DNA from: Promethearchaeota archaeon | GTDB taxonomy: Archaea; Asgardarchaeota; Lokiarchaeia; Sigyniarchaeales; SOKP01 | DNA: 64,000 nt | Assembly (NCBI GenBank): GCA_016839555.1 | Contig: JAEOUA010000012.1 | Location: 32,001-96,000 of the forward strand | Direction: 5' to 3' | Shown: positions 1 to 64,000 of the stretch, piece by piece | How the letters are laid out: each line of letters starts with the position of its first letter | How positions within the stretch are numbered: position 1 is the stretch's first letter | The notes under the pieces: model-generated | Seen by the model: only the letters and a program-made list of their open reading frames with translations | What the model was told of the DNA's origin: nothing | Databases searched by the model: none | Program-made: the position numbers and the translations under genes

Positions 1-1
1 C

Positions 2-1804
2 CATTCGAGATCCCATAAAATAAGGTGCTTTATTTTTTACCTTTATGGAAGATATTCTTTTAAAATAGGTATAAAAATTAATATCCTCTTCAAGTTTTAT
101 AGCAGGCCCATTTTCTAAACTAAATAAATGAAAATAAATATAATTCATAGCTTTACTAAATAATATCTTTCCATCTTTGACTTTATGGATAATAAAGGCT
201 TTTTCTAGAAGTTTTTTAATCTCTTTTGTTTTCTCTAAAATTATACTATTTTTTGATGGTTGATAACCTTTTAGAAAAGCCTCTCTGAGGGCTTCAATCT
301 CATTTATTGATAAATTTCCCCAATAATCTGTATAAAATGGATGCAAAGGTATATCATATTCCTTTGAGAGTTTTATTGCTTCCATTGCTGTGGGGATTTC
401 ATCAAAAGGATTTTTTACATAGATTTTATATTCTTTTGCTTTAATTCCCCCTTTTTCTAGTATTTTACTTAATTCTAATGCCCACCATTCTTCCACATAA
501 CCGGAAGGGATTAATTTATGATTATTTTCAGAAAATTCACCGAATCCAAATAGAATGTCTCCGAGGAATAAAATTTTTTTTATTTTTGGGTATAAATTTT
601 CAGCTTTTTTTTGATTAGTTATTTTCACAACATCTCCGTTATATAATTTAACGATAGGAGGTTCTATTGAAGTCACGGGACAAATACTAGTACTTTTTCC
701 TGGTCTTTCTGTTCTTAATTGTGTACCTATTGCTATAAATTTGTCTAATAATACCATTGTTGCTGGATTGAGTCCTCCCGCTGCAAGACCGGTATTTCTT
801 GACCTTCCATATCTTATCCTATGCCCTCCTTTTGTTGATGGGCTCCCAAAAACCGGTCTTCCTGCGATAATGTCTGCTATATATTTTGCATTTGGAGTTA
901 TTATATTCGGATCTTCTGCTTTTATTTCTTCTTGTTTTGCTTTAAAATTTTCCTTATTTGCAATTTTCTTTAAGTCTGATAACCAGTCCCAGCCTTCTAA
1001 GTTCATGTTCTTAGCGATTTTGAGTAGTTTTGGGGCTTTTAACAATATTCCATCATTTAGCACCAGACAAGCGCCCCCTCGTATATTATTTGTTTTAACT
1101 CTAGGTAAATCTCTAAAGGCAGAAACTTCTTCATCTTCAGTTGAATCTCCATTAATTTCAACTGGTAAATTTCTTACGGCAAATCTTATTTCATCATTGG
1201 ATGAGGGATATTGGAGGTGTATTTTTCTATCATACAATTTTATTTCTTCTACATATCTCCCAATTTCTCCTTCTGAAGCGCTATATTTTGGAATCTCGGA
1301 TCTTCTTCTGACAAAATCAGCGATGAGTACACATAATCCTGCTGTAGTCCCTCCTGCTGCTCGAATTGGTCCAGCAAAATAAAGAGATAAGTATTTATTT
1401 CCTTGCTTATCAGTTCTAATTTTAATCTTAGAGATACCTTCTAAAGGAGCGCTTACAACCCCCATTGTTTTTATTGCAAGCCCCACTCGAATAGCTCTCT
1501 CAACTCTTGCTTCTAATTTATTAATATTTCCAATTTTTTTATCTAAAATTTGAGACACCACTTCAAATACAATCTGATCCTCTGAATATCCCTCTTCTTT
1601 TAATTTTCTAATTAGTTTTGCGACACCTTTAGGCCCAACTAATTTTTCTACTCTTCCAGCTAAATCTTTTGCTTGAGGACATTCCACAAAAAGTTCTGGA
1701 TCTTTCCCTTTTTGACGTGCTCTTTCCGCAATATCATAACATTTATTCACACTCCTTTGAATTAAATCTATATATTGTTTTAAGTCCTCGCTCATTTCTA
1801 CCAT
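2..1804 (-). CDS. polC: DNA polymerase D large subunit DP2 (5' part; runs off the window)
   Basis: Not in ORF track (no stop in window). Minus-strand translation from ATG at 1804: MVEMSEDLKQYIDLIQ...ARQKGKDP...YFAGPIRAAGGT...RIRYGRSRNTGLAA...ERPGKS...GYVEEWW, typical DP2 motifs. Confidence 0.95.
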   Translation of the reverse strand, partial: MVEMSEDLKQYIDLIQRSVNKCYDIAERARQKGKDPELFVECPQAKDLAGRVEKLVGPKGVAKLIRKLKEEGYSEDQIVFEVVSQILDKKIGNINKLEARVERAIRVGLAIKTMGVVSAPLEGISKIKIRTDKQGNKYLSLYFAGPIRAAGGTTAGLCVLIADFVRRRSEIPKYSASEGEIGRYVEEIKLYDRKIHLQYPSSNDEIRFAVRNLPVEINGDSTEDEEVSAFRDLPRVKTNNIRGGACLVLNDGILLKAPKLLKIAKNMNLEGWDWLSDLKKIANKENFKAKQEEIKAEDPNIITPNAKYIADIIAGRPVFGSPSTKGGHRIRYGRSRNTGLAAGGLNPATMVLLDKFIAIGTQLRTERPGKSTSICPVTSIEPPIVKLYNGDVVKITNQKKAENLYPKIKKILFLGDILFGFGEFSENNHKLIPSGYVEEWWALELSKILEKGGIKAKEYKIYVKNPFDEIPTAMEAIKLSKEYDIPLHPFYTDYWGNLSINEIEALREAFLKGYQPSKNSIILEKTKEIKKLLEKAFIIHKVKDGKILFSKAMNYIYFHLFSLENGPAIKLEEDINFYTYFKRISSIKVKNKAPYFMGSRM

Positions 1805-2050
1805 GATCCGAACCTTCTTTTATTTTTTTAAGCTATTCACTTTTGAATATATACTTTATTTTATTTTACTCCAAATTAAATTCATTATTAATACATTATT
1901 TCTGAATTAATAAGTTTAGAGACTGTTAAGTTATTAATTTATTAAATATATAGCCTCTCTGGATTTTAAAAAAGATATTGTTTGTTTAATAATAAAGAAT
2001 AAAATTATAATTCAACAATAATAAATTATATCTCTTATGGAGGAATAGCT

Positions 2051-3904
2051 TTGAAGCAGGAAACCTTAGATAAAAAGAAATCATTATTAAAGAAATTAAT
2101 TGATACTAATATCAATATTTCTCCCTCAGCTTTACAATTTCTTATGAATATTGAACATCCGTTAGAAAAATTAGAATTTATTATAAAAGAAACTAGTTTT
2201 ATTCCATCTTTTAAGAGTAATTTAACGTTTGAAACTCTCAAATCCATTTCTAATAAAGAAATTCAAAATGCACTAAAAAGAATGGATATAGGTAAATTTG
2301 TGAAGGATAAGGTACAAGACTTAAAAAAAGAAAAATCCCTCCCTAAAGCAGAATCAATGGATCAAAAAAAGGAATATTCCCAAAATTCAATTCTCCAGAA
2401 AGAACAAAATAATTATTCAATTACTACTCAAAAAAGGCAGACAAAAAAGTTAAATTTAATAAATTCTATTTCAGAAAAAGTCGATAAGGAAATTAATGCG
2501 ACAATGATATCTGATAATAATTTAAAATTATCCTATATCTCTGAAAAAAAACTTCAAGAAAGGGAGATCATTACAGAAAAAATTAAAAAAATGAGTTCTC
2601 CCCTTTCTTCATTCAAATTTAAACCTACTGCAAAAGAATATGATTCTAATTATAAAATAAAAATGGATCCAACAGGAAAATTATTTACTTCTGGAGAATA
2701 TGAGGATTTCTACAATTTAACTCTTGATAAATTTAAAAGATTAAAAAATTTAATGTGTAAAAGACCAGAGACTCATTCCTCTACGAATATAAGCAATATC
2801 CAGAAATTTTCTAACAAAAGTGAAGTATCTACGATTGGACTAGTTAAAAATATTAGAAAAACTAAAAATGACCATTATTTTTTTGAATTGGAAGATCTAA
2901 CAGGAACAATCAATGTATTAGTTAGAAATGACTCTGAAAACCGAGATTTAATCCGAATAATTGAAAAAACAATAAATGATCAAATGCTATTTGTAAAAGG
3001 CAACTATAGTGCTAATAATAGTGAAAGAGATGGTATTATTTTTGCAGATAATGTTTCAAAAATCGATATTCCCATAGAATTTAAGCCAAATACTTCACAT
3101 GAGCCATTATCAGTAGCATTAATTTCCGATTTTCATATAGGAAGCCGAGAATTTGAAGAAGCCCTCTGGAATAATTTTGCAAAATTTCTTAAAGGAAAAA
3201 TGGGAAATAAGAGCCAAAGACTTTTGGCTGGAAGAATTAAATATATTATAATAAATGGAGATTTAATAGATGGCATTGGAGTGTATCCAAATCAAAAGGA
3301 TGATCTTATCATCCCTGATATTTATGATCAATTTAAAAAAGCAGCCCAATTAATTTCTGAAATTCCAGATTATATTAAAGTATTTTATAGCTCAGGAAAT
3401 CATGAACCAGTGAGAAATGCAATCCCTCGTCCTGCAGTTCCAAAAAAATACTGCACCGAATTAATAGATCTTGGAATAGAGAATTTAGGAAATCCATGCA
3501 TGATACAGATACATAATGTAAATTCATTAGTATTTCATGGAGATAGTCTTCTAGATTTAAATCATTCTATTCCCGGCTTAACTAATGAGAAACCTGCAGA
3601 AACTATGAAAGAATTATTAATTTGCAGACATCTTGCTCCTTCTTTTGGAAATAAAACTCAAATTGCTCCCTCAGAAAAAGATTGGTTAGTGATTGATGAA
3701 GTTCCCCAAATTTTTCATACGGGACACCTTCATATTAATGATTATGGTGTATATCGAGGTGTAAGATTAATTAATTCGGGATGTTTACAGTCTCAAACAG
3801 ATTTTATGAAGAGCTTCGGAATAAAACCAACCCCTGGAGAAATACCTATAATACAATTGGATACTCTAGAGAATTTTCAATTAAATTTAAGAAATTATGA
3901 TTAA
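2051..3904 (+). CDS. polB: DNA polymerase D small subunit DP1 (3'-5' exonuclease)
   Basis: OB fold plus calcineurin-like phosphoesterase motifs SDFHIG, GDLIDG, GNHE, HGDS, HTGHLH; divergent from DP2. Confidence 0.95.
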   Translation: MKQETLDKKKSLLKKLIDTNINISPSALQFLMNIEHPLEKLEFIIKETSFIPSFKSNLTFETLKSISNKEIQNALKRMDIGKFVKDKVQDLKKEKSLPKAESMDQKKEYSQNSILQKEQNNYSITTQKRQTKKLNLINSISEKVDKEINATMISDNNLKLSYISEKKLQEREIITEKIKKMSSPLSSFKFKPTAKEYDSNYKIKMDPTGKLFTSGEYEDFYNLTLDKFKRLKNLMCKRPETHSSTNISNIQKFSNKSEVSTIGLVKNIRKTKNDHYFFELEDLTGTINVLVRNDSENRDLIRIIEKTINDQMLFVKGNYSANNSERDGIIFADNVSKIDIPIEFKPNTSHEPLSVALISDFHIGSREFEEALWNNFAKFLKGKMGNKSQRLLAGRIKYIIINGDLIDGIGVYPNQKDDLIIPDIYDQFKKAAQLISEIPDYIKVFYSSGNHEPVRNAIPRPAVPKKYCTELIDLGIENLGNPCMIQIHNVNSLVFHGDSLLDLNHSIPGLTNEKPAETMKELLICRHLAPSFGNKTQIAPSEKDWLVIDEVPQIFHTGHLHINDYGVYRGVRLINSGCLQSQTDFMKSFGIKPTPGEIPIIQLDTLENFQLNLRNYD

Positions 3905-3947
3905 TTATATAGTGTAAATAATAAGAATTAGCATTTTTTAAATTCTA

Positions 3948-4631
3948 ATGAACCTAAAAATACCAAAGAAAGACCCCTCAGAGCTAATGCTCTATCTTTG
4001 GAAAATTATTGATTTACCTAAAATTTCGGAGAAAGATTTATTATACTTGATTTCTTTTGAATTTTTTTTAGTATCTCCAGAACAAGGGCTCAAATTAATT
4101 CAAAATAGCCTTAAAAATAATATCTTAATAAAAAATTCAGACAATACCATTTCCCTAAATAAAGACCTTCAACACAAATTATCAAACTGGCAAAAAAAAA
4201 GAAAAAATAAAATTATTGAAAATGAAAAAATAAATGCTGAAAGAGAAGCTACTTTAAGGCAATTTAAAAAAGAATCAAAATCAGATTTTAATGTGATTTT
4301 AAAGGCTTTTTTAGATAAAGGCACTATCAATAGAGCAGTATCTGTTTCAGAAGATGCGTTTCATATCCAAACTGTAGATATTGATAAAGGAATAATAAAA
4401 GCAAAAGTTGCTGGTTCTAAAAAAGAATCTTATATTATACAAATTGATATGAATAACAAAACTCTTAAGCATGATTGTCATGATTTTGTGAATCGAAGGT
4501 CAAAAAATAAGAAATTTTGTAAGCACTTGACCAGGTTTTTTCTAATCTTAAAGGATAAAAATGAAGCTCTAGCAATTAAAATATTAAATACCATCGCAGG
4601 CTCTATTCCAGATTGGGACTTTACAGAATAA
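3948..4631 (+). CDS. DUF2240-like protein with C-terminal SWIM zinc finger
   Basis: C-terminal GSKKESYII...HDCHDF...CKHL SWIM pattern; helical N-terminus. Confidence 0.65.
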   Translation: MNLKIPKKDPSELMLYLWKIIDLPKISEKDLLYLISFEFFLVSPEQGLKLIQNSLKNNILIKNSDNTISLNKDLQHKLSNWQKKRKNKIIENEKINAEREATLRQFKKESKSDFNVILKAFLDKGTINRAVSVSEDAFHIQTVDIDKGIIKAKVAGSKKESYIIQIDMNNKTLKHDCHDFVNRRSKNKKFCKHLTRFFLILKDKNEALAIKILNTIAGSIPDWDFTE

Positions 4632-4741
4632 AATAATAGGATTATTCTTTAAATAATTTGGCTTTTTTAAATAATTCTTTTTTAAAAATAAGTTATTAAT
4701 TATAAAGAAAAATAAAAAAAGATATGTGGTAAAAAAATTCT

Positions 4742-6052
4742 TTATCCTAATCGTCTAAATGTGCTATCACTTATTCTAACTTTATTTTTTTGTATTAAAA
4801 TGGGCTTATAGTTCAATAAATCTTTTATTTTATTAACTTCCATAAAAATAGTTTCTAAAAGCTTCTTATCAATATTTAATTTAATAACCTTAGTCCTTCC
4901 ATAATATCCCAATGATTTTTTCTCAGCAGTGATTATCTCAGCGGAGTGAAGTTCATTAATATAATCACTAATTCTTCTTCGAGTTAATGTGCTTACGCCT
5001 GGAATAAGATTTGCAAGTTCTTTATGTACTTCATAAATGTCTCCTGAAACAATGATTCTTTCTTTCGGAAATTTTGAAATTAAATAAATTGAGGTTAATA
5101 CTAATTGAGCTTGTAAAGGCATTCCTTTAATATAATCAATTATATGGTCTCTTTCTAATTCTTCTTGCGCCTTTCTAACATGCTCATTTGAAACATATTT
5201 ATTATGAGATCTTTCAGCTATTTCTCCTGCTTTTCGAAGTAATTGAAGAGCCTTTCTCGCATCCCCATGTTCTTCTGCAGCTAAAGCCGCACATAATCGA
5301 ATTACTCCCTCATTTATTACTCCTTCTTGAAATGCAATTTTTGCACGGCTTTCCAATATATCACCAAGCTCTTTTGCATTATATCCCGAAAATGTGATAT
5401 GTTCATTTCCCAAACTTGAAACGACCCTTGGATCTAAATTCTCTTTGAATTTCAGCTTATTCGAAATTCCAATTAAACAGGTTCTGCAATTATCCAAATT
5501 TTCATTTAATCTAGTTAAATCATAGAGAATTTCATTTCCTTGCTTAGTATCCGTAATCAAATCAATTTCATCTAACACTAAGAAACAAAGAGAATTCTTT
5601 ATTTTATAATCCAATAATCCCAAAAGCTTCTTGAAGATTACATCTTTCGGAAGGCCTGTAGGAGGAATCTGTTCACTTCCCACAATAGTGTTATATATAT
5701 GAGCAAGAATTCGATACGGAGTTGAAACAATACTACAATTGATATAAATCCACCATGGTTTAATTTTTTCGGAATATTGCGCTAATTTCTCACTCACAAA
5801 CCTTACAGTAGCTGTCTTACCCGTCCCTGTCTTTCCATAAATTAAAAAATGGGAAGGCACATCTCCTCTTAATGCACATGCAGTCCTGCTCGCTATCTGC
5901 TCAATCTCCTTATCTCTATGGGGCAATTCATGGGGAACAAAGGAGGGTTCTAAAGCCTCACGCTTTTTAAAAAGTTGTGGCCCATTAAGATATTTTTTAT
6001 AAAAATCGTCTATATTAAAGCTCTCATAATTATCATCCTTATTTGTCAACAA
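4742..6052 (-). CDS. cdc6: Orc1/Cdc6 replication initiator
   Basis: LPHRDKEI, Walker A GKTGTGKT, Walker B LDEID, GDARKAL, C-terminal winged helix. Confidence 0.95.
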   Translation of the reverse strand: MLTNKDDNYESFNIDDFYKKYLNGPQLFKKREALEPSFVPHELPHRDKEIEQIASRTACALRGDVPSHFLIYGKTGTGKTATVRFVSEKLAQYSEKIKPWWIYINCSIVSTPYRILAHIYNTIVGSEQIPPTGLPKDVIFKKLLGLLDYKIKNSLCFLVLDEIDLITDTKQGNEILYDLTRLNENLDNCRTCLIGISNKLKFKENLDPRVVSSLGNEHITFSGYNAKELGDILESRAKIAFQEGVINEGVIRLCAALAAEEHGDARKALQLLRKAGEIAERSHNKYVSNEHVRKAQEELERDHIIDYIKGMPLQAQLVLTSIYLISKFPKERIIVSGDIYEVHKELANLIPGVSTLTRRRISDYINELHSAEIITAEKKSLGYYGRTKVIKLNIDKKLLETIFMEVNKIKDLLNYKPILIQKNKVRISDSTFRRLG

Positions 6053-6078
6053 TTCATAACACCATTTTCATTTTTTTC

Positions 6079-6118
6079 TGCAATGGAAATATTATCACTC
6101 GGTCTCCTTTCCACTCCA
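6079..6118. promoter_or_regulatory. Possible mini-ORB-like Orc1/Cdc6 binding sites upstream of cdc6
   Basis: TGCAATGGAAA (6079-6089) and an inverted near-copy TGGAGTGGAAA (6118-6108), next to an AT-rich tract. Confidence 0.3.
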
Positions 6119-6374
6119 TGAACAAAAGTAGATTTTTGTTATATTTAAAGTTACTTATTAATGCCCTACTCATTAAAAAAATGTTAAGGTTTTAATAATT
6201 GAAATTAAAAAATCAACCTTTTCAGCAATTAATAATATTTATGTCGCTCTATTAAAAAATAATTGTTTGTACATTATTTAATATAATATTAATAATTTTA
6301 TCTGATAGAAAAAAAGAGAATTATATTGTGGGTATTCAGTTTAAATTTAGTGAAATTTACTGAAAAATCAAGAA

Positions 6375-7184
6375 TTACCAAGGGACATCTTTCAATCCAA
6401 TTACATAAGCTACCGTGTTTGCTATGATATCAACCGCTGGCGTTATTATGATTAAAAATATGATAATATTAATATCCGGAGCTCGATAACCCGCTAAGAA
6501 AAGAGCTGGAAGAGAAGCAAATAAAATACTAAAGATAATAAAATCCAATTGGTCCACCAACCAGAAAGGAGAACCAGAGGGAATATTGAACCTCCTTTTC
6601 AAGAAAGAACCTATAAGATCTCCTATCGCAGCTCCATACCCACATAAAAATGCTCTAATGAACAAAATTAAAATGCCGAAAGGAAAAGACCCTCCAATAA
6701 AGTAATATTTATAGATTTCAACTTTACTATAAAGTTTATATTGCCCCATTGTTGCAGCCACTTCCACAATGGGCAATATTAATGGCCATAATATTAAAAA
6801 AAGGAGATAAACCGCCATAGATATTGGAATTCCTATAAGTAGAGGTCCTAATATAAGCCCTTTCCATGTTTTATGATCTCCTAATAGTCTTCTGCCATCA
6901 ATAAAATTTTTTCCACGATCAATAGGCTTTCCATTTCCCGTTAAAACCATTCCCGCATTTGAAATATATCCGGGCATAATAAAAAGCAGTGAAAAGATTA
7001 AGGTAGCCACCCAATCTGCCCAAGAATATAAGAGGGAGAGGACTATAAAATCAATGAAAAATAATATACCAAAAAATATAGCTAAAGAAAACGCAATTCT
7101 TCTATTTGCTTGGTTAGAGCGTTTTGCTTTATTATTATTTTCCAAAAGAAAGTATGTCCTCCTTTTATTTAATACAATTTTCAA
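6375..7184 (-). CDS. carS: CDP-archaeol synthase
   Basis: PGYISNA, PIDRGKNFIDGRRLLGDHKTW, GDLIGSFLKRR, DQLDF, KDVPW motifs. Confidence 0.92.
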   Translation of the reverse strand: MKIVLNKRRTYFLLENNNKAKRSNQANRRIAFSLAIFFGILFFIDFIVLSLLYSWADWVATLIFSLLFIMPGYISNAGMVLTGNGKPIDRGKNFIDGRRLLGDHKTWKGLILGPLLIGIPISMAVYLLFLILWPLILPIVEVAATMGQYKLYSKVEIYKYYFIGGSFPFGILILFIRAFLCGYGAAIGDLIGSFLKRRFNIPSGSPFWLVDQLDFIIFSILFASLPALFLAGYRAPDINIIIFLIIITPAVDIIANTVAYVIGLKDVPW

Positions 7185-7310
7185 CTATTAAAAAGGATAA
7201 TAAAAAGTAATAAAAAGAATTTTCTAATCGATTTTGATTAAAAAATCATATTTGGTTTTTAAAGAATAAAATGAATCTAAATGATTCAAATAATGCAAAA
7301 GAATAAGAAA

Positions 7311-7790
7311 TTATTCTAATAATAATTTCCCCAATTGTTCAGCCCATTGTATTACTTTTTCTGGATCACGAAAATTTTCTATCGTTTTTCCACCTTGCAT
7401 ATAACAACCACCAAATGCATTATACGCTATTGGTTTTAAGTGTGGCCTCTTTTTTAAGATTTTTCCAATATAATCTTCAACAATTTGATCATGCTGGAAC
7501 TCTGGATTACCTGCCTTGCCCGAAGATAAATAAATTGCTAACTTCTTATTACTAAAATTGTTTTTACTTAGGAAAGATTTTGGCCGTCTATACCAACGAT
7601 CCATTCTTATACCACTCCCAACTATTATGTTATCATAGTTGGTTATATCTGGATTCTTATTTTCTTTAAGATTAGTGATATCAACTTCCAATCCGAATTT
7701 TTTATTCAAAACGGATGCAATAAGTTCAGCATTTTCTTTAGAAACTCCAGATTTCGTTTCAAAGGCTATAATTGTTTTATTTTTAACCAT
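7311..7790 (-). CDS. Flavodoxin-domain protein (HemG-like)
   Basis: ETKSGVSKENAELIA FMN loop, YDNIIVGSGI, FGG motif. Confidence 0.8.
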   Translation of the reverse strand: MVKNKTIIAFETKSGVSKENAELIASVLNKKFGLEVDITNLKENKNPDITNYDNIIVGSGIRMDRWYRRPKSFLSKNNFSNKKLAIYLSSGKAGNPEFQHDQIVEDYIGKILKKRPHLKPIAYNAFGGCYMQGGKTIENFRDPEKVIQWAEQLGKLLLE

Positions 7791-7997
7791 TTAATTCACT
7801 TTATTTTATCCAAATTATTTTTAATTAATTTTTAAAAACAGTAATTCATTAATGATTTCCCTATTATAAAAAAACATAATAATAGCAAATTTTCTAAATA
7901 TATTGATGTATTTAAACTTTCCTAATTAGTCTGATTATTTATTATGCTAAAGAGAGGGCCAACTAATTGGAGAATGGCCATAAACAAGCATTTTTTA

Positions 7998-8501
7998 TTA
8001 AAAGTAGAAAGCAGATACTTGACACTCAATCTCAAATATAAAATTACAATCCTCAATTTTTATTGAGTTTTTGAAAAGCTCATTAATCGCTTTTATATAA
8101 TTTCCTTCTCTTCCTATAGCAACCCCTCTATCTCTGAACGTTAGTATATAAACTGAAGCTATTATTTTTTTAGAATCAACAGATTTTATTTGCACATCAT
8201 GGATATAGAGGTCAGGAAATAGACTAAATATCTGTGAAATTAATTTTTTTTCGGTTCTAATTATTAAAACTTTCTTATTAGGAATCTCCTTTCTTATGGA
8301 TGCAATATAATTCGAAACTGAAAAAAAATGTTGATCTTTGACAAAAAAGAAAATAAAATCTTCAATAATAATCACGCTCTCGGGAAAAAGTCCCGTTTTG
8401 TTATGAAAATATTTATAAAGTTTTAATTCTAAGTTTGAGAATTTTTTTATAATTCTTATATCCCTTGAAAATAATGATTTCTCAGTGATATTATTAAGCA
8501 T
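7998..8501 (-). CDS. Divergent archaeal NusA-like KH-domain protein
   Basis: DRGVAIGREGNYIK KH GxxG motif; first KH domain is degenerate. Confidence 0.65.
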   Translation of the reverse strand: MLNNITEKSLFSRDIRIIKKFSNLELKLYKYFHNKTGLFPESVIIIEDFIFFFVKDQHFFSVSNYIASIRKEIPNKKVLIIRTEKKLISQIFSLFPDLYIHDVQIKSVDSKKIIASVYILTFRDRGVAIGREGNYIKAINELFKNSIKIEDCNFIFEIECQVSAFYF

Positions 8502-8598
8502 TACCCTTCATTTTACATTCTTCATTTTAAACCCCTAAGAAAATTAATTTTTCATTTTGTACTATATTAAACAAGTATTAGATTTTAAATGATAAATT

Positions 8599-9036
8599 AT
8601 GAAAGAACCAGGATTTGAATTTCTTTCACACACAGCCGATATAAAATTAAGATGTTGGGGGAATACTTTGGAACAAGCATTTACTCAAGCAGCCTATGCT
8701 CTGATGACTGTTATTTCCCCCAATTTGGAAAAAATATCAAAAAAGACCCCAAAAACCATTATTATCGAAGCTGAAGATAAGGAAGCACTTCTTTTTGATT
8801 TTCTCTCTGAATTTTTATTCATTTTTGATGTAGAAAAGTTAATTTTTAGTAAAATTAAGGTTCTATCTATTCAGAAGAGGAATGATAGATATGAACTTAA
8901 AGCTAGTATGAAAGGAGAGGTATTTAATAAAAATAGTCATGAAATAGGGACCGAAGTAAAGGCGATAACTTATTCTTATATGAAAATTGAAGAGAAAAAA
9001 GACAATATTATTTTAGAACTGGTACTTGATATCTAA
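8599..9036 (+). CDS. Archease (RtcB tRNA ligase activator)
   Basis: FEFLSHTADI, EVKAITY, C-terminal LDI. Confidence 0.95.
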   Translation: MKEPGFEFLSHTADIKLRCWGNTLEQAFTQAAYALMTVISPNLEKISKKTPKTIIIEAEDKEALLFDFLSEFLFIFDVEKLIFSKIKVLSIQKRNDRYELKASMKGEVFNKNSHEIGTEVKAITYSYMKIEEKKDNIILELVLDI

Positions 9037-9065
9037 TTTTCTAAAAGCTGTAAATATTTTATAAT

Positions 9066-9791
9066 TTATTGTATTTCTATAAATTTAAGCAATCCTAAAT
9101 TATCAAGATGATCTATAATAACTTGAATTCTAGATTCTGGTAATCCTACTTCCTCAGCAATATCTCTTGCAGTATGAAAACCGTCCGCTAAATGAGCGAT
9201 CTCATATTGTTTCTCATCTAAAAAGCCTTGAGTTATAACTTGTTTTGGGAGTCTCTTTGAAGTCCATTCTGGCTTTTTATCGGATATGTCCCTAAGATCC
9301 TCTTCAGTTAACACGAACCCTTTCTTTGCGAGGCGATTTTGAGATTTGGTAAAGTCTTTTTTATATATTTTTAAAATGGGTATGTTTAAAGGAATTTCGG
9401 CCACTCTGCCATTTTCCATTATTTTATCAATTGTTTCTGAAAAGTCTCTAAATATTCTTACATCACCAGACCAATTTTGAAGCTCATCCACAAACCTTTC
9501 AAGAAATCTATCGATGACATCTTTTAACGCTTTATGGGTAACTCTGGCATCATCATTCTTATCTGCTGCAGCAGTCACAAGAACTCCTTTTTTAAACACC
9601 AAAATAAGATAAAATACTTGCATATCTATAACTTTAAGTTCTCCGGAGCCCTTACTAAACTCAAAACTAAAATCTTTCAGTGCCGTAATAAAACCGCTTA
9701 CAAGGTCTTGATTAAATTCAATTGAACCATATTTGCGATAAATAAGACAGATACCTGTATTCTGGTCGATTACGTAAACATTATGAATCAT
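9066..9791 (-). CDS. Longin-domain protein with C-terminal winged helix (NPRL2-like architecture)
   Basis: N-terminus MIHNVYVID..GICL...DLVSGFITAL typical of Asgard longins; C-terminus ADGFHTARDIAEEVGL...LDNLGLL wHTH. Confidence 0.75.
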   Translation of the reverse strand: MIHNVYVIDQNTGICLIYRKYGSIEFNQDLVSGFITALKDFSFEFSKGSGELKVIDMQVFYLILVFKKGVLVTAAADKNDDARVTHKALKDVIDRFLERFVDELQNWSGDVRIFRDFSETIDKIMENGRVAEIPLNIPILKIYKKDFTKSQNRLAKKGFVLTEEDLRDISDKKPEWTSKRLPKQVITQGFLDEKQYEIAHLADGFHTARDIAEEVGLPESRIQVIIDHLDNLGLLKFIEIQ

Positions 9792-9905
9792 TTTGAATAA
9801 TTATTCACTATTTCTTAATTTAACTATTTTAAAATTAAATATATAATAATAATATAATTATATAAAATTTCTTTAAACAAAAATTCTATAAAAATATCAG
9901 AAAAT

Positions 9906-10232
9906 ATGATTGATCACAATAAAGAACAAGTATTTTTTGTAACATCTTCTTCTGAAGATGAGGCTAGAAAACTAGCTCGTTATCTTGTTGAAAAAAAAAG
10001 GGCTGCTTGTGTTAACATCATTAAGCTAATTATCTCTATTTATAGGTGGGAGGATTCTATTGAAGAAAATGATGAATTTCTTTTAGTTATTAAAACAACC
10101 AAGGAAAAATCTGAGGATCTTATTCACGCAGTAGAGAATATTCATAGCTATGAAACGCCTGAATGTATCGGACTCAATATTGAAGCAGGCTCAGTAAAAT
10201 ATTTAGAGTGGTTAAGAGATGCCGTAAAATAG
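9906..10232 (+). CDS. cutA: Divalent-cation tolerance protein CutA
   Basis: AACVNI, SIYRWE, HSYETPE, YLEWL. Confidence 0.93.
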   Translation: MIDHNKEQVFFVTSSSEDEARKLARYLVEKKRAACVNIIKLIISIYRWEDSIEENDEFLLVIKTTKEKSEDLIHAVENIHSYETPECIGLNIEAGSVKYLEWLRDAVK

Positions 10233-10316
10233 TGTAATAACTGCAAACTTAGATAAAAAACTGATAACCTATTATACAAAACTAAATATTAAATGATATA
10301 TATTTGATAATAAGAT

Positions 10317-11093
10317 ATGAACATTTTTCGTCTAAATTGGGTATTAATTGATATCATTATTATCTTTCTGCTAATATTTTTATTGGTTTCTGTGAAATTA
10401 TATAAAGAAAATGCACGATGGAGAAATAATATCTCAAATCTCTCATTAGAAGCAATATCGCTTCCATTAAATCAGAATATAACGACAATTCAAGAAAAAA
10501 ATGTAAAAGATTTAAGATTAGTGAGAAATATACAATCCAAAGCGGGAGATAATAAACCACTCATAATATTTAGTAAAAATAAAGCCTATGAAGATTTAAT
10601 TGAGATCTTAACGTACGGATTAGCATCTTATGGTTTTTCTATCATCTCTCTAAAATTTAAAACGAAAACTTCTTTTTCTTTATCTATACTCTCAGAAATT
10701 ATTAATCAGAAAATCTCAAAACAATATTTAAAGTATATTTTGATTAGCTTTGAATTTTCAAAACCTCTTTATAACTCTGTTTTAAATGATTCTAAAAATA
10801 GGGGTATGATTCTAATTAATCCAACTTATAATAAAACTATTCTAAATACTTTCAAAAAGGTATTATCGTCTGATAATATGAAAAATAAACTATGTCTGAT
10901 TTATAATTATTACTCTTTTTTCATCTTTAAAAATAGGAACTTAAAAAAAATATTAAATTCATTATCTGATGAGGAATCTAGGCAGATTAAATTAAATATT
11001 ATTCAAAATGCAAGAGTTTTATTTAAAAATTATGAAACAATATTATTAGGTTTTATAATTCAATATATTGAAGAAAGAATTAAGGATTCTTAA
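10317..11093 (+). CDS. Hypothetical membrane-anchored protein (possibly degenerate alpha/beta hydrolase fold)
   Basis: N-terminal TM helix; LASYGFSII and GMILINP resemble hydrolase strands, but no GxSxG. Confidence 0.45.
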   Translation: MNIFRLNWVLIDIIIIFLLIFLLVSVKLYKENARWRNNISNLSLEAISLPLNQNITTIQEKNVKDLRLVRNIQSKAGDNKPLIIFSKNKAYEDLIEILTYGLASYGFSIISLKFKTKTSFSLSILSEIINQKISKQYLKYILISFEFSKPLYNSVLNDSKNRGMILINPTYNKTILNTFKKVLSSDNMKNKLCLIYNYYSFFIFKNRNLKKILNSLSDEESRQIKLNIIQNARVLFKNYETILLGFIIQYIEERIKDS

Positions 11094-11102
11094 GACTTAA
11101 TC

Positions 11103-11804
11103 ATGTCCAAAGAGCATATACTAAGAAATCATTATAAAAAAGTAATATATTCCGAAGAACATTTCTCTCTTCTTAAAAATAAAAGAATTCAAGCTAAAAA
11201 ATTGTTAAATATCTTTAAAAAGGAAAATTTAATCGGATATGTTTATGGAAGTATTGCTCGAGGAGATATTCATCAAAATAGTGATATTGATATCATTTTT
11301 CTTTATCGAATCCCCCCCTATAAAATTGAATATATCCTAAATAAAAATAATATAAATAAATACAATAGAGAAATAATTGCTGCTACTCCCTCTGATTCGG
11401 TAAAATTGTATATTCATATAACTGAACTAATATCCATTACAATTCCTTTAACCAAATTAAATAAAAATAATCTAGAATTCTATGATTTTGGGGGAAAAAT
11501 CGATTATAAACAACTTAAAAATAATACAAGAGTGCCGGGAATCGATAAAAGGTTGGTCCTTATAAAACCTACAGAAGAGGGACATGAAGAATTTTCCATT
11601 ATTAATCAAGAACATATTGCTGCGAAAATCGTGGGCGTCTCTCTGGATACTATTAATGAACGAAAAAAAGTTCTCCTTAGAAGAGAAAAATATGGCCGAA
11701 CAGGCGTATTTTTAAAGAAAGAACTAGCATTACACGAGACTGTGGAGGGTGCTTTAAAGAAAATAGCAGAAAAAAATAGTATTATTCGAAAAAAAATATT
11801 TTAG
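11103..11804 (+). CDS. Pol-beta superfamily nucleotidyltransferase (COG2413-like)
   Basis: YGSIARGD...SDIDI, RVPGIDKRL, GRTGVF. Confidence 0.85.
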   Translation: MSKEHILRNHYKKVIYSEEHFSLLKNKRIQAKKLLNIFKKENLIGYVYGSIARGDIHQNSDIDIIFLYRIPPYKIEYILNKNNINKYNREIIAATPSDSVKLYIHITELISITIPLTKLNKNNLEFYDFGGKIDYKQLKNNTRVPGIDKRLVLIKPTEEGHEEFSIINQEHIAAKIVGVSLDTINERKKVLLRREKYGRTGVFLKKELALHETVEGALKKIAEKNSIIRKKIF

Positions 11805-11805
11805 C

Positions 11806-12966
11806 ATGAAAGAAAAAATTATTGAGTCTATAGAAGGAAATTATTATATTAAGCAACGCGGGATTCCCAAAGGATGCCAGCAGTGTCTTAAGGGAGCAAA
11901 AGCGGTTTTATTTCTTAATGGAATCTGTCAAAATCCTCCTCATTGCTCCTGGTATTGCCCCATTTCTGAAAAAAGAAAAAATAAATTGATATCTTATATA
12001 GATGAAATCAAAATATCAAGGAAGGAGGATATTTTTACTGAAATTTCTAAAATTAATGCTCTAGGAATGAGCATCACAGGTGGTGAACCTTTACTTCCTG
12101 CTAACTTAGAAAACACCCTAAAATACATTAAATTAGTCAAAAAAAAGAAGGGAAAGCGTTTTCATATACATTTATATACTAATGGTATAAATTTTAGCAA
12201 TAATGTCGCTAATAAACTCTCTAAGGCTGGTTTGGATGAGATCAGATTCCATCCTCCTAAAAATAAATGGAAAAATATAAAATATGCATTAAATAAAGGA
12301 ATGATTGTAGGAGCAGAAGTGCCGTTGATACCTGAGCGGTACCACATGACAAATCTAAAAAACCTTATCTTATATTTAGATGAAATTGGTGCTGATTTTA
12401 TAAATTTAAATGAATTTGAATATTGTCAGCCAAATAGCAAAAATCTCCAATCAAAAGGTTATGAATTGAAAGAAGGAACTATTTCCTCCGTAAAATATAG
12501 TAAAGAAGAGGCTCTTCCTCTATTTAAAGAGTTTATCCCAAAAACATCTTTAAAAATTCATTTTTGTTCAATCAAGGCTAAAGATTATTATCAATTAAAA
12601 AATCGATATCTGCGAAGAGCACCTAATATTAAAACGCCCTATGAAGAAATCAGTGAAGAAGGCCTCCTTATTTATGGTCAAATTGAGGGAAACGAGGCAG
12701 ATATAACTAAACTCAAAAATTATTTATTAAATAAATCTGGAATGCCTACTAAATTAATCTCTTTTAAAGCAGCCTGCATTAAATTACCATATTATGTATT
12801 AGTTGATGATGATTTTTTAGAATTTTTAAAAAGCTTTAATTTAAAGGGATATATAGTAGAATGTCTACCTTTTAATGAATCTGATGAAAAAGAATATAGA
12901 CAAATAACAGAAATAACTCCAATAGAAGTGTTTAAAGAAGAGATTGATTATATCGATAAAAATTAA
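11806..12966 (+). CDS. Radical SAM protein (COG2108-like)
   Basis: GCQQC..GAK, C...HCSWYCP, ITGGEP, HLYTNG, GLDEIRFHP. Confidence 0.85.
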   Translation: MKEKIIESIEGNYYIKQRGIPKGCQQCLKGAKAVLFLNGICQNPPHCSWYCPISEKRKNKLISYIDEIKISRKEDIFTEISKINALGMSITGGEPLLPANLENTLKYIKLVKKKKGKRFHIHLYTNGINFSNNVANKLSKAGLDEIRFHPPKNKWKNIKYALNKGMIVGAEVPLIPERYHMTNLKNLILYLDEIGADFINLNEFEYCQPNSKNLQSKGYELKEGTISSVKYSKEEALPLFKEFIPKTSLKIHFCSIKAKDYYQLKNRYLRRAPNIKTPYEEISEEGLLIYGQIEGNEADITKLKNYLLNKSGMPTKLISFKAACIKLPYYVLVDDDFLEFLKSFNLKGYIVECLPFNESDEKEYRQITEITPIEVFKEEIDYIDKN

Positions 12967-13244
12967 CAAGTCAATATTTTTCAAGATATATATTTATTAA
13001 AAACTATAAAATAAGAAAATTCTTACAGATTCTCTTCATTAATAATTTCAATTAATCTTAAGAAACCTATAATTAAGAGGTTTATTATGAAATGGAGTTC
13101 AAATTTCTATTTTTCAAAGAGTACAGATTTTAGAAAATTTAGTAAGTTTTAATTTAGAGGGAGAAATAAATTTTATGAGGACTATAACACATAATTAATA
13201 GAACAAAGGCTAATTGAATAATTTCATATACGACATAAATAATT

Positions 13245-13724
13245 ATGAAAATCACAGCTGTAAAACTAAAAGATTTGAATAAAATTACTAAATTGGAAAA
13301 AAAAATTTTTAGAAAAAACGCATTTTCAAAAAAACTACTAAAAAAATTAATTCTAACTAGTCTTCTTTTCTTAAAGCTTGAAATTGGTGTTATAAAAAAA
13401 AAAATAATCGGTTTTATAATTATCCTTAAAGATAAAAATAATAGGGCGAATTTAATAAATCTTCTAATCGATTCTAAGTATCATAAAAACGGGTTTGGAA
13501 CTATTCTTTTAAAAACTGCTTTAACCAGACTTGAAAATAAATCAATGGTTTTTAAAAAAATTATTCTAAATGTAAACGTTGAAAATCTGCCCGCTATTCG
13601 ATTATATGAAAAATTTAATTTTAAAATAATAGAAAAAATCGAACATTATTATTATACAGGCGAAGATGCGTATTTAATGGAATTAAATTTGAGAAAAATA
13701 CAAAAATTCAATCAAGGTGCTTAA
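13245..13724 (+). CDS. GNAT N-acetyltransferase (RimI/Ard1-like)
   Basis: YHKNGFG, NLPAIRLYEKFNF, YYYTGEDAYLM. Confidence 0.85.
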   Translation: MKITAVKLKDLNKITKLEKKIFRKNAFSKKLLKKLILTSLLFLKLEIGVIKKKIIGFIIILKDKNNRANLINLLIDSKYHKNGFGTILLKTALTRLENKSMVFKKIILNVNVENLPAIRLYEKFNFKIIEKIEHYYYTGEDAYLMELNLRKIQKFNQGA

Positions 13725-13874
13725 AAAGTTCAAATTTAGTGAAATAAGATTATTTTTCATTTAAAAAGAATCTATTCATCAAAATTTAAATAGATAAACT
13801 TTTTTTTATGTTATAATAAGAATATAAGAATATAAATATAGTAAATTTCTAAATTTAAAAGGTGTGTTATAAAC

Positions 13875-14036
13875 GTGACCCCCGAATTAGATGACGAATT
13901 AAAAAATGAGATTAGAAAAGGAGTAAAGCTCCAAAAAGTCGATGAGGCGGAGTTAAGAAGGAGGGAAGAAGAGAAAAAAAAGCGACTAGCAGAGCTTGAA
14001 AAAGTAAAACAAGCCCTTGAAAAGCCAAATCCATAA
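13875..14036 (+). CDS. 53-aa small protein with a WH2-like actin-binding motif
   Basis: Not in ORF track. SD-like AGGTGTG at 13860, GTG start; MTPELDDELKNEIRKGVKLQKVDEAELRRREEEKKKRLAELEKVKQALEKPNP*; coding-like purine-rich island in an AT-rich spacer, T-tract downstream. Confidence 0.75.
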   Translation: MTPELDDELKNEIRKGVKLQKVDEAELRRREEEKKKRLAELEKVKQALEKPNP

Positions 14037-14187
14037 ATAATAACTTGTTTTATTGCTATTTTTTTATTTTTTTTTGAATAGATTTTAAATCCATTAATTT
14101 AAAATAGTTTTTTCTTATTAGAATTAATCTTTTCTTTTACGCTTTACTCTTATATTCAAATAATATCAAATAGGCTTACGGATCACA

Positions 14188-15261
14188 ATGAGAATTCTAG
14201 CACAAGATAAAAAAAAAGGAGAAATCACGGTAATAGTAGAAAATCTAAATGATTTATGGTCATTATATAATATTATTACTAAAGGGGATACAGTGATCGC
14301 TTTAACTCAAAGAAGGGTTGTTATGAAAGAAGGTTCTACAGGGGAGAGAAAATTGATGAAACTAACATTATCTGTAGAGGATGCTGCATTCCATGAATTT
14401 ACTAACCGATTGCGGATAAAGGGGACCATTTTAGAAGGACCTAAGGATTATGTAAGCTATGGGTCTTATCATACATTTAATATAGAAATAAATCATGAAC
14501 TCACTATAATAAAAGATGAATGGTTAAATCAAGATCTCAAGAGATTAAAAGAGTCTTCTAAATTATCATCAAATTTTGTTATGTTAATAATAGCTATTGA
14601 ATCTGGATTAGCAAATATCGCTTACTCTACAAATTATAGTTATAAGAAAATTGCAACTGTTACTAAAAATATTCCGGGAAAGCGATATGAGCAATCATTT
14701 CGCAATAAATTTTTAAAAGATTTTTTTGAGGACATTAAAAGGATTATTGAAACTAGAGTTCAAAATAAGGATGTGAATCTTATAATCCTATGTGGTCCGG
14801 GTACTATCAAAGATAAATTAGCAAAACATCTCAAAGCAACTGCTAATGAGGAATATATTAATAAAATAAAAGTAATCCAAGCGAGTTCAGGAACGGAAAG
14901 TGCTATTTATGAGGCATTAAAATCTGATGAAATGGCTAATATAAAAAATAAAGCAAAAATTCTCCAAGAAACAAAAAAAATTGAAAATGTATTAGCTCAA
15001 TTTGGGAAGGATCCCGATCTTGTCGCAATTGGATTCGATGAAATTACTGAAGCGGCACAAAGAGGTGCTATTGACCAGTTATTAGTCGCAGATACTATAA
15101 TTCGAGGAGCTTCTAAATCAAACAGATTAAAAATAGAGGATATAATAAACCAAGTGGAATATGCAGGGGGAAAAGTCGATATTTTAAATTCAAAACATCC
15201 CGCAGGAGAGCGGCTAGTCGACTTAGGCTCACTTGTGGGAATTTTACGATATAAATTCTGA
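14188..15261 (+). CDS. pelA: mRNA surveillance protein Pelota/Dom34
   Basis: ENLNDLWSLYNII, RLRIKG, GSYHTF, GILRY; eRF1-like domains. Confidence 0.95.
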   Translation: MRILAQDKKKGEITVIVENLNDLWSLYNIITKGDTVIALTQRRVVMKEGSTGERKLMKLTLSVEDAAFHEFTNRLRIKGTILEGPKDYVSYGSYHTFNIEINHELTIIKDEWLNQDLKRLKESSKLSSNFVMLIIAIESGLANIAYSTNYSYKKIATVTKNIPGKRYEQSFRNKFLKDFFEDIKRIIETRVQNKDVNLIILCGPGTIKDKLAKHLKATANEEYINKIKVIQASSGTESAIYEALKSDEMANIKNKAKILQETKKIENVLAQFGKDPDLVAIGFDEITEAAQRGAIDQLLVADTIIRGASKSNRLKIEDIINQVEYAGGKVDILNSKHPAGERLVDLGSLVGILRYKF

Positions 15262-15291
15262 TTATAGGCAAATCTCTAATTAATAACTTTC

Positions 15292-16347
15292 ATGGTAAAA
15301 ATTAAAAAATCCGATATGAATGAAATTATATATGTGAATAAAAAATCGAAAATCCCATTATTGGGTTTAGATTTTCTGGGAATTATAGATCGGGGTACAA
15401 ATATTATTGAATTAAAGCCAATCACTTTATGTAATCTAAAATGCCGATATTGTTTTGTAAGTGCTGGAGAATATGATACTAATTTTATAATCGATTCTCA
15501 ATACCTGATAGAACAAGTCCAGACAATTGCTGAATTCAAAGGACATTATAATCTCGAAATTCACTTAGCCCCCTACGGAGAAATCTTACTATATAAGAAT
15601 TTATATGATCTTATTGATTCTCTATGGGAAATCAAGGGAATTGAGATTATTTCGATGCAAACAAACGGTTTACTACTAAATCCTGATATTATTAAGGAAT
15701 TTTCAGAGCATAATTTAACAAGAATTAATATAAGTGTAAATACTTTTAATCCTCGACTTGCTCAATATCTATGTGCTACTGATAACTATAATGTGGAAAT
15801 TCTATTAAGAAATATTCATATGTTATTAGACTCTAATATTAATGTTTTAATTGCTCCGGTTTGGTTTCCCGGTGAAAACAGAAATGATATCATGGAAATT
15901 ATTCAATTTATAGTAAATTTAAGAGATGAAGGATATACTAAAGAGCAAATTCAATTAGGGATTCAAAAATATTTAGTATATAAAACAGGAAGGAAATTAA
16001 AAAAAATCAAACCTAGGTCTTGGGGGTATTTTTATCACCAATTATCTGAGTTAGAAAATAAATATAATATTAAATTGAAATTAGGACCGAAAGATTTTGG
16101 AATTCATTCTCGCCCACTTTTTAATTTTCCCCTTAAAGAAGGTGAGATCATTTCAGTTGAAATTGTCTCTAAAGGAAGGTGGAAGAATGAATGTATTGGT
16201 AAAATAAATAATCAATTTTGTACTAAAGTCCTTTTAAATTATCCATTAGAGTATTCGAAAGATCTATTAGGGAAGAATATTAAGGTTAAGATATTAAAAG
16301 CAAAGAATACGGAGAATCTAATAACTTCATATGTGCCCTATCAATGA
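15292..16347 (+). CDS. Radical SAM protein with C-terminal TRAM-like domain (COG2100-like)
   Basis: IDRGTNIIE, CNLKCRYC, SMQTNG, GIQKYL. Confidence 0.85.
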   Translation: MVKIKKSDMNEIIYVNKKSKIPLLGLDFLGIIDRGTNIIELKPITLCNLKCRYCFVSAGEYDTNFIIDSQYLIEQVQTIAEFKGHYNLEIHLAPYGEILLYKNLYDLIDSLWEIKGIEIISMQTNGLLLNPDIIKEFSEHNLTRINISVNTFNPRLAQYLCATDNYNVEILLRNIHMLLDSNINVLIAPVWFPGENRNDIMEIIQFIVNLRDEGYTKEQIQLGIQKYLVYKTGRKLKKIKPRSWGYFYHQLSELENKYNIKLKLGPKDFGIHSRPLFNFPLKEGEIISVEIVSKGRWKNECIGKINNQFCTKVLLNYPLEYSKDLLGKNIKVKILKAKNTENLITSYVPYQ

Positions 16348-16580
16348 TATATTATTAAAAATACTCTTAATATTTCGCTGCTTTGAAGATAGAGAATAAT
16401 ATAAAAGGAAATAATGAGGTTTTTTTTCAACAAAATAATCTCTCTAAAGAATTTAGAAAAATTGAGAAAAACGAATCTACATTAAATTGATCTATTAGAA
16501 CATAAATATAAATAGTCTCTCTTTTTATAAATTATACAAGAATAATTCAAATTAATATCTATTTGAAAAAATAAATTATT

Positions 16581-17219
16581 GTGAGTCTTATGCCCATTTT
16601 AACGAGTGAAGATGAATTAGATTTATCAAAATTAGAAAATGAATTAGCTAATGAATTAGAAAACCATGCGAAGGCAGAAAATAAAGTAGTTAAAGCAAGA
16701 AAAAAATTAGCCGAAAAAGTAACTGATATGTATATTACACGAGGATCCTTTAACAGAACTATGCGAGATGTGTTAAAACAAATACAGATGCTCGCCCGAG
16801 AACATAAATCAAACGTGAAAGAGGAAGATGTTAATGCCCTCACAGATCTAATAAAAAGAAGCGAAATAAATCTCGAAGCACATAAAAAATATGTTGATGT
16901 GATCAAAGAATTAACCTTAAGAAAGGATTATATGATTGAAAAGCAAATTGAATTTGCTCAAGCTTTAAAAATTGTTGCCGATAGAAGAAAGGTAGTAATT
17001 AAAAAAGCTTTAGATGTTGAAAAGATAAAAAATAAGATGGTAGAAGGCGATAAATTAAAAGAATTGGATCAAGAACAAAAAGATAAACAGAGAGAATTCG
17101 ATAGAGCAAGGGATATTCTCCTAAAAAAAATTGAGCAATTTAAAGATGTGTGCGATGAGATTCAATCAGATCTCTCGAAAAATAAAGATATTCTTAGCGA
17201 TCCCCATGCCTATTTATAA
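16581..17219 (+). CDS. All-helical coiled-coil protein, BAR-domain-like
   Basis: About 210 aa of long amphipathic helices with a basic tip (RRKVVIKKALDVEKIKNK); size and pattern fit a three-helix BAR bundle. Confidence 0.5.
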   Translation: MSLMPILTSEDELDLSKLENELANELENHAKAENKVVKARKKLAEKVTDMYITRGSFNRTMRDVLKQIQMLAREHKSNVKEEDVNALTDLIKRSEINLEAHKKYVDVIKELTLRKDYMIEKQIEFAQALKIVADRRKVVIKKALDVEKIKNKMVEGDKLKELDQEQKDKQREFDRARDILLKKIEQFKDVCDEIQSDLSKNKDILSDPHAYL

Positions 17220-17526
17220 TTAGTATTTCCGTTTGCTAAATCTTAATGTTTTCACAATCACTTTCTCTCATATTCCTTTTTTCTTATTATTTCTAATTAA
17301 AATTAATTCATTAAAAAAATGGAGTAATTCATCGAATTATTTCCTTAGATAAACTCATTTTTATGTTGACATAAAAGAATAAGGAATATAGGATAAAGAT
17401 TAAATATAAATATAAAAATTAATATAAAATAATAGTAGATTAAAAATAGTAAATGGGAATAAAATTAGAAAAAATTATTTTTAATTTATCCTAAATAAAG
17501 AAAACGAGAAAAAAAGGAGTATTAAA

Positions 17527-18009
17527 ATGGCAGAAGAATTCACACGCTACTTAGAAGAAGCCAGAAAGGAACCTTTGGAACAAAAGGTGAATGACTTTGG
17601 CGAAATTGTAGAAAAAATAATGCGTATTATCCTTAAAATCCCTGATTTAGTGGATCAATCACTTGGGAGAATGAACCAAAAAATATCCGCATTAGAATCT
17701 AACATTAATCGATTAAATAATCAAATATCAAGCGGTCAACCATCAGCTGGTGGTTCAGCACCAGAGATTGGTGCCTCAGTACCGAAAGCTAGTGTCTCAT
17801 CACTTTCAGCCCCAAGTGGTCCTCCGGGAACACCCCCACCCTCAAGTGGTCCTCCGGGAACACCACCTCCTTCGGGCGGTCCCCCAGGTGGTCCCCCAGG
17901 AGGTCCTCCAGGTGGCTCACCAAGACCAGCTGGGCCTGTATCATTACGAGGGGCTATTATGAGTGAATTAAAAGAATTGTTCGCAAAGAGACAGCAATCT
18001 CAAGGCTAA
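17527..18009 (+). CDS. Coiled-coil / proline-rich / C-terminal amphipathic helix protein (WAVE/WASH/VASP-like architecture)
   Basis: Strong SD AAGGAG; N-terminal coiled coil, GPPGTPPP repeats, C-terminal SLRGAIMSELKELFAKRQ. Confidence 0.6.
   Translation: MAEEFTRYLEEARKEPLEQKVNDFGEIVEKIMRIILKIPDLVDQSLGRMNQKISALESNINRLNNQISSGQPSAGGSAPEIGASVPKASVSSLSAPSGPPGTPPPSSGPPGTPPPSGGPPGGPPGGPPGGSPRPAGPVSLRGAIMSELKELFAKRQQSQG
17813..17915 (+). repeat. Intragenic tandem repeats encoding the Pro/Gly-rich linker
   Basis: CAAGTGGTCCTCCGGGAACACC twice (17813, 17843; 30-nt period), followed by three 12-nt GGTCCyCCAGGw units. Confidence 0.85.
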
Positions 18010-18254
18010 TTTATTAGAATTAAAAGCTCTACTTAATCTGATGATTTATTTAACCAATCTCTTTTCTATTTTATATTATTTTACCTGAAGAATCCCCATT
18101 CTTTTGAAGAGATAAATATTTTTTACTTTTTTAGTTATAAGAAGAAAAGTTTTATTAATTCATGGAAATGTATTTAGATAGCAAAAAATTAAAAAAAATC
18201 TAAAAACTAAAAACATTATAATATTTAAAATATTTTGGAGGAATTTTAAATCTA

Positions 18255-19994
18255 TTGTCTAAATTTGGAACAATTACTGACTCGAACAAAAATGTGAAGG
18301 TTCATCACGATCTGATGCGACAAGTCTTAGAAATTCTGTCCCTCATTAGAGTGATGAATAATTATTATTATAAAAAAAAAGAAATTCAAGAGAAGATTAG
18401 ACCTACCATCTCCTCTTTTATCTATGAATTAAAAGGATTAGAGAAAAACAAGGACTGGCTTTTTAGTATTCCTTCCGTATTAAGTACTATTAATCAAGAA
18501 TTTGTCAACAAAAACGATTCCTTTCGATTTCCAGACGGTATTATCCTTTTTGAAGCATGGATGAATTTAGGTCTCGAAAGTTTATATCCGCAGATTGTAT
18601 TTTGCTTTAAGGTTCCTGGTTTTCTTAAAGGTGAGAAATCTCGATATATTTTTCAGTTTGTTTTTTCCATATCACGAGGAATTGGATTCCCGATCTATTT
18701 TTCTCCAGAATATTATAATTATACTCCTAAATTTTTGAAATATCTAAATCCTCTATTTAAATGGATTTATAAAATTTCCCATTTTAACAATATTCTTATA
18801 AAAGGAGCGATTGAAAATAGATTAAATACAAAACGGCATCATCCTGGTGAATTCGAATCGGTAATTATTTCTGAATTTGAGAATAATATCTATAAAGGAA
18901 TTAATACTCTCTTTCATGGCTATTTTACGAATGAACCAAAACTATTAGGTAAGTTCAATTCTTTAAATGAAGTCTTAGAAAAGATTATTTTTTCTTATAG
19001 AATTGGAGACCATGCGATGTGTGTACTGAATGCTTCTGATAAGGATATGCCCTATCTTAACATTCCTTTAGTCGATTACAAGTTAATAAAACAAAGATAT
19101 GAAGTAGATTTCTATTCATATATTGAAAAATTAATGAATGTAAATAATCTTCTATCCAAAAAAAGCGATTATTATTATAGAAAAGGAAAATACCTTATAT
19201 TAAATCTCCCTCTTGTGGAAAAATTTAAATTTTTGTTTTATATTATAAAAAAGATATTTCTTCCAACCCAAAAGATACCAGATAAATTTGAAAATATTGA
19301 AAATTACCATAAACATAAACATTTACTCGAACATTTACGAAATTTATTATGGACCACACCCTTATATTGCCACACAATCCATGATCCTTCTAGAATAAAA
19401 GAAATTTTTAAGTTTTCCCAAAAACCGGAGGAGTTAGATGAATTTGAATATGAAATAACTTCCAGAGAGTCAATTTTTTTCTCTTTTATAAAATCGTTTG
19501 AAAAAGAAAAACAATTTAGATTTGAGAATGAAGAAGTAATCAATGCATTGGGAGATTTACGAGATAGCATGGCTAAGATGTGGTTATATTTTAGGGAAAG
19601 ACATTTCAACTCCGCTATTAGAAAATTGAATACGCTTGTAAATCTCTCAGTAGATAATAAAAATTACAAAAGCATTATAAAACAAACCATTAAACAATTA
19701 ATTCCAATCATGGCAGTGTATGAAATTTTCATCAGACCTTTGTCGAATTCTTTCTTTCCAGAATCAATTCCCCAAACTAAGCGTTTAGGTGCTTACCTTG
19801 CAAAATTTTTTACCTCAAAATATAATCCTCTGGGTCTGAGTTTAATTAATTTTTTTAATAAACTCGCATATCGAAATTGGGCAAATCTGGTATTGAATAA
19901 AAAACTAAATAGAAGAGAATTTTTCAATTTAATAGTTAAATTACCAATTTGGAAACATATCCCAAATTATATCCGGGACTTCGTATTAGATTGA
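18255..19994 (+). CDS. Hypothetical protein (579 aa)
   Basis: Long ORF, SD GGAGG upstream of TTG; no motif recognised. Confidence 0.7.
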   Translation: MSKFGTITDSNKNVKVHHDLMRQVLEILSLIRVMNNYYYKKKEIQEKIRPTISSFIYELKGLEKNKDWLFSIPSVLSTINQEFVNKNDSFRFPDGIILFEAWMNLGLESLYPQIVFCFKVPGFLKGEKSRYIFQFVFSISRGIGFPIYFSPEYYNYTPKFLKYLNPLFKWIYKISHFNNILIKGAIENRLNTKRHHPGEFESVIISEFENNIYKGINTLFHGYFTNEPKLLGKFNSLNEVLEKIIFSYRIGDHAMCVLNASDKDMPYLNIPLVDYKLIKQRYEVDFYSYIEKLMNVNNLLSKKSDYYYRKGKYLILNLPLVEKFKFLFYIIKKIFLPTQKIPDKFENIENYHKHKHLLEHLRNLLWTTPLYCHTIHDPSRIKEIFKFSQKPEELDEFEYEITSRESIFFSFIKSFEKEKQFRFENEEVINALGDLRDSMAKMWLYFRERHFNSAIRKLNTLVNLSVDNKNYKSIIKQTIKQLIPIMAVYEIFIRPLSNSFFPESIPQTKRLGAYLAKFFTSKYNPLGLSLINFFNKLAYRNWANLVLNKKLNRREFFNLIVKLPIWKHIPNYIRDFVLD

Positions 19995-19995
19995 C

Positions 19996-20577
19996 TTAAA
20001 ATTCTAAAAAACCAGGGTCATCAAATAAATCTTCTATATCTTTCTTCTTTTTGATCCCCGTTTCTTCGTGCTCTGAAAACAAACTATCCTCATCTGTTTT
20101 AATACCTGATTCTAATTCGCTAGTTTCTAATTCAAGTAAAGCATCCTTCTCCAAGCTTTTATATTTGCTACTTTTTTCTTTCCATTCTTGTATCTCGTCC
20201 ATATCATAATCTCCCTCATCTAAAAGTTGCGCGGCTTTTACTCTACAAAGATCCGATAAGATTGAAAACGCAAATGCCAACTCTCCCCACTCTTTGTTCT
20301 CTTTTAATTTATTGATTCGCTTTTTTAACCGCTGAATCTCTTGCTCAGCATAATATATATCGATAAAATCTCCAAAAGCATCCACAGGTTCGGAAATTGA
20401 ATTAATTAACACTTCTTTTTCTAAACCACAATTTCCACACTTAACTGTGGCAAAACCTCCCTTCTCTCGTAGATTCTCTACTTTAACTGATTTTTCCCCG
20501 CATTGGGGGCATGTAAAAATTTTTGGGAGTTTTTTAACTCTCCGATAAGTGGTTTGTTTTCGTTTACGACGCCCCAT
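19996..20577 (-). CDS. elf1: Transcription elongation factor Elf1 with long C-terminal extension
   Basis: MGRRKRK...LPKIFTCPQC...CGNCG...EPVDAFGDFID zinc ribbon; about 110 extra helical/acidic residues. Confidence 0.88.
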   Translation of the reverse strand: MGRRKRKQTTYRRVKKLPKIFTCPQCGEKSVKVENLREKGGFATVKCGNCGLEKEVLINSISEPVDAFGDFIDIYYAEQEIQRLKKRINKLKENKEWGELAFAFSILSDLCRVKAAQLLDEGDYDMDEIQEWKEKSSKYKSLEKDALLELETSELESGIKTDEDSLFSEHEETGIKKKKDIEDLFDDPGFLEF

Positions 20578-20781
20578 AATAAATCTCCTTAAATTTTTTG
20601 GTTAATACTTTTTTATTTTATGTATTTTAAAAATGAGTAATTAATTCATAGTTAATATAGAAGCATCCCTAAAAAATTTTTGCGTAAAACATTGCTAAAA
20701 CGTCAATTTCCATAAAATTTTTTAGGTTTGCTACATTTTTCCATTCAGTAATTCTAATTACCCAAATTAAATACAGTTTAG

Positions 20782-21888
20782 TTGATAATAGTCATGGAGC
20801 ATAATAGTTTATCCTTAGAATATGATCGGAATTTAATCATTAGGATCCTTGAAGATATCAATATGCGATATATAATCCTTTTTCTCTATATCATCAGAAA
20901 TGATTTATTTAGAGATTTGAAAGACCCCAAGATTATTGAATCTTATAATAGGGTATTAGCATTGGATGAGATTTATAAAGGGAATATTATCACATTTTGG
21001 GAAAAGGAGTTCACAAATATAGCGATAGATCTTGGTCTATTTAAAAATATTAGAAGTATAAGGGAGTTTGAGCAGAAAGATCAAGATTTAATCATTAAAT
21101 TTGGAGAAAATACAATAACTGTGGAAGGAGATACAATTTCAGTTCCCGCGGATACGCTCCACTTAATGATCACCAAAAAATTTAAATTCCTCACAAAAAG
21201 AAATTTTAATATAGCTCTCACTCAGCTGAAAGGTGTAAGGTGCGAATATAATGGAATGATTCATCCTTTTATTTATCAGATTGGAGAGGAGGATTATACC
21301 TTATCCGACGATTTATATTATATTTTAGATCAATTTGGTAATATTTATCAAGCAATGAAAATAGAAAATACAATTGAAGTATTCTATGAGAAAATAAAAG
21401 AGATATCAGACAAGCTAATTGAATTTATAGCTATTTTTGATCTAGCTTTAAATAGTAAACAAGCGATAAAAAAAATAAATCAGGCAATAGAAGAAAATAA
21501 AGATATAATTGAACAATTAAAAGAAGAAAACATCTCTTTATCAGATAAATTTGAATATGAAAATCTCGATAAATCTAAACCCATTTTTAAAGATTGGCAT
21601 TCTCGACTAATCCAATTACTACAATTTCGCTATAGAATAGATAATATAGAGCAAGAGGTAATCAAGTTAAGAAATTATTATTCTGGGTCTGAAAAAAAGT
21701 ATAATTATTTAGATTATATCGAAAAAGTGTCTTTTAATGAAGATGATATTGTAAATAATATTAGAAATGATCTGCTTGAAGCTCGGAATAAATTAATTGA
21801 TATAAATGATATTATTAAAAAACTAAATAAAAAAGAAATTAAGCTTTTAAATTTAGATTATGAAAGATATCTTATTGAAAGCAGCTAA
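20782..21888 (+). CDS. Hypothetical protein with coiled-coil C-terminus
   Basis: Long ORF; start may be ATG at 20794. Confidence 0.7.
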   Translation: MIIVMEHNSLSLEYDRNLIIRILEDINMRYIILFLYIIRNDLFRDLKDPKIIESYNRVLALDEIYKGNIITFWEKEFTNIAIDLGLFKNIRSIREFEQKDQDLIIKFGENTITVEGDTISVPADTLHLMITKKFKFLTKRNFNIALTQLKGVRCEYNGMIHPFIYQIGEEDYTLSDDLYYILDQFGNIYQAMKIENTIEVFYEKIKEISDKLIEFIAIFDLALNSKQAIKKINQAIEENKDIIEQLKEENISLSDKFEYENLDKSKPIFKDWHSRLIQLLQFRYRIDNIEQEVIKLRNYYSGSEKKYNYLDYIEKVSFNEDDIVNNIRNDLLEARNKLIDINDIIKKLNKKEIKLLNLDYERYLIESS

Positions 21889-22051
21889 CTAATAAAATGA
21901 AAACTACATTATTTAATATTGAGAGTGTTTTATCAGAAGGGTACTTTTCACAATTAAACGTAAATTTTTTTGGAACGGATTATTTTTATGTAACAACTTA
22001 TTTTAATATAATTAATTTTTTAAAATATTCAATTAATTAAGGTGTGCTCTA

Positions 22052-23029
22052 GTGAAATGTCCGTCATGTGATATTGAAATGAATCAACTTGTTGATGGGA
22101 TTTTTGAATGCCCCAAATGTAAAAAAATCATCAGAGAAAAAAGAGAAGAGGCAGAAAAGGGAAAAGAAAAAAAGAAAATAATCGGAGAGCTTTTAGATGG
22201 AGTTTACTTTCATAACAATTTTTCAATAAATCAACAATATGAGATGGTAGAATCGGGTATTTTAATTAATAAGACGGATACTAGAGCCTTTGGGGCTTTA
22301 ATTTGTCATAGTGCATATTTAGAAAATGAAAAGTATATCAGATTATCTTGGTGGAAAAAATCGTTCTATCGACATGGGGGTATGATAAAAATATACGAAA
22401 AAGAGGTCTTAAAGAACCTTATCAAAGCTTTAGAAAAAATATATGATAATTTTGATGAATTTTGGATATTTAAAGGAAAATTTAGAGAAAATCAAACTAA
22501 AAGCGAGGAAGATATTTTAAAAGAGAAAAAATTAGACCTTATCAAATTTAGAATTATTGAAAATCGTACGTGTCCAAACTGCCAAAAGAAAATGAATAAA
22601 AATAAATCGCATTATGAATGCCCATATTGTGGAGAAATTGTTATTTTGGAAGGTTATAATCAACCAATTTTTAATATAGCTCCCGCGGATTTAAAATTAA
22701 ATTTTCAAGGAAACTTTCCTATCAATTATTATCTCCCAATAAGCGGAATTACCATAAAATGGCTTATGGGAGAGTGGAAAGCCCTTGTTGTGATCTATTC
22801 CAAAGATAATCCTAACAAAAAATGGCTTCGATTTTATTGGTGGGTCCGAGATCTTAAAAATATTATGAAATATGGGACACGTAGATTTGCAGAGGATAAT
22901 CAACTTGGATGGCAAGCTAAAAAAGGCTCTGGAACGACAAACATATATAATAAAGAATCTATCAAACCTTTAATTGAAGCATTAAAAATTTTAGCTAAAG
23001 AATTAAATTGGAATATTAAAGAAAATTAA
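22052..23029 (+). CDS. Internally duplicated (zinc ribbon + PC4/YdbC-like) protein
   Basis: CPSC/CPKC and CPNC/CPYC ribbons, each followed by a YIRLSWW / WLRFYWW...IY.KE..K.LI.AL unit. Confidence 0.55.
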   Translation: MKCPSCDIEMNQLVDGIFECPKCKKIIREKREEAEKGKEKKKIIGELLDGVYFHNNFSINQQYEMVESGILINKTDTRAFGALICHSAYLENEKYIRLSWWKKSFYRHGGMIKIYEKEVLKNLIKALEKIYDNFDEFWIFKGKFRENQTKSEEDILKEKKLDLIKFRIIENRTCPNCQKKMNKNKSHYECPYCGEIVILEGYNQPIFNIAPADLKLNFQGNFPINYYLPISGITIKWLMGEWKALVVIYSKDNPNKKWLRFYWWVRDLKNIMKYGTRRFAEDNQLGWQAKKGSGTTNIYNKESIKPLIEALKILAKELNWNIKEN

Positions 23030-23044
23030 TTGGGATGAATTGAG

Positions 23045-24184
23045 TTGGAAAATAGCAAAAATCCTACATGGAAAAAATTATTAGGAGATTTTATTCAAGG
23101 GTTGGATCGGGCGATTCACTATTTAGAAGAACGAGATGTTGAGAGAATTCCCGGCGCCAGAGAAGCTCTAATACGTAGATTGGAAAATATGCATACTCAT
23201 TTTCCAAAAAATAATGGAGAGATTTTCATAAAAGCGATCAATGATAAAATCCAAAATGCATTTTTCCCTAATACTAAAAATTTTGCTGAAGCTTTTAAAA
23301 AAATCTTAAAATCCCGAACTCATGAGCAAGATTTTATAATTAATGAATTAATCAATGGATTTGTATCGTCTAAGGCTAAAGCTATAACATCTGAAACACA
23401 AGTGCCAATAATAGATCGAATGGTGGAGGCATTTAGTAGTCGAAATGATTTTCATATTGTAGACCACCAATTTTATGCTATGTTCGGTGATCCTAATAAG
23501 CCTCGAAAATATGTGAAAAAAAAATTAGAAGAATTAGTATCCCTATTTGGACTTGTTTCAAAAGAATTGGTTGTTGAAAAGGATAAAAGGAGGAGCGAAA
23601 GAAAAGTCTATACCTTTTATACTTTTCCTGATGAAATTTTAGCTATTCTTGAAGAAAAATACATTATTATTGATGAAGAACTGGGCTATGCATACGTTTC
23701 TGAAGAATTTGACAGAAACGTGTTTATTTGCATGTTTCTTGCAAATATTGCAATACATCGGGACAATTTAGAAGAGATTGGTGGAGAGTATACGGTCAAT
23801 GGAATTTCCGCAATATTTGCCTTAATTTTATTATTAAGTTTCATGCCAAAAATAAGAGTAGATGAAAATAATCCCATATTGCGGGATCCTTCTTTTAATG
23901 AAAATAATATGAGTGTTATTCCTAAGTCTTGGATGATGAAAAAAGTATTAGATAAACTTTTTGAACCATTAATTAAAATAATCGCCTACAGGCTTGGGGG
24001 CGGATTATGGTTATCAAAGATAATTGATTCTGAAATAAATAGAAAAATTCATAATCAAATACGATTTCTCCTTAAGGATGTTAACCGCTGGATATTAGGC
24101 GAGCTGGTCCGTATAGAAATACCAATCTTCGTTGAGATTTCCAATATATTCCAAGAAATTATCATAGGAACAGAAACAGAATAA
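23045..24184 (+). CDS. Hypothetical protein (379 aa)
   Basis: Long ORF tightly packed in the cluster. Confidence 0.7.
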   Translation: MENSKNPTWKKLLGDFIQGLDRAIHYLEERDVERIPGAREALIRRLENMHTHFPKNNGEIFIKAINDKIQNAFFPNTKNFAEAFKKILKSRTHEQDFIINELINGFVSSKAKAITSETQVPIIDRMVEAFSSRNDFHIVDHQFYAMFGDPNKPRKYVKKKLEELVSLFGLVSKELVVEKDKRRSERKVYTFYTFPDEILAILEEKYIIIDEELGYAYVSEEFDRNVFICMFLANIAIHRDNLEEIGGEYTVNGISAIFALILLLSFMPKIRVDENNPILRDPSFNENNMSVIPKSWMMKKVLDKLFEPLIKIIAYRLGGGLWLSKIIDSEINRKIHNQIRFLLKDVNRWILGELVRIEIPIFVEISNIFQEIIIGTETE

Positions 24185-24202
24185 TTAAAATGAAAAATTA
24201 AG

Positions 24203-25480
24203 GTGTTAAAATTGAGATTAGAGAAATGGACTGATATTTTACCAAGGTACCAGACATTTATTAGCCATATGAAGCCGATTTTGCGAGAAACTAGAAGGAT
24301 TATTGAAGATCTGGATGCTGATTTATTATATGATACTGAAGTCCTAGATAAAATTCGTGAGGAGGAGGAAAGAAGGAATATCCGTAAGGTAAGAGCTTTA
24401 TCAGAATTTTCAGCAATGTATAGATCAAATGTCTATGAATTAATGAAAGATTTTATCACAAAATATAGAGATCGTATTTCACTTATAGATATTAAAGATT
24501 ATATCATCGATTTTCTTCAAGAATCCATAGAGGCACTTACAATTTTACGTAATATTACAAATCCAGATCAAAAAGATCTAGAGCAAACATATTTATATAC
24601 ATTAGTTAAATTTCTTGAAAAAATCTTATTCCCAAAAGGAAATAGTATTAATGTGATATATGAAAAATTATTAGTACACACTCCTGAATATTATGAATCG
24701 CAAAGACATTTATTAAAAACTCATACTCATTATAGAGAAGACTTAGAGCATTCAGATTTTTTTACAGTTCCTGCAATATCACCAAAAGTATACCAGATCA
24801 TTAATAATATCACCTCTTTTTTTAATTTAGATCCTAATTATGGACCTCTTCCAGAGAATAAAAATCATGAAATTCCTATGATTTTAAAGAATGATGTGTT
24901 TTTACCATATATTGATTCAATCGCTAAAGCTGAAGAGGAAGCTATTAAAAGTATTGCTGAAAGAATAGGTCTTCGGGTGATTGATGATATATTTTTGGCT
25001 CCAAAAAAAGAATTTATAGATCTCTTATTAGATAACAATTTTTTAAGAGAAAAAAAGCAGTCAGATGGAACAGTAAGGTATATACCGCAATTTAGTAATG
25101 AAACATTAATATTATATTATTTAGCATTTGCTTCAAGAAGAAGAGGTTTTTTATCTAAAGAATTAATAAATTGGATTACAATTAACTTTGCGTTTTTAGT
25201 TTATATGGGAATACTAAAATGGAAATTGTCAGATGAAAATATTTTTTATTCCATTTTTAAAGACCTCCAAACAAATGAAAAAGTATTACCTTATCTAATG
25301 AAGTTAATTTGTTTTCCCAATTATTTAGGGCTCGATAAAACAAAAATAAGGGACTCTCCACAGTATAGAAAAGAAATTTTCAATTTTATAGGAGCACAAA
25401 TAGATAATATTCAAAACCTTGTTGAAAACGTAGGGCAATATTGTTATGAAAAATTTGAAAAAGGAAAAAAAAATAAATAA
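24203..25480 (+). CDS. Hypothetical protein (425 aa)
   Basis: Long helical ORF tightly packed in the cluster. Confidence 0.7.
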   Translation: MLKLRLEKWTDILPRYQTFISHMKPILRETRRIIEDLDADLLYDTEVLDKIREEEERRNIRKVRALSEFSAMYRSNVYELMKDFITKYRDRISLIDIKDYIIDFLQESIEALTILRNITNPDQKDLEQTYLYTLVKFLEKILFPKGNSINVIYEKLLVHTPEYYESQRHLLKTHTHYREDLEHSDFFTVPAISPKVYQIINNITSFFNLDPNYGPLPENKNHEIPMILKNDVFLPYIDSIAKAEEEAIKSIAERIGLRVIDDIFLAPKKEFIDLLLDNNFLREKKQSDGTVRYIPQFSNETLILYYLAFASRRRGFLSKELINWITINFAFLVYMGILKWKLSDENIFYSIFKDLQTNEKVLPYLMKLICFPNYLGLDKTKIRDSPQYRKEIFNFIGAQIDNIQNLVENVGQYCYEKFEKGKKNK

Positions 25481-25502
25481 TATAAAAAAGAGATGAAATA
25501 AT

Positions 25503-26579
25503 ATTACATATACGGATGAAGAAATTAAGGAAAGATTAAGCAAATATGGCGCAGTATATTTACCAAATGACGTTAAAGAAGATGTAAATGATATAAAGGG
25601 TAACGAATTTAAAAAAGAAAGATTAGATGATTTTTTTAAAGCTCTTACCAGTTATAAGGATATTTCAGAGCAGTTGAAAAAAACTAAACTGTCTCCTAGC
25701 TTAACAGTATTATTATATGGACCTCCAGGAACAGGTAAAACCTCTTTAACAAGAGCGTTTTCCAAAAAATATAAAATCCCTATGTGTGTTGTTGAGTCTG
25801 ATAGGCTGGTTTCTCCATTGTTAGGGGATACTATAAAAAATATACGAAATGTAGTAGAACTAGCGGCTGATGTGGCTAAAGAAAATGGTTCTTTTGTATT
25901 ATTTTTTGATGAGATAGATGCTATAGGCTCTGAGAGATCGAATATCCATGAAGTAGGAGAAATTAAAAGGGCTGTTATCTCCTTTTTACAAGTCATTGAT
26001 AAAGTTAATTATGAGGGGATTCCACTTGCTATTTTTGGAGCAACAAATCACCAACACCAGCTGGATTCTGCGATTTGGAGGCGTTTTACATTTCATTTGA
26101 ATTTTGATTTTCCTAATTATGAGTTAAGAAAAGAAATTATTGAATCTTTTTTAGAAAAAATAGAAAAAGCAGATATCGGTATAGATGATACTATATATAA
26201 AAGATTAGATAATGAATATAAGGAAATTAAAGAAATTCATAAAAATCTAGAGGCGAAATTGGGAAGAAACATTTCTGAATTTGAAGATAATTTATTATGG
26301 AATGAGATAGAAAAGAAAAAGCAATTAGAAGGATTTTTAAAATTAACACTTGGATATTCTGGCTCAGATATAGAAAGAGGAACTAGGGTAGCTTTATTTA
26401 AAGTAATTCAAACAGGTATCTTAACCTATAATATTTTTTATAATTCTTTAGAGTTAGTAGGGGGTACTGCCGTCCATGTTAAAAGACAAGACATTTTAAG
26501 CAATAATAGAAAATTAGGAACTAGATCCGAAAAATATAAAGCAAGCCGACCCAATACTTCTGGTCCTCCAGAATTATAA
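25503..26579 (+). CDS. Single-domain AAA ATPase (probable ATT start)
   Basis: GPPGTGKT, FFDEIDAIG, GATNH..LDSAIWRRF; frame is open upstream of the TTG at 25674 to a TGA at 25494; SD-like GAGATGA precedes ATT at 25503. Confidence 0.85.
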   Translation: MTYTDEEIKERLSKYGAVYLPNDVKEDVNDIKGNEFKKERLDDFFKALTSYKDISEQLKKTKLSPSLTVLLYGPPGTGKTSLTRAFSKKYKIPMCVVESDRLVSPLLGDTIKNIRNVVELAADVAKENGSFVLFFDEIDAIGSERSNIHEVGEIKRAVISFLQVIDKVNYEGIPLAIFGATNHQHQLDSAIWRRFTFHLNFDFPNYELRKEIIESFLEKIEKADIGIDDTIYKRLDNEYKEIKEIHKNLEAKLGRNISEFEDNLLWNEIEKKKQLEGFLKLTLGYSGSDIERGTRVALFKVIQTGILTYNIFYNSLELVGGTAVHVKRQDILSNNRKLGTRSEKYKASRPNTSGPPEL

Positions 26580-26617
26580 TATGAGAAAATATATTATTAA
26601 ATAAGAGGGATACATAT

Positions 26618-27649
26618 TTGGAAATAGAAATATTCGATCTTAACAAAATTAAAGAATTTTTTATTAATACAGAAGAATTAGAAGGAAAATTTGTTCAAAA
26701 TAAATCAAATTATGAAGATTTACAGAAATTTACAACAAATATTAAAAATATAGTAGAAAATAAAGAAATAATCGAAAAAATTGATAATATTTCTGAAAAA
26801 CTAAAAAAGATTTATACTCGCCTTCTTGACGTTTCCCAAATTAATTTAAAAAATTTAATCACCTCTCAAGACAAATTAACTAAAACTTATAAACAAGTGC
26901 ATATAGATAGATTAGAAAATAGTGATATTAATAAGCAAAAAGCAAAAAAAATTGGTTTATCTTTTATAAAGAATAAAAATATTTCGAAAGTAATTAATAA
27001 GATCTCTTTCATACCCTCTATAAATATAAGTCAGTGGTCAGATATTCTTGATTCTTTAAATGATAATGATATCTTCATGAAGATTATTAAAAATGTGAAC
27101 AATTATTATCAATTACTTTTAGAAAAAAAATTTAAGGCGGAACTCAGGAAAATTCCAGAGGATATTCAACAAACCTTAATTAACGATTTTAAAAAAGCCT
27201 TTTTTGAAGACGCAAACCTTAGTTTTAAAAATTTTATAAGAAATATCGAGTCTAAATTATCTGAAGATGAATTAACACAAAGGAAAAATCTAATTGAAAA
27301 AACCAAAAAAAGAGAAGAATTAGCTTCTCTAAAAAAACAACAACAAGAACAAAAAAGCACTTTTGAAGATTATTTTAAATACCCTGAGAAAGAATTTCAA
27401 AGAATAAGAAGAAAAAAACAAAGAAAGAGTTTATCTGAAATTGACCAAGAACCTAAAAAAAAAAAGTACATTGATGATGATAAAAAAGAGAAAATAGAGA
27501 AATTTAAATCTAAATTTGAAGATTCCTTTGATAAAATATACCTAAATCAAAAACAAGATTCTAGAGATCCTCTCGACTTAATTCGAAAAAGAAAGAAAAA
27601 GAAAGAAGAGGAATATAAAGATTTTATAGATAAGCTCAAAAAGGAATAG
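26618..27649 (+). CDS. Hypothetical charged coiled-coil protein
   Basis: K/E-rich helical ORF within the cluster. Confidence 0.7.
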   Translation: MEIEIFDLNKIKEFFINTEELEGKFVQNKSNYEDLQKFTTNIKNIVENKEIIEKIDNISEKLKKIYTRLLDVSQINLKNLITSQDKLTKTYKQVHIDRLENSDINKQKAKKIGLSFIKNKNISKVINKISFIPSINISQWSDILDSLNDNDIFMKIIKNVNNYYQLLLEKKFKAELRKIPEDIQQTLINDFKKAFFEDANLSFKNFIRNIESKLSEDELTQRKNLIEKTKKREELASLKKQQQEQKSTFEDYFKYPEKEFQRIRRKKQRKSLSEIDQEPKKKKYIDDDKKEKIEKFKSKFEDSFDKIYLNQKQDSRDPLDLIRKRKKKKEEEYKDFIDKLKKE

Positions 27650-27661
27650 AAGTGATAAAAG

Positions 27662-29263
27662 ATTTCAGATGAAAATTTAGAATTTTTTATAAAAGGAAAA
27701 AAACTCACAATAGAGAATCAATTCAATTTAGTTTTAGGAGATTTTTCGATTAATGAACTGGAACACTATAAAAAATATGAAACCTTTTCTACCTATGATG
27801 ATTTTAATCTAATCTCTATAAATCAATTGTCAAAATTTATCCAACTCATTAATAATTCCTATAATGAGATTGAGAAAGTTAATCATCTTTTAACCTTTTT
27901 AGAATCTTTTAAAACAATTTCTAGCAAGAATATTATCATATTAAACCATTTTAAAAATGCTTTAGATTCACTAAACTCTACTCTTAAATTTATATCTTTA
28001 AAAAATAAACTAAAGTCATTAAAGCGAGAATTAACATTTTCAGAAATCAAATATAAATCTAGTAAAATATCTGCAAACAGAAATCTTATAAAAAAATTAA
28101 AGCAAAGTATTGCGAAAAACAAAAAAGAATTAGATTCTATAAAGCAAGACTATTTTAATATTAGAAATCAGAGAAATGAGATATTAAAAGCAATAAATAA
28201 TTATCAAGGTAAAGTTGATGAATTGAATCAAGAAAAAAAGCTAAAATTCAACGAAATTAATGAAATAATTAGAACTACTGAAACACCTCCATTAAATAAT
28301 AAAAAAGAGTTTTTACTTGGTCTAGATTTATCAAATGATGAAAAAATGAAGAAATTAAAACAAGAGGCAAAAAGTATTAATAATGATATAAAAGATTTTA
28401 AATCTAAGATAGCTGATAAGAAAGGAAAATTGAGTGATATTGAACCAAAATTTCAAATCTATGAACAACAATATACTTCATCAAAAAATACTATTGAAAA
28501 AAATGAAACTCAGATAAATGAGATTCAAGCAGAAATGGAAAATCTCATACAACCAAAAGAAGAAATAGAATTTAATAATTCCAACGTGAAAGAATTTGAT
28601 ATGATTAGATCTCCTGAAATTCTTGAAGATGAAATTGATAAAATTAAAATGCAATTAGAAAAAGAAAAGAAATCTAATCAATTGCTTAATAAAAATATTA
28701 TATCCTGTTTAAATTCAATAGATAAGAATCTATCGCAAATATTATCACAAATAAACGAAAATGAAGGAAATCTGACATTTTCAATAGAACAAGAAATTTT
28801 ATCATCAACTATAAAGCAATTTCGAAGATTTGAATCATTGTTAACGAAAATAGAACAAATAATGAATTATTTATTGCGTGAAATAAATTTGAACTTGGAT
28901 TTGAAAATTGCTATTACAGAAGAAAGCAATGAATTTTTTCTACATCCCATATTTTCTCGAAACAAGGAGCAAAATTTAAAATTTGATGAATTAACTACTC
29001 CAGAAAAAATATTTTATGTGGTCGTGTTTTATATTGCTTTAATGATTATTTTAAATAATACATTGATCTTGTTTTCAAATTTATTTCTTCATCAAGACTA
29101 TAATAAACGAGGTTCTTTGTTTAGAACACTTAAAAAAATGATTCCAGCTATTAAAAGCAATAGCAAATTGAAAGATTTCAAATTTATTTTTGTAATTTCG
29201 AATCTTGAAATGAAAAAAAAAATTGATAATATAAATATAATTACATTTGAAAAGGGCTTATAA
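27662..29263 (+). CDS. SMC/Rad50-like coiled-coil protein with degenerate ATPase head (probable ATT start)
   Basis: Extended N-terminus has FNLVLGDFS (Walker A lost); long coiled coil; C-terminal FDELTTPEK...LILFSNL...FIFVIS aligns with the LSGGE / Walker B / H-loop positions. Confidence 0.6.
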   Translation: MSDENLEFFIKGKKLTIENQFNLVLGDFSINELEHYKKYETFSTYDDFNLISINQLSKFIQLINNSYNEIEKVNHLLTFLESFKTISSKNIIILNHFKNALDSLNSTLKFISLKNKLKSLKRELTFSEIKYKSSKISANRNLIKKLKQSIAKNKKELDSIKQDYFNIRNQRNEILKAINNYQGKVDELNQEKKLKFNEINEIIRTTETPPLNNKKEFLLGLDLSNDEKMKKLKQEAKSINNDIKDFKSKIADKKGKLSDIEPKFQIYEQQYTSSKNTIEKNETQINEIQAEMENLIQPKEEIEFNNSNVKEFDMIRSPEILEDEIDKIKMQLEKEKKSNQLLNKNIISCLNSIDKNLSQILSQINENEGNLTFSIEQEILSSTIKQFRRFESLLTKIEQIMNYLLREINLNLDLKIAITEESNEFFLHPIFSRNKEQNLKFDELTTPEKIFYVVVFYIALMIILNNTLILFSNLFLHQDYNKRGSLFRTLKKMIPAIKSNSKLKDFKFIFVISNLEMKKKIDNINIITFEKGL

Positions 29264-29265
29264 AA

Positions 29266-29775
29266 ATGGAAATAGATAATAGATTATATCAAAACACAGT
29301 AAGAAAAATAACAAGACTTATTCTTACAAATGAACAAAAAATGATACGAGAGGAAGACTTAATTAATATTTGTGAAGAATCCTTAGACTTTGATCAAATC
29401 ATTAATGAAATCTATAATAATTTGAAAAAAGTAGGATTAGAGTTAATAGTATCAACCTATCTCGAACAAAGATATTATATCTTAACTTCTGAAGGGATAG
29501 ATGATAATATTACTCCAAGTCAATATGGTACCTTAGCATTAATCCTTGCCTTAAGCAAAGAGGTTAATGATAATCTAAAATTAAGCGACGCAAAAAAGAT
29601 TTTCTCAAAAGTATGGAATGATGTTGAATTTTTAATTGAAAATGACTATATTCAAAAAATTTCGATTAACGATCTTGAAATCATCAAGATAACACCTCTC
29701 GGGAAAGCATTAATGAAAAACGTTATTCAAGATTTGAAATTAAAAAATTTACTCGAAGTGTTTAAAAAAGAATAA
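29266..29775 (+). CDS. Tandem winged-helix KITE-like protein (MAGE/Nse3/MksE-like)
   Basis: LKKVGLELI...YYIL...GTLALILAL...LIENDYI...ITPLG pattern; 2 nt downstream of the SMC-like gene. Confidence 0.6.
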   Translation: MEIDNRLYQNTVRKITRLILTNEQKMIREEDLINICEESLDFDQIINEIYNNLKKVGLELIVSTYLEQRYYILTSEGIDDNITPSQYGTLALILALSKEVNDNLKLSDAKKIFSKVWNDVEFLIENDYIQKISINDLEIIKITPLGKALMKNVIQDLKLKNLLEVFKKE

Positions 29776-29803
29776 ATGAAAAATTAAAAATCAAAAAAAA
29801 TGC

Positions 29804-30217
29804 TTATTCTAAATCCATTTTAAATTGCTCAAAAATTTTTTTCACTCGCTCCGCGGAGGGCCCTGATCCCCTTACTCCATTCTCATCTACCACAATTTTC
29901 CCATTCAAAATAGATATTATACCCTGTTCTTCGTTATATTTTACATGCCCCTTCGAAAAAATGGTTGCAATTCTGTCTGCTAAAGCTACCATCGGAAATG
30001 GTTCCTCTTCTAAGGTAATATATTGATAATACTTTTCGCTGATTAAAACTTTTGGAAAGGATTGACCCTTTTCATTTTTTACGTCTGTAAGGATTAAGCT
30101 TGAATTATTCGAAACTCCTTTTAATTGCCCTACGAAATATCCATTGCTCACATGAACTTTAACGATTTGTTCCATAAATTTTGCTAATTCCGTGTTAAAC
30201 TCTCTTTCAATACTCAT
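29804..30217 (-). CDS. Sm-like archaeal protein with C-terminal domain (SmAP3-like)
   Basis: Sm fold (VKVHVSNG.FVGQLKGV...LILTDV) plus C-terminal GVRGSGPSAERV domain. Confidence 0.8.
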   Translation of the reverse strand: MSIEREFNTELAKFMEQIVKVHVSNGYFVGQLKGVSNNSSLILTDVKNEKGQSFPKVLISEKYYQYITLEEEPFPMVALADRIATIFSKGHVKYNEEQGIISILNGKIVVDENGVRGSGPSAERVKKIFEQFKMDLE

Positions 30218-30256
30218 TATAACTCATCTTATTGTTAATTATACATATAATCTCTA

Positions 30257-30940
30257 TTAAATTTTATTTTCAGCTACTAAATAGTTGATAAACTCATCTA
30301 TATTTTCGCCCGTTTTTGCACTAGTTGTAAATATTTTAAGATTTGGATTAATCTCTTCAGCATCATGTATCATCTCATCAAGATTTACGTCTACTACATC
30401 AAGGAGATCTATCTTATTAATAACTGCAATATCAGACATTTTAAACAACAATGGATGCTTTTTAATAACCCATTCTCCTTCAGTAATAGAGACAACAACC
30501 ATACGGGTTTCCACTCCCAAAATAAAATCAGAAGGACAAATCAAATTACCTACATTTTCAATAAATACAATATCGAAGATCTTTAAATCAATATTATTGA
30601 TAACTTGTGAAATATGATAAGAATTTAAGGCACATTCACGAGCTGTATTTATCTGTATCGATTTTGCACCGCATTTTTCTATTCTATCTGCATCAATTCT
30701 TGTAGCAACATCCCCATTAATTACAAGTATTCTTTTTCCATTATCTTTATTTTGCCTAATTTTCTTGATTATTTCTTCTAAAAGAGATGTCTTACCAGCT
30801 CCAATAGCGCCAACAATATCAAAAGATTTTATATTATTTTGAATAAATGTTTTTCTGTTTTCTGCTGCTAAAAGATCATTATTCTTTATTAAATCTTCAT
30901 TTAATTCAATAATTCTTGAAAATCCTTCATTTTTCGGCAT
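30257..30940 (-). CDS. hypB: Hydrogenase nickel incorporation GTPase HypB
   Basis: GAIGAGKT, DADRI, IENVGNLICP, NKIDL, SAKTGE. Confidence 0.92.
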   Translation of the reverse strand: MPKNEGFSRIIELNEDLIKNNDLLAAENRKTFIQNNIKSFDIVGAIGAGKTSLLEEIIKKIRQNKDNGKRILVINGDVATRIDADRIEKCGAKSIQINTARECALNSYHISQVINNIDLKIFDIVFIENVGNLICPSDFILGVETRMVVVSITEGEWVIKKHPLLFKMSDIAVINKIDLLDVVDVNLDEMIHDAEEINPNLKIFTTSAKTGENIDEFINYLVAENKI

Positions 30941-31082
30941 TTTATGACCTTCTAATTTTTAAGTAATGATCAATAAAATAATAGAGATTATTAAAAAATA
31001 AGATTGGTTCATTGATATTTTTTATGAATTTAGGTAAGAGAACAGAAAGTAATTTTTAGAAAATAAATAATATGAGTGATTA

Positions 31083-32006
31083 TTAGAAAATTAAGTTTTG
31101 ATATTTTACTTTAAATTTAAAGACAATATAAGAACCAAAAATACCCCCAAGATCTGGCAAGTAAATGACAAAATACAATAAGTCTTGATAGATTGCCCAA
31201 TACAGTAATGCGGGAACAAGTCTAAAAAGGATCAGTAATATGAGAATAATCCTACCTTTCATTCGAATTGGAATGAAAAACAATAAGAAGGTCATTTCTT
31301 GATTTAAAGAAGAAAATATCAGGAAACTAATAACGCCCATTAAGCCTCCATAAGCCATCCCACCAAAGATGAACGTGATTTTTATTGGATCATAATAAAA
31401 TAATTGAAGTGGCAAGAAAATGAGTGTAAAAAAGACGCCAGACATAAAGGCACAAAATAGATACAATCCAAATAAAAATCGACTTCCAAAGCGTAATTCC
31501 ATAATCTTTATGATATTATAAAACAATAACACTAAAATTAATAGAAAAAATATTCCAAAATACGATTCAGAATAGTTGATAAAAAGTGAGGTGAAAAAGG
31601 TCCATATATAATAGCTGAAATAACTGTAATAGCTCAAACACACATATTGAGGTATGATTAAGGCTACAATCGACATGATAAAAATTGTAAAAATTAAAAA
31701 AGTCGAGACGGAACCCATGGGTCGTTCTTCCATGGTTCTTTCAAATATATCTTGCGCTCTTTTTTGTTGTTTATCTTGTCGCCTTAAATATCTTTTTATT
31801 TTTTTTGGCTCTTCAGTAGACAAGAATTCATTTGCTTGCTGCTTCGGTCTTCTTGTACCTCTTGGAACGGTAGGAATGTGTTTTTTTTCAAAAGTACACT
31901 CGTGATTTTCAGGGAGCCTATGCTTTTTACAATAAATCCCTCCACAATATTTACATCTAAAGGGAAGATATCCCATTTCCTCTCCACAATATTCACAATG
32001 AGCCAC
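31083..32006 (-). CDS. AN1 zinc finger fused to a rhomboid-like membrane domain (catalytic dyad apparently lost)
   Basis: PFRCKYCGGIYCKKHRLPENHEC; WTFFTSLF, ELRFGSRF; GASG replaced by GMAYG and HLGG replaced by DLGG. Confidence 0.75.
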   Translation of the reverse strand: MAHCEYCGEEMGYLPFRCKYCGGIYCKKHRLPENHECTFEKKHIPTVPRGTRRPKQQANEFLSTEEPKKIKRYLRRQDKQQKRAQDIFERTMEERPMGSVSTFLIFTIFIMSIVALIIPQYVCLSYYSYFSYYIWTFFTSLFINYSESYFGIFFLLILVLLFYNIIKIMELRFGSRFLFGLYLFCAFMSGVFFTLIFLPLQLFYYDPIKITFIFGGMAYGGLMGVISFLIFSSLNQEMTFLLFFIPIRMKGRIILILLILFRLVPALLYWAIYQDLLYFVIYLPDLGGIFGSYIVFKFKVKYQNLIF

Positions 32007-32204
32007 TCTTGGTTACCCGAATATATTCTTTACAAAATAGTTAAAAAATTAATTTCTTATTTTGATTATTAAAATTCAGATCAATTAATGATAATAGATA
32101 ATAGTTTTTAGTTTTTACTCTTATGAAAAACCTTATTTCTAATTTTTCTTAATCTTATGATATAAATGAATCTAAATTTAAAAGCGTTATAAAAATGGAT
32201 GAAA

Positions 32205-33254
32205 TTAAATAATTTGATAATAAGGGCTAATATCTGTAGGTAGATAAATTAATACATAATTTCCAATTAGCAACACAATCATTAATGAGGCAAGCAAAAT
32301 GTATACAGCTTTGTTCCATTTTAAAATTGCTTGACCATCAAGGATACCTACGGGAATTAAATTAAATGCTCCGAGCATGAAATTAATAGATGCTGAAATA
32401 CTAATAAAGTAATTAATTGGATAAATGGGGATGATAAATGATATTATTAGAAGAATAGTGCCATATATAAGATTTATTATAGGACCCGCAGCTTTACATA
32501 ATCCCGTCTTTCTATCAATAGTATCTAAACCTAATACAACGACCGCACCAGGCAGCGCGAATGCAGGAAGTGCACGAGCAGAGGCGATTAAAGAAATAAT
32601 TCCCATAGCGAGTCCCATTACAGTGATCATCATCCCATATTTTAATAGCCGAAATTTGCTCTGGAGACCAAAATGTATAGCTACTTGCCGATGCCCCAGC
32701 TCATGGAACAAAAATGCGGTGGTATATATCCCCGCTATCATAAAGATTATCCAACCATACCCAAGTTCATTTAATTGTGCCTGATTTTGAGGATTATAAA
32801 ATCCTAATAATCCGATACTATAAATTAAGAGAGCTCCTATAAGAAAATGCAACAGTTCAGATTTATATGGAAAGAGAATCCCTTTAAATTCTATACCCGA
32901 ATCTTCCTGAAAAGCATTTGCTGGAATATTTCGTTCCCCTCGATACCAGATAAAACTTCCATCTGTTCTGGCTCCGCTTCCTGAATCAGAGACTGAGGGT
33001 GATTGATATGAGGCTTGACTTTCTTCAGATGCGAAAATTTCTCTATGTTCTGTACCTCTTGTTGGTGGAGATTCAGAACCCCCAATGTATGCACTAGAAA
33101 TATCTAATCCCAAAGCCGATTCCTCTTTTTTGATATTACACTCATGATCTATTGGATTTCTATGTAGATGGCAATAATAATGCCCACAATCTTCACAATA
33201 ATAGATTTCGGAAGATTCCATTCCGCAATGATAACATTTTCTCATATATTCCAC
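32205..33254 (-). CDS. AN1 zinc finger fused to site-2 (M50) metalloprotease
   Basis: CEDCGHYYCHLHR..DHEC; HELGH; AGP; FNLIPVGILDG. Confidence 0.85.
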   Translation of the reverse strand: MEYMRKCYHCGMESSEIYYCEDCGHYYCHLHRNPIDHECNIKKEESALGLDISSAYIGGSESPPTRGTEHREIFASEESQASYQSPSVSDSGSGARTDGSFIWYRGERNIPANAFQEDSGIEFKGILFPYKSELLHFLIGALLIYSIGLLGFYNPQNQAQLNELGYGWIIFMIAGIYTTAFLFHELGHRQVAIHFGLQSKFRLLKYGMMITVMGLAMGIISLIASARALPAFALPGAVVVLGLDTIDRKTGLCKAAGPIINLIYGTILLIISFIIPIYPINYFISISASINFMLGAFNLIPVGILDGQAILKWNKAVYILLASLMIVLLIGNYVLIYLPTDISPYYQII

Positions 33255-33726
33255 TTTTATAGCTCTATTTCTTAAATTTAACTAAAAATTATTACTATAA
33301 GACTATATATAAATAGCTATATAAAAAAATTTCTTAAGTGAATTATTATAATTTAATATAAAAACGCAAAATAATCAATGACCTCCACTCCAACTTCTGT
33401 AAAGGATGGACCAATCTCAACGAATACTCTTGTATCTAAAACTTTTTTAATCACATATCTTATAAACATTTGGATAAGTTTTTTCTTTTTATGTCTACGT
33501 ACAATAAGATAGAAAATATACCAATTAAACAAAATTGAAATTATATTCCCTCTATTTTTAAATACTTGAAAATTTACTGAATAAGAGTTATAAAAGAATG
33601 AAATCTTTGCTAATCTCCTCTTATTCTCGAAATAATTTATAGCTAAAGGTGATTTAATTTAAGTTTTGTAGTTTTTAAGTTGCCTTAAAATATTTAAAAA
33701 GGTTTTTACCTTATATAAAATATACT

Positions 33727-33957
33727 ATGAAACAAAAGAAAATATATTGTCCAACATGCGATAGATACGTGGAACTTCAAAAAAAAAGTATGCCCCATGT
33801 GTATCATGAACTTTGGGTTTTTTTCATTTTTCTTACTTTTGGGATAGGATATGTTTTCTATCTTCTAATACGTAAACGAAAGAAGAAAAATACGTGTCCG
33901 CATTGTGAGCGGGAATTTGATCTCACAAAACCCTTACCTGAGGGACCAAAAGGATAA
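33727..33957 (+). CDS. LITAF-like zinc-ribbon membrane protein
   Basis: CPTC - hydrophobic hairpin - CPHC. Confidence 0.6.
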   Translation: MKQKKIYCPTCDRYVELQKKSMPHVYHELWVFFIFLTFGIGYVFYLLIRKRKKKNTCPHCEREFDLTKPLPEGPKG

Positions 33958-34001
33958 AATTTTTGTAAATTTTTAAAAATAATTAATAATAATTTATGAA
34001 A

Positions 34002-34223
34002 CTAAGAAGATTTGAGAATTTTCATCTTACTTTTACATCGCGGACAAATCTTATCACTCTCACTTAATTCTCGTTTCATTAAAGTTTTTTGATAATTACA
34101 TTTGGATTTACCACACTTTAAGATGAATTTTTGAAGTTTTGATCCAGTTTTTTGTTTCGCTTTTTGCTCATTTACTTTAGAACTCTTCGCTTTCTCGTCT
34201 TTTAGCCATTTATCCAAACTCAA
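34002..34223 (-). CDS. Small zinc-finger protein
   Basis: CGKSKC...CPRC; SD AAGGAG upstream. Confidence 0.65.
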   Translation of the reverse strand: MSLDKWLKDEKAKSSKVNEQKAKQKTGSKLQKFILKCGKSKCNYQKTLMKRELSESDKICPRCKSKMKILKSS

Positions 34224-34429
34224 TTATATCTTTCTCCTTTAAACCTTTTTGAAATTAATAAATCATTATATATAAAAAATTATGACTATTTATTATTCCT
34301 CTCCGTATTTTAAAGAACATATGGACTTATTTCTATTAAAAATTGATATTAAATAATTATGATTTACAATGATTAAAAAGAAAAATAAATGAAAAATAAT
34401 TAAATGTTTCAGTATCCTTATCCTTCGCC

Positions 34430-35659
34430 TCAAAAAACTTGCTCTTTGCCGGCGATTAATCGTTCACGAAGATCGATTATATTTTCCTTCGATAATTTCT
34501 CCTCAATAACTTCTTTCGCGATTCTTTGTATGCTTGAAAAATTCACATTATTAGCGGGAATTAAAGAGACTGAGGTTACCCAAGGATCAGTAATCGGACG
34601 GCCTATCTGTGAGAGCAATTTTACATGCGCCTCGCGAATATTCCCTTCCCCACGCCTATATATTTCCTTGGCCATATTATTAGCTAGCACATTATAAATT
34701 TTTCCTACATGGTTTATTGGATTCTTTCCACATACAGCCTCGAGTGACATCGTTCTACAAGGAGTAATTAAGCCGTTTGCTCTATTTCCACGACCAACCT
34801 CCCCATCGTCTCCTGCCTCAGCACTTGTTCCTGTGATTGTCAGATATAAAATGTCTTGCTTCATACTATCTCCAACATTGACATTAACATTCACATTTCT
34901 TTCAGGAATTAAATTATTCGCTAAATCCAAAGTCGCTTCCTTAATTTGTTCACAATAATTTTTATATTCATGTTTATCATGGATATATTTACTTACCATA
35001 GCATTTGCTATTGTGATATCGACATTATTTCCTAATCTTTGACTCATGACCTTTATATCTTCGCCTGATCCAGGACATTTATCTTTGAAATCGTCTGAAT
35101 TCAGCATTTTTTCGGTTTCTAATGTTATTGTTTCGCAATCTGATAAAGGAGCAAATCCAACTCCAAAAGAAGTATCGTTTGCCAATGGAACCTGTTCCAT
35201 TGCATCCGATTCCTCAAATACTCCCGTTAGATCGATAGAGCCGGGCTTGACCGCATAGTCAAATTGAATATCTCGTGTTGAATCCAAATTTCGGAAAATA
35301 TCCGAGACCACTTTACGGCATGCATCTAAGCAAATTGTTGCGACAGGAATATACTCCAAAACATTTTCTTTAAATATTTGATTAATTGCTCTTCCAACTA
35401 TTAAGAAGTATTGAGGCTCTAAAATCTTACCTCCTCCGAATTCTGGTCGAGCGATTCCACCTACTAACGCTGCTTTATCCAAATTATGATGATAGTATCG
35501 TCCGAAGTTCTCAAAATAGTATTTGCAAAGCATCCTCGAGCTCATATCCGCGGCAGCGTCGCAAACCGAATCGGGATGTCCAATCCCTTTTCGCTCGCAG
35601 AGTTCAGGGAAGTCACTCTCTTCTATCTCACCAAATTTAGCTTCGTCTATTTTAAGCAT
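34430..35659 (-). CDS. mat: S-adenosylmethionine synthetase (archaeal type)
   Basis: ERKGIGHPDS, ANDTSFGVG, GEDIKVM, GRGNRANG, GKNPINHVGKIYN. Confidence 0.95.
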   Translation of the reverse strand: MLKIDEAKFGEIEESDFPELCERKGIGHPDSVCDAAADMSSRMLCKYYFENFGRYYHHNLDKAALVGGIARPEFGGGKILEPQYFLIVGRAINQIFKENVLEYIPVATICLDACRKVVSDIFRNLDSTRDIQFDYAVKPGSIDLTGVFEESDAMEQVPLANDTSFGVGFAPLSDCETITLETEKMLNSDDFKDKCPGSGEDIKVMSQRLGNNVDITIANAMVSKYIHDKHEYKNYCEQIKEATLDLANNLIPERNVNVNVNVGDSMKQDILYLTITGTSAEAGDDGEVGRGNRANGLITPCRTMSLEAVCGKNPINHVGKIYNVLANNMAKEIYRRGEGNIREAHVKLLSQIGRPITDPWVTSVSLIPANNVNFSSIQRIAKEVIEEKLSKENIIDLRERLIAGKEQVF

Positions 35660-35834
35660 TTCATTATCAATTTTTTATCATTAATATTAATCAAAATATT
35701 TCTTCAAATTTATATTCTCTTTTGGGTATACTATTTTATTCTTTAAATTAGGATAAAAAAATATACTATAAAATGAAATTTATTAATTATGCTAATTTTT
35801 TTTACTTAACAAAATTAAAAAAAGGGAAATTACT

Positions 35835-36641
35835 TTGTTTGGAAAACAAATTCATATTGTATATAATTCAAGAGAAAATGCTCGAATTACAGAACCTTTA
35901 TTAATTCATCAACCGCATAAAGTGTATTATTTTACTGCGATAATCCGAGAAACTGGTCAGAAAGACGTGAATCTTTCATATTTTGAGGAAAATTGCAAGC
36001 TATTAGAAAAAACTTTACCTAATTTAAAAATTATCCCTAAAGAACTAGATTATACGAATTACCTCGAAATTATCCAAGAATTATCAAAAATCATAAAAAA
36101 GGAACGAGAAGAAAACCCTCACTCTGAAATTTATATTAATGTCAGCTCCGGTTCAAAAATAACTGCAATAGCTTCAATAGAAGCCGGAAATTTATGGGAT
36201 TGCAATATATATTATGTCTATTCAACTGAATATAATCCTTCTATTGAAGGACCAGAGCATAAGGGAGAGATGATAATTAAAACACCCATGACCTTTCCAA
36301 TAAAAAAACCAAAAGAAATTTATATTAAAATTTTACGATTAATTCACAGGCTAATTGAAGAGAGATATAAGGATAAAAAATTTGATAAAAACACACCAAA
36401 ATTTATTTATAAAAAGGATTTAATCTCAAAATTGTTTGAAAGAAAGCTCATTACTTTACAGAAAAAAAATAAAAATGAGAGGAAGCTTCAAGCAAGCAAA
36501 TATATGAAAAGTCAAAAATATATTGATGCACTGAAAAGAGAATTAAGATATATTAAAATTTCTAATGATAAGAGGAATAAAAAGGTATTTTTAACAGATT
36601 TTGGAAAGGAAGTTTTAGAAATATTCAAATATTCATATTGA
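35835..36641 (+). CDS. CARF-like Rossmann + wHTH regulator (DUF6293/HFX_2341-like)
   Basis: YINVSSGSKI motif, C-terminal VFLTDFG wing. Confidence 0.7.
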   Translation: MFGKQIHIVYNSRENARITEPLLIHQPHKVYYFTAIIRETGQKDVNLSYFEENCKLLEKTLPNLKIIPKELDYTNYLEIIQELSKIIKKEREENPHSEIYINVSSGSKITAIASIEAGNLWDCNIYYVYSTEYNPSIEGPEHKGEMIIKTPMTFPIKKPKEIYIKILRLIHRLIEERYKDKKFDKNTPKFIYKKDLISKLFERKLITLQKKNKNERKLQASKYMKSQKYIDALKRELRYIKISNDKRNKKVFLTDFGKEVLEIFKYSY

Positions 36642-36782
36642 GTTAATTAAAAATTCACTTTAATTTAATAGGACCTCGATTAAAAGATATTTGCTTTTGT
36701 TTATTAGTCATTATTTATTTTATACTTTTGAATTTTCAAAAAAAATTTTATAATAAGAGATAATATAATACTAGTAGGAACT

Positions 36783-37823
36783 ATGGAACAACTATTAGAA
36801 AAAATTAATGATTTATTGAGAGAAGCTGGTTTTACCACCTTTACTTTTGAATTTAAATCAAGTAGAGAGAATTATTGCTACGATTTATTAGTTAAAAAAC
36901 CCCATTCCAATCTAGTATTCATAGTAAAAGTATTTGTTAATATTGATAATATTCATGAAAATATAATAACAGGTATTAAAACATTATCAAAATTATTTAA
37001 ATCCAGACCATTATTAATTGGGTTAAGAAATAGATATCAAAAACTTGAAGATAATATGATTTATATACGAGAAGATCTTCCCATTATTTCTTTTAATACC
37101 TTAGAAAATATTCTTAAAAAAAACCTCTTTCCATACATTCTTAACAGAAGAGGCGGTGGTGTAATTTATCTTGATGGTGCCTTAATGAAGAAATTGCGTG
37201 AAGAACATAAAATTTCTAGAAAAGTATTATCAGAAAAGGTAGGAATTACTAAAAGAACTATATGTTCCTACGAAAGCGAAAATATACGCCCCTCGAAAGA
37301 AATTGCAGAAAAAATTGAAAATATCTTGGAATCTAACTTAAATATTTTTAGAAATATTAATATATTCGACTGGCATTTTGAATTTGATATTAAAGAAATG
37401 AGTAAAAAAGAAAATGAAGAATTAAGTGAATTTGAAGAGCATATCCAAAATATAATTGAAGATATAGGAATTACTTCATATTGGTATAAAAAAGAACAAT
37501 TCCCTTTTGAAATGTTAATCTCATCAAAAGATTGGGAAGCGGGAACTGAACAAGAAAACCATTTTTATCCTTTATTTTCTGAAATATCTGAGGTTGAAGA
37601 AAAATTAAAGGAGATAAATCTAAAATATTTAAAGATTTTTACCAAATTCTTCTCAAAAAATGGTTTTATTATTGTAAATAATAATATTAAGATTAATAAG
37701 ATCCTATCAAAAAATCAAATCCCCGTAATTAAGATTAGAAGCCTAGAAAAAATTGATGATGAAGAGGAATTTAAAAAATTATTTTTGAATTTTGAATCGA
37801 ATAAATCAAAAATCTTAAATTAA
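36783..37823 (+). CDS. Archaeal HTH transcriptional regulator (COG1395-like)
   Basis: YDLLVK..IVKV..NID, RRGGG...LKKLRE...GITKRTICSYE XRE-type HTH. Confidence 0.85.
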   Translation: MEQLLEKINDLLREAGFTTFTFEFKSSRENYCYDLLVKKPHSNLVFIVKVFVNIDNIHENIITGIKTLSKLFKSRPLLIGLRNRYQKLEDNMIYIREDLPIISFNTLENILKKNLFPYILNRRGGGVIYLDGALMKKLREEHKISRKVLSEKVGITKRTICSYESENIRPSKEIAEKIENILESNLNIFRNINIFDWHFEFDIKEMSKKENEELSEFEEHIQNIIEDIGITSYWYKKEQFPFEMLISSKDWEAGTEQENHFYPLFSEISEVEEKLKEINLKYLKIFTKFFSKNGFIIVNNNIKINKILSKNQIPVIKIRSLEKIDDEEEFKKLFLNFESNKSKILN

Positions 37824-37912
37824 GAATTAGATCCTACTTATTTGGATGTTTCTAGTAGAGTGAACAAAAAATATAAATATTTAAAAAATAGAAACAATTA
37901 ATAAAGAAAATT

Positions 37913-38630
37913 ATGAGAAACTTTTTAATTTGCGGACTCGACGAGGCAGGGAGATGGAAATCGATTTGCTTTGCACCCTAAAGGCCCCGTTTTAGGTCCA
38001 ATGATTTTATGTGGTGTATCTTTCACCAAAAATAAACTACACCATTTAGAAAAAATGGGAGTGAAAGATTCCAAAAAATTAGCCCCTAAAAAAAGAAAAG
38101 AATTAGCAAAATTAATTAAACAAGAGTGTAATTCATATAAAATTCTACAATTGTCCTCCCAAGAAATAGATGAGAGAGTGAGAAAGAAAATTTCCCTTAA
38201 TAGACTTGAAATTATCAAATTTGTTGAGATTTTAAATGAGCTTCAACCAGATATCATATATATCGATGCTGCTGATACAGATGAAAATAGATTTGGAAGA
38301 TCTATTAAAAATCAATTGAATTATATCCCGAAAAGAATTATTTCAAAACATAAAGCCGATGAACTTTTTCCGATTGTTGGAGCAGCTTCCATTATTGCAA
38401 AATGTCATCGCGATATGATTATAAATGAATTAAACAAATACTATATGAACCAAGGATCTATAAACATTGGCTCGGGTTATACATCTGATGAAAAAACAAT
38501 CAATTTTTTGAGATATTGGATAAGAACTTATAAAAAAGCACCTTCATGTGCCAGAAATACCTGGGCAACAATTCGGAAAATCCTTGAGGAGGAATTATAT
38601 AATAAAAAAATTACACAATTTTTTAAATAG
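37913..38630 (+). CDS. rnhB: Ribonuclease HII, join(37913..37953,37982..38630), 229 aa after intron removal
   Basis: Spliced product MRNFLICGLDEAGRGPVLGPM...KDSKKL...DAAD...KAD...GAASIIAK...GSGY...; PIP-box-like KKITQFF C-terminus. Confidence 0.93.
37954..37981 (+). other. 28-nt BHB-type intron in the rnhB mRNA
   Basis: Central helix AGGG(37948-51)/CCCT(37976-79), bulges AGA and AAA, inner stem TGGAAA/TTTGCA; cutting after the second nt of each bulge restores AGA GGC (Arg-Gly). Unspliced frame hits TAA at 37979. Confidence 0.85.
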
Positions 38631-39321
38631 GTTTTTTTCTCCCAATCAAAACTAAATGATTTTCGGCATACTGATGAATATTGATACTTTCTAATATATC
38701 TAAACCTCCTTTTTCTAAAGTTTTTTGCTCTTCTTTATAGACCTTCTTTGATTTAGACACAGAATCTATAGATTGAGATTTAATAGCTAGAATTAATATC
38801 CCTTTATCTTGTAGATAATATTTACAATTTTTAACTGCAATTTCTGCTTGATTGGGTTGAGCTATATCTTGATATATAAGGTCGATTTCTGTAAATATAT
38901 TCTTAGCATATTCAATTGGATGGCGAGCGTCTCCCAATATTGGAATTACATTTTTTCTTTCTGCTGTATTTTGAATGAGTTGTCTCATGCTTCTTTCAGC
39001 AAATTCAACGGCATAAATAACTCCATTTTCTAAAATATCAGAAAAATGAGATACCGTTGTCCCTGATGCTGCCCCAAGATATAGACAATTTTTCCCCTGT
39101 TTAAGGAAATTAGTTTTGGGCTGATTTATTAAAATAGCAGCAAGCTTACTTTGATATGGATTCCATTCTCGATATTCCTTTCCATTCCTTTTTATTAATT
39201 TTTCTCCATAAACCTGTTTACCAGGGACTAAATTTTTAGTATATAATTTTGGATTTTCAAAAGATCCGGATATAAATACATTATCTATTTTGGGGTGATT
39301 TCGAATATTTAATTTGCTCAT
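38623..39321 (-). CDS. flpA: Fibrillarin-like 2'-O-methyltransferase
   Basis: VYGEK, YREWNPYQSKLAA, LYLGAASGTTVSH, DIAQPNQ. Confidence 0.96.
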   Translation of the reverse strand: MSKLNIRNHPKIDNVFISGSFENPKLYTKNLVPGKQVYGEKLIKRNGKEYREWNPYQSKLAAILINQPKTNFLKQGKNCLYLGAASGTTVSHFSDILENGVIYAVEFAERSMRQLIQNTAERKNVIPILGDARHPIEYAKNIFTEIDLIYQDIAQPNQAEIAVKNCKYYLQDKGILILAIKSQSIDSVSKSKKVYKEEQKTLEKGGLDILESINIHQYAENHLVLIGRKKPI

Positions 39322-39353
39322 ATCTAAAAATCACTTCTACCATTTTTTATATT

Positions 39354-40511
39354 CTATTTAGGAGGATGTGGATATTTTTCTTTAATTTGATTTATTTTTT
39401 CTTTAATTTCTTCGGCATAGGTATCACCAAAAAAATCACCAGAAAAATAGTCTAATTTTGCGGCAAGTCCTAATTTTCCCGCAATTAATCTTGCGATATT
39501 ACCCCGAATCCAAGGCGGATTTCCTCTAATTTGTTGCCATTGAAAGATTAAACCATGTTTAGGTAATTTATTACCCGCTCTGAGATAACGATATAATGCA
39601 GTCTCCGCACCTAATAATTGTATCCGGGAAGATGGCATAAAAGCTAATCTGCGTAGACTTCCGGCATGAGAAATTAACTTCGCTCCTACTAAGGCTCCTA
39701 CAATTGCTCGAATATTTGGTGCTGTTTTTTGCATTAACTCATCTAAATGCGATTCTAAGGCTTCCCTATAGTTTTCTAATGATAAGATCTGATCAGCAAA
39801 TTTTTTTACCATTTCTAAATCTATATCTGCTCCCATTGATTTTGATGCTAATTTAAGTATTGTTTTTACTTCTTTTTGACTTAAAGAAAATTTTGATTCT
39901 AGGATTTCTTTTGTATAATTTTTTCTGTTTCCTATTTCAGATATAAATTTTGCCAATAAGACATCATCCTCAACAAATTTATCTGTCAACTCTGGGAAAT
40001 GAAGTCCATACCATTCCTTAATTTTATTGGAAAATTTGCTTATAGTTGGTTTGATGAATTCTAAAGTTTCAATGGTTTGAATGATTTGAATATCTTTTTT
40101 CTCGCCTGCTTGCTTAATCTTTTTTCTTATTAATTTTTCATTGATAATTTTATACTTTTTTAATAAATCTTCTTGATCAATATTGATTCCTATGTTTTTT
40201 AATTTCTCTTCTAAATTAAACCGAAAATTTTGAAATTCTAAGGAATAAGGATCAAATTCTGTTTCAAATTGAAGAAGAACGGAAGTTAATGAATACAATT
40301 CTTCATTATCAAATATGAATAAGGAAAAGCCTGAATTCTTTAACTCCGTTAATAAACTCGTATATTCTTCCCCTAACTCTCCTTCTTCTAATTTAGAGTA
40401 AAAATCAATAATTTTTTGTTCTTTTCCTTCAAAATCTCTATAATTTAAAAAATTTCCGGTTGCATCAATAGTATATATGCCTATTAATGTATCAATAATA
40501 AAAGATTTCAT
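39354..40511 (-). CDS. nop5: C/D box sRNP subunit Nop5 (Nop56/58)
   Basis: EWYGLHFPEL, APNI, IQLLGAE, PKHGLIFQ. Confidence 0.95.
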   Translation of the reverse strand: MKSFIIDTLIGIYTIDATGNFLNYRDFEGKEQKIIDFYSKLEEGELGEEYTSLLTELKNSGFSLFIFDNEELYSLTSVLLQFETEFDPYSLEFQNFRFNLEEKLKNIGINIDQEDLLKKYKIINEKLIRKKIKQAGEKKDIQIIQTIETLEFIKPTISKFSNKIKEWYGLHFPELTDKFVEDDVLLAKFISEIGNRKNYTKEILESKFSLSQKEVKTILKLASKSMGADIDLEMVKKFADQILSLENYREALESHLDELMQKTAPNIRAIVGALVGAKLISHAGSLRRLAFMPSSRIQLLGAETALYRYLRAGNKLPKHGLIFQWQQIRGNPPWIRGNIARLIAGKLGLAAKLDYFSGDFFGDTYAEEIKEKINQIKEKYPHPPK

Positions 40512-40614
40512 ACTATTTTGAATAAATTTATTTCAAATTAAATATAAGTAAAATAATTAAAATAATTTAAATATGTTTAATATTTGAAAATTAAAGATAA
40601 TTTAAAAATAAACA

Positions 40615-41538
40615 ATGCTCAATGTAAAGATATCTAATTTAAATCTGAAATCACCACTAATTTTAGCCTCTGGTGTTCTTGGGGTATCATTTCATACAAT
40701 GGAACGAGTAATTAATGCGGGTGCGGGAGCCGTCACTACTAAATCTATTGGTCCTAAGCCTCGAAAAGGATATAAAAATCCCTCAGTTATAGAATTATAT
40801 TCTGGAACTTTTCTTAATTCCGTTGGATTAGCAAATCCCGGTGTAGATCAATTTTGTAAAGAACTTAAGAAATTACATAAAAGTAAATTCCCTTTAATCG
40901 CAAGCATTTTTGGTGATATAGAAGAAACCTATTGTAAAATTGCAATTAAAATGGAAGAGATAGGATGTGCTGCAGTTGAATTAAATATTTCATGCCCTCA
41001 TGCAGAAGTCTCATCAATTGGAATAAGTTCTGATCTAACCTACTCCCTTGTAAAAAAAATAAAAAGCGAGATTTCCATACCTATTTTTGTTAAGTTAAAT
41101 CCCAATGTTACTGATATCATTGAAATCGCTCTCGCAGCAGAGAAAGCAGGAGCGGATGCGGTTGTAGCAATCAATACTGTTGCAGCGATGGTAATCGATA
41201 TAAATACAAAAAGACCTATTCTTTCTCATGGAAGCGGGGGGCTTTCTGGTAAAGCTATTCATCCAATAGCAATTAAAAAAGTGTATGATCTTTATGAAGC
41301 CCTGAAAATACCTATAATTGGATGTGGGGGGGTTTTTGACTATAAAGATGTTATTGAATTCTTTTTAGCTGGAGCTTCATCAGTACAAATTGGTACTGCT
41401 TTATATCAAGGTATAGAAATAATTACAAAAATAAAAAATGATTTAGAAACTTATTTACGGGGTAATGATTATCATTCTATAATGGATATAAAGGGTCTTG
41501 CGCATGAATATAAAACTCAAGAGGTGCCAGATTATTGA
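40615..41538 (+). CDS. pyrD: Dihydroorotate dehydrogenase B, catalytic subunit
   Basis: LASG, TTKS, NSVGLANPG, ELNISCPH, GGLSG. Confidence 0.95.
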   Translation: MLNVKISNLNLKSPLILASGVLGVSFHTMERVINAGAGAVTTKSIGPKPRKGYKNPSVIELYSGTFLNSVGLANPGVDQFCKELKKLHKSKFPLIASIFGDIEETYCKIAIKMEEIGCAAVELNISCPHAEVSSIGISSDLTYSLVKKIKSEISIPIFVKLNPNVTDIIEIALAAEKAGADAVVAINTVAAMVIDINTKRPILSHGSGGLSGKAIHPIAIKKVYDLYEALKIPIIGCGGVFDYKDVIEFFLAGASSVQIGTALYQGIEIITKIKNDLETYLRGNDYHSIMDIKGLAHEYKTQEVPDY

Positions 41539-42377
41539 ATGATTATCAAATAAACACTGTAAAAATAGAAAATATTGAAGAAGAATGTAAAGATATTAAA
41601 AGTTTTACCTTTAATATATCAAGATCAAATATAGATAATGTAAGACCTTTACCTGGTCAATTTATTATGGTATGGGTTCCTGGAGTAGATGAGGTACCTA
41701 TGTCATTATCTAATGCAGATTCAAATGGCAATTGGACGATTACGGTTAAAAAAATTGGTGATTGTACTGAAGCATTGCATAATCTTAATGTGGGTGATTA
41801 TATTGGAATAAGAGGCCCCTTCGGAAACTCATTTATATTTCCAAAAGACACCTCACGGTTAATATTTCTGGTCGGAGGAGGTATTGGAATGGCACCTCTT
41901 AAATTCCTCGCTAAAGAAATATCTAAAAAGAAAATGAAATTTATTCTTATTGAAGGTGCGAACTATGATAAAGAAATATTATATATCGATGAATTTCAGA
42001 CGTTTTCCAAGGATATCTCTAAAATTTTTTATTGTACGGATGATGGAAGTTTTGGTACTGAAGGATTTGCTTCAAAAGTATTTCAAGAGGAGTTAAAAAA
42101 TTATTCAAAAAACCAGCTTTCTAATGCTCTTGCTTATACATGTGGTCCTGAAAAAATGATGTTTGAAGTATTTAAGATATGTGAAGAATATTCCATAATA
42201 TTAGAAGCAAGTCTAGAGAGAATGATGAGGTGTGGATGTGGTTTATGTGGGTTATGTGCAATTGATGACTTATTAGTTTGTAAAGATGGACCAATTTTTA
42301 ATTCCAAAATTCTGAGAAATCTTGATGATTTTGGCAAATATAAAAGAAATTTTTCAGGGAAAAAAATCAAAATCTGA
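41535..42377 (+). CDS. pyrK: Dihydroorotate dehydrogenase electron transfer subunit
   Basis: PGQFIMVW, RGPFGN, GGGIGMAP, MRCGCGLCGLC...CKDGP. Confidence 0.93.
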   Translation: MNDYQINTVKIENIEEECKDIKSFTFNISRSNIDNVRPLPGQFIMVWVPGVDEVPMSLSNADSNGNWTITVKKIGDCTEALHNLNVGDYIGIRGPFGNSFIFPKDTSRLIFLVGGGIGMAPLKFLAKEISKKKMKFILIEGANYDKEILYIDEFQTFSKDISKIFYCTDDGSFGTEGFASKVFQEELKNYSKNQLSNALAYTCGPEKMMFEVFKICEEYSIILEASLERMMRCGCGLCGLCAIDDLLVCKDGPIFNSKILRNLDDFGKYKRNFSGKKIKI

Positions 42378-42523
42378 GTTTTATTTTCAATAGAATCCAA
42401 ACACAGTTTAACCATTAATTTTTAGTGATTTAGGAAGGATTTTATCAGAAATTACCATAAACTATTTGTTCTATAATTCTATTTTTTTCATGTATTCGAA
42501 TCTATAAAAATCAAATCGGTTTT

Positions 42524-44146
42524 ATGAATCATCAAGTTGAAAAAATAGCTCAAGAAACAATCAATTACTTACTTCTTCATCCAAATATTAAACGTTCTAA
42601 AATTACTAATCTGAAAGGTAGATTTGCGAAGCAATTCAACTTCAATAAAGTCATCAAGAACGCAACTATTTTAGAATATGCTGATACAATTGATTTAACA
42701 GAGAAAGAAAGAAAACTTATTAATAAAAAATTACGGAGAAGAACCACTAGGAGTATCTCTGGAGTATCCGTAATTGCAATAATGACTAAACCCCTTGAGT
42801 GTCCAGGAACTTGTATTTATTGCCCTGGTCAAAATTCTCAACCAGGTGAAAAAGTGGCACAATCCTATACGGGAAGAGAACCTGCCGCAATGAGATCTAT
42901 ACATTATAATTATGATCCCTATAGGCAGGTACAAAGTAGGATCAGAGATTTGGAAGCAATTGGTCATAAAGTTGACAAGATTGAATTAATTATAATGGGA
43001 GGTACATTTCTTTCTGCTAATGTGACTTATCAGAAAAAATTTATTAAAGGTGCCTTAGAAGCAATAATAAATAAAAGAATGAATACTCTGAAAGAGGCGA
43101 AAAAAGCAGCCGAAGCTTCTAAGCGAAGAGTAATCGGTTTAACCATAGAAACAAGACCTGATTATTGTAAAGAAAAACATGTAGATTTGATGTTAGAATA
43201 TGGCACCACCCGAGTTGAGATCGGGGTTCAGACTATTTATGATGAGATATATAAATTAGTAAAAAGGGGGCATGATACGAGAGATAGTAAAGAAGCAATT
43301 CGAATTGCAAAAGACGCGGGATTAAAAGTCAATGCTCATATAATGCCAAATTTACCAGGCTCTAGTTATCAAAAAGATCTTAAATTGTTCGAACATTTAT
43401 TTTCAAATCCTAACTATCGACCAGATATGCTAAAGATATATCCTTGTTTAGTTATCAAAGGAACGGAATTATATAATTGGTGGCAAACAGGAAAATATAA
43501 ACCATATCCTTTAGAAACATTAATCGATTTAATTGCTAGAGCAAAACAAAACTTTCCACCCTATGTAAGAGTTCAGAGAATAATGCGTGATATTCCTGCT
43601 CCATTAATAGAAGCCGGTTGTAAAAAAAGCAATTTAAGGCAACTTGTGAACAATCGCTTAAATGAATTAAATATGGAATGTAATTGCATTCGTTGTAGAG
43701 AATATGGTATAAAAAAGAGAGATGAAACTTCAGAAATCAATATGCTACAAAATGTTCAATTAAATCGTTTGGATTACGAGGCTTCTAAAGGAAAAGAGAT
43801 ATTTTTATCTTACGAAAATAATGAGGAAAATTACTTAGTGGGTTATTTAAGGTTGCGTAAACCTTCGCCTCTAGCACATAGACCTGAACTAAATGATGGA
43901 AGAACTTTAATTGTAAGAGAAATAAAAGTTGTGGGGGAACTTGTCCCAAAAAAATCAAAACCTTACAAAAAAATTCAAGCCCAACATAGAGGTTTTGGAA
44001 CCTCCCTTTTAGAGGAAGCAGAACGTATATGTATAGTAGAATTTGATGCCAAAAAACTTTCTGTTATAAGTGGAATCGGAGTAAGAAAATGGTTTTATGA
44101 GATGGATTATAGACTTGACGGTCCTTACGTATCTAAATTTCTTTAA
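42524..44146 (+). CDS. elp3: tRNA uridine(34) acetyltransferase Elp3
   Basis: CPGTCIYCPG, SYTGREP, ETRPDYC, QHRGFG, VISGIGVR. Confidence 0.95.
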   Translation: MNHQVEKIAQETINYLLLHPNIKRSKITNLKGRFAKQFNFNKVIKNATILEYADTIDLTEKERKLINKKLRRRTTRSISGVSVIAIMTKPLECPGTCIYCPGQNSQPGEKVAQSYTGREPAAMRSIHYNYDPYRQVQSRIRDLEAIGHKVDKIELIIMGGTFLSANVTYQKKFIKGALEAIINKRMNTLKEAKKAAEASKRRVIGLTIETRPDYCKEKHVDLMLEYGTTRVEIGVQTIYDEIYKLVKRGHDTRDSKEAIRIAKDAGLKVNAHIMPNLPGSSYQKDLKLFEHLFSNPNYRPDMLKIYPCLVIKGTELYNWWQTGKYKPYPLETLIDLIARAKQNFPPYVRVQRIMRDIPAPLIEAGCKKSNLRQLVNNRLNELNMECNCIRCREYGIKKRDETSEINMLQNVQLNRLDYEASKGKEIFLSYENNEENYLVGYLRLRKPSPLAHRPELNDGRTLIVREIKVVGELVPKKSKPYKKIQAQHRGFGTSLLEEAERICIVEFDAKKLSVISGIGVRKWFYEMDYRLDGPYVSKFL

Positions 44147-44486
44147 TACACAAAACCATTTCTATAATATGTCTTTTTTAACTTCTTCCCTTAAAGTTAT
44201 GGTTGTAAGAAATGATTGAAAAAAATTTATCACTCATTCTATCTTATACAATAAAGAAATCTATTTCTCCTTTTTAAATATGAATATTAGATTTGTGTTA
44301 TTATTATTAGAAAATAAGCAGATAGAAGCTCTTAAATATAATAAAATAATTCGTTCATTTTTAATAATCTAAAAATTGAATCTTTTGATTTCTACTTTGG
44401 TTTATTTATGATAAAAAAAACCTTTAAAAATAAAAAAGATCAATACTCTTATCTAATATATATCTATATAATTAATATATCTAAAG

Positions 44487-45560
44487 ATGACTAAACAAAA
44501 ATTCTTATCGAGGAAAAAAACAGCTCAGCAATCTATTTCTATACCTTCTTCACTTAGAGAAGAAATTATTCAATATGTTAAAAAAAATTATGAAAAACAT
44601 CCCGAAGATAAGAGATTTAGCAGTATATCGGCATTTTATACGACCGTTATGGAAAAGGCAATGAAATGTTTTGAAAAAGGAAAATCTTTAGAAGATTTTG
44701 AACAATTTGCGGATGGAGAAATGACAGGTTTTTATGACCAATTTTCATTTGATGCTCTTAAACCCCTCTATGAGATGATCACTGAAACTAATAGGTATAC
44801 CGAACTTGATTATGAGGATCCCTTAATGTTTTTCCTCAGAGGAAAGGAATTAATTGAAAAATTTATTAGAAAAAGGGATTTAAAACAGGTTGGAATTTTT
44901 CTTAAAAGAGCAGAAATCTATTTTGCACGAAATAAAATAGCATCTAAACTTAACTTTGAACCTTTATATATTAAGAAGAAGGAACATCCGGGAATTAGAG
45001 TAGAAGCATTTTGTATTTATGAAAATATTTGTTTTGAAAACTCAAAATTTTTTGCGGGAATCTTCGCAATGTTAGGAATGAAGGTTGTAGATTTTATTCA
45101 CTCCAAAAAAAATTCTTATTTCAGAATTGACGCGATTCCCACAGATTTATTTTTCAATAATAATTCGGCGAAAAGGGAACGTCTCAAATTACTTGATTAC
45201 AATATGTCCCTAATAACAAATTATAAAAGGGTAGTCCATGATAAAGACTTTTATTTATGGATGAAAATGGCTAAAGATAATGGGGTTTTTCTTGACTTTC
45301 ATAATGAATTTACTAAAAAAAAATGGATTGATTTAATTCAATTAGATATTAAAAAATCTTCACCTCCTGATCAGTTTCTTATTAGTTTATTAAAATTCTT
45401 TGAACGACTTCACTGGATTAATATTGTAAATGAAAAAGATTTGATCTTCAAATTTACTCTTCCAGTTCCTAATTATAAAACAAAAAAAAAAATCTTATTC
45501 AATTATTTGTCTAAATATTCGAAAATTCAAAAAATGGATGATAATTATCTTTTAGGTTAA
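44487..45560 (+). CDS. Hypothetical protein, tandem paralog 1 (N-terminal RHH-like)
   Basis: QQSISIPSSL...SISAFY; colinear with the next ORF. Confidence 0.7.
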   Translation: MTKQKFLSRKKTAQQSISIPSSLREEIIQYVKKNYEKHPEDKRFSSISAFYTTVMEKAMKCFEKGKSLEDFEQFADGEMTGFYDQFSFDALKPLYEMITETNRYTELDYEDPLMFFLRGKELIEKFIRKRDLKQVGIFLKRAEIYFARNKIASKLNFEPLYIKKKEHPGIRVEAFCIYENICFENSKFFAGIFAMLGMKVVDFIHSKKNSYFRIDAIPTDLFFNNNSAKRERLKLLDYNMSLITNYKRVVHDKDFYLWMKMAKDNGVFLDFHNEFTKKKWIDLIQLDIKKSSPPDQFLISLLKFFERLHWINIVNEKDLIFKFTLPVPNYKTKKKILFNYLSKYSKIQKMDDNYLLG

Positions 45561-45588
45561 AATACATTATTAAAAAGGCGATTAAAAA

Positions 45589-46647
45589 ATGGTATCAAAT
45601 GACAAAAGAACTCAGCAATCTATTTCTATATCTCCCGCACTTAAAGAATGGATTACTAGATATATTAATGTAAATCATAAACAATTTCCCGATGATACCA
45701 AATATAAAACCATATCGGCATTTTATACTTATGTTATGGCAAAAACGATGAATTGTTTTAAGCAGAGAAAAACCCTCGATGATTTTGATCGATTTTTAAA
45801 TCAAGAATTTACCTCGTTTTATGATAAAATAACCTTTAGAGCAATTAAACCTTTTTATGAGAATATTATTAAAACTAATAGGTATACCAATCATGATTAT
45901 GATTCTGTATTAGATTTTTTTTTGAAATTTATAGAACACTTTAAGGAATACTTTCAAGCAAGGAATCTTAATGAAATAGAACTTTTTCTTAGAAATTTCA
46001 TGATTTATTTTGCAAAAAATAAAATTATCTCCGATCTGAAAATAGAAATAATAAAAAAGACTTCCTTAAGATCTCCCATTCTGTCTCTAGAAGCAATTTG
46101 TAATCATCCTAATATTTGCTATGAAAATACTAAGTTTATTATAGCTATTTTTAGTATGTTAGGGATTGAATTGGTGGATTTTATTTATTCTAAAAAGAAT
46201 CCCTATTTCAGAATTGATTTTATCCCCACAGAACTGTTTAAGATGGAGAAAATACCTGAAGAAGCACGATTAAAATTGTTTAAAAAAAATTTTTCATTAT
46301 TAACTAATCTTAAAAAGGTCATTAATGACAAAGATTATTATTTATGGATGAAAATGGCTAACGATAAAGGGATTTTTGTTAATTTTAGTAATGATTACAC
46401 CCTAAAGAAATGGATTAATTTAATTGAATCGGACATAAAAAAATTTTCAATTGAAGATAAATTTCTTCTTAATATGCTGAAATTCTTTGAAAAAATCCAT
46501 TGGATTAATATAGAAAACGAAAATGATCTTATTTTTGAAATTTGTTTTGCCAATCCCGAACATAATAAAAAAAGAGAATTATTACTTAATTATTTCTCAA
46601 AATATTCAAAAATTAAACAAATTGAACAAAAATATCAATTACTATAA
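45589..46647 (+). CDS. Hypothetical protein, tandem paralog 2
   Basis: Shares QQSISI, ISAFYT, TNRYT, NIC.EN.KF, YFRID, YLWMKMA.D.G, KFFE..HWINI with 44487..45560. Confidence 0.7.
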   Translation: MVSNDKRTQQSISISPALKEWITRYINVNHKQFPDDTKYKTISAFYTYVMAKTMNCFKQRKTLDDFDRFLNQEFTSFYDKITFRAIKPFYENIIKTNRYTNHDYDSVLDFFLKFIEHFKEYFQARNLNEIELFLRNFMIYFAKNKIISDLKIEIIKKTSLRSPILSLEAICNHPNICYENTKFIIAIFSMLGIELVDFIYSKKNPYFRIDFIPTELFKMEKIPEEARLKLFKKNFSLLTNLKKVINDKDYYLWMKMANDKGIFVNFSNDYTLKKWINLIESDIKKFSIEDKFLLNMLKFFEKIHWINIENENDLIFEICFANPEHNKKRELLLNYFSKYSKIKQIEQKYQLL

Positions 46648-46769
46648 AGGTTATCACTTTTAAAAATCTTTTTTTCCAAAAGAGATCATTCATTTTATAA
46701 AAAAACTTCAATTTTGAATGAATTCCTTTATAAGATAATTTTTTTGCTATAGTATGTTTATTTTAAATA

Positions 46770-48695
46770 ATGGAAAAATTTGATTTTGATTACGAGAAAC
46801 TCGGTTTAAAATGCGGCTTAGAAATTCATCAGCAGCTTGATTCAAAAACCAAATTATTTTGTAGATGTCCAAGTGAACTTCAAGGAACCAGAAAACCAGA
46901 TTTTACTCTAAAGAGAGAGATGAGACCTGTATTAGGAGAAATGGGTTCATTCGATCAGGCAATGCTTACCGAATATGAAAAGAATGTAGATATAATCTAT
47001 GAGTGTTATAATGATGTAATATGTACCTATGAAATAGATGAGACTCCACCTTTTGAATGTAATCAAGAAGCGAGAAAGATCGCCCTTGAGATTGCACTTT
47101 TACTGAATTCAAATATTATTAGAGAAATGCATGTATGCAGGAAAAACTATTTAGATGGTTCAGTCCCTTGCGGATTTCAGAGAACCATGATTTTAGGAAA
47201 AGATGGATATATAACGATGGAGAATGGCAAAAAGATTGGAATTGATATCATTTGTTTGGAGGAGGATGCTGCTCGTCTAATAAAAACCGAACATAAAACA
47301 AATTATTTTAGATTAGATCGTCTGGGTATTCCCCTAGTCGAGATAACCACAAAGCCGGAAATAAACCATCCCGAAGAATGTAGAGAATGTGCTGAACGTT
47401 TAGGCTTATTGCTCTGGGCAACGAAAGTCAAAAAAGTATTAGGAGCTATTCGACAAGATGTAAATGTAAGTGTAAAAAAAGGTACTCGAATTGAAATTAA
47501 GGGTGTACAAAAATTAGATTGGATCCCTCTTTTAATTAATCATGAAATCTTAAGACAAACGAATTTAATTAAAGTAAAAGAAGAACTGGAAAAGAAAGGA
47601 TTGACAGAAAAAGATATTTCCTCTGAAGCAATTGATTTATCAGAGAAACTGTCAAAATCTAAGTGTGATTTTATTGCGAAGGGTATAAAATCAAGAAAAA
47701 AATTATATGGCTTAAATTTTAAAAGATTTAAAGGAATTTTTGGAAAAGAATTAATGTCCGATTATAGATTTGGTACAGAAGTAAGCAGTAAAGTGAAATC
47801 TATCTCTGGGTTGAAAGGATTAATTCACTCTGATGAAGATTTAAAAAAATATAATTTTTCGGATGGGGATCTCAAAATTCTCTCACAAGAACTGAATTCA
47901 AAAGAAAATGACTGTTATGTTTTGGTCTTAGGTAAACACAAAGAATTAGAAAAAGCTATTAATGTGATCCAAAACCGCGTGAAATATGCTTTTAAGGGAG
48001 TCCCTCCTGAAACACGACGTGCGCTTGAAAACGGAAATACTGAGTTTTTGAGAGAATTACATGGCGGAGCAAGATTATATCCAGATACAGATTCACAAGC
48101 TATACTAAATAAGCAAGAAGAGATAAATTATGTAGCAGAGACTCTTCCAGAATATCCATGGGACATTATCGAAAAATATTCTAAAAAATACCAAACAGAA
48201 AAAAGAATAATTAAAGAGCTTATTTTTAATAATTATTTATCATTATTCAATAAATTAATTGAATTTTATCCAAAGGATCCCACTTTGATATTCACAACTT
48301 TATTAGAAACGACGACTGCGTTAAAAAGAGATGGAAAAGATATTGAAAAAATAACAGATAAAGATTATATCCAAATATTCACACTTTTAAAAGATAAAGA
48401 AATTGGAAAAGAAGCAATTGAAGAAATTATGATTCATAAAGCAGATAATCCACATTTGTCTATAAATGAAATAAAAAAGAATCTCGGGCTTAAAAAAGTT
48501 AATATGAATGAGTTGCATAAAATCTTATCGAATTTAGTAAAACAAAATGAAAAGTTAATAAAAGAAAAGAAGATGAAAGCAATGGGGCCATTAATGGGTG
48601 ATGCGATGGAAGAGCTTCGTGGGAAAATTGATGGCTCTATAATATCAAAAGAATTAAAAAACTTAATCCAAGAAAAACTTAAAGAGTTGAAATAA
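46770..48695 (+). CDS. gatE: Glu-tRNA(Gln) amidotransferase subunit E
   Basis: GLKCGLEIHQQL..KLFC, LEEDAAR, RQDVNVS, ARLYPDTD. Confidence 0.96.
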   Translation: MEKFDFDYEKLGLKCGLEIHQQLDSKTKLFCRCPSELQGTRKPDFTLKREMRPVLGEMGSFDQAMLTEYEKNVDIIYECYNDVICTYEIDETPPFECNQEARKIALEIALLLNSNIIREMHVCRKNYLDGSVPCGFQRTMILGKDGYITMENGKKIGIDIICLEEDAARLIKTEHKTNYFRLDRLGIPLVEITTKPEINHPEECRECAERLGLLLWATKVKKVLGAIRQDVNVSVKKGTRIEIKGVQKLDWIPLLINHEILRQTNLIKVKEELEKKGLTEKDISSEAIDLSEKLSKSKCDFIAKGIKSRKKLYGLNFKRFKGIFGKELMSDYRFGTEVSSKVKSISGLKGLIHSDEDLKKYNFSDGDLKILSQELNSKENDCYVLVLGKHKELEKAINVIQNRVKYAFKGVPPETRRALENGNTEFLRELHGGARLYPDTDSQAILNKQEEINYVAETLPEYPWDIIEKYSKKYQTEKRIIKELIFNNYLSLFNKLIEFYPKDPTLIFTTLLETTTALKRDGKDIEKITDKDYIQIFTLLKDKEIGKEAIEEIMIHKADNPHLSINEIKKNLGLKKVNMNELHKILSNLVKQNEKLIKEKKMKAMGPLMGDAMEELRGKIDGSIISKELKNLIQEKLKELK

Positions 48696-50057
48696 ATGAG
48701 TGAAGATTTAAAGGGTTATAAAGGAAAGGCGAAGAAAGTTTTAGAAGAGAAGAACATTCGAATCTGGGATATTCTCAGAATTAAGACTCATAAAACAGAA
48801 TATGAGGGTATTTTATTACCTCGTAATGAATATTCAAAACCTGATTATGTGGAAATAAAACTTGAAAATAATTATAATGTTGGAATTAATTTTGAAGATA
48901 TTACTGAAATAACAAAAATAGGAGAAAAAGAAGCTCATTACAAAATTCCCGAAAAAAAATTCCCTAGAACTAAAGGATTCCCTGAAGTGACTTTACTCGG
49001 GACGGGAGGTACTGTGGCCTCTCGATTAGATTATACCACTGGAGCCGTGATTCCTGCTTTTACTCCCGGTGAATTATTTAGTGCTGTTCCAGAATTGGCC
49101 GATATATGTAATTTAGAAACAGAAATCTTGTTCAAAATGTTATCGGAGAATATGAAGCCCGGTGTTTGGCAAAAACTAGCCGAGAAGGTCGAAGACTTAG
49201 CAAACTCAGGAAAAGATGGAATTATTATAGCCCATGGCACGGATACTATGGGATATACGTCTTCAGCTTTATCTTTTATGTTAAAGGATCTTTCCATACC
49301 TGTGGTTCTAGTAGGGAGTCAGAGAAGCTCAGATAGACCTTCATCCGATGCTGCGCTAAACTTAATTAACGCTGCTACGGTTGCTTCCTCTGATATTGCC
49401 GAAGTGATGGTTGTAATGTTAGGATCTTCCTCTCATAATTATGGATTAATTCATAAAGGAACTCTTGTTAGAAAGATGCATACTTCCTATAGAAATACTT
49501 TCAGAACTATTGATGATATCCCTATGGGTATGGTAAAAGATGGAAAAATTCATATGTTTAAGAAAGAATATAATAAAAAATCTAATAAAAAAACTAAAGC
49601 TCTAACAGATTTTGAAGAAAAAATTGGGTTGGTATATTCCTATCCGGGTTTAACTAATGAAGAAATTCATTTTTATATAGATAAAGGATATAAAGGGATT
49701 GTATTAATTGGCACAGGTTTAGGACATGTAAGCACTCGTGTCTTTAATTCAATCAAAAGAGCTATTGAAGAAAATATTATTGTCCTCATGACCTCTCAAA
49801 CACTTCACGGATTTATTGGAATGAATGTTTATTCAACTGGACGTGAACTGCTTGATCTTGGGGTGATCCCAGGACAAAATTTGATACCTGAAACTGCCTA
49901 CATAAAATTAGGATGGGTTTTAGGTAATACGGATTCTCTCGAAGAAGCTAAAGAATTATTATCAACAAATATCGCAGGAGAATTTATTGAGAGAGAAATA
50001 CCAATTGCATTTAACTATGACAGTGATCAACTTATAAAAGAATTTGATTCAAAATAA
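48696..50057 (+). CDS. gatD: Glu-tRNA(Gln) amidotransferase subunit D
   Basis: GTGGTVASRLDY, HGTDTM, GSQRSSDRPSSD. Confidence 0.96.
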   Translation: MSEDLKGYKGKAKKVLEEKNIRIWDILRIKTHKTEYEGILLPRNEYSKPDYVEIKLENNYNVGINFEDITEITKIGEKEAHYKIPEKKFPRTKGFPEVTLLGTGGTVASRLDYTTGAVIPAFTPGELFSAVPELADICNLETEILFKMLSENMKPGVWQKLAEKVEDLANSGKDGIIIAHGTDTMGYTSSALSFMLKDLSIPVVLVGSQRSSDRPSSDAALNLINAATVASSDIAEVMVVMLGSSSHNYGLIHKGTLVRKMHTSYRNTFRTIDDIPMGMVKDGKIHMFKKEYNKKSNKKTKALTDFEEKIGLVYSYPGLTNEEIHFYIDKGYKGIVLIGTGLGHVSTRVFNSIKRAIEENIIVLMTSQTLHGFIGMNVYSTGRELLDLGVIPGQNLIPETAYIKLGWVLGNTDSLEEAKELLSTNIAGEFIEREIPIAFNYDSDQLIKEFDSK

Positions 50058-50247
50058 TTAGGTCTATTAACTTAATTTTCTCTTTTAAAATCTATCTTTT
50101 GATCTTTTTAATATGAAAGGCTGAATGAAAATGCGAATTATTGTGGAAGCTTTATTAAAATTTTTGAATTCATTAAAAATTTAAGTTTTAAGTAATTATT
50201 ATAAGTAATTATTATTAATAATTTAATTACTCGCTCTGGTAAGCAAA

Positions 50248-51003
50248 ATGGGTAAACGTATATTAGCACAGAGAAAAGGCTATGGACATATTTGGGCTCG
50301 CTCACCCAGTCATAGACATATTGGAGAAATAAAATACCGACGCTTTAAAGAGAATGAGACGAGTCTTGATTTTAAAATTATCGATCTTCTTCATTCTCCT
50401 GGAAGAGGGGCACCTGTTGCAAAAATAGAATATGAAGATGGAATAATAGACTTATATTTACCTCCGGAAGGAGTTTATGTAGGACAAGAATTCACTCAAA
50501 CGAGAAAAGATATCGATCAATTAAAAACCGTTAAAAGAAAAAAAGCACAAATCAATGTTGGAAATATTGTCCCCCTTAAAAAAATCCCTATAGGTACTTT
50601 AATATTTAATATTGAAAGTATTCCACAAGATGGGGGTAAATTCGCTCGCTCTTCGGGAGTAGCGGCAACTGTGACAGAAAAATCTGGTAATAAAGTGAAA
50701 GTATTATTTAGATCAAAAAAGTCAAAATGGATTAATGGCGACTGCCTAGCTACAATTGGGGTTGTCGCTGGGGGAGGTAGGATTGATAAACCATTCCTAA
50801 AAGCTGGAAATAAATATTATGCTCTTAGATCTAAAGCAAAAAAATGGCCTGTTGTACGAGGAGTTGCTATGAATGCAGTTAGTCACCCCCATGGGGGTGG
50901 AGCGAAACAATCCCCCCATAAATCAACCACTATATCTCGTGATACCCCACCAGGACGGAAAGTAGGTCAGATAGCTGCCCGCAGAACAGGACATTCTAAT
51001 TAA
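50248..51003 (+). CDS. rpl2: 50S ribosomal protein uL2
   Basis: MGKRILAQRKG, PGRGAP, WPVVRGVAMNAVSHPHGGG, ARRTG. Confidence 0.97.
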   Translation: MGKRILAQRKGYGHIWARSPSHRHIGEIKYRRFKENETSLDFKIIDLLHSPGRGAPVAKIEYEDGIIDLYLPPEGVYVGQEFTQTRKDIDQLKTVKRKKAQINVGNIVPLKKIPIGTLIFNIESIPQDGGKFARSSGVAATVTEKSGNKVKVLFRSKKSKWINGDCLATIGVVAGGGRIDKPFLKAGNKYYALRSKAKKWPVVRGVAMNAVSHPHGGGAKQSPHKSTTISRDTPPGRKVGQIAARRTGHSN

Positions 51004-51228
51004 TTGTTTCTTTTACTTATTTATTTGTATTGGATTTTTCAATAGATGGTTTTTTCTAGATCAGCATTCTATTAAAGATAATCTGAACCATTAGAAATTA
51101 CTATTTTATAGGATTTCTATTTGACAAATAATTTATCTATTATTTTTAATAACAACTATTATTTTTTTTAAACTTTAATTACTACTAATAGAAATAACAA
51201 CTGAATTTAATGCAAATAATTAAAAAAA

Positions 51229-52356
51229 ATGCATCCCTTCCAACTACTTATAAAACCTTGCTCTTATGATTGTAATTTACGATGTACCTATTGTTTTTAT
51301 CTTAGAGTTGGAGATACTGTGTATGCAAATGTGAAAAGGCCACGAATGAATGATGAGGTCCTTGAATCTATGATTTCTCAACTCATGAGTTATAGATTCC
51401 CAGAGTCAATCTTTGGATGGCAAGGGGGTGAGCCCACATTGGCAGGATTAGATTTTTTTAAAAAAGCGGTATCATTTCAACAAAAATATGGAGAATCAGG
51501 TCAAGTAGTTGGCAATGCATTACAAACCAATGGTATCTTAATTAATGAACAATGGGCACAGTTTCTTAGCAAATATAAGTTTTTGGTTGGGCTAAGCCTT
51601 GATGGTCCTAAAGATGTTCATGATAGATATCGGCGAAGTATCAATGGAAAATCTGTGTGGAATAAAGTAATGAATGCAGCTCAATGGTTTCAAAGATATG
51701 GCGTCCAATTTAATATATTATGTGTAATAAGTAAAGCGAATGTAAATCTTGTTAAAGATATATATGAGTTCTTCATAGATAATGGATTTTATCATATGCA
51801 GTTTATTCCTGCTTTAGAGACTGGCGAAAACGGAGAATTAGCCCCTTATTGTATAAACTCGAATCAATATGGAGATTTTTTATGTTCACTTTTTGATATT
51901 TGGAAACAAAATCCAAATTTAGCGTCTATTCGAACTTTTGATGCGATTCTCTCTCATTATCTTGGATATCCCAAAGGAAGTTGTACTTTCCAAAAGAAAT
52001 GTGCAGATTATTTATTAATAGAATATAACGGAGATGTCTATCCTTGCGATTTTTTCGTCCAAGAGAAATATAAAATAGGGAATTTATTGAATACTGAGCT
52101 TTCAAAGTTGAAGCATATTCGGGATAACTCATTTGGCAAAATAAAAACTAAGCTTTCAGATGAGTGTGTGAATTGTAAATGGTTAACTTTATGTTATGGT
52201 GGTTGTATTAAAGATAGAATTTTTCCTGGCAATCATCATCCCGATAGAACCTATTTTTGCGAGGGAAATAAACAATTTTTTGACTACGCTGCGAAATGGT
52301 TTCAAACACAAGCTGAAAGTATTAGAGAACATCTCATAAGAAATAAAAAAATGTAG
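51229..52356 (+). CDS. Anaerobic sulfatase maturase-like radical SAM/SPASM protein
   Basis: CNLRCTYCFY, WQGGEPTL, GDVYPCD, C..C.W...C.GGC. Confidence 0.9.
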   Translation: MHPFQLLIKPCSYDCNLRCTYCFYLRVGDTVYANVKRPRMNDEVLESMISQLMSYRFPESIFGWQGGEPTLAGLDFFKKAVSFQQKYGESGQVVGNALQTNGILINEQWAQFLSKYKFLVGLSLDGPKDVHDRYRRSINGKSVWNKVMNAAQWFQRYGVQFNILCVISKANVNLVKDIYEFFIDNGFYHMQFIPALETGENGELAPYCINSNQYGDFLCSLFDIWKQNPNLASIRTFDAILSHYLGYPKGSCTFQKKCADYLLIEYNGDVYPCDFFVQEKYKIGNLLNTELSKLKHIRDNSFGKIKTKLSDECVNCKWLTLCYGGCIKDRIFPGNHHPDRTYFCEGNKQFFDYAAKWFQTQAESIREHLIRNKKM

Positions 52357-52385
52357 AAAAAGGAATAAATCCTGAAAAATGGAGA

Positions 52386-53282
52386 TTATTGATATTTGAA
52401 ACTTATAGCTTTCATAAGCTCTTTATATCTTGAACGAAGAGTAACCTCTGTGACTCCAATTAAGCTTGCAATCTCTTTTTGGCTTACCTTTTTATTTCGA
52501 AATTTAGAAACAAGATAAATTACTCCCGCGCAATATCCTTTTGGATCTTTCCCACATATATGATTCTTTTTATAATAAAATCTGAGAATTTTAATACATT
52601 CCTTTTCAATATCAACGCAAAGTCCTAAGTCAGCACAGTAGCGGGGAATTAAACACACGGGATCGACATTATGCATTTGTAATCCAAGCTCCTTTACCAA
52701 GACCTTATAACATTTCTTCACAACCTTATCACTTATCGAACTTTCGTCTAATATTTCTTGTAAAGTAATAGGTATTTTTTCTTGCTTACATTTATAATAT
52801 GCGCATGCAGCTATCATTCCGTTAATGGAACGTCCTCGTAAGAGGTTTTTATCGAATACTTTTTTATATAATTTCACCGCCGCTTTCTTGACATGCTCGG
52901 GAAAATTTAAATTGCTACCAATTCTCTTTAATTCGGTAATTGCGATTAACATATTTCGGTTCTTCCACGATAAATGAGTGTTCCATTTTGCAGCGCGACG
53001 AAGGTCTTGGTTTCGGATTTCTGATTGATCTATTATGGTAGATAATCCAATATCTGGTACTAAGATGGTTATTGGTCCTCCTGTTCTACTTTTTCTCTCT
53101 TTTTCCCCTTTTGTATATGCTCTTATACCACTATGAGAAAGATCTAACAATCGGTCTTGAACAATTAACCCACATTCTCTACACACAATCTCTCCCCTCT
53201 CATTAATTATTATTGTAGTCCCTTTACATTCAGGACAAACATGCGTAGAGTCATAGATAATTGCTTTTTCCGTTTCAACCAT
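52386..53282 (-). CDS. tfb: Transcription initiation factor TFB (paralog)
   Basis: CPEC..GEIVCRECG zinc ribbon, two cyclin folds, GVTEVTLRSRYKEL. Confidence 0.93.
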   Translation of the reverse strand: MVETEKAIIYDSTHVCPECKGTTIIINERGEIVCRECGLIVQDRLLDLSHSGIRAYTKGEKERKSRTGGPITILVPDIGLSTIIDQSEIRNQDLRRAAKWNTHLSWKNRNMLIAITELKRIGSNLNFPEHVKKAAVKLYKKVFDKNLLRGRSINGMIAACAYYKCKQEKIPITLQEILDESSISDKVVKKCYKVLVKELGLQMHNVDPVCLIPRYCADLGLCVDIEKECIKILRFYYKKNHICGKDPKGYCAGVIYLVSKFRNKKVSQKEIASLIGVTEVTLRSRYKELMKAISFKYQ

Positions 53283-53630
53283 TTTTACCTATCCCTTAAA
53301 ATTAGTAAATTTTGTGTAAAAATTATGTTTTTATATACAAACCGATAGTATTTTTATACACAAAACGCCTTTTTTTATAATAATATATAAGATGACATAA
53401 TAATATTTAAACCCTTTGTTGTAAAAAATTGTAACAACTATCCGTACAAACTTAACATTAACTACTAAATATATATTAAAAAAAATAATATTAATATTCC
53501 GACAAAAAGCTATATTTGTAAATCTTTTCAACATATATCAAACATTTTTTGGAATTATACTAAAACTTAAATTAATCCTCTTTTATTATAGAATCGGTAT
53601 TCTTTTTTGTGGTAAAAAAATAACTAAAGT

Positions 53631-54560
53631 GTGATCAAAATTAATCGGAGAACTGAGGAAGAAATCAACGAGATAGTCAATAGATTTCAAGAAGGAGATA
53701 TAATACCTAAGATTCAAGAATTGGTCAATGCATATGAAGAAGAATCAGGGAAATACGCCATGTGGCGCGATAAGGTCACGGAAGGATTCAAAAAATGGTT
53801 AAAAGGAGAAAAAATATATACAAGGGACAAAGAGAGAATTTCTTTATATGTATCCGAAAATAGGAAAAGTAAATGGTTAGAATTTATTAAAAAGCATAAT
53901 ATAAGTACCCTCTCTAAATTAATTCGCCAAAGTGTACAATATTATATAGACAAACACTCAGAATCACACATAGATCAATCTCATCTTAATGAGAGAAAAA
54001 TTTCTAATATATCTCATTCACTTAAAGAACCCCTTACCGCGATAAAAGGATTTAGCCAATTATTGTTAGAAAATTACCAAGATCAACTAAATAATGAAGT
54101 TATGGAAAATATAGAAAATATTTTCGAGCAAAGCCGCATATTAGAGAGAAAAATCAAAAATATCATTGAAAATATTAAAGAAGAACCCTCTGAATTTGAT
54201 ATCTTACTGATTGAGGATGATCCAGCAACCATAAAATTATTGACAAGCTATTTCACGAATAAAGGGTATAAGTGCAAAGGTACAATAACTGGAGCGAGGG
54301 GATTGGAAGAATTAAGAATTAATATTCCGAAGCTAATCCTATTGGATATTATATTACCTGATTTAAGTGGATATGATCTCTGCAAAAGAATAAAAAAAGA
54401 CGATAAACTAAAAAAGATTCCTGTGTATATCCTTACTGCCATACCAGGTTCAGAAGTCGAAAATAAAATTAATGAGGTAAAAGCGGATGGCTATATTTTA
54501 AAACCCTTTGAATTTAACGACTTTAAACCATTATTTAAATATTTAGAACCATCAACCTAA
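53631..54560 (+). CDS. Response regulator with RHH-like and HisKA domains, no HATPase
   Basis: ISHSLKEPLTAIKGF H-box; receiver IEDD, LLDIILP, KPF. Confidence 0.8.
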   Translation: MIKINRRTEEEINEIVNRFQEGDIIPKIQELVNAYEEESGKYAMWRDKVTEGFKKWLKGEKIYTRDKERISLYVSENRKSKWLEFIKKHNISTLSKLIRQSVQYYIDKHSESHIDQSHLNERKISNISHSLKEPLTAIKGFSQLLLENYQDQLNNEVMENIENIFEQSRILERKIKNIIENIKEEPSEFDILLIEDDPATIKLLTSYFTNKGYKCKGTITGARGLEELRINIPKLILLDIILPDLSGYDLCKRIKKDDKLKKIPVYILTAIPGSEVENKINEVKADGYILKPFEFNDFKPLFKYLEPST

Positions 54561-54632
54561 CATAATAATTATAAAGGAATGTTTAGGTTTACGCTTTCCC
54601 TTAAATTTATTATATTTTTTAAATTAGTAGCT

Positions 54633-55604
54633 TTAAGTCTCTCTATTTATAAAATATCTAAATGTGATTACTTTCATAAGAATGGTGAGGCTTATGATTA
54701 AAATAATTGAAAAGATAGGCGATATGTAACTTTTATTGTCCAATAGCCATCCTGGAATCTCAATTTGATACAAAAGGGGAGGGTAATTCCCAATAAGGAG
54801 CATTAAAAAAAAATTTCGGATTGAGTTTGAGGGATTAAAATTTGTTTGAATTAGAAATAAATAGATATTCCCAAAGTGGTAATTTAAATCCATATAAACC
54901 AAGAAAAAATTCTTATAGATACTCAGACCATACCCTTCAGATGAATAAAGTATAATCGGTTTTATAAACGTTAATATCAGAAAAATAAATATAATAAATT
55001 CTATAACTAGAGTTCTTACTTTTTGTGGAATATTAATTATACTTGAGATCAAAACTGTGAATGATTCAAAAAACATCAAAATAATTAAAGTATAGATAAA
55101 TTGAAGTAAAAAGAAAGAAAAGATACTGTAAAATAACTGGAAAAAATAACAAATCAAGCAAAAGATAAATAAAGAGACAAAACTGAGTATCATCCCATAA
55201 GTAAATATAGCGACTATTTTCATCAATAATATAGCTTTATAAGATATTTCACTATACCCTCCTTCTAATTTCGTTTTCTCTGTTAATTCTTTTGGAATAA
55301 ATGATGATATGAGTATAGAGAGTACGCATGGAAAAATAAGGGAATAGGAAAAAAAGGAAATTATTCCTATATTTCCAAAATCAACTATAGAAATACTTTC
55401 AATAAACGGATTTTTACAATAAACCAAAAAATAAGTTGAAAAGAGTGAGAGAAGGGGTAATACCAAAATAGAAATTAAAAATGCTATAAATTGCCAAACG
55501 TTAAATAAATCTTCCCATAACAGCTTTGTAAAGAGATTATATTTAGAATATGGAGTCTTTAAAAATGAATTCTCTGTTTTATCTTCCTGCATTTTTTTAA
55601 TCAT
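54633..55604 (-). CDS. Membrane protein, ABC-2-type permease-like
   Basis: About 6 hydrophobic segments. Confidence 0.5.
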   Translation of the reverse strand: MIKKMQEDKTENSFLKTPYSKYNLFTKLLWEDLFNVWQFIAFLISILVLPLLSLFSTYFLVYCKNPFIESISIVDFGNIGIISFFSYSLIFPCVLSILISSFIPKELTEKTKLEGGYSEISYKAILLMKIVAIFTYGMILSFVSLFIFCLICYFFQLFYSIFSFFLLQFIYTLIILMFFESFTVLISSIINIPQKVRTLVIEFIIFIFLILTFIKPIILYSSEGYGLSIYKNFFLVYMDLNYHFGNIYLFLIQTNFNPSNSIRNFFLMLLIGNYPPLLYQIEIPGWLLDNKSYISPIFSIILIISLTILMKVITFRYFINRET

Positions 55605-55714
55605 TTCTTCTTAAGAATGAAATTTATAAATAACTAATTATTTTTTACATTCATCTTTTTAAAGAGAATGAATTATTTTTACCCCACTTAATTAAATTTA
55701 ACTTTTAGAAAAAG

Positions 55715-55808
55715 CGGGCCATGTGGGAATTTCGACTTATCTTAAGTTTTCGAACCCACGACCTGCAGGTTAAGAGCCTGTTGCGCTACCTGACTGCGCT
55801 AATGGCCC
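55715..55808 (-). tRNA. tRNA-Lys(CTT) with 20-nt T-loop intron (55729..55748)
   Basis: Acceptor GGGCCAT/ATGGCCC; loop CTCTTAA; perfect BHB TTCG/CGAA with bulges AAA and ATT restores GGGTTCGAATCCC. Confidence 0.92.
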
Positions 55809-55986
55809 ATCTCTATATAAATAGAGAAGCTTCTCATCCGTATAATAATAGAGATAAATTAGATGTTATATCCATTTAAAATTAAGCATATTATAATAAT
55901 TTTATTGAAAAGGTAAAGGTATATTTAAAAAATATTCTGAAATGAGATAATTCTCATAATACCTGCCAAAAGGTTTATAACTTGAG

Positions 55987-56086
55987 CGCAGGTGGAGGGA
56001 TTTGAACCCTCGAGCGCTCTCGCGCACTGGCTTACTTTGCTTGCGCAGCTCTCAAGGCCAGCGTCTTACCACTAGGCTACACCTGC
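55987..56086 (-). tRNA. tRNA-Ser(TGA) with 18-nt canonical 37/38 intron (56033..56050)
   Basis: GCAGGTG/CACCTGC acceptor, CTGGC/GCCAG stem, long variable arm, G discriminator. Confidence 0.9.
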
Positions 56087-56429
56087 TTGAACTATATAAT
56101 TCGTGATAATTAATATCTTTTTTCTCTCGTTTTTAATAAATCTACTTCTCTATTTTATTTTTACTGTTTTTGAAAGAAAGAGCACTTATAGGGTATAATC
56201 ATAATTATCAAAAATTAATATCGGAAAATGTGAAGGAAAAAAGCTAAAAATCCCAGTAAATGATTCCTTTACCTATACAATATTACGAACTTTAATCAGA
56301 AATCCATTTCAATTCAAATAAATCAAGTGTAATTTAAGATCTTTTTGTACACGAAAACATCAAATTCAAATTCTTAAATTCATTTAAAACAGTAACAAAT
56401 ATAATTTATTTCTATTTGGTGGTATAATT

Positions 56430-56906
56430 TTGTCAGCAGAGAACTTCCGATACCTCATTCCAGAAAAAATATTTTATGAAATTACCGATAAAGCTAAGGA
56501 GGCATATCCTTATATTGAACACTATTGGATTTTTGCCGATAGAAAAGAAAATTTTGGAATTGTAAACAAATTCATCGTGAATGAGGATTTGAAGAAAACT
56601 AAGAAACATGTAAAACCCAGAAGTTGGATGCGCTATAAGAAATCAAAGATCTATAATATGCGTAAATTTAAAGAAGAAATGGGCGTTGATATCGTGTGGC
56701 AAGCTCACACTCATCCCTCTGGACAAGAAAAGCTCCATACAATTGATAAAAGAATTTTAAAATATCTTTCCAATGGCGTGATGATTATTATTATTCCTCC
56801 AGTCGAGGAGAAAAACCAGAAGGCTCATTTAGTTGGGTGGTATTATGATAAGAGATATACTAAAAAGCCTATCATTGATAAAATGGTCTTTGAAATAATC
56901 CAATAA
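56430..56906 (+). CDS. JAB/MPN (JAMM)-domain protein
   Basis: N-terminal Glu plus HTHPSGQEKLHTID (HxH...D; Ser position is His). Confidence 0.7.
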   Translation: MSAENFRYLIPEKIFYEITDKAKEAYPYIEHYWIFADRKENFGIVNKFIVNEDLKKTKKHVKPRSWMRYKKSKIYNMRKFKEEMGVDIVWQAHTHPSGQEKLHTIDKRILKYLSNGVMIIIIPPVEEKNQKAHLVGWYYDKRYTKKPIIDKMVFEIIQ

Positions 56907-57039
56907 ATTATTTAACAAATCCAAGAACCATCGCTTAAAAGTTGCTTGTTCAGATCCAAATTATCTTCTTTTCTTTTGATCTTAATTGGTAAAATATTAA
57001 AATTTTAGAATGTTATAATTCTAGTATATATAAGCCCAA

Positions 57040-57148
57040 GCTCAAGTCGCTTAGCCTGGTAGAACGAGTAATTAATAGCCTGCCAAAAGCGCTGGTCTGC
57101 TAAACCAGTACGTTGATGCGTGCGTGGGTTCAAATCCCACCTTGAGCG
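57040..57148 (+). tRNA. tRNA-Ser(GCT) with 25-nt D-arm intron (57063..57087)
   Basis: GCTCAAG/CTTGAGC acceptor; CTGGT-CTGCTAA-ACCAG; helix TGGT/GCCA with bulges AGA and AAA restores GCTTAGCCTGGTAGAGC. Confidence 0.9.
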
Positions 57149-57175
57149 CTTATATCTTGTATAAGAAATAAAAAT

Positions 57176-57284
57176 GAGCCCGTAGTCTAGCTGGTTATGA
57201 CGTCGCGTTTATCTTTGAACATATTCGTTCAAAATAGCGAATACACCGCGAAGATCGGGAGTTCGAATCTCTCCGGGCTCACCA
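57176..57284 (+). tRNA. tRNA-Val(TAC) with 32-nt anticodon-loop intron (about 57210..57241), encoded CCA
   Basis: GAGCCCG/CGGGCTC-ACCA; Val-type D arm; removing 32 nt gives TCGCG-TTTACAC-CGCGA; exact junction ambiguous by 1-2 nt. Confidence 0.82.
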
Positions 57285-57300
57285 CTTCTCATATTCTTAT

Positions 57301-58086
57301 TCACTCTCTAAGCTTTCTTATTCTTTCAGGGCTAAGAACACTAAATTTACAGCCCTCCAAGAGATTTCCAATCTCAGCGATGATCCCTCGCGCATTAGTC
57401 CCTTTTTTTAGGAAAACTAAGTGTTCCAAAAAACCATAACTTTTAAAAGAAATTATATCTTGGAGATGCCCCTTGTTAATAAGCGCGTTTTTCAATTGAG
57501 CTTTAGTCTCTCCACATAGAAATAATCCTTCGATATTCTCTTTAATGATTTTTTTATAAATTGATAATGAATTCTCGGCTAGTTCTCCTTCAAGATTGTT
57601 TTTCTCATTATTAAATTCTATAATTTTTATACATATGGGAAAATGATTGATAAAATCATATATATTGATAATTTTTTTTAAAGAAACCTTTCTTTCATCA
57701 GCTAATTGTGTCCTTAATTTATATAAAGGGATTAGGACATCTATAGGGGGATCAATAACACCACAATCAAAGAATAATCCAAATCCCACTCTTCCTACAT
57801 TAACCAGAGTTCCTTTTAAAATATCTCCCTTCTTAATCTCATTAAATTTAATAACCCTTCCAATTTCCGCTTCCAGAAGATTTTTCACAAATAATTCATC
57901 AGGGCCATCAATAAGAATTTCAAATCTAGAGTCAATTTCTCTCAGTTTTAGTATTTCAATAGAAGTCTGAGAAAATCCTTTTATCAACTCATTTAAATAT
58001 TTTTTATATCGTTTAAAAATATCCTTTTTTCGGCGTTCTAAGGAGATATTATAAATTTTATCATATAAAATTAGTCTTATAACCAT
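57301..58086 (-). CDS. DUF2110 family protein (S1/OB-like)
   Basis: GRVGFGLFFD, GFLEH...GTNARGIIAEIG. Confidence 0.75.
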   Translation of the reverse strand: MVIRLILYDKIYNISLERRKKDIFKRYKKYLNELIKGFSQTSIEILKLREIDSRFEILIDGPDELFVKNLLEAEIGRVIKFNEIKKGDILKGTLVNVGRVGFGLFFDCGVIDPPIDVLIPLYKLRTQLADERKVSLKKIINIYDFINHFPICIKIIEFNNEKNNLEGELAENSLSIYKKIIKENIEGLFLCGETKAQLKNALINKGHLQDIISFKSYGFLEHLVFLKKGTNARGIIAEIGNLLEGCKFSVLSPERIRKLRE

Positions 58087-58240
58087 TTCTCTCGTATTAA
58101 ATAAAGTATCAAAATTTTTGAAAATTTGTAATTTCCAATAGAAAAATAGAGAAATTTGATATTTTTATCAAAATTTAAATGGATAAATCATTATTTTTTC
58201 TATAAGGAATAAGAATGTAAAGAATTTCTAAAAATATAGT

Positions 58241-58621
58241 ATGAACCACCAACAATTTCAAAGAATAATAGATGATTTGAATCAGTATAAAGGGGTTGAA
58301 ATTGTTCTTCTCTTAAATTCTGAAGGCGAAATATTATTTACATCCCAATTGGACTTAGATCCAATTGAGATTAAAATACTGTTTAAAGCATGGAAGGAGA
58401 GAGAAAGTTCTATTATTTTTAAAAATCAAAGATATGCAGTATTGAAAAATGATGATATCCAATTAGCCGCAAAAAATACTACCGGGAAAAAAGGAAATAT
58501 CGCGGGCTCCATCACCAATGAAGGAGATTATCTTATGGCTCATATATCGAATAATACTGAATTGACCTTATTAGAATGGTCCATCCACGTAAATAAGCTT
58601 GCGTGGCAAAGCTATTCTTGA
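58241..58621 (+). CDS. Asgard profilin-like protein
   Basis: 126 aa; IIDDL...VLLLNSEGEIL...IIFKNQRYAVLKND..LAAKNTTGKKGNI...YLMAH matches the profilin strand pattern. Confidence 0.72.
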   Translation: MNHQQFQRIIDDLNQYKGVEIVLLLNSEGEILFTSQLDLDPIEIKILFKAWKERESSIIFKNQRYAVLKNDDIQLAAKNTTGKKGNIAGSITNEGDYLMAHISNNTELTLLEWSIHVNKLAWQSYS

Positions 58622-58703
58622 ACGAACTTCTTTCACTCATTCATTAGTACTCTTTAAATAAGGTCAAAAATAGATTTTTAAAACTATATATGTTAATTGA
58701 AAT

Positions 58704-59648
58704 ATGAAACTCGACAACTTTGATATTTTTTATATAATAGGCATTATAAGTTCTTCTGTAATCATGATTATCTTGATTACCTTTTTTTTTTATGGGATAC
58801 CTCTAATAGACTATTTTTATTTGATCTTTTTTTGGACGATTAAATTTCTCTCTGGATTTGGTTTGATTTTGACTATCACTAATGGGTTTTTTTTTTTATT
58901 CAAATTTATGAAGGAAAGAATTTCTAAAAGAACCTTAAATGTTTTTATTACCATACAACTTATTTCATGTGCAATATTAATTGGCTATGGAATCTATGGA
59001 ATTATTTCAAGCTATTATGAATCAAATATTCCATCACCAGAATTTATGGAATGGGTTGATATCATTGTTTTCTCATTCGGGTTAATATCAATTTCATTGA
59101 CTTTATATCTTATCCCTTTATTTAGAGAAGAGTTTCAAGACGTATTTGAACAAGGCAACTTCTCACGGATCACTGGAAAGGTTAAAATAGTAAGCAGAAA
59201 TGTCAAGAAAAAATATTACGCTTTTAGAAGACAATATGTAAGACTGCAGATGAAAGATCATACCACAATTAAAGATATCTTACAAATTTGGAGAAATAAA
59301 TTTGCTGTCTATCTCTTAATCCCCATGGGCATAGGATGTTTTCTCTTTACTCCAATCACTTTTGTCTTTATAGTGTTTTGGATTAAGTTTTTTATTTTTG
59401 ATGGAGAACCTCAATCCTATGAAAGGATTGCCTTGATTATAAGTATAGTTTTTATTGTCATAATCTCGATTCTGTCTTATATTTTTGATTGGGTCTTTTA
59501 TTCTGCCATTTCGGAGTTCTTTTGGACTATATACATTTTTTATTTAATTGGAATTGTGGTTGGTTCTGCGATATTTATATATCATTTCACCAAATTAAAA
59601 GGAATTACGTTGCAACATATTACAGATAAAATCAGAGATATAACATAA
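58704..59648 (+). CDS. Hypothetical polytopic membrane protein
   Basis: About 7-8 TM segments flanking a basic cytoplasmic loop. Confidence 0.65.
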   Translation: MKLDNFDIFYIIGIISSSVIMIILITFFFYGIPLIDYFYLIFFWTIKFLSGFGLILTITNGFFFLFKFMKERISKRTLNVFITIQLISCAILIGYGIYGIISSYYESNIPSPEFMEWVDIIVFSFGLISISLTLYLIPLFREEFQDVFEQGNFSRITGKVKIVSRNVKKKYYAFRRQYVRLQMKDHTTIKDILQIWRNKFAVYLLIPMGIGCFLFTPITFVFIVFWIKFFIFDGEPQSYERIALIISIVFIVIISILSYIFDWVFYSAISEFFWTIYIFYLIGIVVGSAIFIYHFTKLKGITLQHITDKIRDIT

Positions 59649-59836
59649 GGTTATTTATTTATTCTTTGTTTTTCATATTATGCAGGTCTTTCCCCTTTTT
59701 TGCTCTTTTTATGCTTTATAGAGATCAATTCTTTTTCGATAATTTGTTAAAGGAAAATTTAATTATTGTTGAATTATTAGTATAATTAAAAATTAATACA
59801 CTTAATTAAAAGAATTAATTATAGGTGAGATAAACC

Positions 59837-60556
59837 ATTTTCAGCCAACAAGGCCGCGGCTACGATATGGCCATTACGCAGTTTTCCCCCGAAGGAAGAC
59901 TCTTTCAAGTAGAGTATGCAATTGAGGCTGTGAGGCGAGGAACTACAGCTATTTGTGCGAGAAATAAAAATTCGGTAGTATTCGCAGTTGAGAAAAAGAA
60001 AGCCCAGCTTCAAGAAACCCTCGGTTCAGAAAAGATCTTTAAAATTGATGAACATATTGGCGTCGCCATTGCAGGTTTAACTGCTGATGCCCGAGTGCTT
60101 ATAGATAAGGGCAGACTTCAAGCACAGATTCATCTTTTAAATTATGATGAAAAAATCACAGTAAAAGAGCTCACGTTAGAGATTTGCGAAATTCTTCAAG
60201 CATATACACAGAATGCGGGAGTAAGACCATTTGGAGTATCATTTTTAATTGCTGGAATTAACCCGAATGACAGTACGGGGTTATTTTTAACGGATCCATC
60301 CGGGGCTCTATGGGGCTATAAAGCGTTCGCAATTGGTTCGGGAGCTAACGAAGCAAGAACATTTTTGGAAGAAAACTATGATGAAAATATCTCCGATGAG
60401 GATTTAAAACTATTGCCCTTAAAAACACTAAAAGAGGTTATGGGCGAGGAGAACCTCTCTGAGCATACTTGTGATGTTGCATATATCTTACGAGAGGATA
60501 AGAAGTTTAAATTGCTCAATGTGGAGGAAAAAAAAGAACTTTTATCTAAAATTTAG
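59837..60556 (+). CDS. psmA: Proteasome alpha subunit (ATT start)
   Basis: SD AGGTGA at 59823; ATT-TTC... gives (M)FSQQGRGYDMAITQFSPEGRLFQVEYA; RPFGVS. Confidence 0.95.
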   Translation: MFSQQGRGYDMAITQFSPEGRLFQVEYAIEAVRRGTTAICARNKNSVVFAVEKKKAQLQETLGSEKIFKIDEHIGVAIAGLTADARVLIDKGRLQAQIHLLNYDEKITVKELTLEICEILQAYTQNAGVRPFGVSFLIAGINPNDSTGLFLTDPSGALWGYKAFAIGSGANEARTFLEENYDENISDEDLKLLPLKTLKEVMGEENLSEHTCDVAYILREDKKFKLLNVEEKKELLSKI

Positions 60557-60681
60557 TTTTTATCCTATTATTTTTTACGCTACCTTAAGGATTTTTATTC
60601 TGCACGTGAGTTTTTAAATTAATTATAATTTACTATATTTAGAAAAATAAAATAAATAACAATAGAACTTAGGGATAACCT

Positions 60682-61467
60682 TTGATAGATCGAGCAAGGA
60701 TTGATTTAGGAAACCATATTATTGGCCGTCTTGAAAAAGGTGGAAGAGTTTTTGAAATGTTAATGGATCCTGAGAGAGCATGGAATGCAAAAAAATATAT
60801 TAGAGAAGAGATTAATCGAAGATTAAAGGAAGGAAAAGAGCAATCAAGATTAACAGTAGAAGAAGTAATAGAGGATCCTAATATACCTTTAGAACTTATT
60901 TTTGAATCTTTCATAGTGTTTGAGGATTTAAGAAGAGGCAAAAAAGCCACGGACGGTGATATGGAGGCAATATTCGATACAACGGAAGGCAGAGAAATTG
61001 GAGCTCACATCCTCTTAGAAGGTAATATACAATGGACAAAAGCTCAGCGAGAAGAGGAAAAAGAGAAAAAACTCAAGCAAATTATTAATATTATTTCCAA
61101 AAACGCTATTAATCCGCAAAATAATAAACCGCATCCGCCAGAAAGAATTGAGAAAGCGATTGAAGAAGCAAATGTGAAGGTGGATCTCATGAGAAGTGCC
61201 GAAGAGCAAGTGGATGATATCGTGAAACTAATCAGAACTATTCTCCCTATTAAAATGGAACAAGTGGAAATGGCTGTTAAAATCCCCACCTCTTTCACCG
61301 CAAAGGGATACAATATCGTGGCTCAATTTGCTCAGATCAAGCAAGAGGAATGGCAATCAGACGGATCCTGGGTGGCAAAAATAAGCTTTCCCGCAGGATT
61401 ACAAATGGAATTCTTAGATAAATTACAAAAGTTAACGCACGGTAGAGTTCAAACAAAATTATTATAA
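60682..61467 (+). CDS. Ribosome maturation protein SBDS/Sdo1
   Basis: FEML.DP, INPQNNKPHPPERIEKA, EEWQSDGSW. Confidence 0.93.
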   Translation: MIDRARIDLGNHIIGRLEKGGRVFEMLMDPERAWNAKKYIREEINRRLKEGKEQSRLTVEEVIEDPNIPLELIFESFIVFEDLRRGKKATDGDMEAIFDTTEGREIGAHILLEGNIQWTKAQREEEKEKKLKQIINIISKNAINPQNNKPHPPERIEKAIEEANVKVDLMRSAEEQVDDIVKLIRTILPIKMEQVEMAVKIPTSFTAKGYNIVAQFAQIKQEEWQSDGSWVAKISFPAGLQMEFLDKLQKLTHGRVQTKLL

Positions 61468-61729
61468 TTTTGTGAAAATATCATATCATTTAGCTATTTC
61501 CAGCTTATTTTGAGAAGCTCTCACTTTTTAGCGCCAATTAGCCTTTATACTAATAATTTGTAGGACAATTACTATAAATGATAAAATCATTTCTGTTTTA
61601 TGAGTGAAATTCTAAATCGCTCATAATGAAAATTGTTAATCTTTTAAATAAATTCATTAAAATTTTATGCCATTAAAATTTATATTACTTAAAAGAATTT
61701 TAAAAAAATAGGAAGCGACCAAAAAAACA

Positions 61730-62494
61730 ATGGAAAGCAACGAAGAATCCGAAACTGATGATGAATTTGAAGATGAACAGACTTCAAGAGAGATTGTCGC
61801 CCCTGGCGAGGTTTTAAGCGAAGATATAGACACGTATAATCCTGGTCGAGGAACAATTCTCAATAAAAAGCGGGATAAGATCATATCTGTGTTAGTAGGC
61901 TTAAAACAGATAAAGAATCAATATATTAATGTAATTCCTTTAAATGGTTTTTATACCACCCATCCTGGAGATAAAGTAATTGCGATTGTTATAGATAAAA
62001 ATCCTGTGAAATATCGCTGTGATATTAATGCTAAATATCCAGGAATTTTAAAACCAAGTAATACGATTAAATTTGATAAAAAAAGAAGGCGGGGAAAATA
62101 CCATGAAAAGCCAGATACAGAAAAATATGAGATTGGAGATGTATTAGTTGCGAAAGTTATTTCAGCTGATCGCTTGAATGATCCCGAATTAACGACCGTG
62201 GGAAAATATTTGGGTAAAAAAACCGATGGGATCATAATTCAAATTGATCCTCCCAAGGTGCCGAGAGTCATAGGCAGAAATGGTTCCATGATTAAAATGT
62301 TGAAAAAAGCAACCAATTGCAACATTTTTGTTTGCCAAAATGGCCGCATATGGATAAAAGGCGATAGTATTGAAAGCGAACGACTTGCAATTGAAGCTAT
62401 TTATAAAATCGAAAGGGAAGCTCATACTCAAGGGCTTACTGATAGAATGGAAGAATTTATCAAAAATGAGAAACAAACAAGAGGTATTAAATAA
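61730..62494 (+). CDS. rrp4: Exosome subunit Rrp4
   Basis: IVAPGE, S1 domain, KVPRVIGRNGSMI, QNGRIWI, EAHTQGLTDR. Confidence 0.95.
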   Translation: MESNEESETDDEFEDEQTSREIVAPGEVLSEDIDTYNPGRGTILNKKRDKIISVLVGLKQIKNQYINVIPLNGFYTTHPGDKVIAIVIDKNPVKYRCDINAKYPGILKPSNTIKFDKKRRRGKYHEKPDTEKYEIGDVLVAKVISADRLNDPELTTVGKYLGKKTDGIIIQIDPPKVPRVIGRNGSMIKMLKKATNCNIFVCQNGRIWIKGDSIESERLAIEAIYKIEREAHTQGLTDRMEEFIKNEKQTRGIK

Positions 62495-62497
62495 AGA

Positions 62498-63268
62498 ATG
62501 GTGTTATTAATTCAAGATGAATATCCCGAAAAATTATGGCGTGAAGATGGAATGCGTCTAGATGGTCGAGGACCATATGATTTGCGTCCTATAAAAATGG
62601 AAGTTGATGTTATTAAAAATGCGGACGGAAGCGCATATATAGAATGGGGGAATAATAAGATATTTGCCAGTGTTTATGGTCCAAGAGAGGTTCACCCTCA
62701 TCATTTGGCTAAACCAGACAGAGGGATTTTGAGAACATTCTATCGTATGGCTACCTACTCTGTTTTTGAAAGAAAAAGACCCGCACCGGGTAGAAGAGAG
62801 AAAGAAATCTCAATGATTATCTCTGATTGTTTGGAACCCGTTCTTTTTCTTGAATTATATCCAGGTACAAGTTTTGAAATCTTCATTGAAGTGGTGGATG
62901 CTGATGGAGGAACACGTTGCGCAAGCACGACCGTAGCAGCCTTAGCTTTAGCTGATGCTGGTGTTCCGATGAGAAGTTTAGTCACTTCTTGTGCCGTTGG
63001 AAAAATTGAAGGAAAATTGGTGACTGATTTATCAGGGGTTGAAGATAAAGCTGGTGAAGCAGATTTACCAGTTGCCATCACATGGTTTAATGATGAATTA
63101 TCACTATTACAATTTGACGGGCAAATTTCTCAACCAGAATTAGAAGAATGTTTAGATATGGCGAAAGATGCCCTGGAAAAGATTTATAACATGCAATTGG
63201 ATGCACTTAAGCGAAAATATATTAAAATACAAGAGGAAGTTGAAGAAATGGGAGGTGGAAGTGTCTAA
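62498..63268 (+). CDS. rrp41: Exosome catalytic subunit Rrp41
   Basis: RLDGR, ADGSAYIEWG, YGPRE, ADGGTR, EDKAGEADLP. Confidence 0.96.
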   Translation: MVLLIQDEYPEKLWREDGMRLDGRGPYDLRPIKMEVDVIKNADGSAYIEWGNNKIFASVYGPREVHPHHLAKPDRGILRTFYRMATYSVFERKRPAPGRREKEISMIISDCLEPVLFLELYPGTSFEIFIEVVDADGGTRCASTTVAALALADAGVPMRSLVTSCAVGKIEGKLVTDLSGVEDKAGEADLPVAITWFNDELSLLQFDGQISQPELEECLDMAKDALEKIYNMQLDALKRKYIKIQEEVEEMGGGSV

Positions 63269-63999
63269 TGATGGATATAAAACGCGTCATATCTACAATA
63301 GAAAAAAGTTACATTGAAGATAATTTGAAAAAGGAAAAAAGAATTGACGGGAGAGGATTATGGGAATACAGAGACTTCAATATAACAACTGACACAATAG
63401 CGGCAGCGGAAGGCTCTTCTGATGTATCTTTAGGAGATACCAGAATTCTCACAGGCATCAAATATGATATTGGAGAACCTTATCCTGATATGCCTGATGA
63501 GGGAGTATGTAGCATAATGGCAGAATTATTACCTTTAGCATCTCCGTTATTTGAACGAGGACCCCCAGATCAGCAATCAATAGAATTAGCAAGAGTAGTT
63601 GACAGAGGTATCCGACATGCTAATTGTATCCAAACCAAACGATTATGTATAAAAGAAAATGAAGCCGTGTATATCGTCTTTGTTGATATGTATGTCATAA
63701 ATCACGGTGGAAATATGATTGACTGTGGTGGGGTTGGATGTTTAGCAGCGCTAATTTCAGCTCATATTCCCGAAGGAAAATGGACTGAAAATGGACCAGA
63801 ATGGACGGGAGGCTATATAACAGGAAAGGATATTATAAGTGATTTACCTCTTCCTATTACGTTCGGAAAAATAGGGGATAATGTTTTTCTTGATCCTTGT
63901 CTTCCCGAACAATTAGTTAGTGAAGGAAGAGTAACCATCTCAGTTACGGAAAATAATGTAGCGAGCATTCAAAAGAGTGGAGTTGCAACATTCACTCCA
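63268..63999 (+). CDS. rrp42: Exosome subunit Rrp42 (3' truncated by window end)
   Basis: Not in ORF track. MMDIKRVIST...RIDGRGLWEYR...AEGS...GEPYPDMPDEG...GPPDQQSIELARVVDRGIR. Confidence 0.95.
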   Translation, partial: MMDIKRVISTIEKSYIEDNLKKEKRIDGRGLWEYRDFNITTDTIAAAEGSSDVSLGDTRILTGIKYDIGEPYPDMPDEGVCSIMAELLPLASPLFERGPPDQQSIELARVVDRGIRHANCIQTKRLCIKENEAVYIVFVDMYVINHGGNMIDCGGVGCLAALISAHIPEGKWTENGPEWTGGYITGKDIISDLPLPITFGKIGDNVFLDPCLPEQLVSEGRVTISVTENNVASIQKSGVATFTP

Positions 64000-64000
64000 G

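Follow-up and report, generated by a model that had tools for sequence, protein, structure and literature searches.

The window analysed here (64,000 nt of DNA from a Promethearchaeota archaeon) contains, between positions 20,782 and 29,775, eight co-oriented ORFs, described in a first-pass annotation as a cluster with short gaps from 22,052 onward. All eight ORFs proved real; with the starts proposed here the g1–g2 gap is 163 nt and the following gaps are 15, 18, 22, 38, 12 and 2 nt.

19996–20577, − strand: left flank, divergent gene of an Elf1-type zinc-ribbon protein (Pfam Zn_ribbon_Elf1, 5e-19)
20782–21888, + strand: g1, 368 aa or, more probably, 364 aa with the ATG at 20794 as its start
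22052–23029, + strand: g2, 325 aa
23045–24184, + strand: g3, 379 aa
24203–25480, + strand: g4, 425 aa
25503–26579, + strand: g5, about 358 aa, ATT start, frame open from 25497
26618–27649, + strand: g6, 343 aa; the putative kleisin-like N-terminal 127 residues correspond to 26618–26998
27662–29263, + strand: g7, 533 aa from the ATT at 27662
29266–29775, + strand: g8, 169 aa
29804–30217, − strand: right flank, convergent gene of an Lsm-like protein (Pfam Lsm_C, 4e-12)

The ATT starts of g5 and g7 need comment. The first canonical start of g7, a TTG at 27827, lies 55 residues past the ATT at 27662, the position already given in the first-pass annotation; since the residues in between are conserved and are modelled as N-terminal strands of the head, the ATT is the true start. 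For g5 no ATG, GTG or TTG occurs upstream of 25674, yet the conserved frame is open from 25497; at the position of the ATT at 25503 orthologues have ATG or TTG, and a Shine–Dalgarno-like site, GAGATGA, is located 7–9 nt upstream.

No Pfam-level similarity was found for g6, g7 or g8. The AF2 model of g7 (pLDDT 84.7) has a split SMC/Rad50-type head on a short coiled coil: a small N-lobe, an antiparallel coiled coil with about 140 residues per arm, an apex loop (28283–28330) replacing hinge or zinc hook, and a C-lobe. The best Foldseek matches were Rad50, Smc, Smc5/6, MukB, LmuB and JetC (E from 1e-7 to 1e-3). In VIA structure comparison, head chains of Smc5/6 scored Z 12–13, and the cleanest superposition was on the Rad50 head (Z 11.1, rmsd 4.2 Å over 200 residues). 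The ATPase motif positions of g7 are all degenerate:

27728–27757, + strand: Walker A position, LVLGDFSINE
28991–29008, + strand: signature position, LTTPEK
29060–29086, + strand: Walker B position, ILFSNLF
29102–29116, + strand: D-loop position, NKRGS

In an alignment of 15 orthologues all four motifs are replaced by other conserved residues, and the H-loop is missing as well. The first-pass annotation had called this protein SMC/Rad50-shaped and ATPase-dead; the fold comparisons and the alignment agree with both statements, and judging from its sequence g7 is probably incapable of using ATP.

The model of g8 (AF2, pLDDT 84.6) is a tandem winged-helix kite. Its best Foldseek matches were MAGE-A3, Nse3, Nse1 and ScpB; VIA aligned 161 of the 169 residues with Nse3 (Z 11.4), other scores being 10.3 for MAGE, 9.7 for Nse1, 8.3 for JetB and 8.1 for ScpB. 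The Atlas shape search returned two unnamed Asgard clusters, then clusters of Nse1, ScpB and DUF4194/MksE. Thus, all of these methods support the tandem winged-helix, MAGE/Nse3/MksE-like fold proposed earlier. The protein is acidic (pI 4.9); g2 (pI 9.2), g6 and g7 are basic.

It had also been suggested that one of the unknown proteins could be a kleisin. In an alignment of 20 sequences from the two families, g6 is a helical, fast-evolving protein that conserves a basic motif and tail; its sequence matched neither ScpA-type nor any other proteins, and a C-terminal winged-helix domain was not recognisable in it. A complex model of g6, g7 and g8 gave ipSAE values of 0.71, 0.72 and 0.63 against 0.27 for the best control, passing a mark that 58 of 80 solved complexes but 2 of 110 mismatched pairs also reach, though such a model may pass through resemblance to solved SMC–kleisin complexes. 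Runs had at least 41% of contacts in common, with partner pLDDT of at least 63. Confident placement covers the first 127 residues of g6, which contact g8 and residues 80–116, 347–389 and 416–429 of g7, landing on its neck coiled coil. In this controlled model g6 behaves as a kleisin-like protein, a predicted binder of neck and kite, in favour of the earlier suggestion.

The g5 product is a classical-clade AAA+ ATPase (Pfam AAA, 4e-26), with p97/Cdc48 modules as the best PDB sequence matches (1e-33). The best-scoring family models for its AAA module come from the anti-phage system IetAS, whose AAA ATPase is IetA/IteA (PADLOC IetA, 1e-57; NCBIfam IteA, 2.6e-52). The likeness to IetA noted by eye was therefore borne out at HMM level; however, the IteA score of 178 bits amounts to a third of the 510 set as cut-off by NCBIfam, the N-terminal 97–115 positions of the IetA models are unmatched in g5, and no IetS-type protease adjoins it. 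The ATPase is intact, as had been claimed: across 11 sequences, distant clusters included, Walker A, Walker B, sensor-1 and the WRRF arginines show no variation. Its pore loop, LLG, is non-aromatic.

The remaining four proteins are orphans. For g1, which has a conserved N-terminal motif, a coiled-coil-like C-terminal half and a median identity of 60% among the 55 colinear loci considered below, no family match was obtained in Pfam, PADLOC or NCBIfam. Two repeats make up g2; in each, a CxxC...CxxC zinc ribbon precedes a beta-rich domain that closes with a helix. The repeats are visible in the alignment, all eight cysteines are invariant, and Pfam zinc-ribbon matches fall below cut-off. The earlier description of g2 as a duplicated Zn-ribbon/PC4-like protein thus holds for the duplicated ribbon, while PC4 was not matched in Pfam, PDB profile or Atlas searches. 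With a median identity of 77%, g3 is better conserved than any of the other seven genes; it has no relatives in PDB or Pfam. An orphan family was found for g4 too, with no relative in PDB and only 39 representatives among 1.84 billion proteins; its named relatives are all annotated as 'hypothetical protein' of Loki/Promethearchaeota MAGs. Aligning g3 with g4 by hhalign (E 0.004 over 121 columns) indicates that they are distant paralogues, and in distant clusters the g3 profile matched g3-like proteins at 1e-62 to 8e-80 and g4-like proteins at 4e-6. Among all eight proteins no DNA-binding family was detected by Pfam, and Pfam, PADLOC and NCBIfam revealed no effector family, whether nuclease, protease or another kind; as in the first reading, JetD was not recognised (PADLOC, Pfam).

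Of the additional related loci, 55 had sufficient flanking sequence, and tblastn located all eight genes in the same order in each of these 55; the cluster is kept intact there, in line with the neighbourhood conservation that the first-pass annotation had put forward as a check. In the same 55 loci the Elf1 gene adjoins g1 and the Lsm gene adjoins g8. These flanking genes are outside the system; as they are as syntenic as the cluster itself, gene order alone is no proof of an operon within the two families. Most of the 12 loci that came from other genera of the first family also keep the eight-gene order, and in the second family the cluster was present in five of six loci. Profiles of g3 and g8 each had hits in 64 of 68 genomes of the first family and in 6 of 7 of the second; both genes are missing from the same five genomes, and across 301 sampled genomes they are present or absent jointly. 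The cluster is single-copy, occupies one syntenic site and has the G+C content of its surroundings. Its near-universal presence in the two families, with loss of the entire cluster in a few species, suggests a housekeeping role rather than defence.

Related clusters were found in distant Asgard archaea. In L043 and L045/L046 the order is g1-like gene, g3, g4, AAA, long SMC and winged-helix proteins; the SMC (1050–1071 aa) has the motifs GKNGTGKS, SSGQK and IDEFD and a hinge-like middle, and in L043 and L045 the winged-helix proteins are of two different kinds and a further protein looks kleisin-like by eye. In L048 the long-SMC position is taken by a 1034-aa SMC-like protein with dead motifs. 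L047 contains two pairs of a g3-like and a g4-like gene but lacks both AAA and SMC. Proteins sharing the N-terminal motif of g1 open the clusters L043, L045 and L048. The AAA-then-SMC adjacency occurs in three distant lineages, each with different flanks, and in the L043 genome the cluster-linked SMC is additional to orthologues of the two SMCs that the genome analysed here has outside the cluster. Comparison of g7 with the long cluster-linked SMCs (hhalign probability 84%, E 7e-6, 198 columns) indicates that they are homologous and that g7 descended from a bona fide hinge SMC. The proposal that a separate AAA ATPase may stand in for the dead motor of the SMC was not upheld: since the same AAA precedes a full-length, motif-intact SMC in the distant relatives, the AAA is an old partner, and this partnership is older than the loss of the SMC ATPase.

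One could argue that two independent neighbouring systems, a g1–g5 module and a g6–g8 mini-SMC module, are kept together by slow genome rearrangement. Insertions of 1.8 to 8.8 kb occur at g1|g2, g2|g3, g3|g4 and g5|g6 (the last in genome G016), and one closed genome of the second family retains diverged g1 to g5 but lacks g7 and has g8 only as a remnant, thus the two halves can separate. The pairs in L047, the equal synteny of the unrelated Elf1 and Lsm flanks, and the difference in rate between g3–g5 (70–77% identity) and g6 and g7 (32–40%) point the same way. Independence is nevertheless unlikely, given the AAA–SMC adjacency behind different flanks and the joint inheritance of g3 and g8.

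By analogy with MAGE–E3 ligase adaptors and Cdc48, the cluster might instead encode a protein-handling machine in which g8, as a MAGE-like adaptor on a coiled-coil scaffold, would feed clients to an AAA+ unfoldase. The shape of g8, the classical unfoldase clade of g5, the dead motifs of g7 and the lack of Pfam DNA-binding families fit such a machine; the probable origin of g7 from a hinge SMC, the basic g2, g6 and g7, a pore loop without the aromatic residue that threading unfoldases usually have, and the absence of ubiquitin-like or ligase genes from the cluster do not, which makes it quite improbable. Slightly more doubtful still is anti-plasmid or anti-virus defence of the Wadjet, Lamassu or IetAS kind, an option raised in the first-pass annotation, with an SMC-like DNA sensor and an AAA effector. 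It is suggested by IetA as the best PADLOC match of g5, by JetC and LmuB among the Foldseek matches of g7 and by the loss of the cluster in a few species. However, the PADLOC models of JetC and LmuB match g7 weakly and over the coiled coil only, the IteA score is low, no effector family was seen, and a single-copy gene set with unremarkable G+C content, in one place in nearly all genomes of two families, differs from the patchy occurrence of defence islands.

We consider it fairly probable that the eight genes specify an SMC-type complex, derived and lineage-specific, that occurs in two families of a single order of Loki-type Asgard archaea; the observation of the first-pass annotation was confirmed and its interpretation partly supported. 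The ancestor would have been a third SMC–kleisin–kite system, separate from the canonical Smc–ScpAB and the SMC5/6-related operons and already coupled to the AAA+ ATPase, the paralogues g3/g4, g1 and the zinc-ribbon g2; elsewhere the g1–g3–g4–AAA frame is linked to intact long SMCs. In this lineage g7 would have been shortened to about half length, losing hinge, ATP binding and hydrolysis, and would retain the head fold and the neck, with new invariant residues (LTTPEK, NKRGS) at the old head–head interface, as a scaffold independent of nucleotide. Helices of the g6 N-terminus on the g7 neck would hold the kite g8 in kleisin fashion, as the complex model suggests. We infer a DNA substrate, with nucleic-acid contacts coming from the basic g6 tail, the basic g2 and the kite, as well as roles for g1 to g4. 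The g5 ring, as the sole energy source, may remodel a subunit and so serve loading, release or recycling of the complex; it would not drive loop extrusion. If so, a central chromosome machine would exist here in a variant not described before; we found no publication on the cluster.

The resemblance to Smc5/6–Nse1–Nse3–Nse4 includes the SMC-type head and coiled coil of g7, the shape of g8 (closest to Nse3/MAGE and Nse1), a partner modelled on neck and kite, adjacency of the genes, and the long relatives in L043 and L045; in contrast to Smc5/6, g7 is half-length and has neither hinge nor ATPase motifs. Neighbouring SMC, kleisin and kite genes are also characteristic of Smc–ScpAB, MukBEF and Wadjet JetABC(D), and ScpB, MukE and JetB are among the structural matches of g8, but the SMCs of these systems are active ATPases with hinges, and Wadjet has the JetD nuclease. 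Rad50, LmuB and archaea-specific SMC-related proteins are similar to g7 in size, with a head on a short coiled coil; g7 differs in that its apex has no zinc hook CxxC and its motifs are dead, and no Mre11-type or LmuA-type partner is in the cluster. Archaeal SMC5/6-related SMC–kleisin–kite operons were described earlier (Yoshinaga and Inagaki 2021, PMC8665677; van Hooff et al., preprint 10.1101/2024.01.07.573240), and the preprint also mentions a third kite, restricted to Asgard archaea, that has an SMC and a kleisin of its own; the AAA+ ATPase and the four orphan proteins, to which the cluster, unlike the archaeal SMC5/6 operons, is obligatorily tied, are mentioned in neither. Besides the cluster, the same genome carries a canonical smc-scpA-scpB operon and an SMC5/6-related operon, the latter with a second hinge-bearing SMC.

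The eight co-oriented genes g1-g8 (+ strand, 20782-29775; intergenic gaps from g2 to g8 of 15, 18, 22, 38, 12 and 2 nt; G+C of the window, from a Loki-type Asgard archaeon, ~29%) form a real, conserved and undescribed variant of the SMC-kleisin-kite architecture, with a mechanism that we infer. The components in question are g6 (a kleisin-like candidate), g7 (a short SMC-like protein) and g8 (a kite); g5 encodes an AAA+ ATPase.

Of the genomes sampled in a tblastn search with g7, 22 of 24 from f1, the family to which the window belongs, had a match, and none of 16 from other families of its order. Profiles of the better conserved g8 and g3 each found the gene in 64 of the 68 f1 genomes and in 6 of the 7 genomes of a second family, f2, with at most one weak match to them among 226 other Asgard genomes. 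Both genes were absent from the same five genomes, two of which are 99-100% complete. Thus the cluster is near-universal, single-copy and now and then lost whole. In its f2 version g6 is shorter and g7 has diverged beyond tblastn detection; in one closed f2 genome g1-g5 are diverged and partly inverted, g7 is missing and g8 is a remnant only.

The first-pass annotation had taken the eight genes to belong together, and in relatives they do. Of 12 loci from other genera, all but three have g1-g8 colinear, those three showing insertions or the displacement of one half, and the order is intact in all 55 further loci with sufficient flank (three of them with insertions), with the Elf1 and Lsm genes at the two sides. 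Since these unrelated flanks are syntenic too, gene order by itself does not prove a single operon. A sigma-70 promoter scan gave a signal at the level of shuffled sequence, from a model that is not applicable to archaea. The inserts seen in single genomes measure 1.8-8.8 kb and occupy the g1/g2, g2/g3, g3/g4 or g5/g6 junction (loci L012, L015/L057, L020, L061 and L127); within the insert of genome G016 there is another Elf1-like gene, the second of that locus.

The AF2 model of g7, built on an alignment of 15 orthologues (mean pLDDT 84.7), has three strands and two helices at the N-terminus, a coiled coil (66-208/226-409) and a C-terminal alpha/beta lobe. It is an ABC-type head made from the N- and C-halves on an antiparallel coiled coil, as in SMC and Rad50 proteins. 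The top 30 Foldseek matches were nearly all Rad50, Smc, Smc5/6, MukB, JetC and LmuB (E 1e-7 to 1e-3), and VIA-align gave Z 12-13 for Smc5/6 head chains and Z 11.1 for the Rad50 head (rmsd 4.2 A, 200 residues over both lobes). As coiled-coil-only proteins also score Z 11-12 against g7, head-spanning matches alone were counted.

In the 15 aligned orthologues of g7 we found no Walker A (GxxGxGK[ST]), signature (LSGG), Walker B (hhhhDE) or H-loop His; the corresponding sites read LILGxF, LTTPEK, IFSNLF and ISN, and also NKRGS, with several residues invariant. Judging from this alignment, the ATPase appears to have been lost with the former head-head surface still under selection. At the apex of the coiled coil there is a disordered 16-residue loop of low confidence (residues 209-224) free of Cys, with neither a hinge nor a CxxC zinc hook; Pfam gave neither an SMC_hinge nor an SMC_N match. 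A word-based search turned up no longer protein that has the C-lobe of g7, a result of little weight, and hhalign gave nothing against the two SMCs of the same genome. The comparison of g7 with three long SMCs linked to distant clusters of the same kind yielded a probability of 84% (E 7e-6, 198 columns), which indicates homology of g7 to SMC proteins at the sequence level.

The AF2 model of g8 (pLDDT 84.6) contains the succession H-E-H-H-E-E twice, that is, the two tandem winged helices of a kite. Its full-length structural matches were all kites, led by Nse3 (Z 11.4, 161 of 169 residues), MAGE-A3 (10.3) and Nse1 (9.7), with JetB at Z 8.3 and ScpB at Z 8.1; the Atlas shape search returned Nse1, ScpB and DUF4194/MksE clusters. 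The structural guesses made at first from the sequence, a dead SMC/Rad50-like g7 and a tandem winged-helix g8, therefore agree with AF2, Foldseek, VIA and the motif alignment. Sequence comparison was less productive: g8 had no Pfam match at E up to 1 (MAGE, SMC_Nse1, SMC_ScpB and MksE models were sought), the MAGE model scanned over the genome had no match at this locus, and hhalign gave nothing against the genome's own ScpB or the protein after its second SMC. Searches of the PDB by profile with g2, g3, g4, g7, g8 and kleisin-like proteins returned coiled-coil or zinc-ribbon noise only. We also considered an ESCRT-II identity of g8 and rejected it, as Vps22-type matches were weaker than kite matches and the neighbours are SMC-like.

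The kleisin-like role of g6 was assessed by modelling a complex of g7, g8 and g6 (residues 1-296), with g6 as the only scored partner and three controls. The score was 0.71 (0.71, 0.72 and 0.63 in separate runs) versus 0.27 for the best control, and 0.26 with g7 replaced. Of 80 solved complexes, 58 came up to the mark that the g6 model reached, as did 2 of 110 mismatched pairs. Its runs had at least 41% of contacts in common and a partner pLDDT of at least 63. The confident interface puts g6 residues 1-127 on both g7 neck strands (80-116 and 347-389), on head strands 416-429 and on g8, with an expected error of the neck contacts near 1.2 A. In the model g6 thus sits on the g7 neck in the manner of a kleisin N-terminal domain, a placement that could be partly owed to solved SMC-kleisin complexes. 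Beyond residue 127 the model has no confident contact and no C-terminal cap-binding domain was seen in it. The C-terminal end of g6 carries a conserved basic motif and a tail; in f2 orthologues the basic tail ends the protein soon after a conserved helix. No ScpA, Rad21 or Nse4 match to g6 was found in Pfam, NCBIfam or PADLOC, and hhalign gave nothing between g6 and the kleisin-like and triple-winged-helix-like proteins of the distant clusters.

These distant clusters were reached through g4. All relatives of g4 are 'hypothetical proteins' from Lokiarchaeota/Promethearchaeota MAGs, and an exhaustive profile search with it gave 39 representatives only, the distant ones being from other Asgard MAGs.

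Distant Asgard clusters with a long protein in the SMC place
Locus L043: g2, a g1-like gene, g3, g4, AAA, 1071-aa SMC, 325-aa winged-helix protein and one more gene
Loci L045/L046: frame as in L043, 1050-aa intact SMC, then proteins of 298, 320 and 166 aa
Locus L048: 1034-aa SMC-like protein with motifs already dead, then proteins of 182 and 172 aa

In the L043 SMC the motifs read GKNGTGKS, SSGQK and IDEFD, and the middle part is hinge-like. Two of the three long SMCs match SMC_N and AAA_23; the one of L048, with dead motifs, has no such match. The last small protein of the distant clusters seems to resemble g8: the hhalign comparison of g8 with these 166-172 aa proteins was not significant (E 0.086), hmmsearch of the same proteins with g8 in a set of 29 proteins gave 1e-3 and 0.02, and by eye they have the motif [IV][TS]P[LIV]GK in common.

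The L043 genome has orthologues of both the canonical SMC and the second, hinge-bearing SMC, which makes the SMC linked to the cluster a third paralogue. In the genome of the window smc-scpA-scpB and a second SMC likewise occupy other sites. The most economical account is that the ancestor was a third SMC-kleisin-kite system already joined to AAA, g1, g3, g4 and g2, and that its SMC went on to lose the ATPase, the hinge and half its arms in the families of Loki type.

Other SMC loci, genome G000
Contig C5, L042 2390-8559 (-): operon of canonical smc (1481 aa), scpA and scpB
Contig C7, L041 4038-9449 (-): second hinge-bearing SMC (1147 aa) between 427-aa and 227-aa proteins

The ScpA of L042 has an N-terminal SAP/HeH-like stretch with weak scores. 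Neither the 427-aa nor the 227-aa protein belongs to a Pfam family. The 427-aa gene, which precedes the second SMC, we initially took for a putative kleisin from its position; it has a weak hhalign match to the g5 family (E 0.009, 43 N-terminal columns).

The g5 product is a classical-clade AAA+ ATPase (Pfam AAA 4e-26) with a non-aromatic pore loop, LLG; its GPPGTGKT, FFDEIDA, GATNH and WRRF motifs are invariant in 11 sequences. The genes g3 and g4 are distant paralogues of one another and the slowest-evolving of the cluster (median identity 74-77%). Pfam, Atlas, exhaustive protein and PDB profile searches found for them no relatives of known kind, the Atlas feature search with g4 being uninformative. 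On the metagenomic contig L047 (50-6629) we observed two tandem g3-like/g4-like pairs (359, 711, 347 and 706 aa) with no adjoining AAA or SMC gene; therefore the pair also occurs alone. As for g2, the duplicated zinc ribbon recognized in the first-pass annotation stands, with a beta-rich domain after each ribbon. The PC4 likeness, seen by eye at the repeat ends, found no confirmation: there was no Pfam match to PC4 at E up to 1, no PC4 chain in the PDB profile search, and the Atlas search with the second repeat returned unnamed archaeal clusters only (0.77).

It had been suggested that the separate AAA ATPase may replace the dead SMC motor. The same AAA accompanies intact SMCs in the distant clusters, so this explanation does not hold. 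A defence or anti-plasmid function, also proposed at first, is unlikely because of the distribution of the cluster and the absence of any effector. Unlike Wadjet (JetABCD), the cluster gives weak coiled-coil JetC matches only, and PADLOC finds no JetA, no JetB and no JetD, the Toprim-type nuclease; that no JetD was recognized at the outset is consistent with this. The likeness to IetAS is confined to g5, for which IetA/IteA were the best-fitting models. Its score with the NCBIfam IteA model, 178 bits, is one third of the curated cut-off of 510, and Pfam found no peptidase family in the cluster that could stand for an IetS-type protease, the known partner of IetA being a protease; we thus do not assign the cluster to IetAS. 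A literature search found nothing on the IetA mechanism. About 4 kb upstream of the L048 cluster (L048 1-3455) lies a gene for a peptidase of the S8 (subtilisin) type, which is 1380 aa long and carries zinc ribbons; three unrelated genes stand in between and its vicinity may be due to chance.

Canonical and SMC5/6-related SMC operons have been described in Asgard archaea (PMC8665677; 10.1101/2024.01.07.573240), and a third kite, restricted to Asgard archaea and accompanied by an SMC and a kleisin of its own, has been mentioned (van Hooff et al., 10.1101/2024.01.07.573240). Neither PMC8665677 nor 10.1101/2024.01.07.573240 speaks of a short, dead SMC or of an AAA as partner. One could speculate, though we regard it as rather doubtful, that a third Asgard SMC lineage operates with a loader/unloader of its own. 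This built-in loader or unloader would consist of a g3/g4 heterodimer and a dedicated AAA+ ATPase of the classical clade; in Loki-type archaea the SMC, devoid of its own ATPase and hinge, would have become a passive scaffold bearing kleisin and kite, with the AAA+ ring as its sole driver.

To our knowledge, SMC complexes are thought to work solely through their own ATPase cycle. If the proposed mechanism is true, the AAA+ with g3/g4 would represent a type of SMC regulator for which no counterpart has been described, and an SMC complex would be able to function without ATP hydrolysis by the SMC. A conserved, ATPase-less SMC-kleisin-kite derivative whose coupling to a distinct AAA+ motor is of long standing in evolution would serve as a natural experiment on the elements of the architecture that are important when loops are not extruded. 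The series from intact long SMC through dead long SMC to dead short SMC offers comparative material for experiments. The host group comprises the closest prokaryotic relatives of eukaryotes; as the g8 kite is most like Nse3/MAGE, the cluster bears on the origin of the Smc5/6 and MAGE families and accessory factors.

The translation starts of the cluster are weak. Among the eight genes ATG is used by g8 and probably by g1 alone; g2, g3, g4 and g6 have GTG, TTG, GTG and TTG, and no canonical start was observed where the conserved frames of g5 and g7 open. Their apparent starts are ATT 25503 and ATT 27662, each with a Shine-Dalgarno-like GTGA/GATGA site 7-9 nt before it. Orthologues of g5 and g7 mostly have ATT, ATA or ATC, and in some cases ATG or TTG, at the same codon, and the residues lost under a canonical start are conserved and folded. 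Such weak starts may set subunit ratios.

On the left flank, the Elf1 homologue (19996-20577, -) has 193 aa, of which the Elf1 zinc-ribbon model spans residues 2-76 only; its long C-terminal extension is kept in relatives. Further along the window, at 31083-33254 (-), there is an adjacent gene pair with an AN1-type zinc finger at the start of each gene, the second of which also has a weak Peptidase_M50 match close to the C-terminus.

What the first reader, a model, noticed from the sequence alone, without database searches (positions are those of the whole stretch)
37913..38630. Protein-coding gene rnhB interrupted by a tRNA-type bulge-helix-bulge intron inside its catalytic motif
Seen: ATG at 37913 reads MRNFLICGLDEAGR, then 28 extra nt with an in-frame TAA, then GPVLGPM resumes in another frame. 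The flanks form a BHB: helix AGGG/CCCT, 3-nt bulges AGA (37952-54) and AAA (37980-82), inner stem TGGAAA/TTTGCA (one mismatch), imperfect outer stem GACGAGGC/GCCCCGTT. Established: the archaeal splicing endonuclease EndA cuts after the second bulge nucleotide. Doing so removes exactly 37954..37981 and rebuilds the invariant DEAGRGP motif. The rest of the gene is intact down to a PIP-like C-terminus. The archaeal mRNA intron I know well is crenarchaeal cbf5. Inference: EndA/RtcB-dependent mRNA splicing gates RNase HII expression in this Asgard archaeon, mechanistically like HAC1/XBP1 non-spliceosomal splicing. Automated annotation would give a truncated ORF lacking the catalytic D/E.
Basis: partly seen in the sequence, partly recalled or inferred. 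Interest (0 to 1): 0.95.

Follow-up and report, generated by a model that had tools for sequence, protein, structure and literature searches.

The report
tRNA-type intron splitting Asgard RNase HII
The only RNase HII gene of this Asgard (Promethearchaeia) archaeon is broken inside its catalytic motif by a 28-base insert shaped like a tRNA intron; 80 related species carry one at the same spot, so the mRNA almost certainly must be cut and rejoined before the enzyme can be made, a kind of splicing published so far for only one archaeal coding sequence (cbf5).

Summary
ATG 37913 encodes MRNFLICGLDEAGR. A 28-nt insert (37954-37981) with an in-frame TAA follows, then GPVLGPM in another frame. The flanks form a bulge-helix-bulge (BHB).

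Cutting after the second nucleotide of each bulge rebuilds DEAGRGP and gives a 229-aa RNase HII. This is the only rnhB in the genome.

It is not an artefact or a pseudogene:
- Contigs from three samples hold the insert.
- 81 of 129 genomes of the same family carry a 28-31-nt insert at the identical site. Every one has a stop or a frameshift.
- 20 of 20 genomes from other families lack it.
- The BHB covaries: 92% of cells pair, against 29-48% in slid controls.
- The cut sites are fixed by coding. The third 3'-bulge base is always A or G, and AGT bulges become AGA.
- Synonymous exon sites keep the outer helix (GAG 80/81 against 27/43).
- dN/dS is 0.12-0.20.

The genome encodes EndA alpha and beta subunits and RtcB. 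Its tRNA introns use the same AGA/AAA bulges, and two other genes show like inserts.

No RNA data were available, so splicing is inferred. A regulatory "gate" is untested. The scan found this same rnhB intron before in another genome (e1-5426028). No paper in the searched library reports it.

The parts
37913..37953 (+). rnhB exon 1: ATG to the first two bases (AG) of the Arg codon. Encodes MRNFLICGLDEAG(R), including catalytic Asp10 (37940-42) and Glu11 (37943-45).
   Evidence: The junction peptide aligns without gaps to Pfam RNase_HII positions 1-54 and to solved archaeal RNase HII chains 1EKE and 1IO2.
37954..37981 (+). 28-nt BHB intron (A TGGAAATCGATTTGCTTTGCA CCCT AA). Contains the in-frame TAA at 37979-81 and shifts the frame by +1.
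   Evidence: Inserts at the same site in 81 of 129 family genomes. Unique in the genome at up to 5 mismatches.
37982..38630 (+). rnhB exon 2: the third base of the Arg codon (A), then GPVLGPM... to TAG 38628-30. Holds catalytic Asp in IDAADT (38262-79) and KHKADE (38346-63).
   Evidence: (RNase_HII 3e-42, profile 9-198).
37940..37947 (+). Outer (exon-exon) helix, 5' strand: GACGAGGC.
   Evidence: Pairs with 37984-91. 96% of cells pair in 77 sequences. Synonymous sites are constrained: GAG in 80/81 intron-bearing genes against 27/43 intronless.
37948..37951 (+). Central 4-bp helix, 5' strand: AGGG (exon 1, third base of the Ala codon plus the Gly codon).
   Evidence: Pairs with CCCT 37976-79. 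Covaries across the family: position 4 is G-C 13, C-G 13, U-G 40, U-A 10, with 1 unpaired.
37952..37954 (+). 5' bulge AGA. Predicted cut after G37953.
   Evidence: The bulge is AGT in three relatives, which is Ser if read through and Arg after splicing.
37955..37975 (+). Intron hairpin: TGGAAA / TTTGCA stem with a G.G mismatch, and loop 37961-69.
   Evidence: The mismatch is a T-A pair in the close relative L145. 8 of 9 stem pairs show double changes across the family.
37976..37979 (+). Central helix, 3' strand: CCCT (intron).
37980..37982 (+). 3' bulge AAA. Predicted cut after A37981.
   Evidence: In 81 sequences the third base is always A or G (AG+R = Arg), while the second base varies A/C/T/G.
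37984..37991 (+). Outer helix, 3' strand: GCCCCGTT (exon 2). G37983 is unpaired or an alternative partner of C37947.
38601..38624 (+). PIP-like C-terminal motif NKKITQFF.
   Evidence: Conserved as [NQ]xKITxYF in 30 aligned orthologues.

Best explanation
rnhB is a split gene. Its pre-mRNA carries a 28-nt archaeal bulge-helix-bulge intron 41 nt after the start codon.

The last four exon-1 bases before the bulge (AGGG) pair with the intron's 3' end (CCCT). This helix is flanked by two 3-nt bulges, with an exon-exon helix outside and an intron hairpin inside.

The host's heterotetrameric splicing endonuclease (EndA alpha plus beta) is inferred to cut after the second base of each bulge. RtcB is inferred to join the exons and probably circularise the intron. 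That creates the Arg codon AG|A and the uninterrupted catalytic motif GLDEAGRGPVLGP of a 229-aa RNase HII.

Without splicing, translation stops after 22 codons. A restart product would lack the catalytic Asp-Glu.

The intron arose once in the ancestor of this Promethearchaeia family, or within the family. It has since been lost precisely many times.

What is shown: the anatomy, conservation, covariation, coding constraints and presence of the machinery.
What is inferred: the cleavage and ligation themselves, and whether splicing is constitutive.
For: 1. Single copy: one RNase_HII locus in the 3.74-Mb genome.
2. Same-site inserts in 81 of 129 family genomes: 77 are 30 nt, the others 28, 29 or 31 nt. 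All carry an in-frame stop or a frameshift. 20 of 20 genomes of other families in the class are uninterrupted.
3. BHB covariation on 77 distinct sequences: 92% of cells pair against 29-48% when partners are slid. 11 pairs have changes on both sides. 0 of 500 shuffles reach the observed values.
4. The cut sites are fixed by coding. The third 3'-bulge base is always a purine, and AGT 5' bulges become AGA only under the EndA rule.
5. Spliced proteins align without gaps to intronless orthologues, Pfam and PDB RNase HII.
6. Exon synonymous sites are constrained for the outer helix: GAG 80/81 against 27/43, and 6.73 against 5.42 of 7 pairs.
7. Purifying selection: dN/dS 0.12-0.20 in intron-bearing pairs. 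Exon 2 is intact in 80 of the 81 intron-bearing genomes.
8. Machinery: two EndA paralogues, one with the Tyr/His/Lys triad and one without the His, plus RtcB.
9. Seventeen of 28 detected tRNA genes have introns. Several have BHBs with the same AGA/AAA bulges.
10. AMP phosphorylase and an HDAC-family gene in the same genome each have one Pfam domain split by a 30-31-nt BHB insert.
11. The insert is present in independent assemblies.
Against: - No transcript data. No RNA run holds the locus.
- The BHB is not the predicted MFE structure of the isolated sequence, though it is within 0.6 kcal/mol of it.
- The outer helix is imperfect: an A.C mismatch and one extra G next to the 3' bulge.
- In many relatives the central helix is G.U-rich. 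8 and 11 of 77 sequences have a mismatch at its first and second pair.
- Related species are not independent, so the counts and the Fisher test overstate the support.
Confidence: 0.88

Rival explanations
1. Recoding at the ribosome. The insert stays in the mRNA and is skipped by programmed translational bypassing (as in T4 gene 60) or a frameshift, helped by the hairpin.
For: A stable hairpin and a nearby stop codon are present, as in known bypass sites.
Against: - There are no matched take-off and landing codons that would rebuild DEAGRGP. AGA/AGT against AAA do not match, and GGN-to-GGN would delete Arg-Gly.
- Most inserts are 30 nt and in frame with TAA, TAG or TGA, so a frameshift cannot help.
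- Bypass does not predict a 4-bp helix between the exon and the intron's 3' end with 3-nt bulges, nor the purine rule at the third 3'-bulge base.
Confidence: 0.04
2. The insert is not removed. The cell makes an N-terminally truncated, catalytically dead RNase HII-like protein from an internal start (TTG 37971 or ATG at Met21). The conserved hairpin is a translational or stability element.
For: An ORF runs 37971-38630, and pipelines annotate 209-213-aa products.
Against: - Exon 1 stays intact and conserved (MxxxLICG[LI]DEAG) with an ATG in all intron-bearing genes. Its synonymous sites are constrained.
- The truncated product lacks the Asp-Glu of the DEDD site.
- No other rnhB could supply the activity.
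- Intronless sister species keep the full enzyme.
Confidence: 0.04
3. Decaying pseudogene, or a recent insertion of a small mobile element that knocked out rnhB.
For: The insert breaks the frame. Its distribution is patchy among relatives.
Against: - The same site is occupied in 81 species of 8 genera.
- There is no other lesion in exon 2 in 80 of the 81 intron-bearing genomes.
- dN/dS is 0.12-0.20.
- Compensatory changes keep the structure.
- The intron sequence has no other copy in the genome.
Confidence: 0.02
4. Assembly or sequencing artefact.
For: None beyond the prior that frameshifts in MAGs are often errors.
Against: Contigs of three samples cover the insert with no differences. Relatives from other studies and samples carry it.
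Confidence: 0.01

Closest known systems
cbf5 pre-mRNA intron of Crenarchaeota (Desulfurococcales, Sulfolobales; Watanabe 2002, Yoshinari 2006, Yokobori 2009 = PMC2738675)
   Same: - A short BHB-type intron inside a protein-coding sequence.
- The host has a hetero-oligomeric EndA with broad specificity.
- The cleavage motif is often relaxed.
- Distribution among relatives is patchy, implying gain and loss.
   Different: - The gene differs: RNase HII, not a pseudouridine synthase.
- The phylum differs: Asgard/Promethearchaeota.
- The position differs: inside the catalytic DEAGRGP motif, 41 nt from the start codon.
- It is not a homologous intron.
- Splicing is demonstrated for cbf5. Here it is inferred.
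Archaeal tRNA BHB introns (substrates of EndA, ligated by RtcB)
   Same: - Identical geometry: outer helix, 4-bp helix, two 3-nt bulges, inner hairpin, cuts after the second bulge base.
- Similar size, about 30 nt.
- tRNA-Cys and tRNA-Ser introns of this same genome use the same AGA/AAA-type bulges.
   Different: The context is an mRNA with no tRNA body. The exon strands are codons, so the helix is maintained through synonymous sites.
BHB intron in the 5' UTR of Haloferax volcanii HVO_1309 (PMC7714728)
   Same: A non-tRNA, non-rRNA BHB in an mRNA, processed by EndA. That one is shown in vivo and in vitro.
   Different: That intron (46 nt) lies in the untranslated leader and does not interrupt a reading frame. 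That paper states that cbf5 was the only other mRNA case reported.
HAC1/XBP1 unconventional cytoplasmic splicing
   Same: A spliceosome-independent protein endonuclease followed by RNA ligase (RtcB for XBP1). Removal of a short intron changes the reading frame.
   Different: - The endonuclease is IRE1, not EndA/TSEN.
- The RNA motif is two stem-loops with 7-nt loops, not a BHB.
- That splicing is stress-regulated. No regulation is shown here.

Membership tests
Archaeal BHB intron (EndA substrate) | 4-bp central helix flanked by two 3-nt bulges on opposite strands, with the 5' strand in the upstream exon and the 3' strand at the intron's end | tested here: met
   Own sequence: AGGG/CCCT with AGA and AAA. 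93.5% of cells pair in 77 sequences, with compensatory changes at positions 1 and 4.
Archaeal BHB intron (EndA substrate) | Flanking helices outside (exon-exon) and inside (intron hairpin) | tested here: met
   The outer helix has 7 pairs plus an A.C mismatch and one extra G by the 3' bulge, with 96% of cells paired. The inner stem has 88% of cells paired and 8 of 9 pairs with double changes. It is slightly relaxed, within what (alpha-beta)2 EndA accepts according to PMC5829648.
Archaeal BHB intron (EndA substrate) | Cutting after the second base of each bulge yields a functional product | tested here: met
   The frame and DEAGRGP are restored. The purine rule holds at the third 3'-bulge base, and AGT becomes AGA.
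Archaeal BHB intron (EndA substrate) | The host encodes the splicing endonuclease and RtcB ligase | tested here: met
   Two PF01974 paralogues, read as alpha and beta, and one RtcB.
Archaeal BHB intron (EndA substrate) | Spliced RNA, a circular intron, or in vitro cleavage is observed | not testable with these tools
Needs RT-PCR, RNA-seq or an enzyme assay.
cbf5-type archaeal pre-mRNA intron | The intron lies within the coding sequence and blocks translation unless removed | tested here: met
   In-frame TAA and a +1 shift. All 81 relatives have a stop or a shift.
cbf5-type archaeal pre-mRNA intron | The host gene is cbf5 (homologous intron) | tested here: not met
   The gene is RNase HII. The intron works like the cbf5 intron but is not a member of that intron lineage.
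RNase HII (Pfam PF01351) | Full domain with the DEDD catalytic residues | tested here: met
   Exon 2 covers profile positions 9-198. The junction peptide covers 1-54 without a gap. D10, E11, the Asp in IDAADT and the Asp in KHKADE are all present.
IRE1-type (HAC1/XBP1) splicing | Cut sites lie in the 7-nt loops of two adjacent stem-loops | tested here: not met
   The predicted cut sites lie in 3-nt bulges of a BHB. The presence of IRE1 was not searched.
Programmed translational bypass (T4 gene 60 type) | Matched take-off and landing codons that flank the gap and give the conserved protein | tested here: not met
   No codon pair gives DEAGRGP. AGA/AGT against AAA do not match, and GGN-to-GGN would delete Arg-Gly.

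The most novel reading that the evidence does not exclude
rnhB is one visible member of a genome-wide set of about 30-nt EndA-spliced mini-introns in protein-coding genes of this Promethearchaeia family.

Candidates in this genome include AMP phosphorylase, an HDAC-family gene, porB and top6B. First-stage readers noted many more.

The rnhB intron itself shows repeated loss or gain among relatives, and selection on exon codons keeps its splice structure.

[quoted passage not shown] Splicing could also act as a control point for genome-maintenance enzymes.
Probability: 0.55. Interest if true: 0.9.

Novelty: new member of a known kind. Interest (0 to 1): 0.77.

Why it matters
Endonuclease-mediated splicing of a protein-coding sequence has been published in archaea for only one coding sequence, crenarchaeal cbf5. 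One further case lies in a 5' UTR in Haloferax.

Here a second, unrelated and essential-type enzyme gene needs such splicing in at least 81 species of Asgard archaea, the lineage closest to eukaryotes.

What the finding provides:
- An unusually well-constrained test case. The cut sites are fixed by an invariant catalytic motif, the helices covary, and exon codon choice is shaped by RNA structure.
- Evidence that the intron is lost precisely and repeatedly.
- A correction to annotation. Public databases list about half of these RNase HII genes as 209-213-aa truncated proteins that lack the active-site Asp-Glu.
- A hint, together with like inserts in other genes of the same genome, that gene callers systematically miss split genes in Asgard MAGs.

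Tried and rejected
- RNA evidence. No RNA holder was listed for the locus.
- Spliced-junction scans. Two exact-pattern scans of the JGI metagenome contigs found nothing. One used the junction of the largest genus, the other this genome's own type.
- Database protein pairs. Among the 120 best database homologues, no full-length protein is more than 88% identical to a truncated one. So no RNA-derived spliced copy could be recognised.
- Plain MFE folding does not return the BHB.
- Genome-wide structural scan for BHBs, with an ORF-fusion filter and a mirrored-geometry control. It showed no enrichment. The control was flawed: a mirrored BHB is a proper BHB on the other strand. In a 29.6% G+C genome, gene boundaries swamp the signal. 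The scan therefore gives no count of introns.
- A candidate on contig C1 joins an FAD-oxidase/Fe-S ORF to a LarA ORF. The two halves are different domains, so it may be a gene boundary. It was not accepted.
- porB exons gave no informative Pfam hit.
- Rfam has nothing at the site.
- The intron has no second copy in the genome at up to 5 mismatches, so no sign of a repeated mobile element.
- Default ARAGORN found no tRNA in the window. With the intron option it finds three.
- open_frame_aa from the genome search cannot classify intron presence. This genome's own interrupted gene reads 233 aa. All junctions were therefore read directly.

Full report
**Observation**

The window was read at 37800-38760.
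- ATG 37913 opens MRNFLICGLDEAGR. The frame then continues WKSICFAP and stops at TAA 37979-81.
- From 37983, a second frame reads GPVLGPMILCGV... for 215 residues to TAG 38628-30.
- This second frame matches Pfam RNase_HII at 3e-42 over profile positions 9-198 of 199. Only the first eight positions, which hold the catalytic Asp-Glu, are missing from it.
- Removing 37954-37981 gives a 690-nt CDS, with DEAGRGP at residues 10-16.

A 60-residue peptide across the proposed junction matches profile positions 1-54 without a gap. It also aligns without gaps to solved archaeal RNase HII chains. For 1IO2, query residue 6 aligns with chain residue 3, so D10 and E11 correspond to the chain's Asp7 and Glu8.

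There is one refinement. The outer helix pairs 37940-47 with 37984-91, contains an A.C mismatch, and leaves G37983 as an extra base beside the 3' bulge.

**Is it real DNA, and is it more than chance?**

- Contigs assembled from three samples of one study cover the insert with no differences.
- The three nearest relatives in the protein collection are 85% identical and were recovered from three other samples. They carry a 28-nt insert of the same type. In one, the G.G mismatch of the intron stem is replaced by a T-A pair.
- Shuffling the 28-mer gives the central helix plus the inner stem in the required register in 0.08% of trials.
- The plain MFE fold is a different structure and is unremarkable, with z -0.47. 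The BHB fold is within 0.6 kcal/mol of it.

**Comparative evidence**

The genome is 3.74 Mb and 92% complete, and has a single RNase_HII locus.

I read the junction in 129 genomes of the same family.
- 81 carry an insert exactly between the AG of the Arg codon and the following GGN. Of these, 77 are 30 nt, two are 29 nt, one is 31 nt, and this genome's is 28 nt.
- The 30-nt inserts are in frame, but every one holds a stop codon. The other four shift the frame.
- All 20 genomes read from five other families of the class are uninterrupted.
- Exon 2 is open in all but one of the intron-bearing genomes.
- dN/dS is 0.12-0.20 for intron-bearing pairs, like intronless pairs. dS is near saturation, so these values are rough.
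- After conceptual splicing, the proteins align without gaps to intronless orthologues through GxDEAGRGPVLGP. They keep the other two catalytic Asp residues and a conserved C-terminal [NQ]xKITxYF motif.

**Structure**

I aligned 77 distinct junctions (A1) and tested the BHB written as outer helix, 4-bp helix, 3-nt bulge, 9-bp hairpin, 4-bp helix, bulge, outer helix.
- 92% of cells pair, against 29-48% when the 3' partners are slid by 1-3 columns.
- 11 of 20 pairs have changes on both sides.
- None of 500 shuffles reaches any observed measure.
- The fourth pair of the central helix involves the third base of the Gly codon. It is G-C 13, C-G 13, U-G 40 and U-A 10, with one exception.

**Cut sites**

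The EndA rule is to cut after the second base of each bulge. It makes two predictions that other removal schemes do not.
- The third base of the 3' bulge becomes the third base of the Arg codon. It is A or G in all 81 sequences, while the second base is A, C, T or G.
- The third base of the 5' bulge is intronic and free to vary. It is T in three genomes, where read-through would give Ser at the invariant Arg, and G in one.

**Exons are shaped by the RNA structure**

| Site | Intron-bearing | Intronless (same family) |
|---|---|---|
| Glu codon GAG | 80 of 81 | 27 of 43 |
| First Gly codon of exon 2 is GGC | 55 of 81 | 5 of 43 |
| Next codon ends in A | 1 of 81 | 15 of 43 |
| Outer-helix pairs formed, of 7 | 6.73 | 5.42 |

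Related genomes are not independent, so these contrasts are indicative only. The pattern also holds within sister pairs, for example L002 against L003 and L018 against L021.

**History**

A gene tree of 30 orthologues needs at least nine changes of intron state. Four well-supported sister pairs differ in state. The site is identical in all carriers, the C-G pair closing the hairpin loop and the base before it are nearly invariant, and other families lack the intron. I therefore read this as one gain followed by repeated precise losses. Repeated gain at a favoured site is not excluded.

**Machinery and context in this genome**

- Two EndA paralogues are present. One carries the Tyr...His...Lys pattern and the other lacks the His. 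This fits the (alpha-beta)2 enzyme reported for Asgard archaea (PMC5829648).
- RtcB is present.
- ARAGORN with introns allowed finds 28 tRNA genes, 17 of them with introns of 8-43 nt by its calls. Several form canonical BHBs with AGA or GGA 5' bulges and AAA 3' bulges, like rnhB.
- Following first-stage notes on the same genome, I checked other genes.
  - An AMP phosphorylase gene has its Glycos_transf_3 domain split by a 31-nt BHB insert. Exon 2 starts at profile position 11.
  - An HDAC-family gene has its Hist_deacetyl domain split by a 30-nt insert. Exon 1 covers positions 4-154 and exon 2 covers 193-296.
  - A third candidate may be a gene boundary, and porB was uninformative.
- Relatives are named Promethearchaeota, Promethearchaeia or Lokiarchaeota in public records.

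**Interpretation**

The best explanation is a tRNA-type intron in the rnhB pre-mRNA, removed by EndA and RtcB and required to make active RNase HII (confidence 0.88).

The rivals fit poorly.
- Translational bypass lacks matching codons and does not predict the BHB geometry.
- A truncated product would lack the active site, and would not explain why exon 1 is conserved.
- A pseudogene is contradicted by the purifying selection and the covariation.
- An artefact is contradicted by the independent assemblies.

What is missing is RNA. No RNA run was available, and two scans for spliced junctions in metagenome contigs found nothing.

**Novelty**

Full-text searches found no report of a BHB intron in rnhB or in any Asgard mRNA.
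- A 2020 paper states that cbf5 was the only mRNA BHB intron reported before its own 5' UTR case (PMC7714728).
- A 2025 paper still cites only the cbf5 work.
- The library is incomplete, so this shows only that no report was found.

The scan itself met the same rnhB intron before in another genome (e1-5426028). It also records an RNA-derived contig that lacks a BHB intron in a Jordarchaeum gene (e1-5425387). I did not check the latter. I class the finding as a new member of a known kind.

Noticed in passing
window about 55986-56086 (-), 57040-57149 (+), 57176-57284 (+): Three intron-containing tRNA genes (Thr-tgt, Gln-ctg, Val-tac) lie in the window. ARAGORN finds them only with the intron option. 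The default run reports none. Across the genome only 28 tRNA genes are detected, 17 with introns, so many multi-intron tRNAs are probably missed.
   Followed up: partly
G000:C12:205678-205708 (L134:779-809), outside the window: A 31-nt BHB insert (TAGT aca ... GCTA aaa, with a perfect 9-bp stem) splits the DKHS|TGGVPGNK motif of an AMP/thymidine phosphorylase-family gene. The Pfam Glycos_transf_3 match resumes at profile position 11 in exon 2.
   Followed up: partly
G000:C10:447264-447293, minus strand (L136): A 30-nt BHB insert (CAGG gga ... CTTG aaa, with a 9-bp stem) splits the DLHTG|DGN motif of a histone-deacetylase-family gene. Exon 1 covers Hist_deacetyl positions 4-154 and exon 2 covers 193-296.
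   Followed up: partly
G000:C1:235422-235450, minus strand (L137): A 29-nt BHB-like element lies between a 575-codon FAD-oxidase/4Fe-4S ORF and a 428-codon LarA (lactate racemase) ORF. Removing it fuses them in frame, and no canonical start codon is obvious at the LarA N-terminus. It is either a gene boundary or a spliced fusion. Unresolved.
   Followed up: partly
alignment A1, columns 31-37 (own sequence 37961-37963, TCG): The C-G pair that closes the intron hairpin loop and the preceding T are nearly invariant across 77 otherwise variable introns (TTCGAA-like core). The reason is unknown.
   Followed up: no
public protein records (P0003, and the 212-213-aa entries): 62 of the 120 best database homologues lack the DEAG motif. 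They are truncated or mis-started annotations of intron-bearing rnhB genes. P0004 is a read-through ORF that starts inside exon 1 in the wrong frame.
   Followed up: yes
window 37982-38019, run X3 (record 19): A contig from a co-occurring relative matches from exactly 37982 onward. Upstream it reads ...GATGAGGCAGGAAG, which is an intronless rnhB joined at the predicted splice point. It has 5 differences in 38 nt, so it comes from another organism and is not a spliced copy.
   Followed up: partly
window 38623-38630: rnhB and the convergent fibrillarin gene (38623-39321, minus strand, followed by nop56/58 at 39354-40511) overlap by 8 nt at their 3' ends. The order HTH/PDDEXK gene, rnhB, fibrillarin is kept in the 85% relatives.
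   Followed up: no
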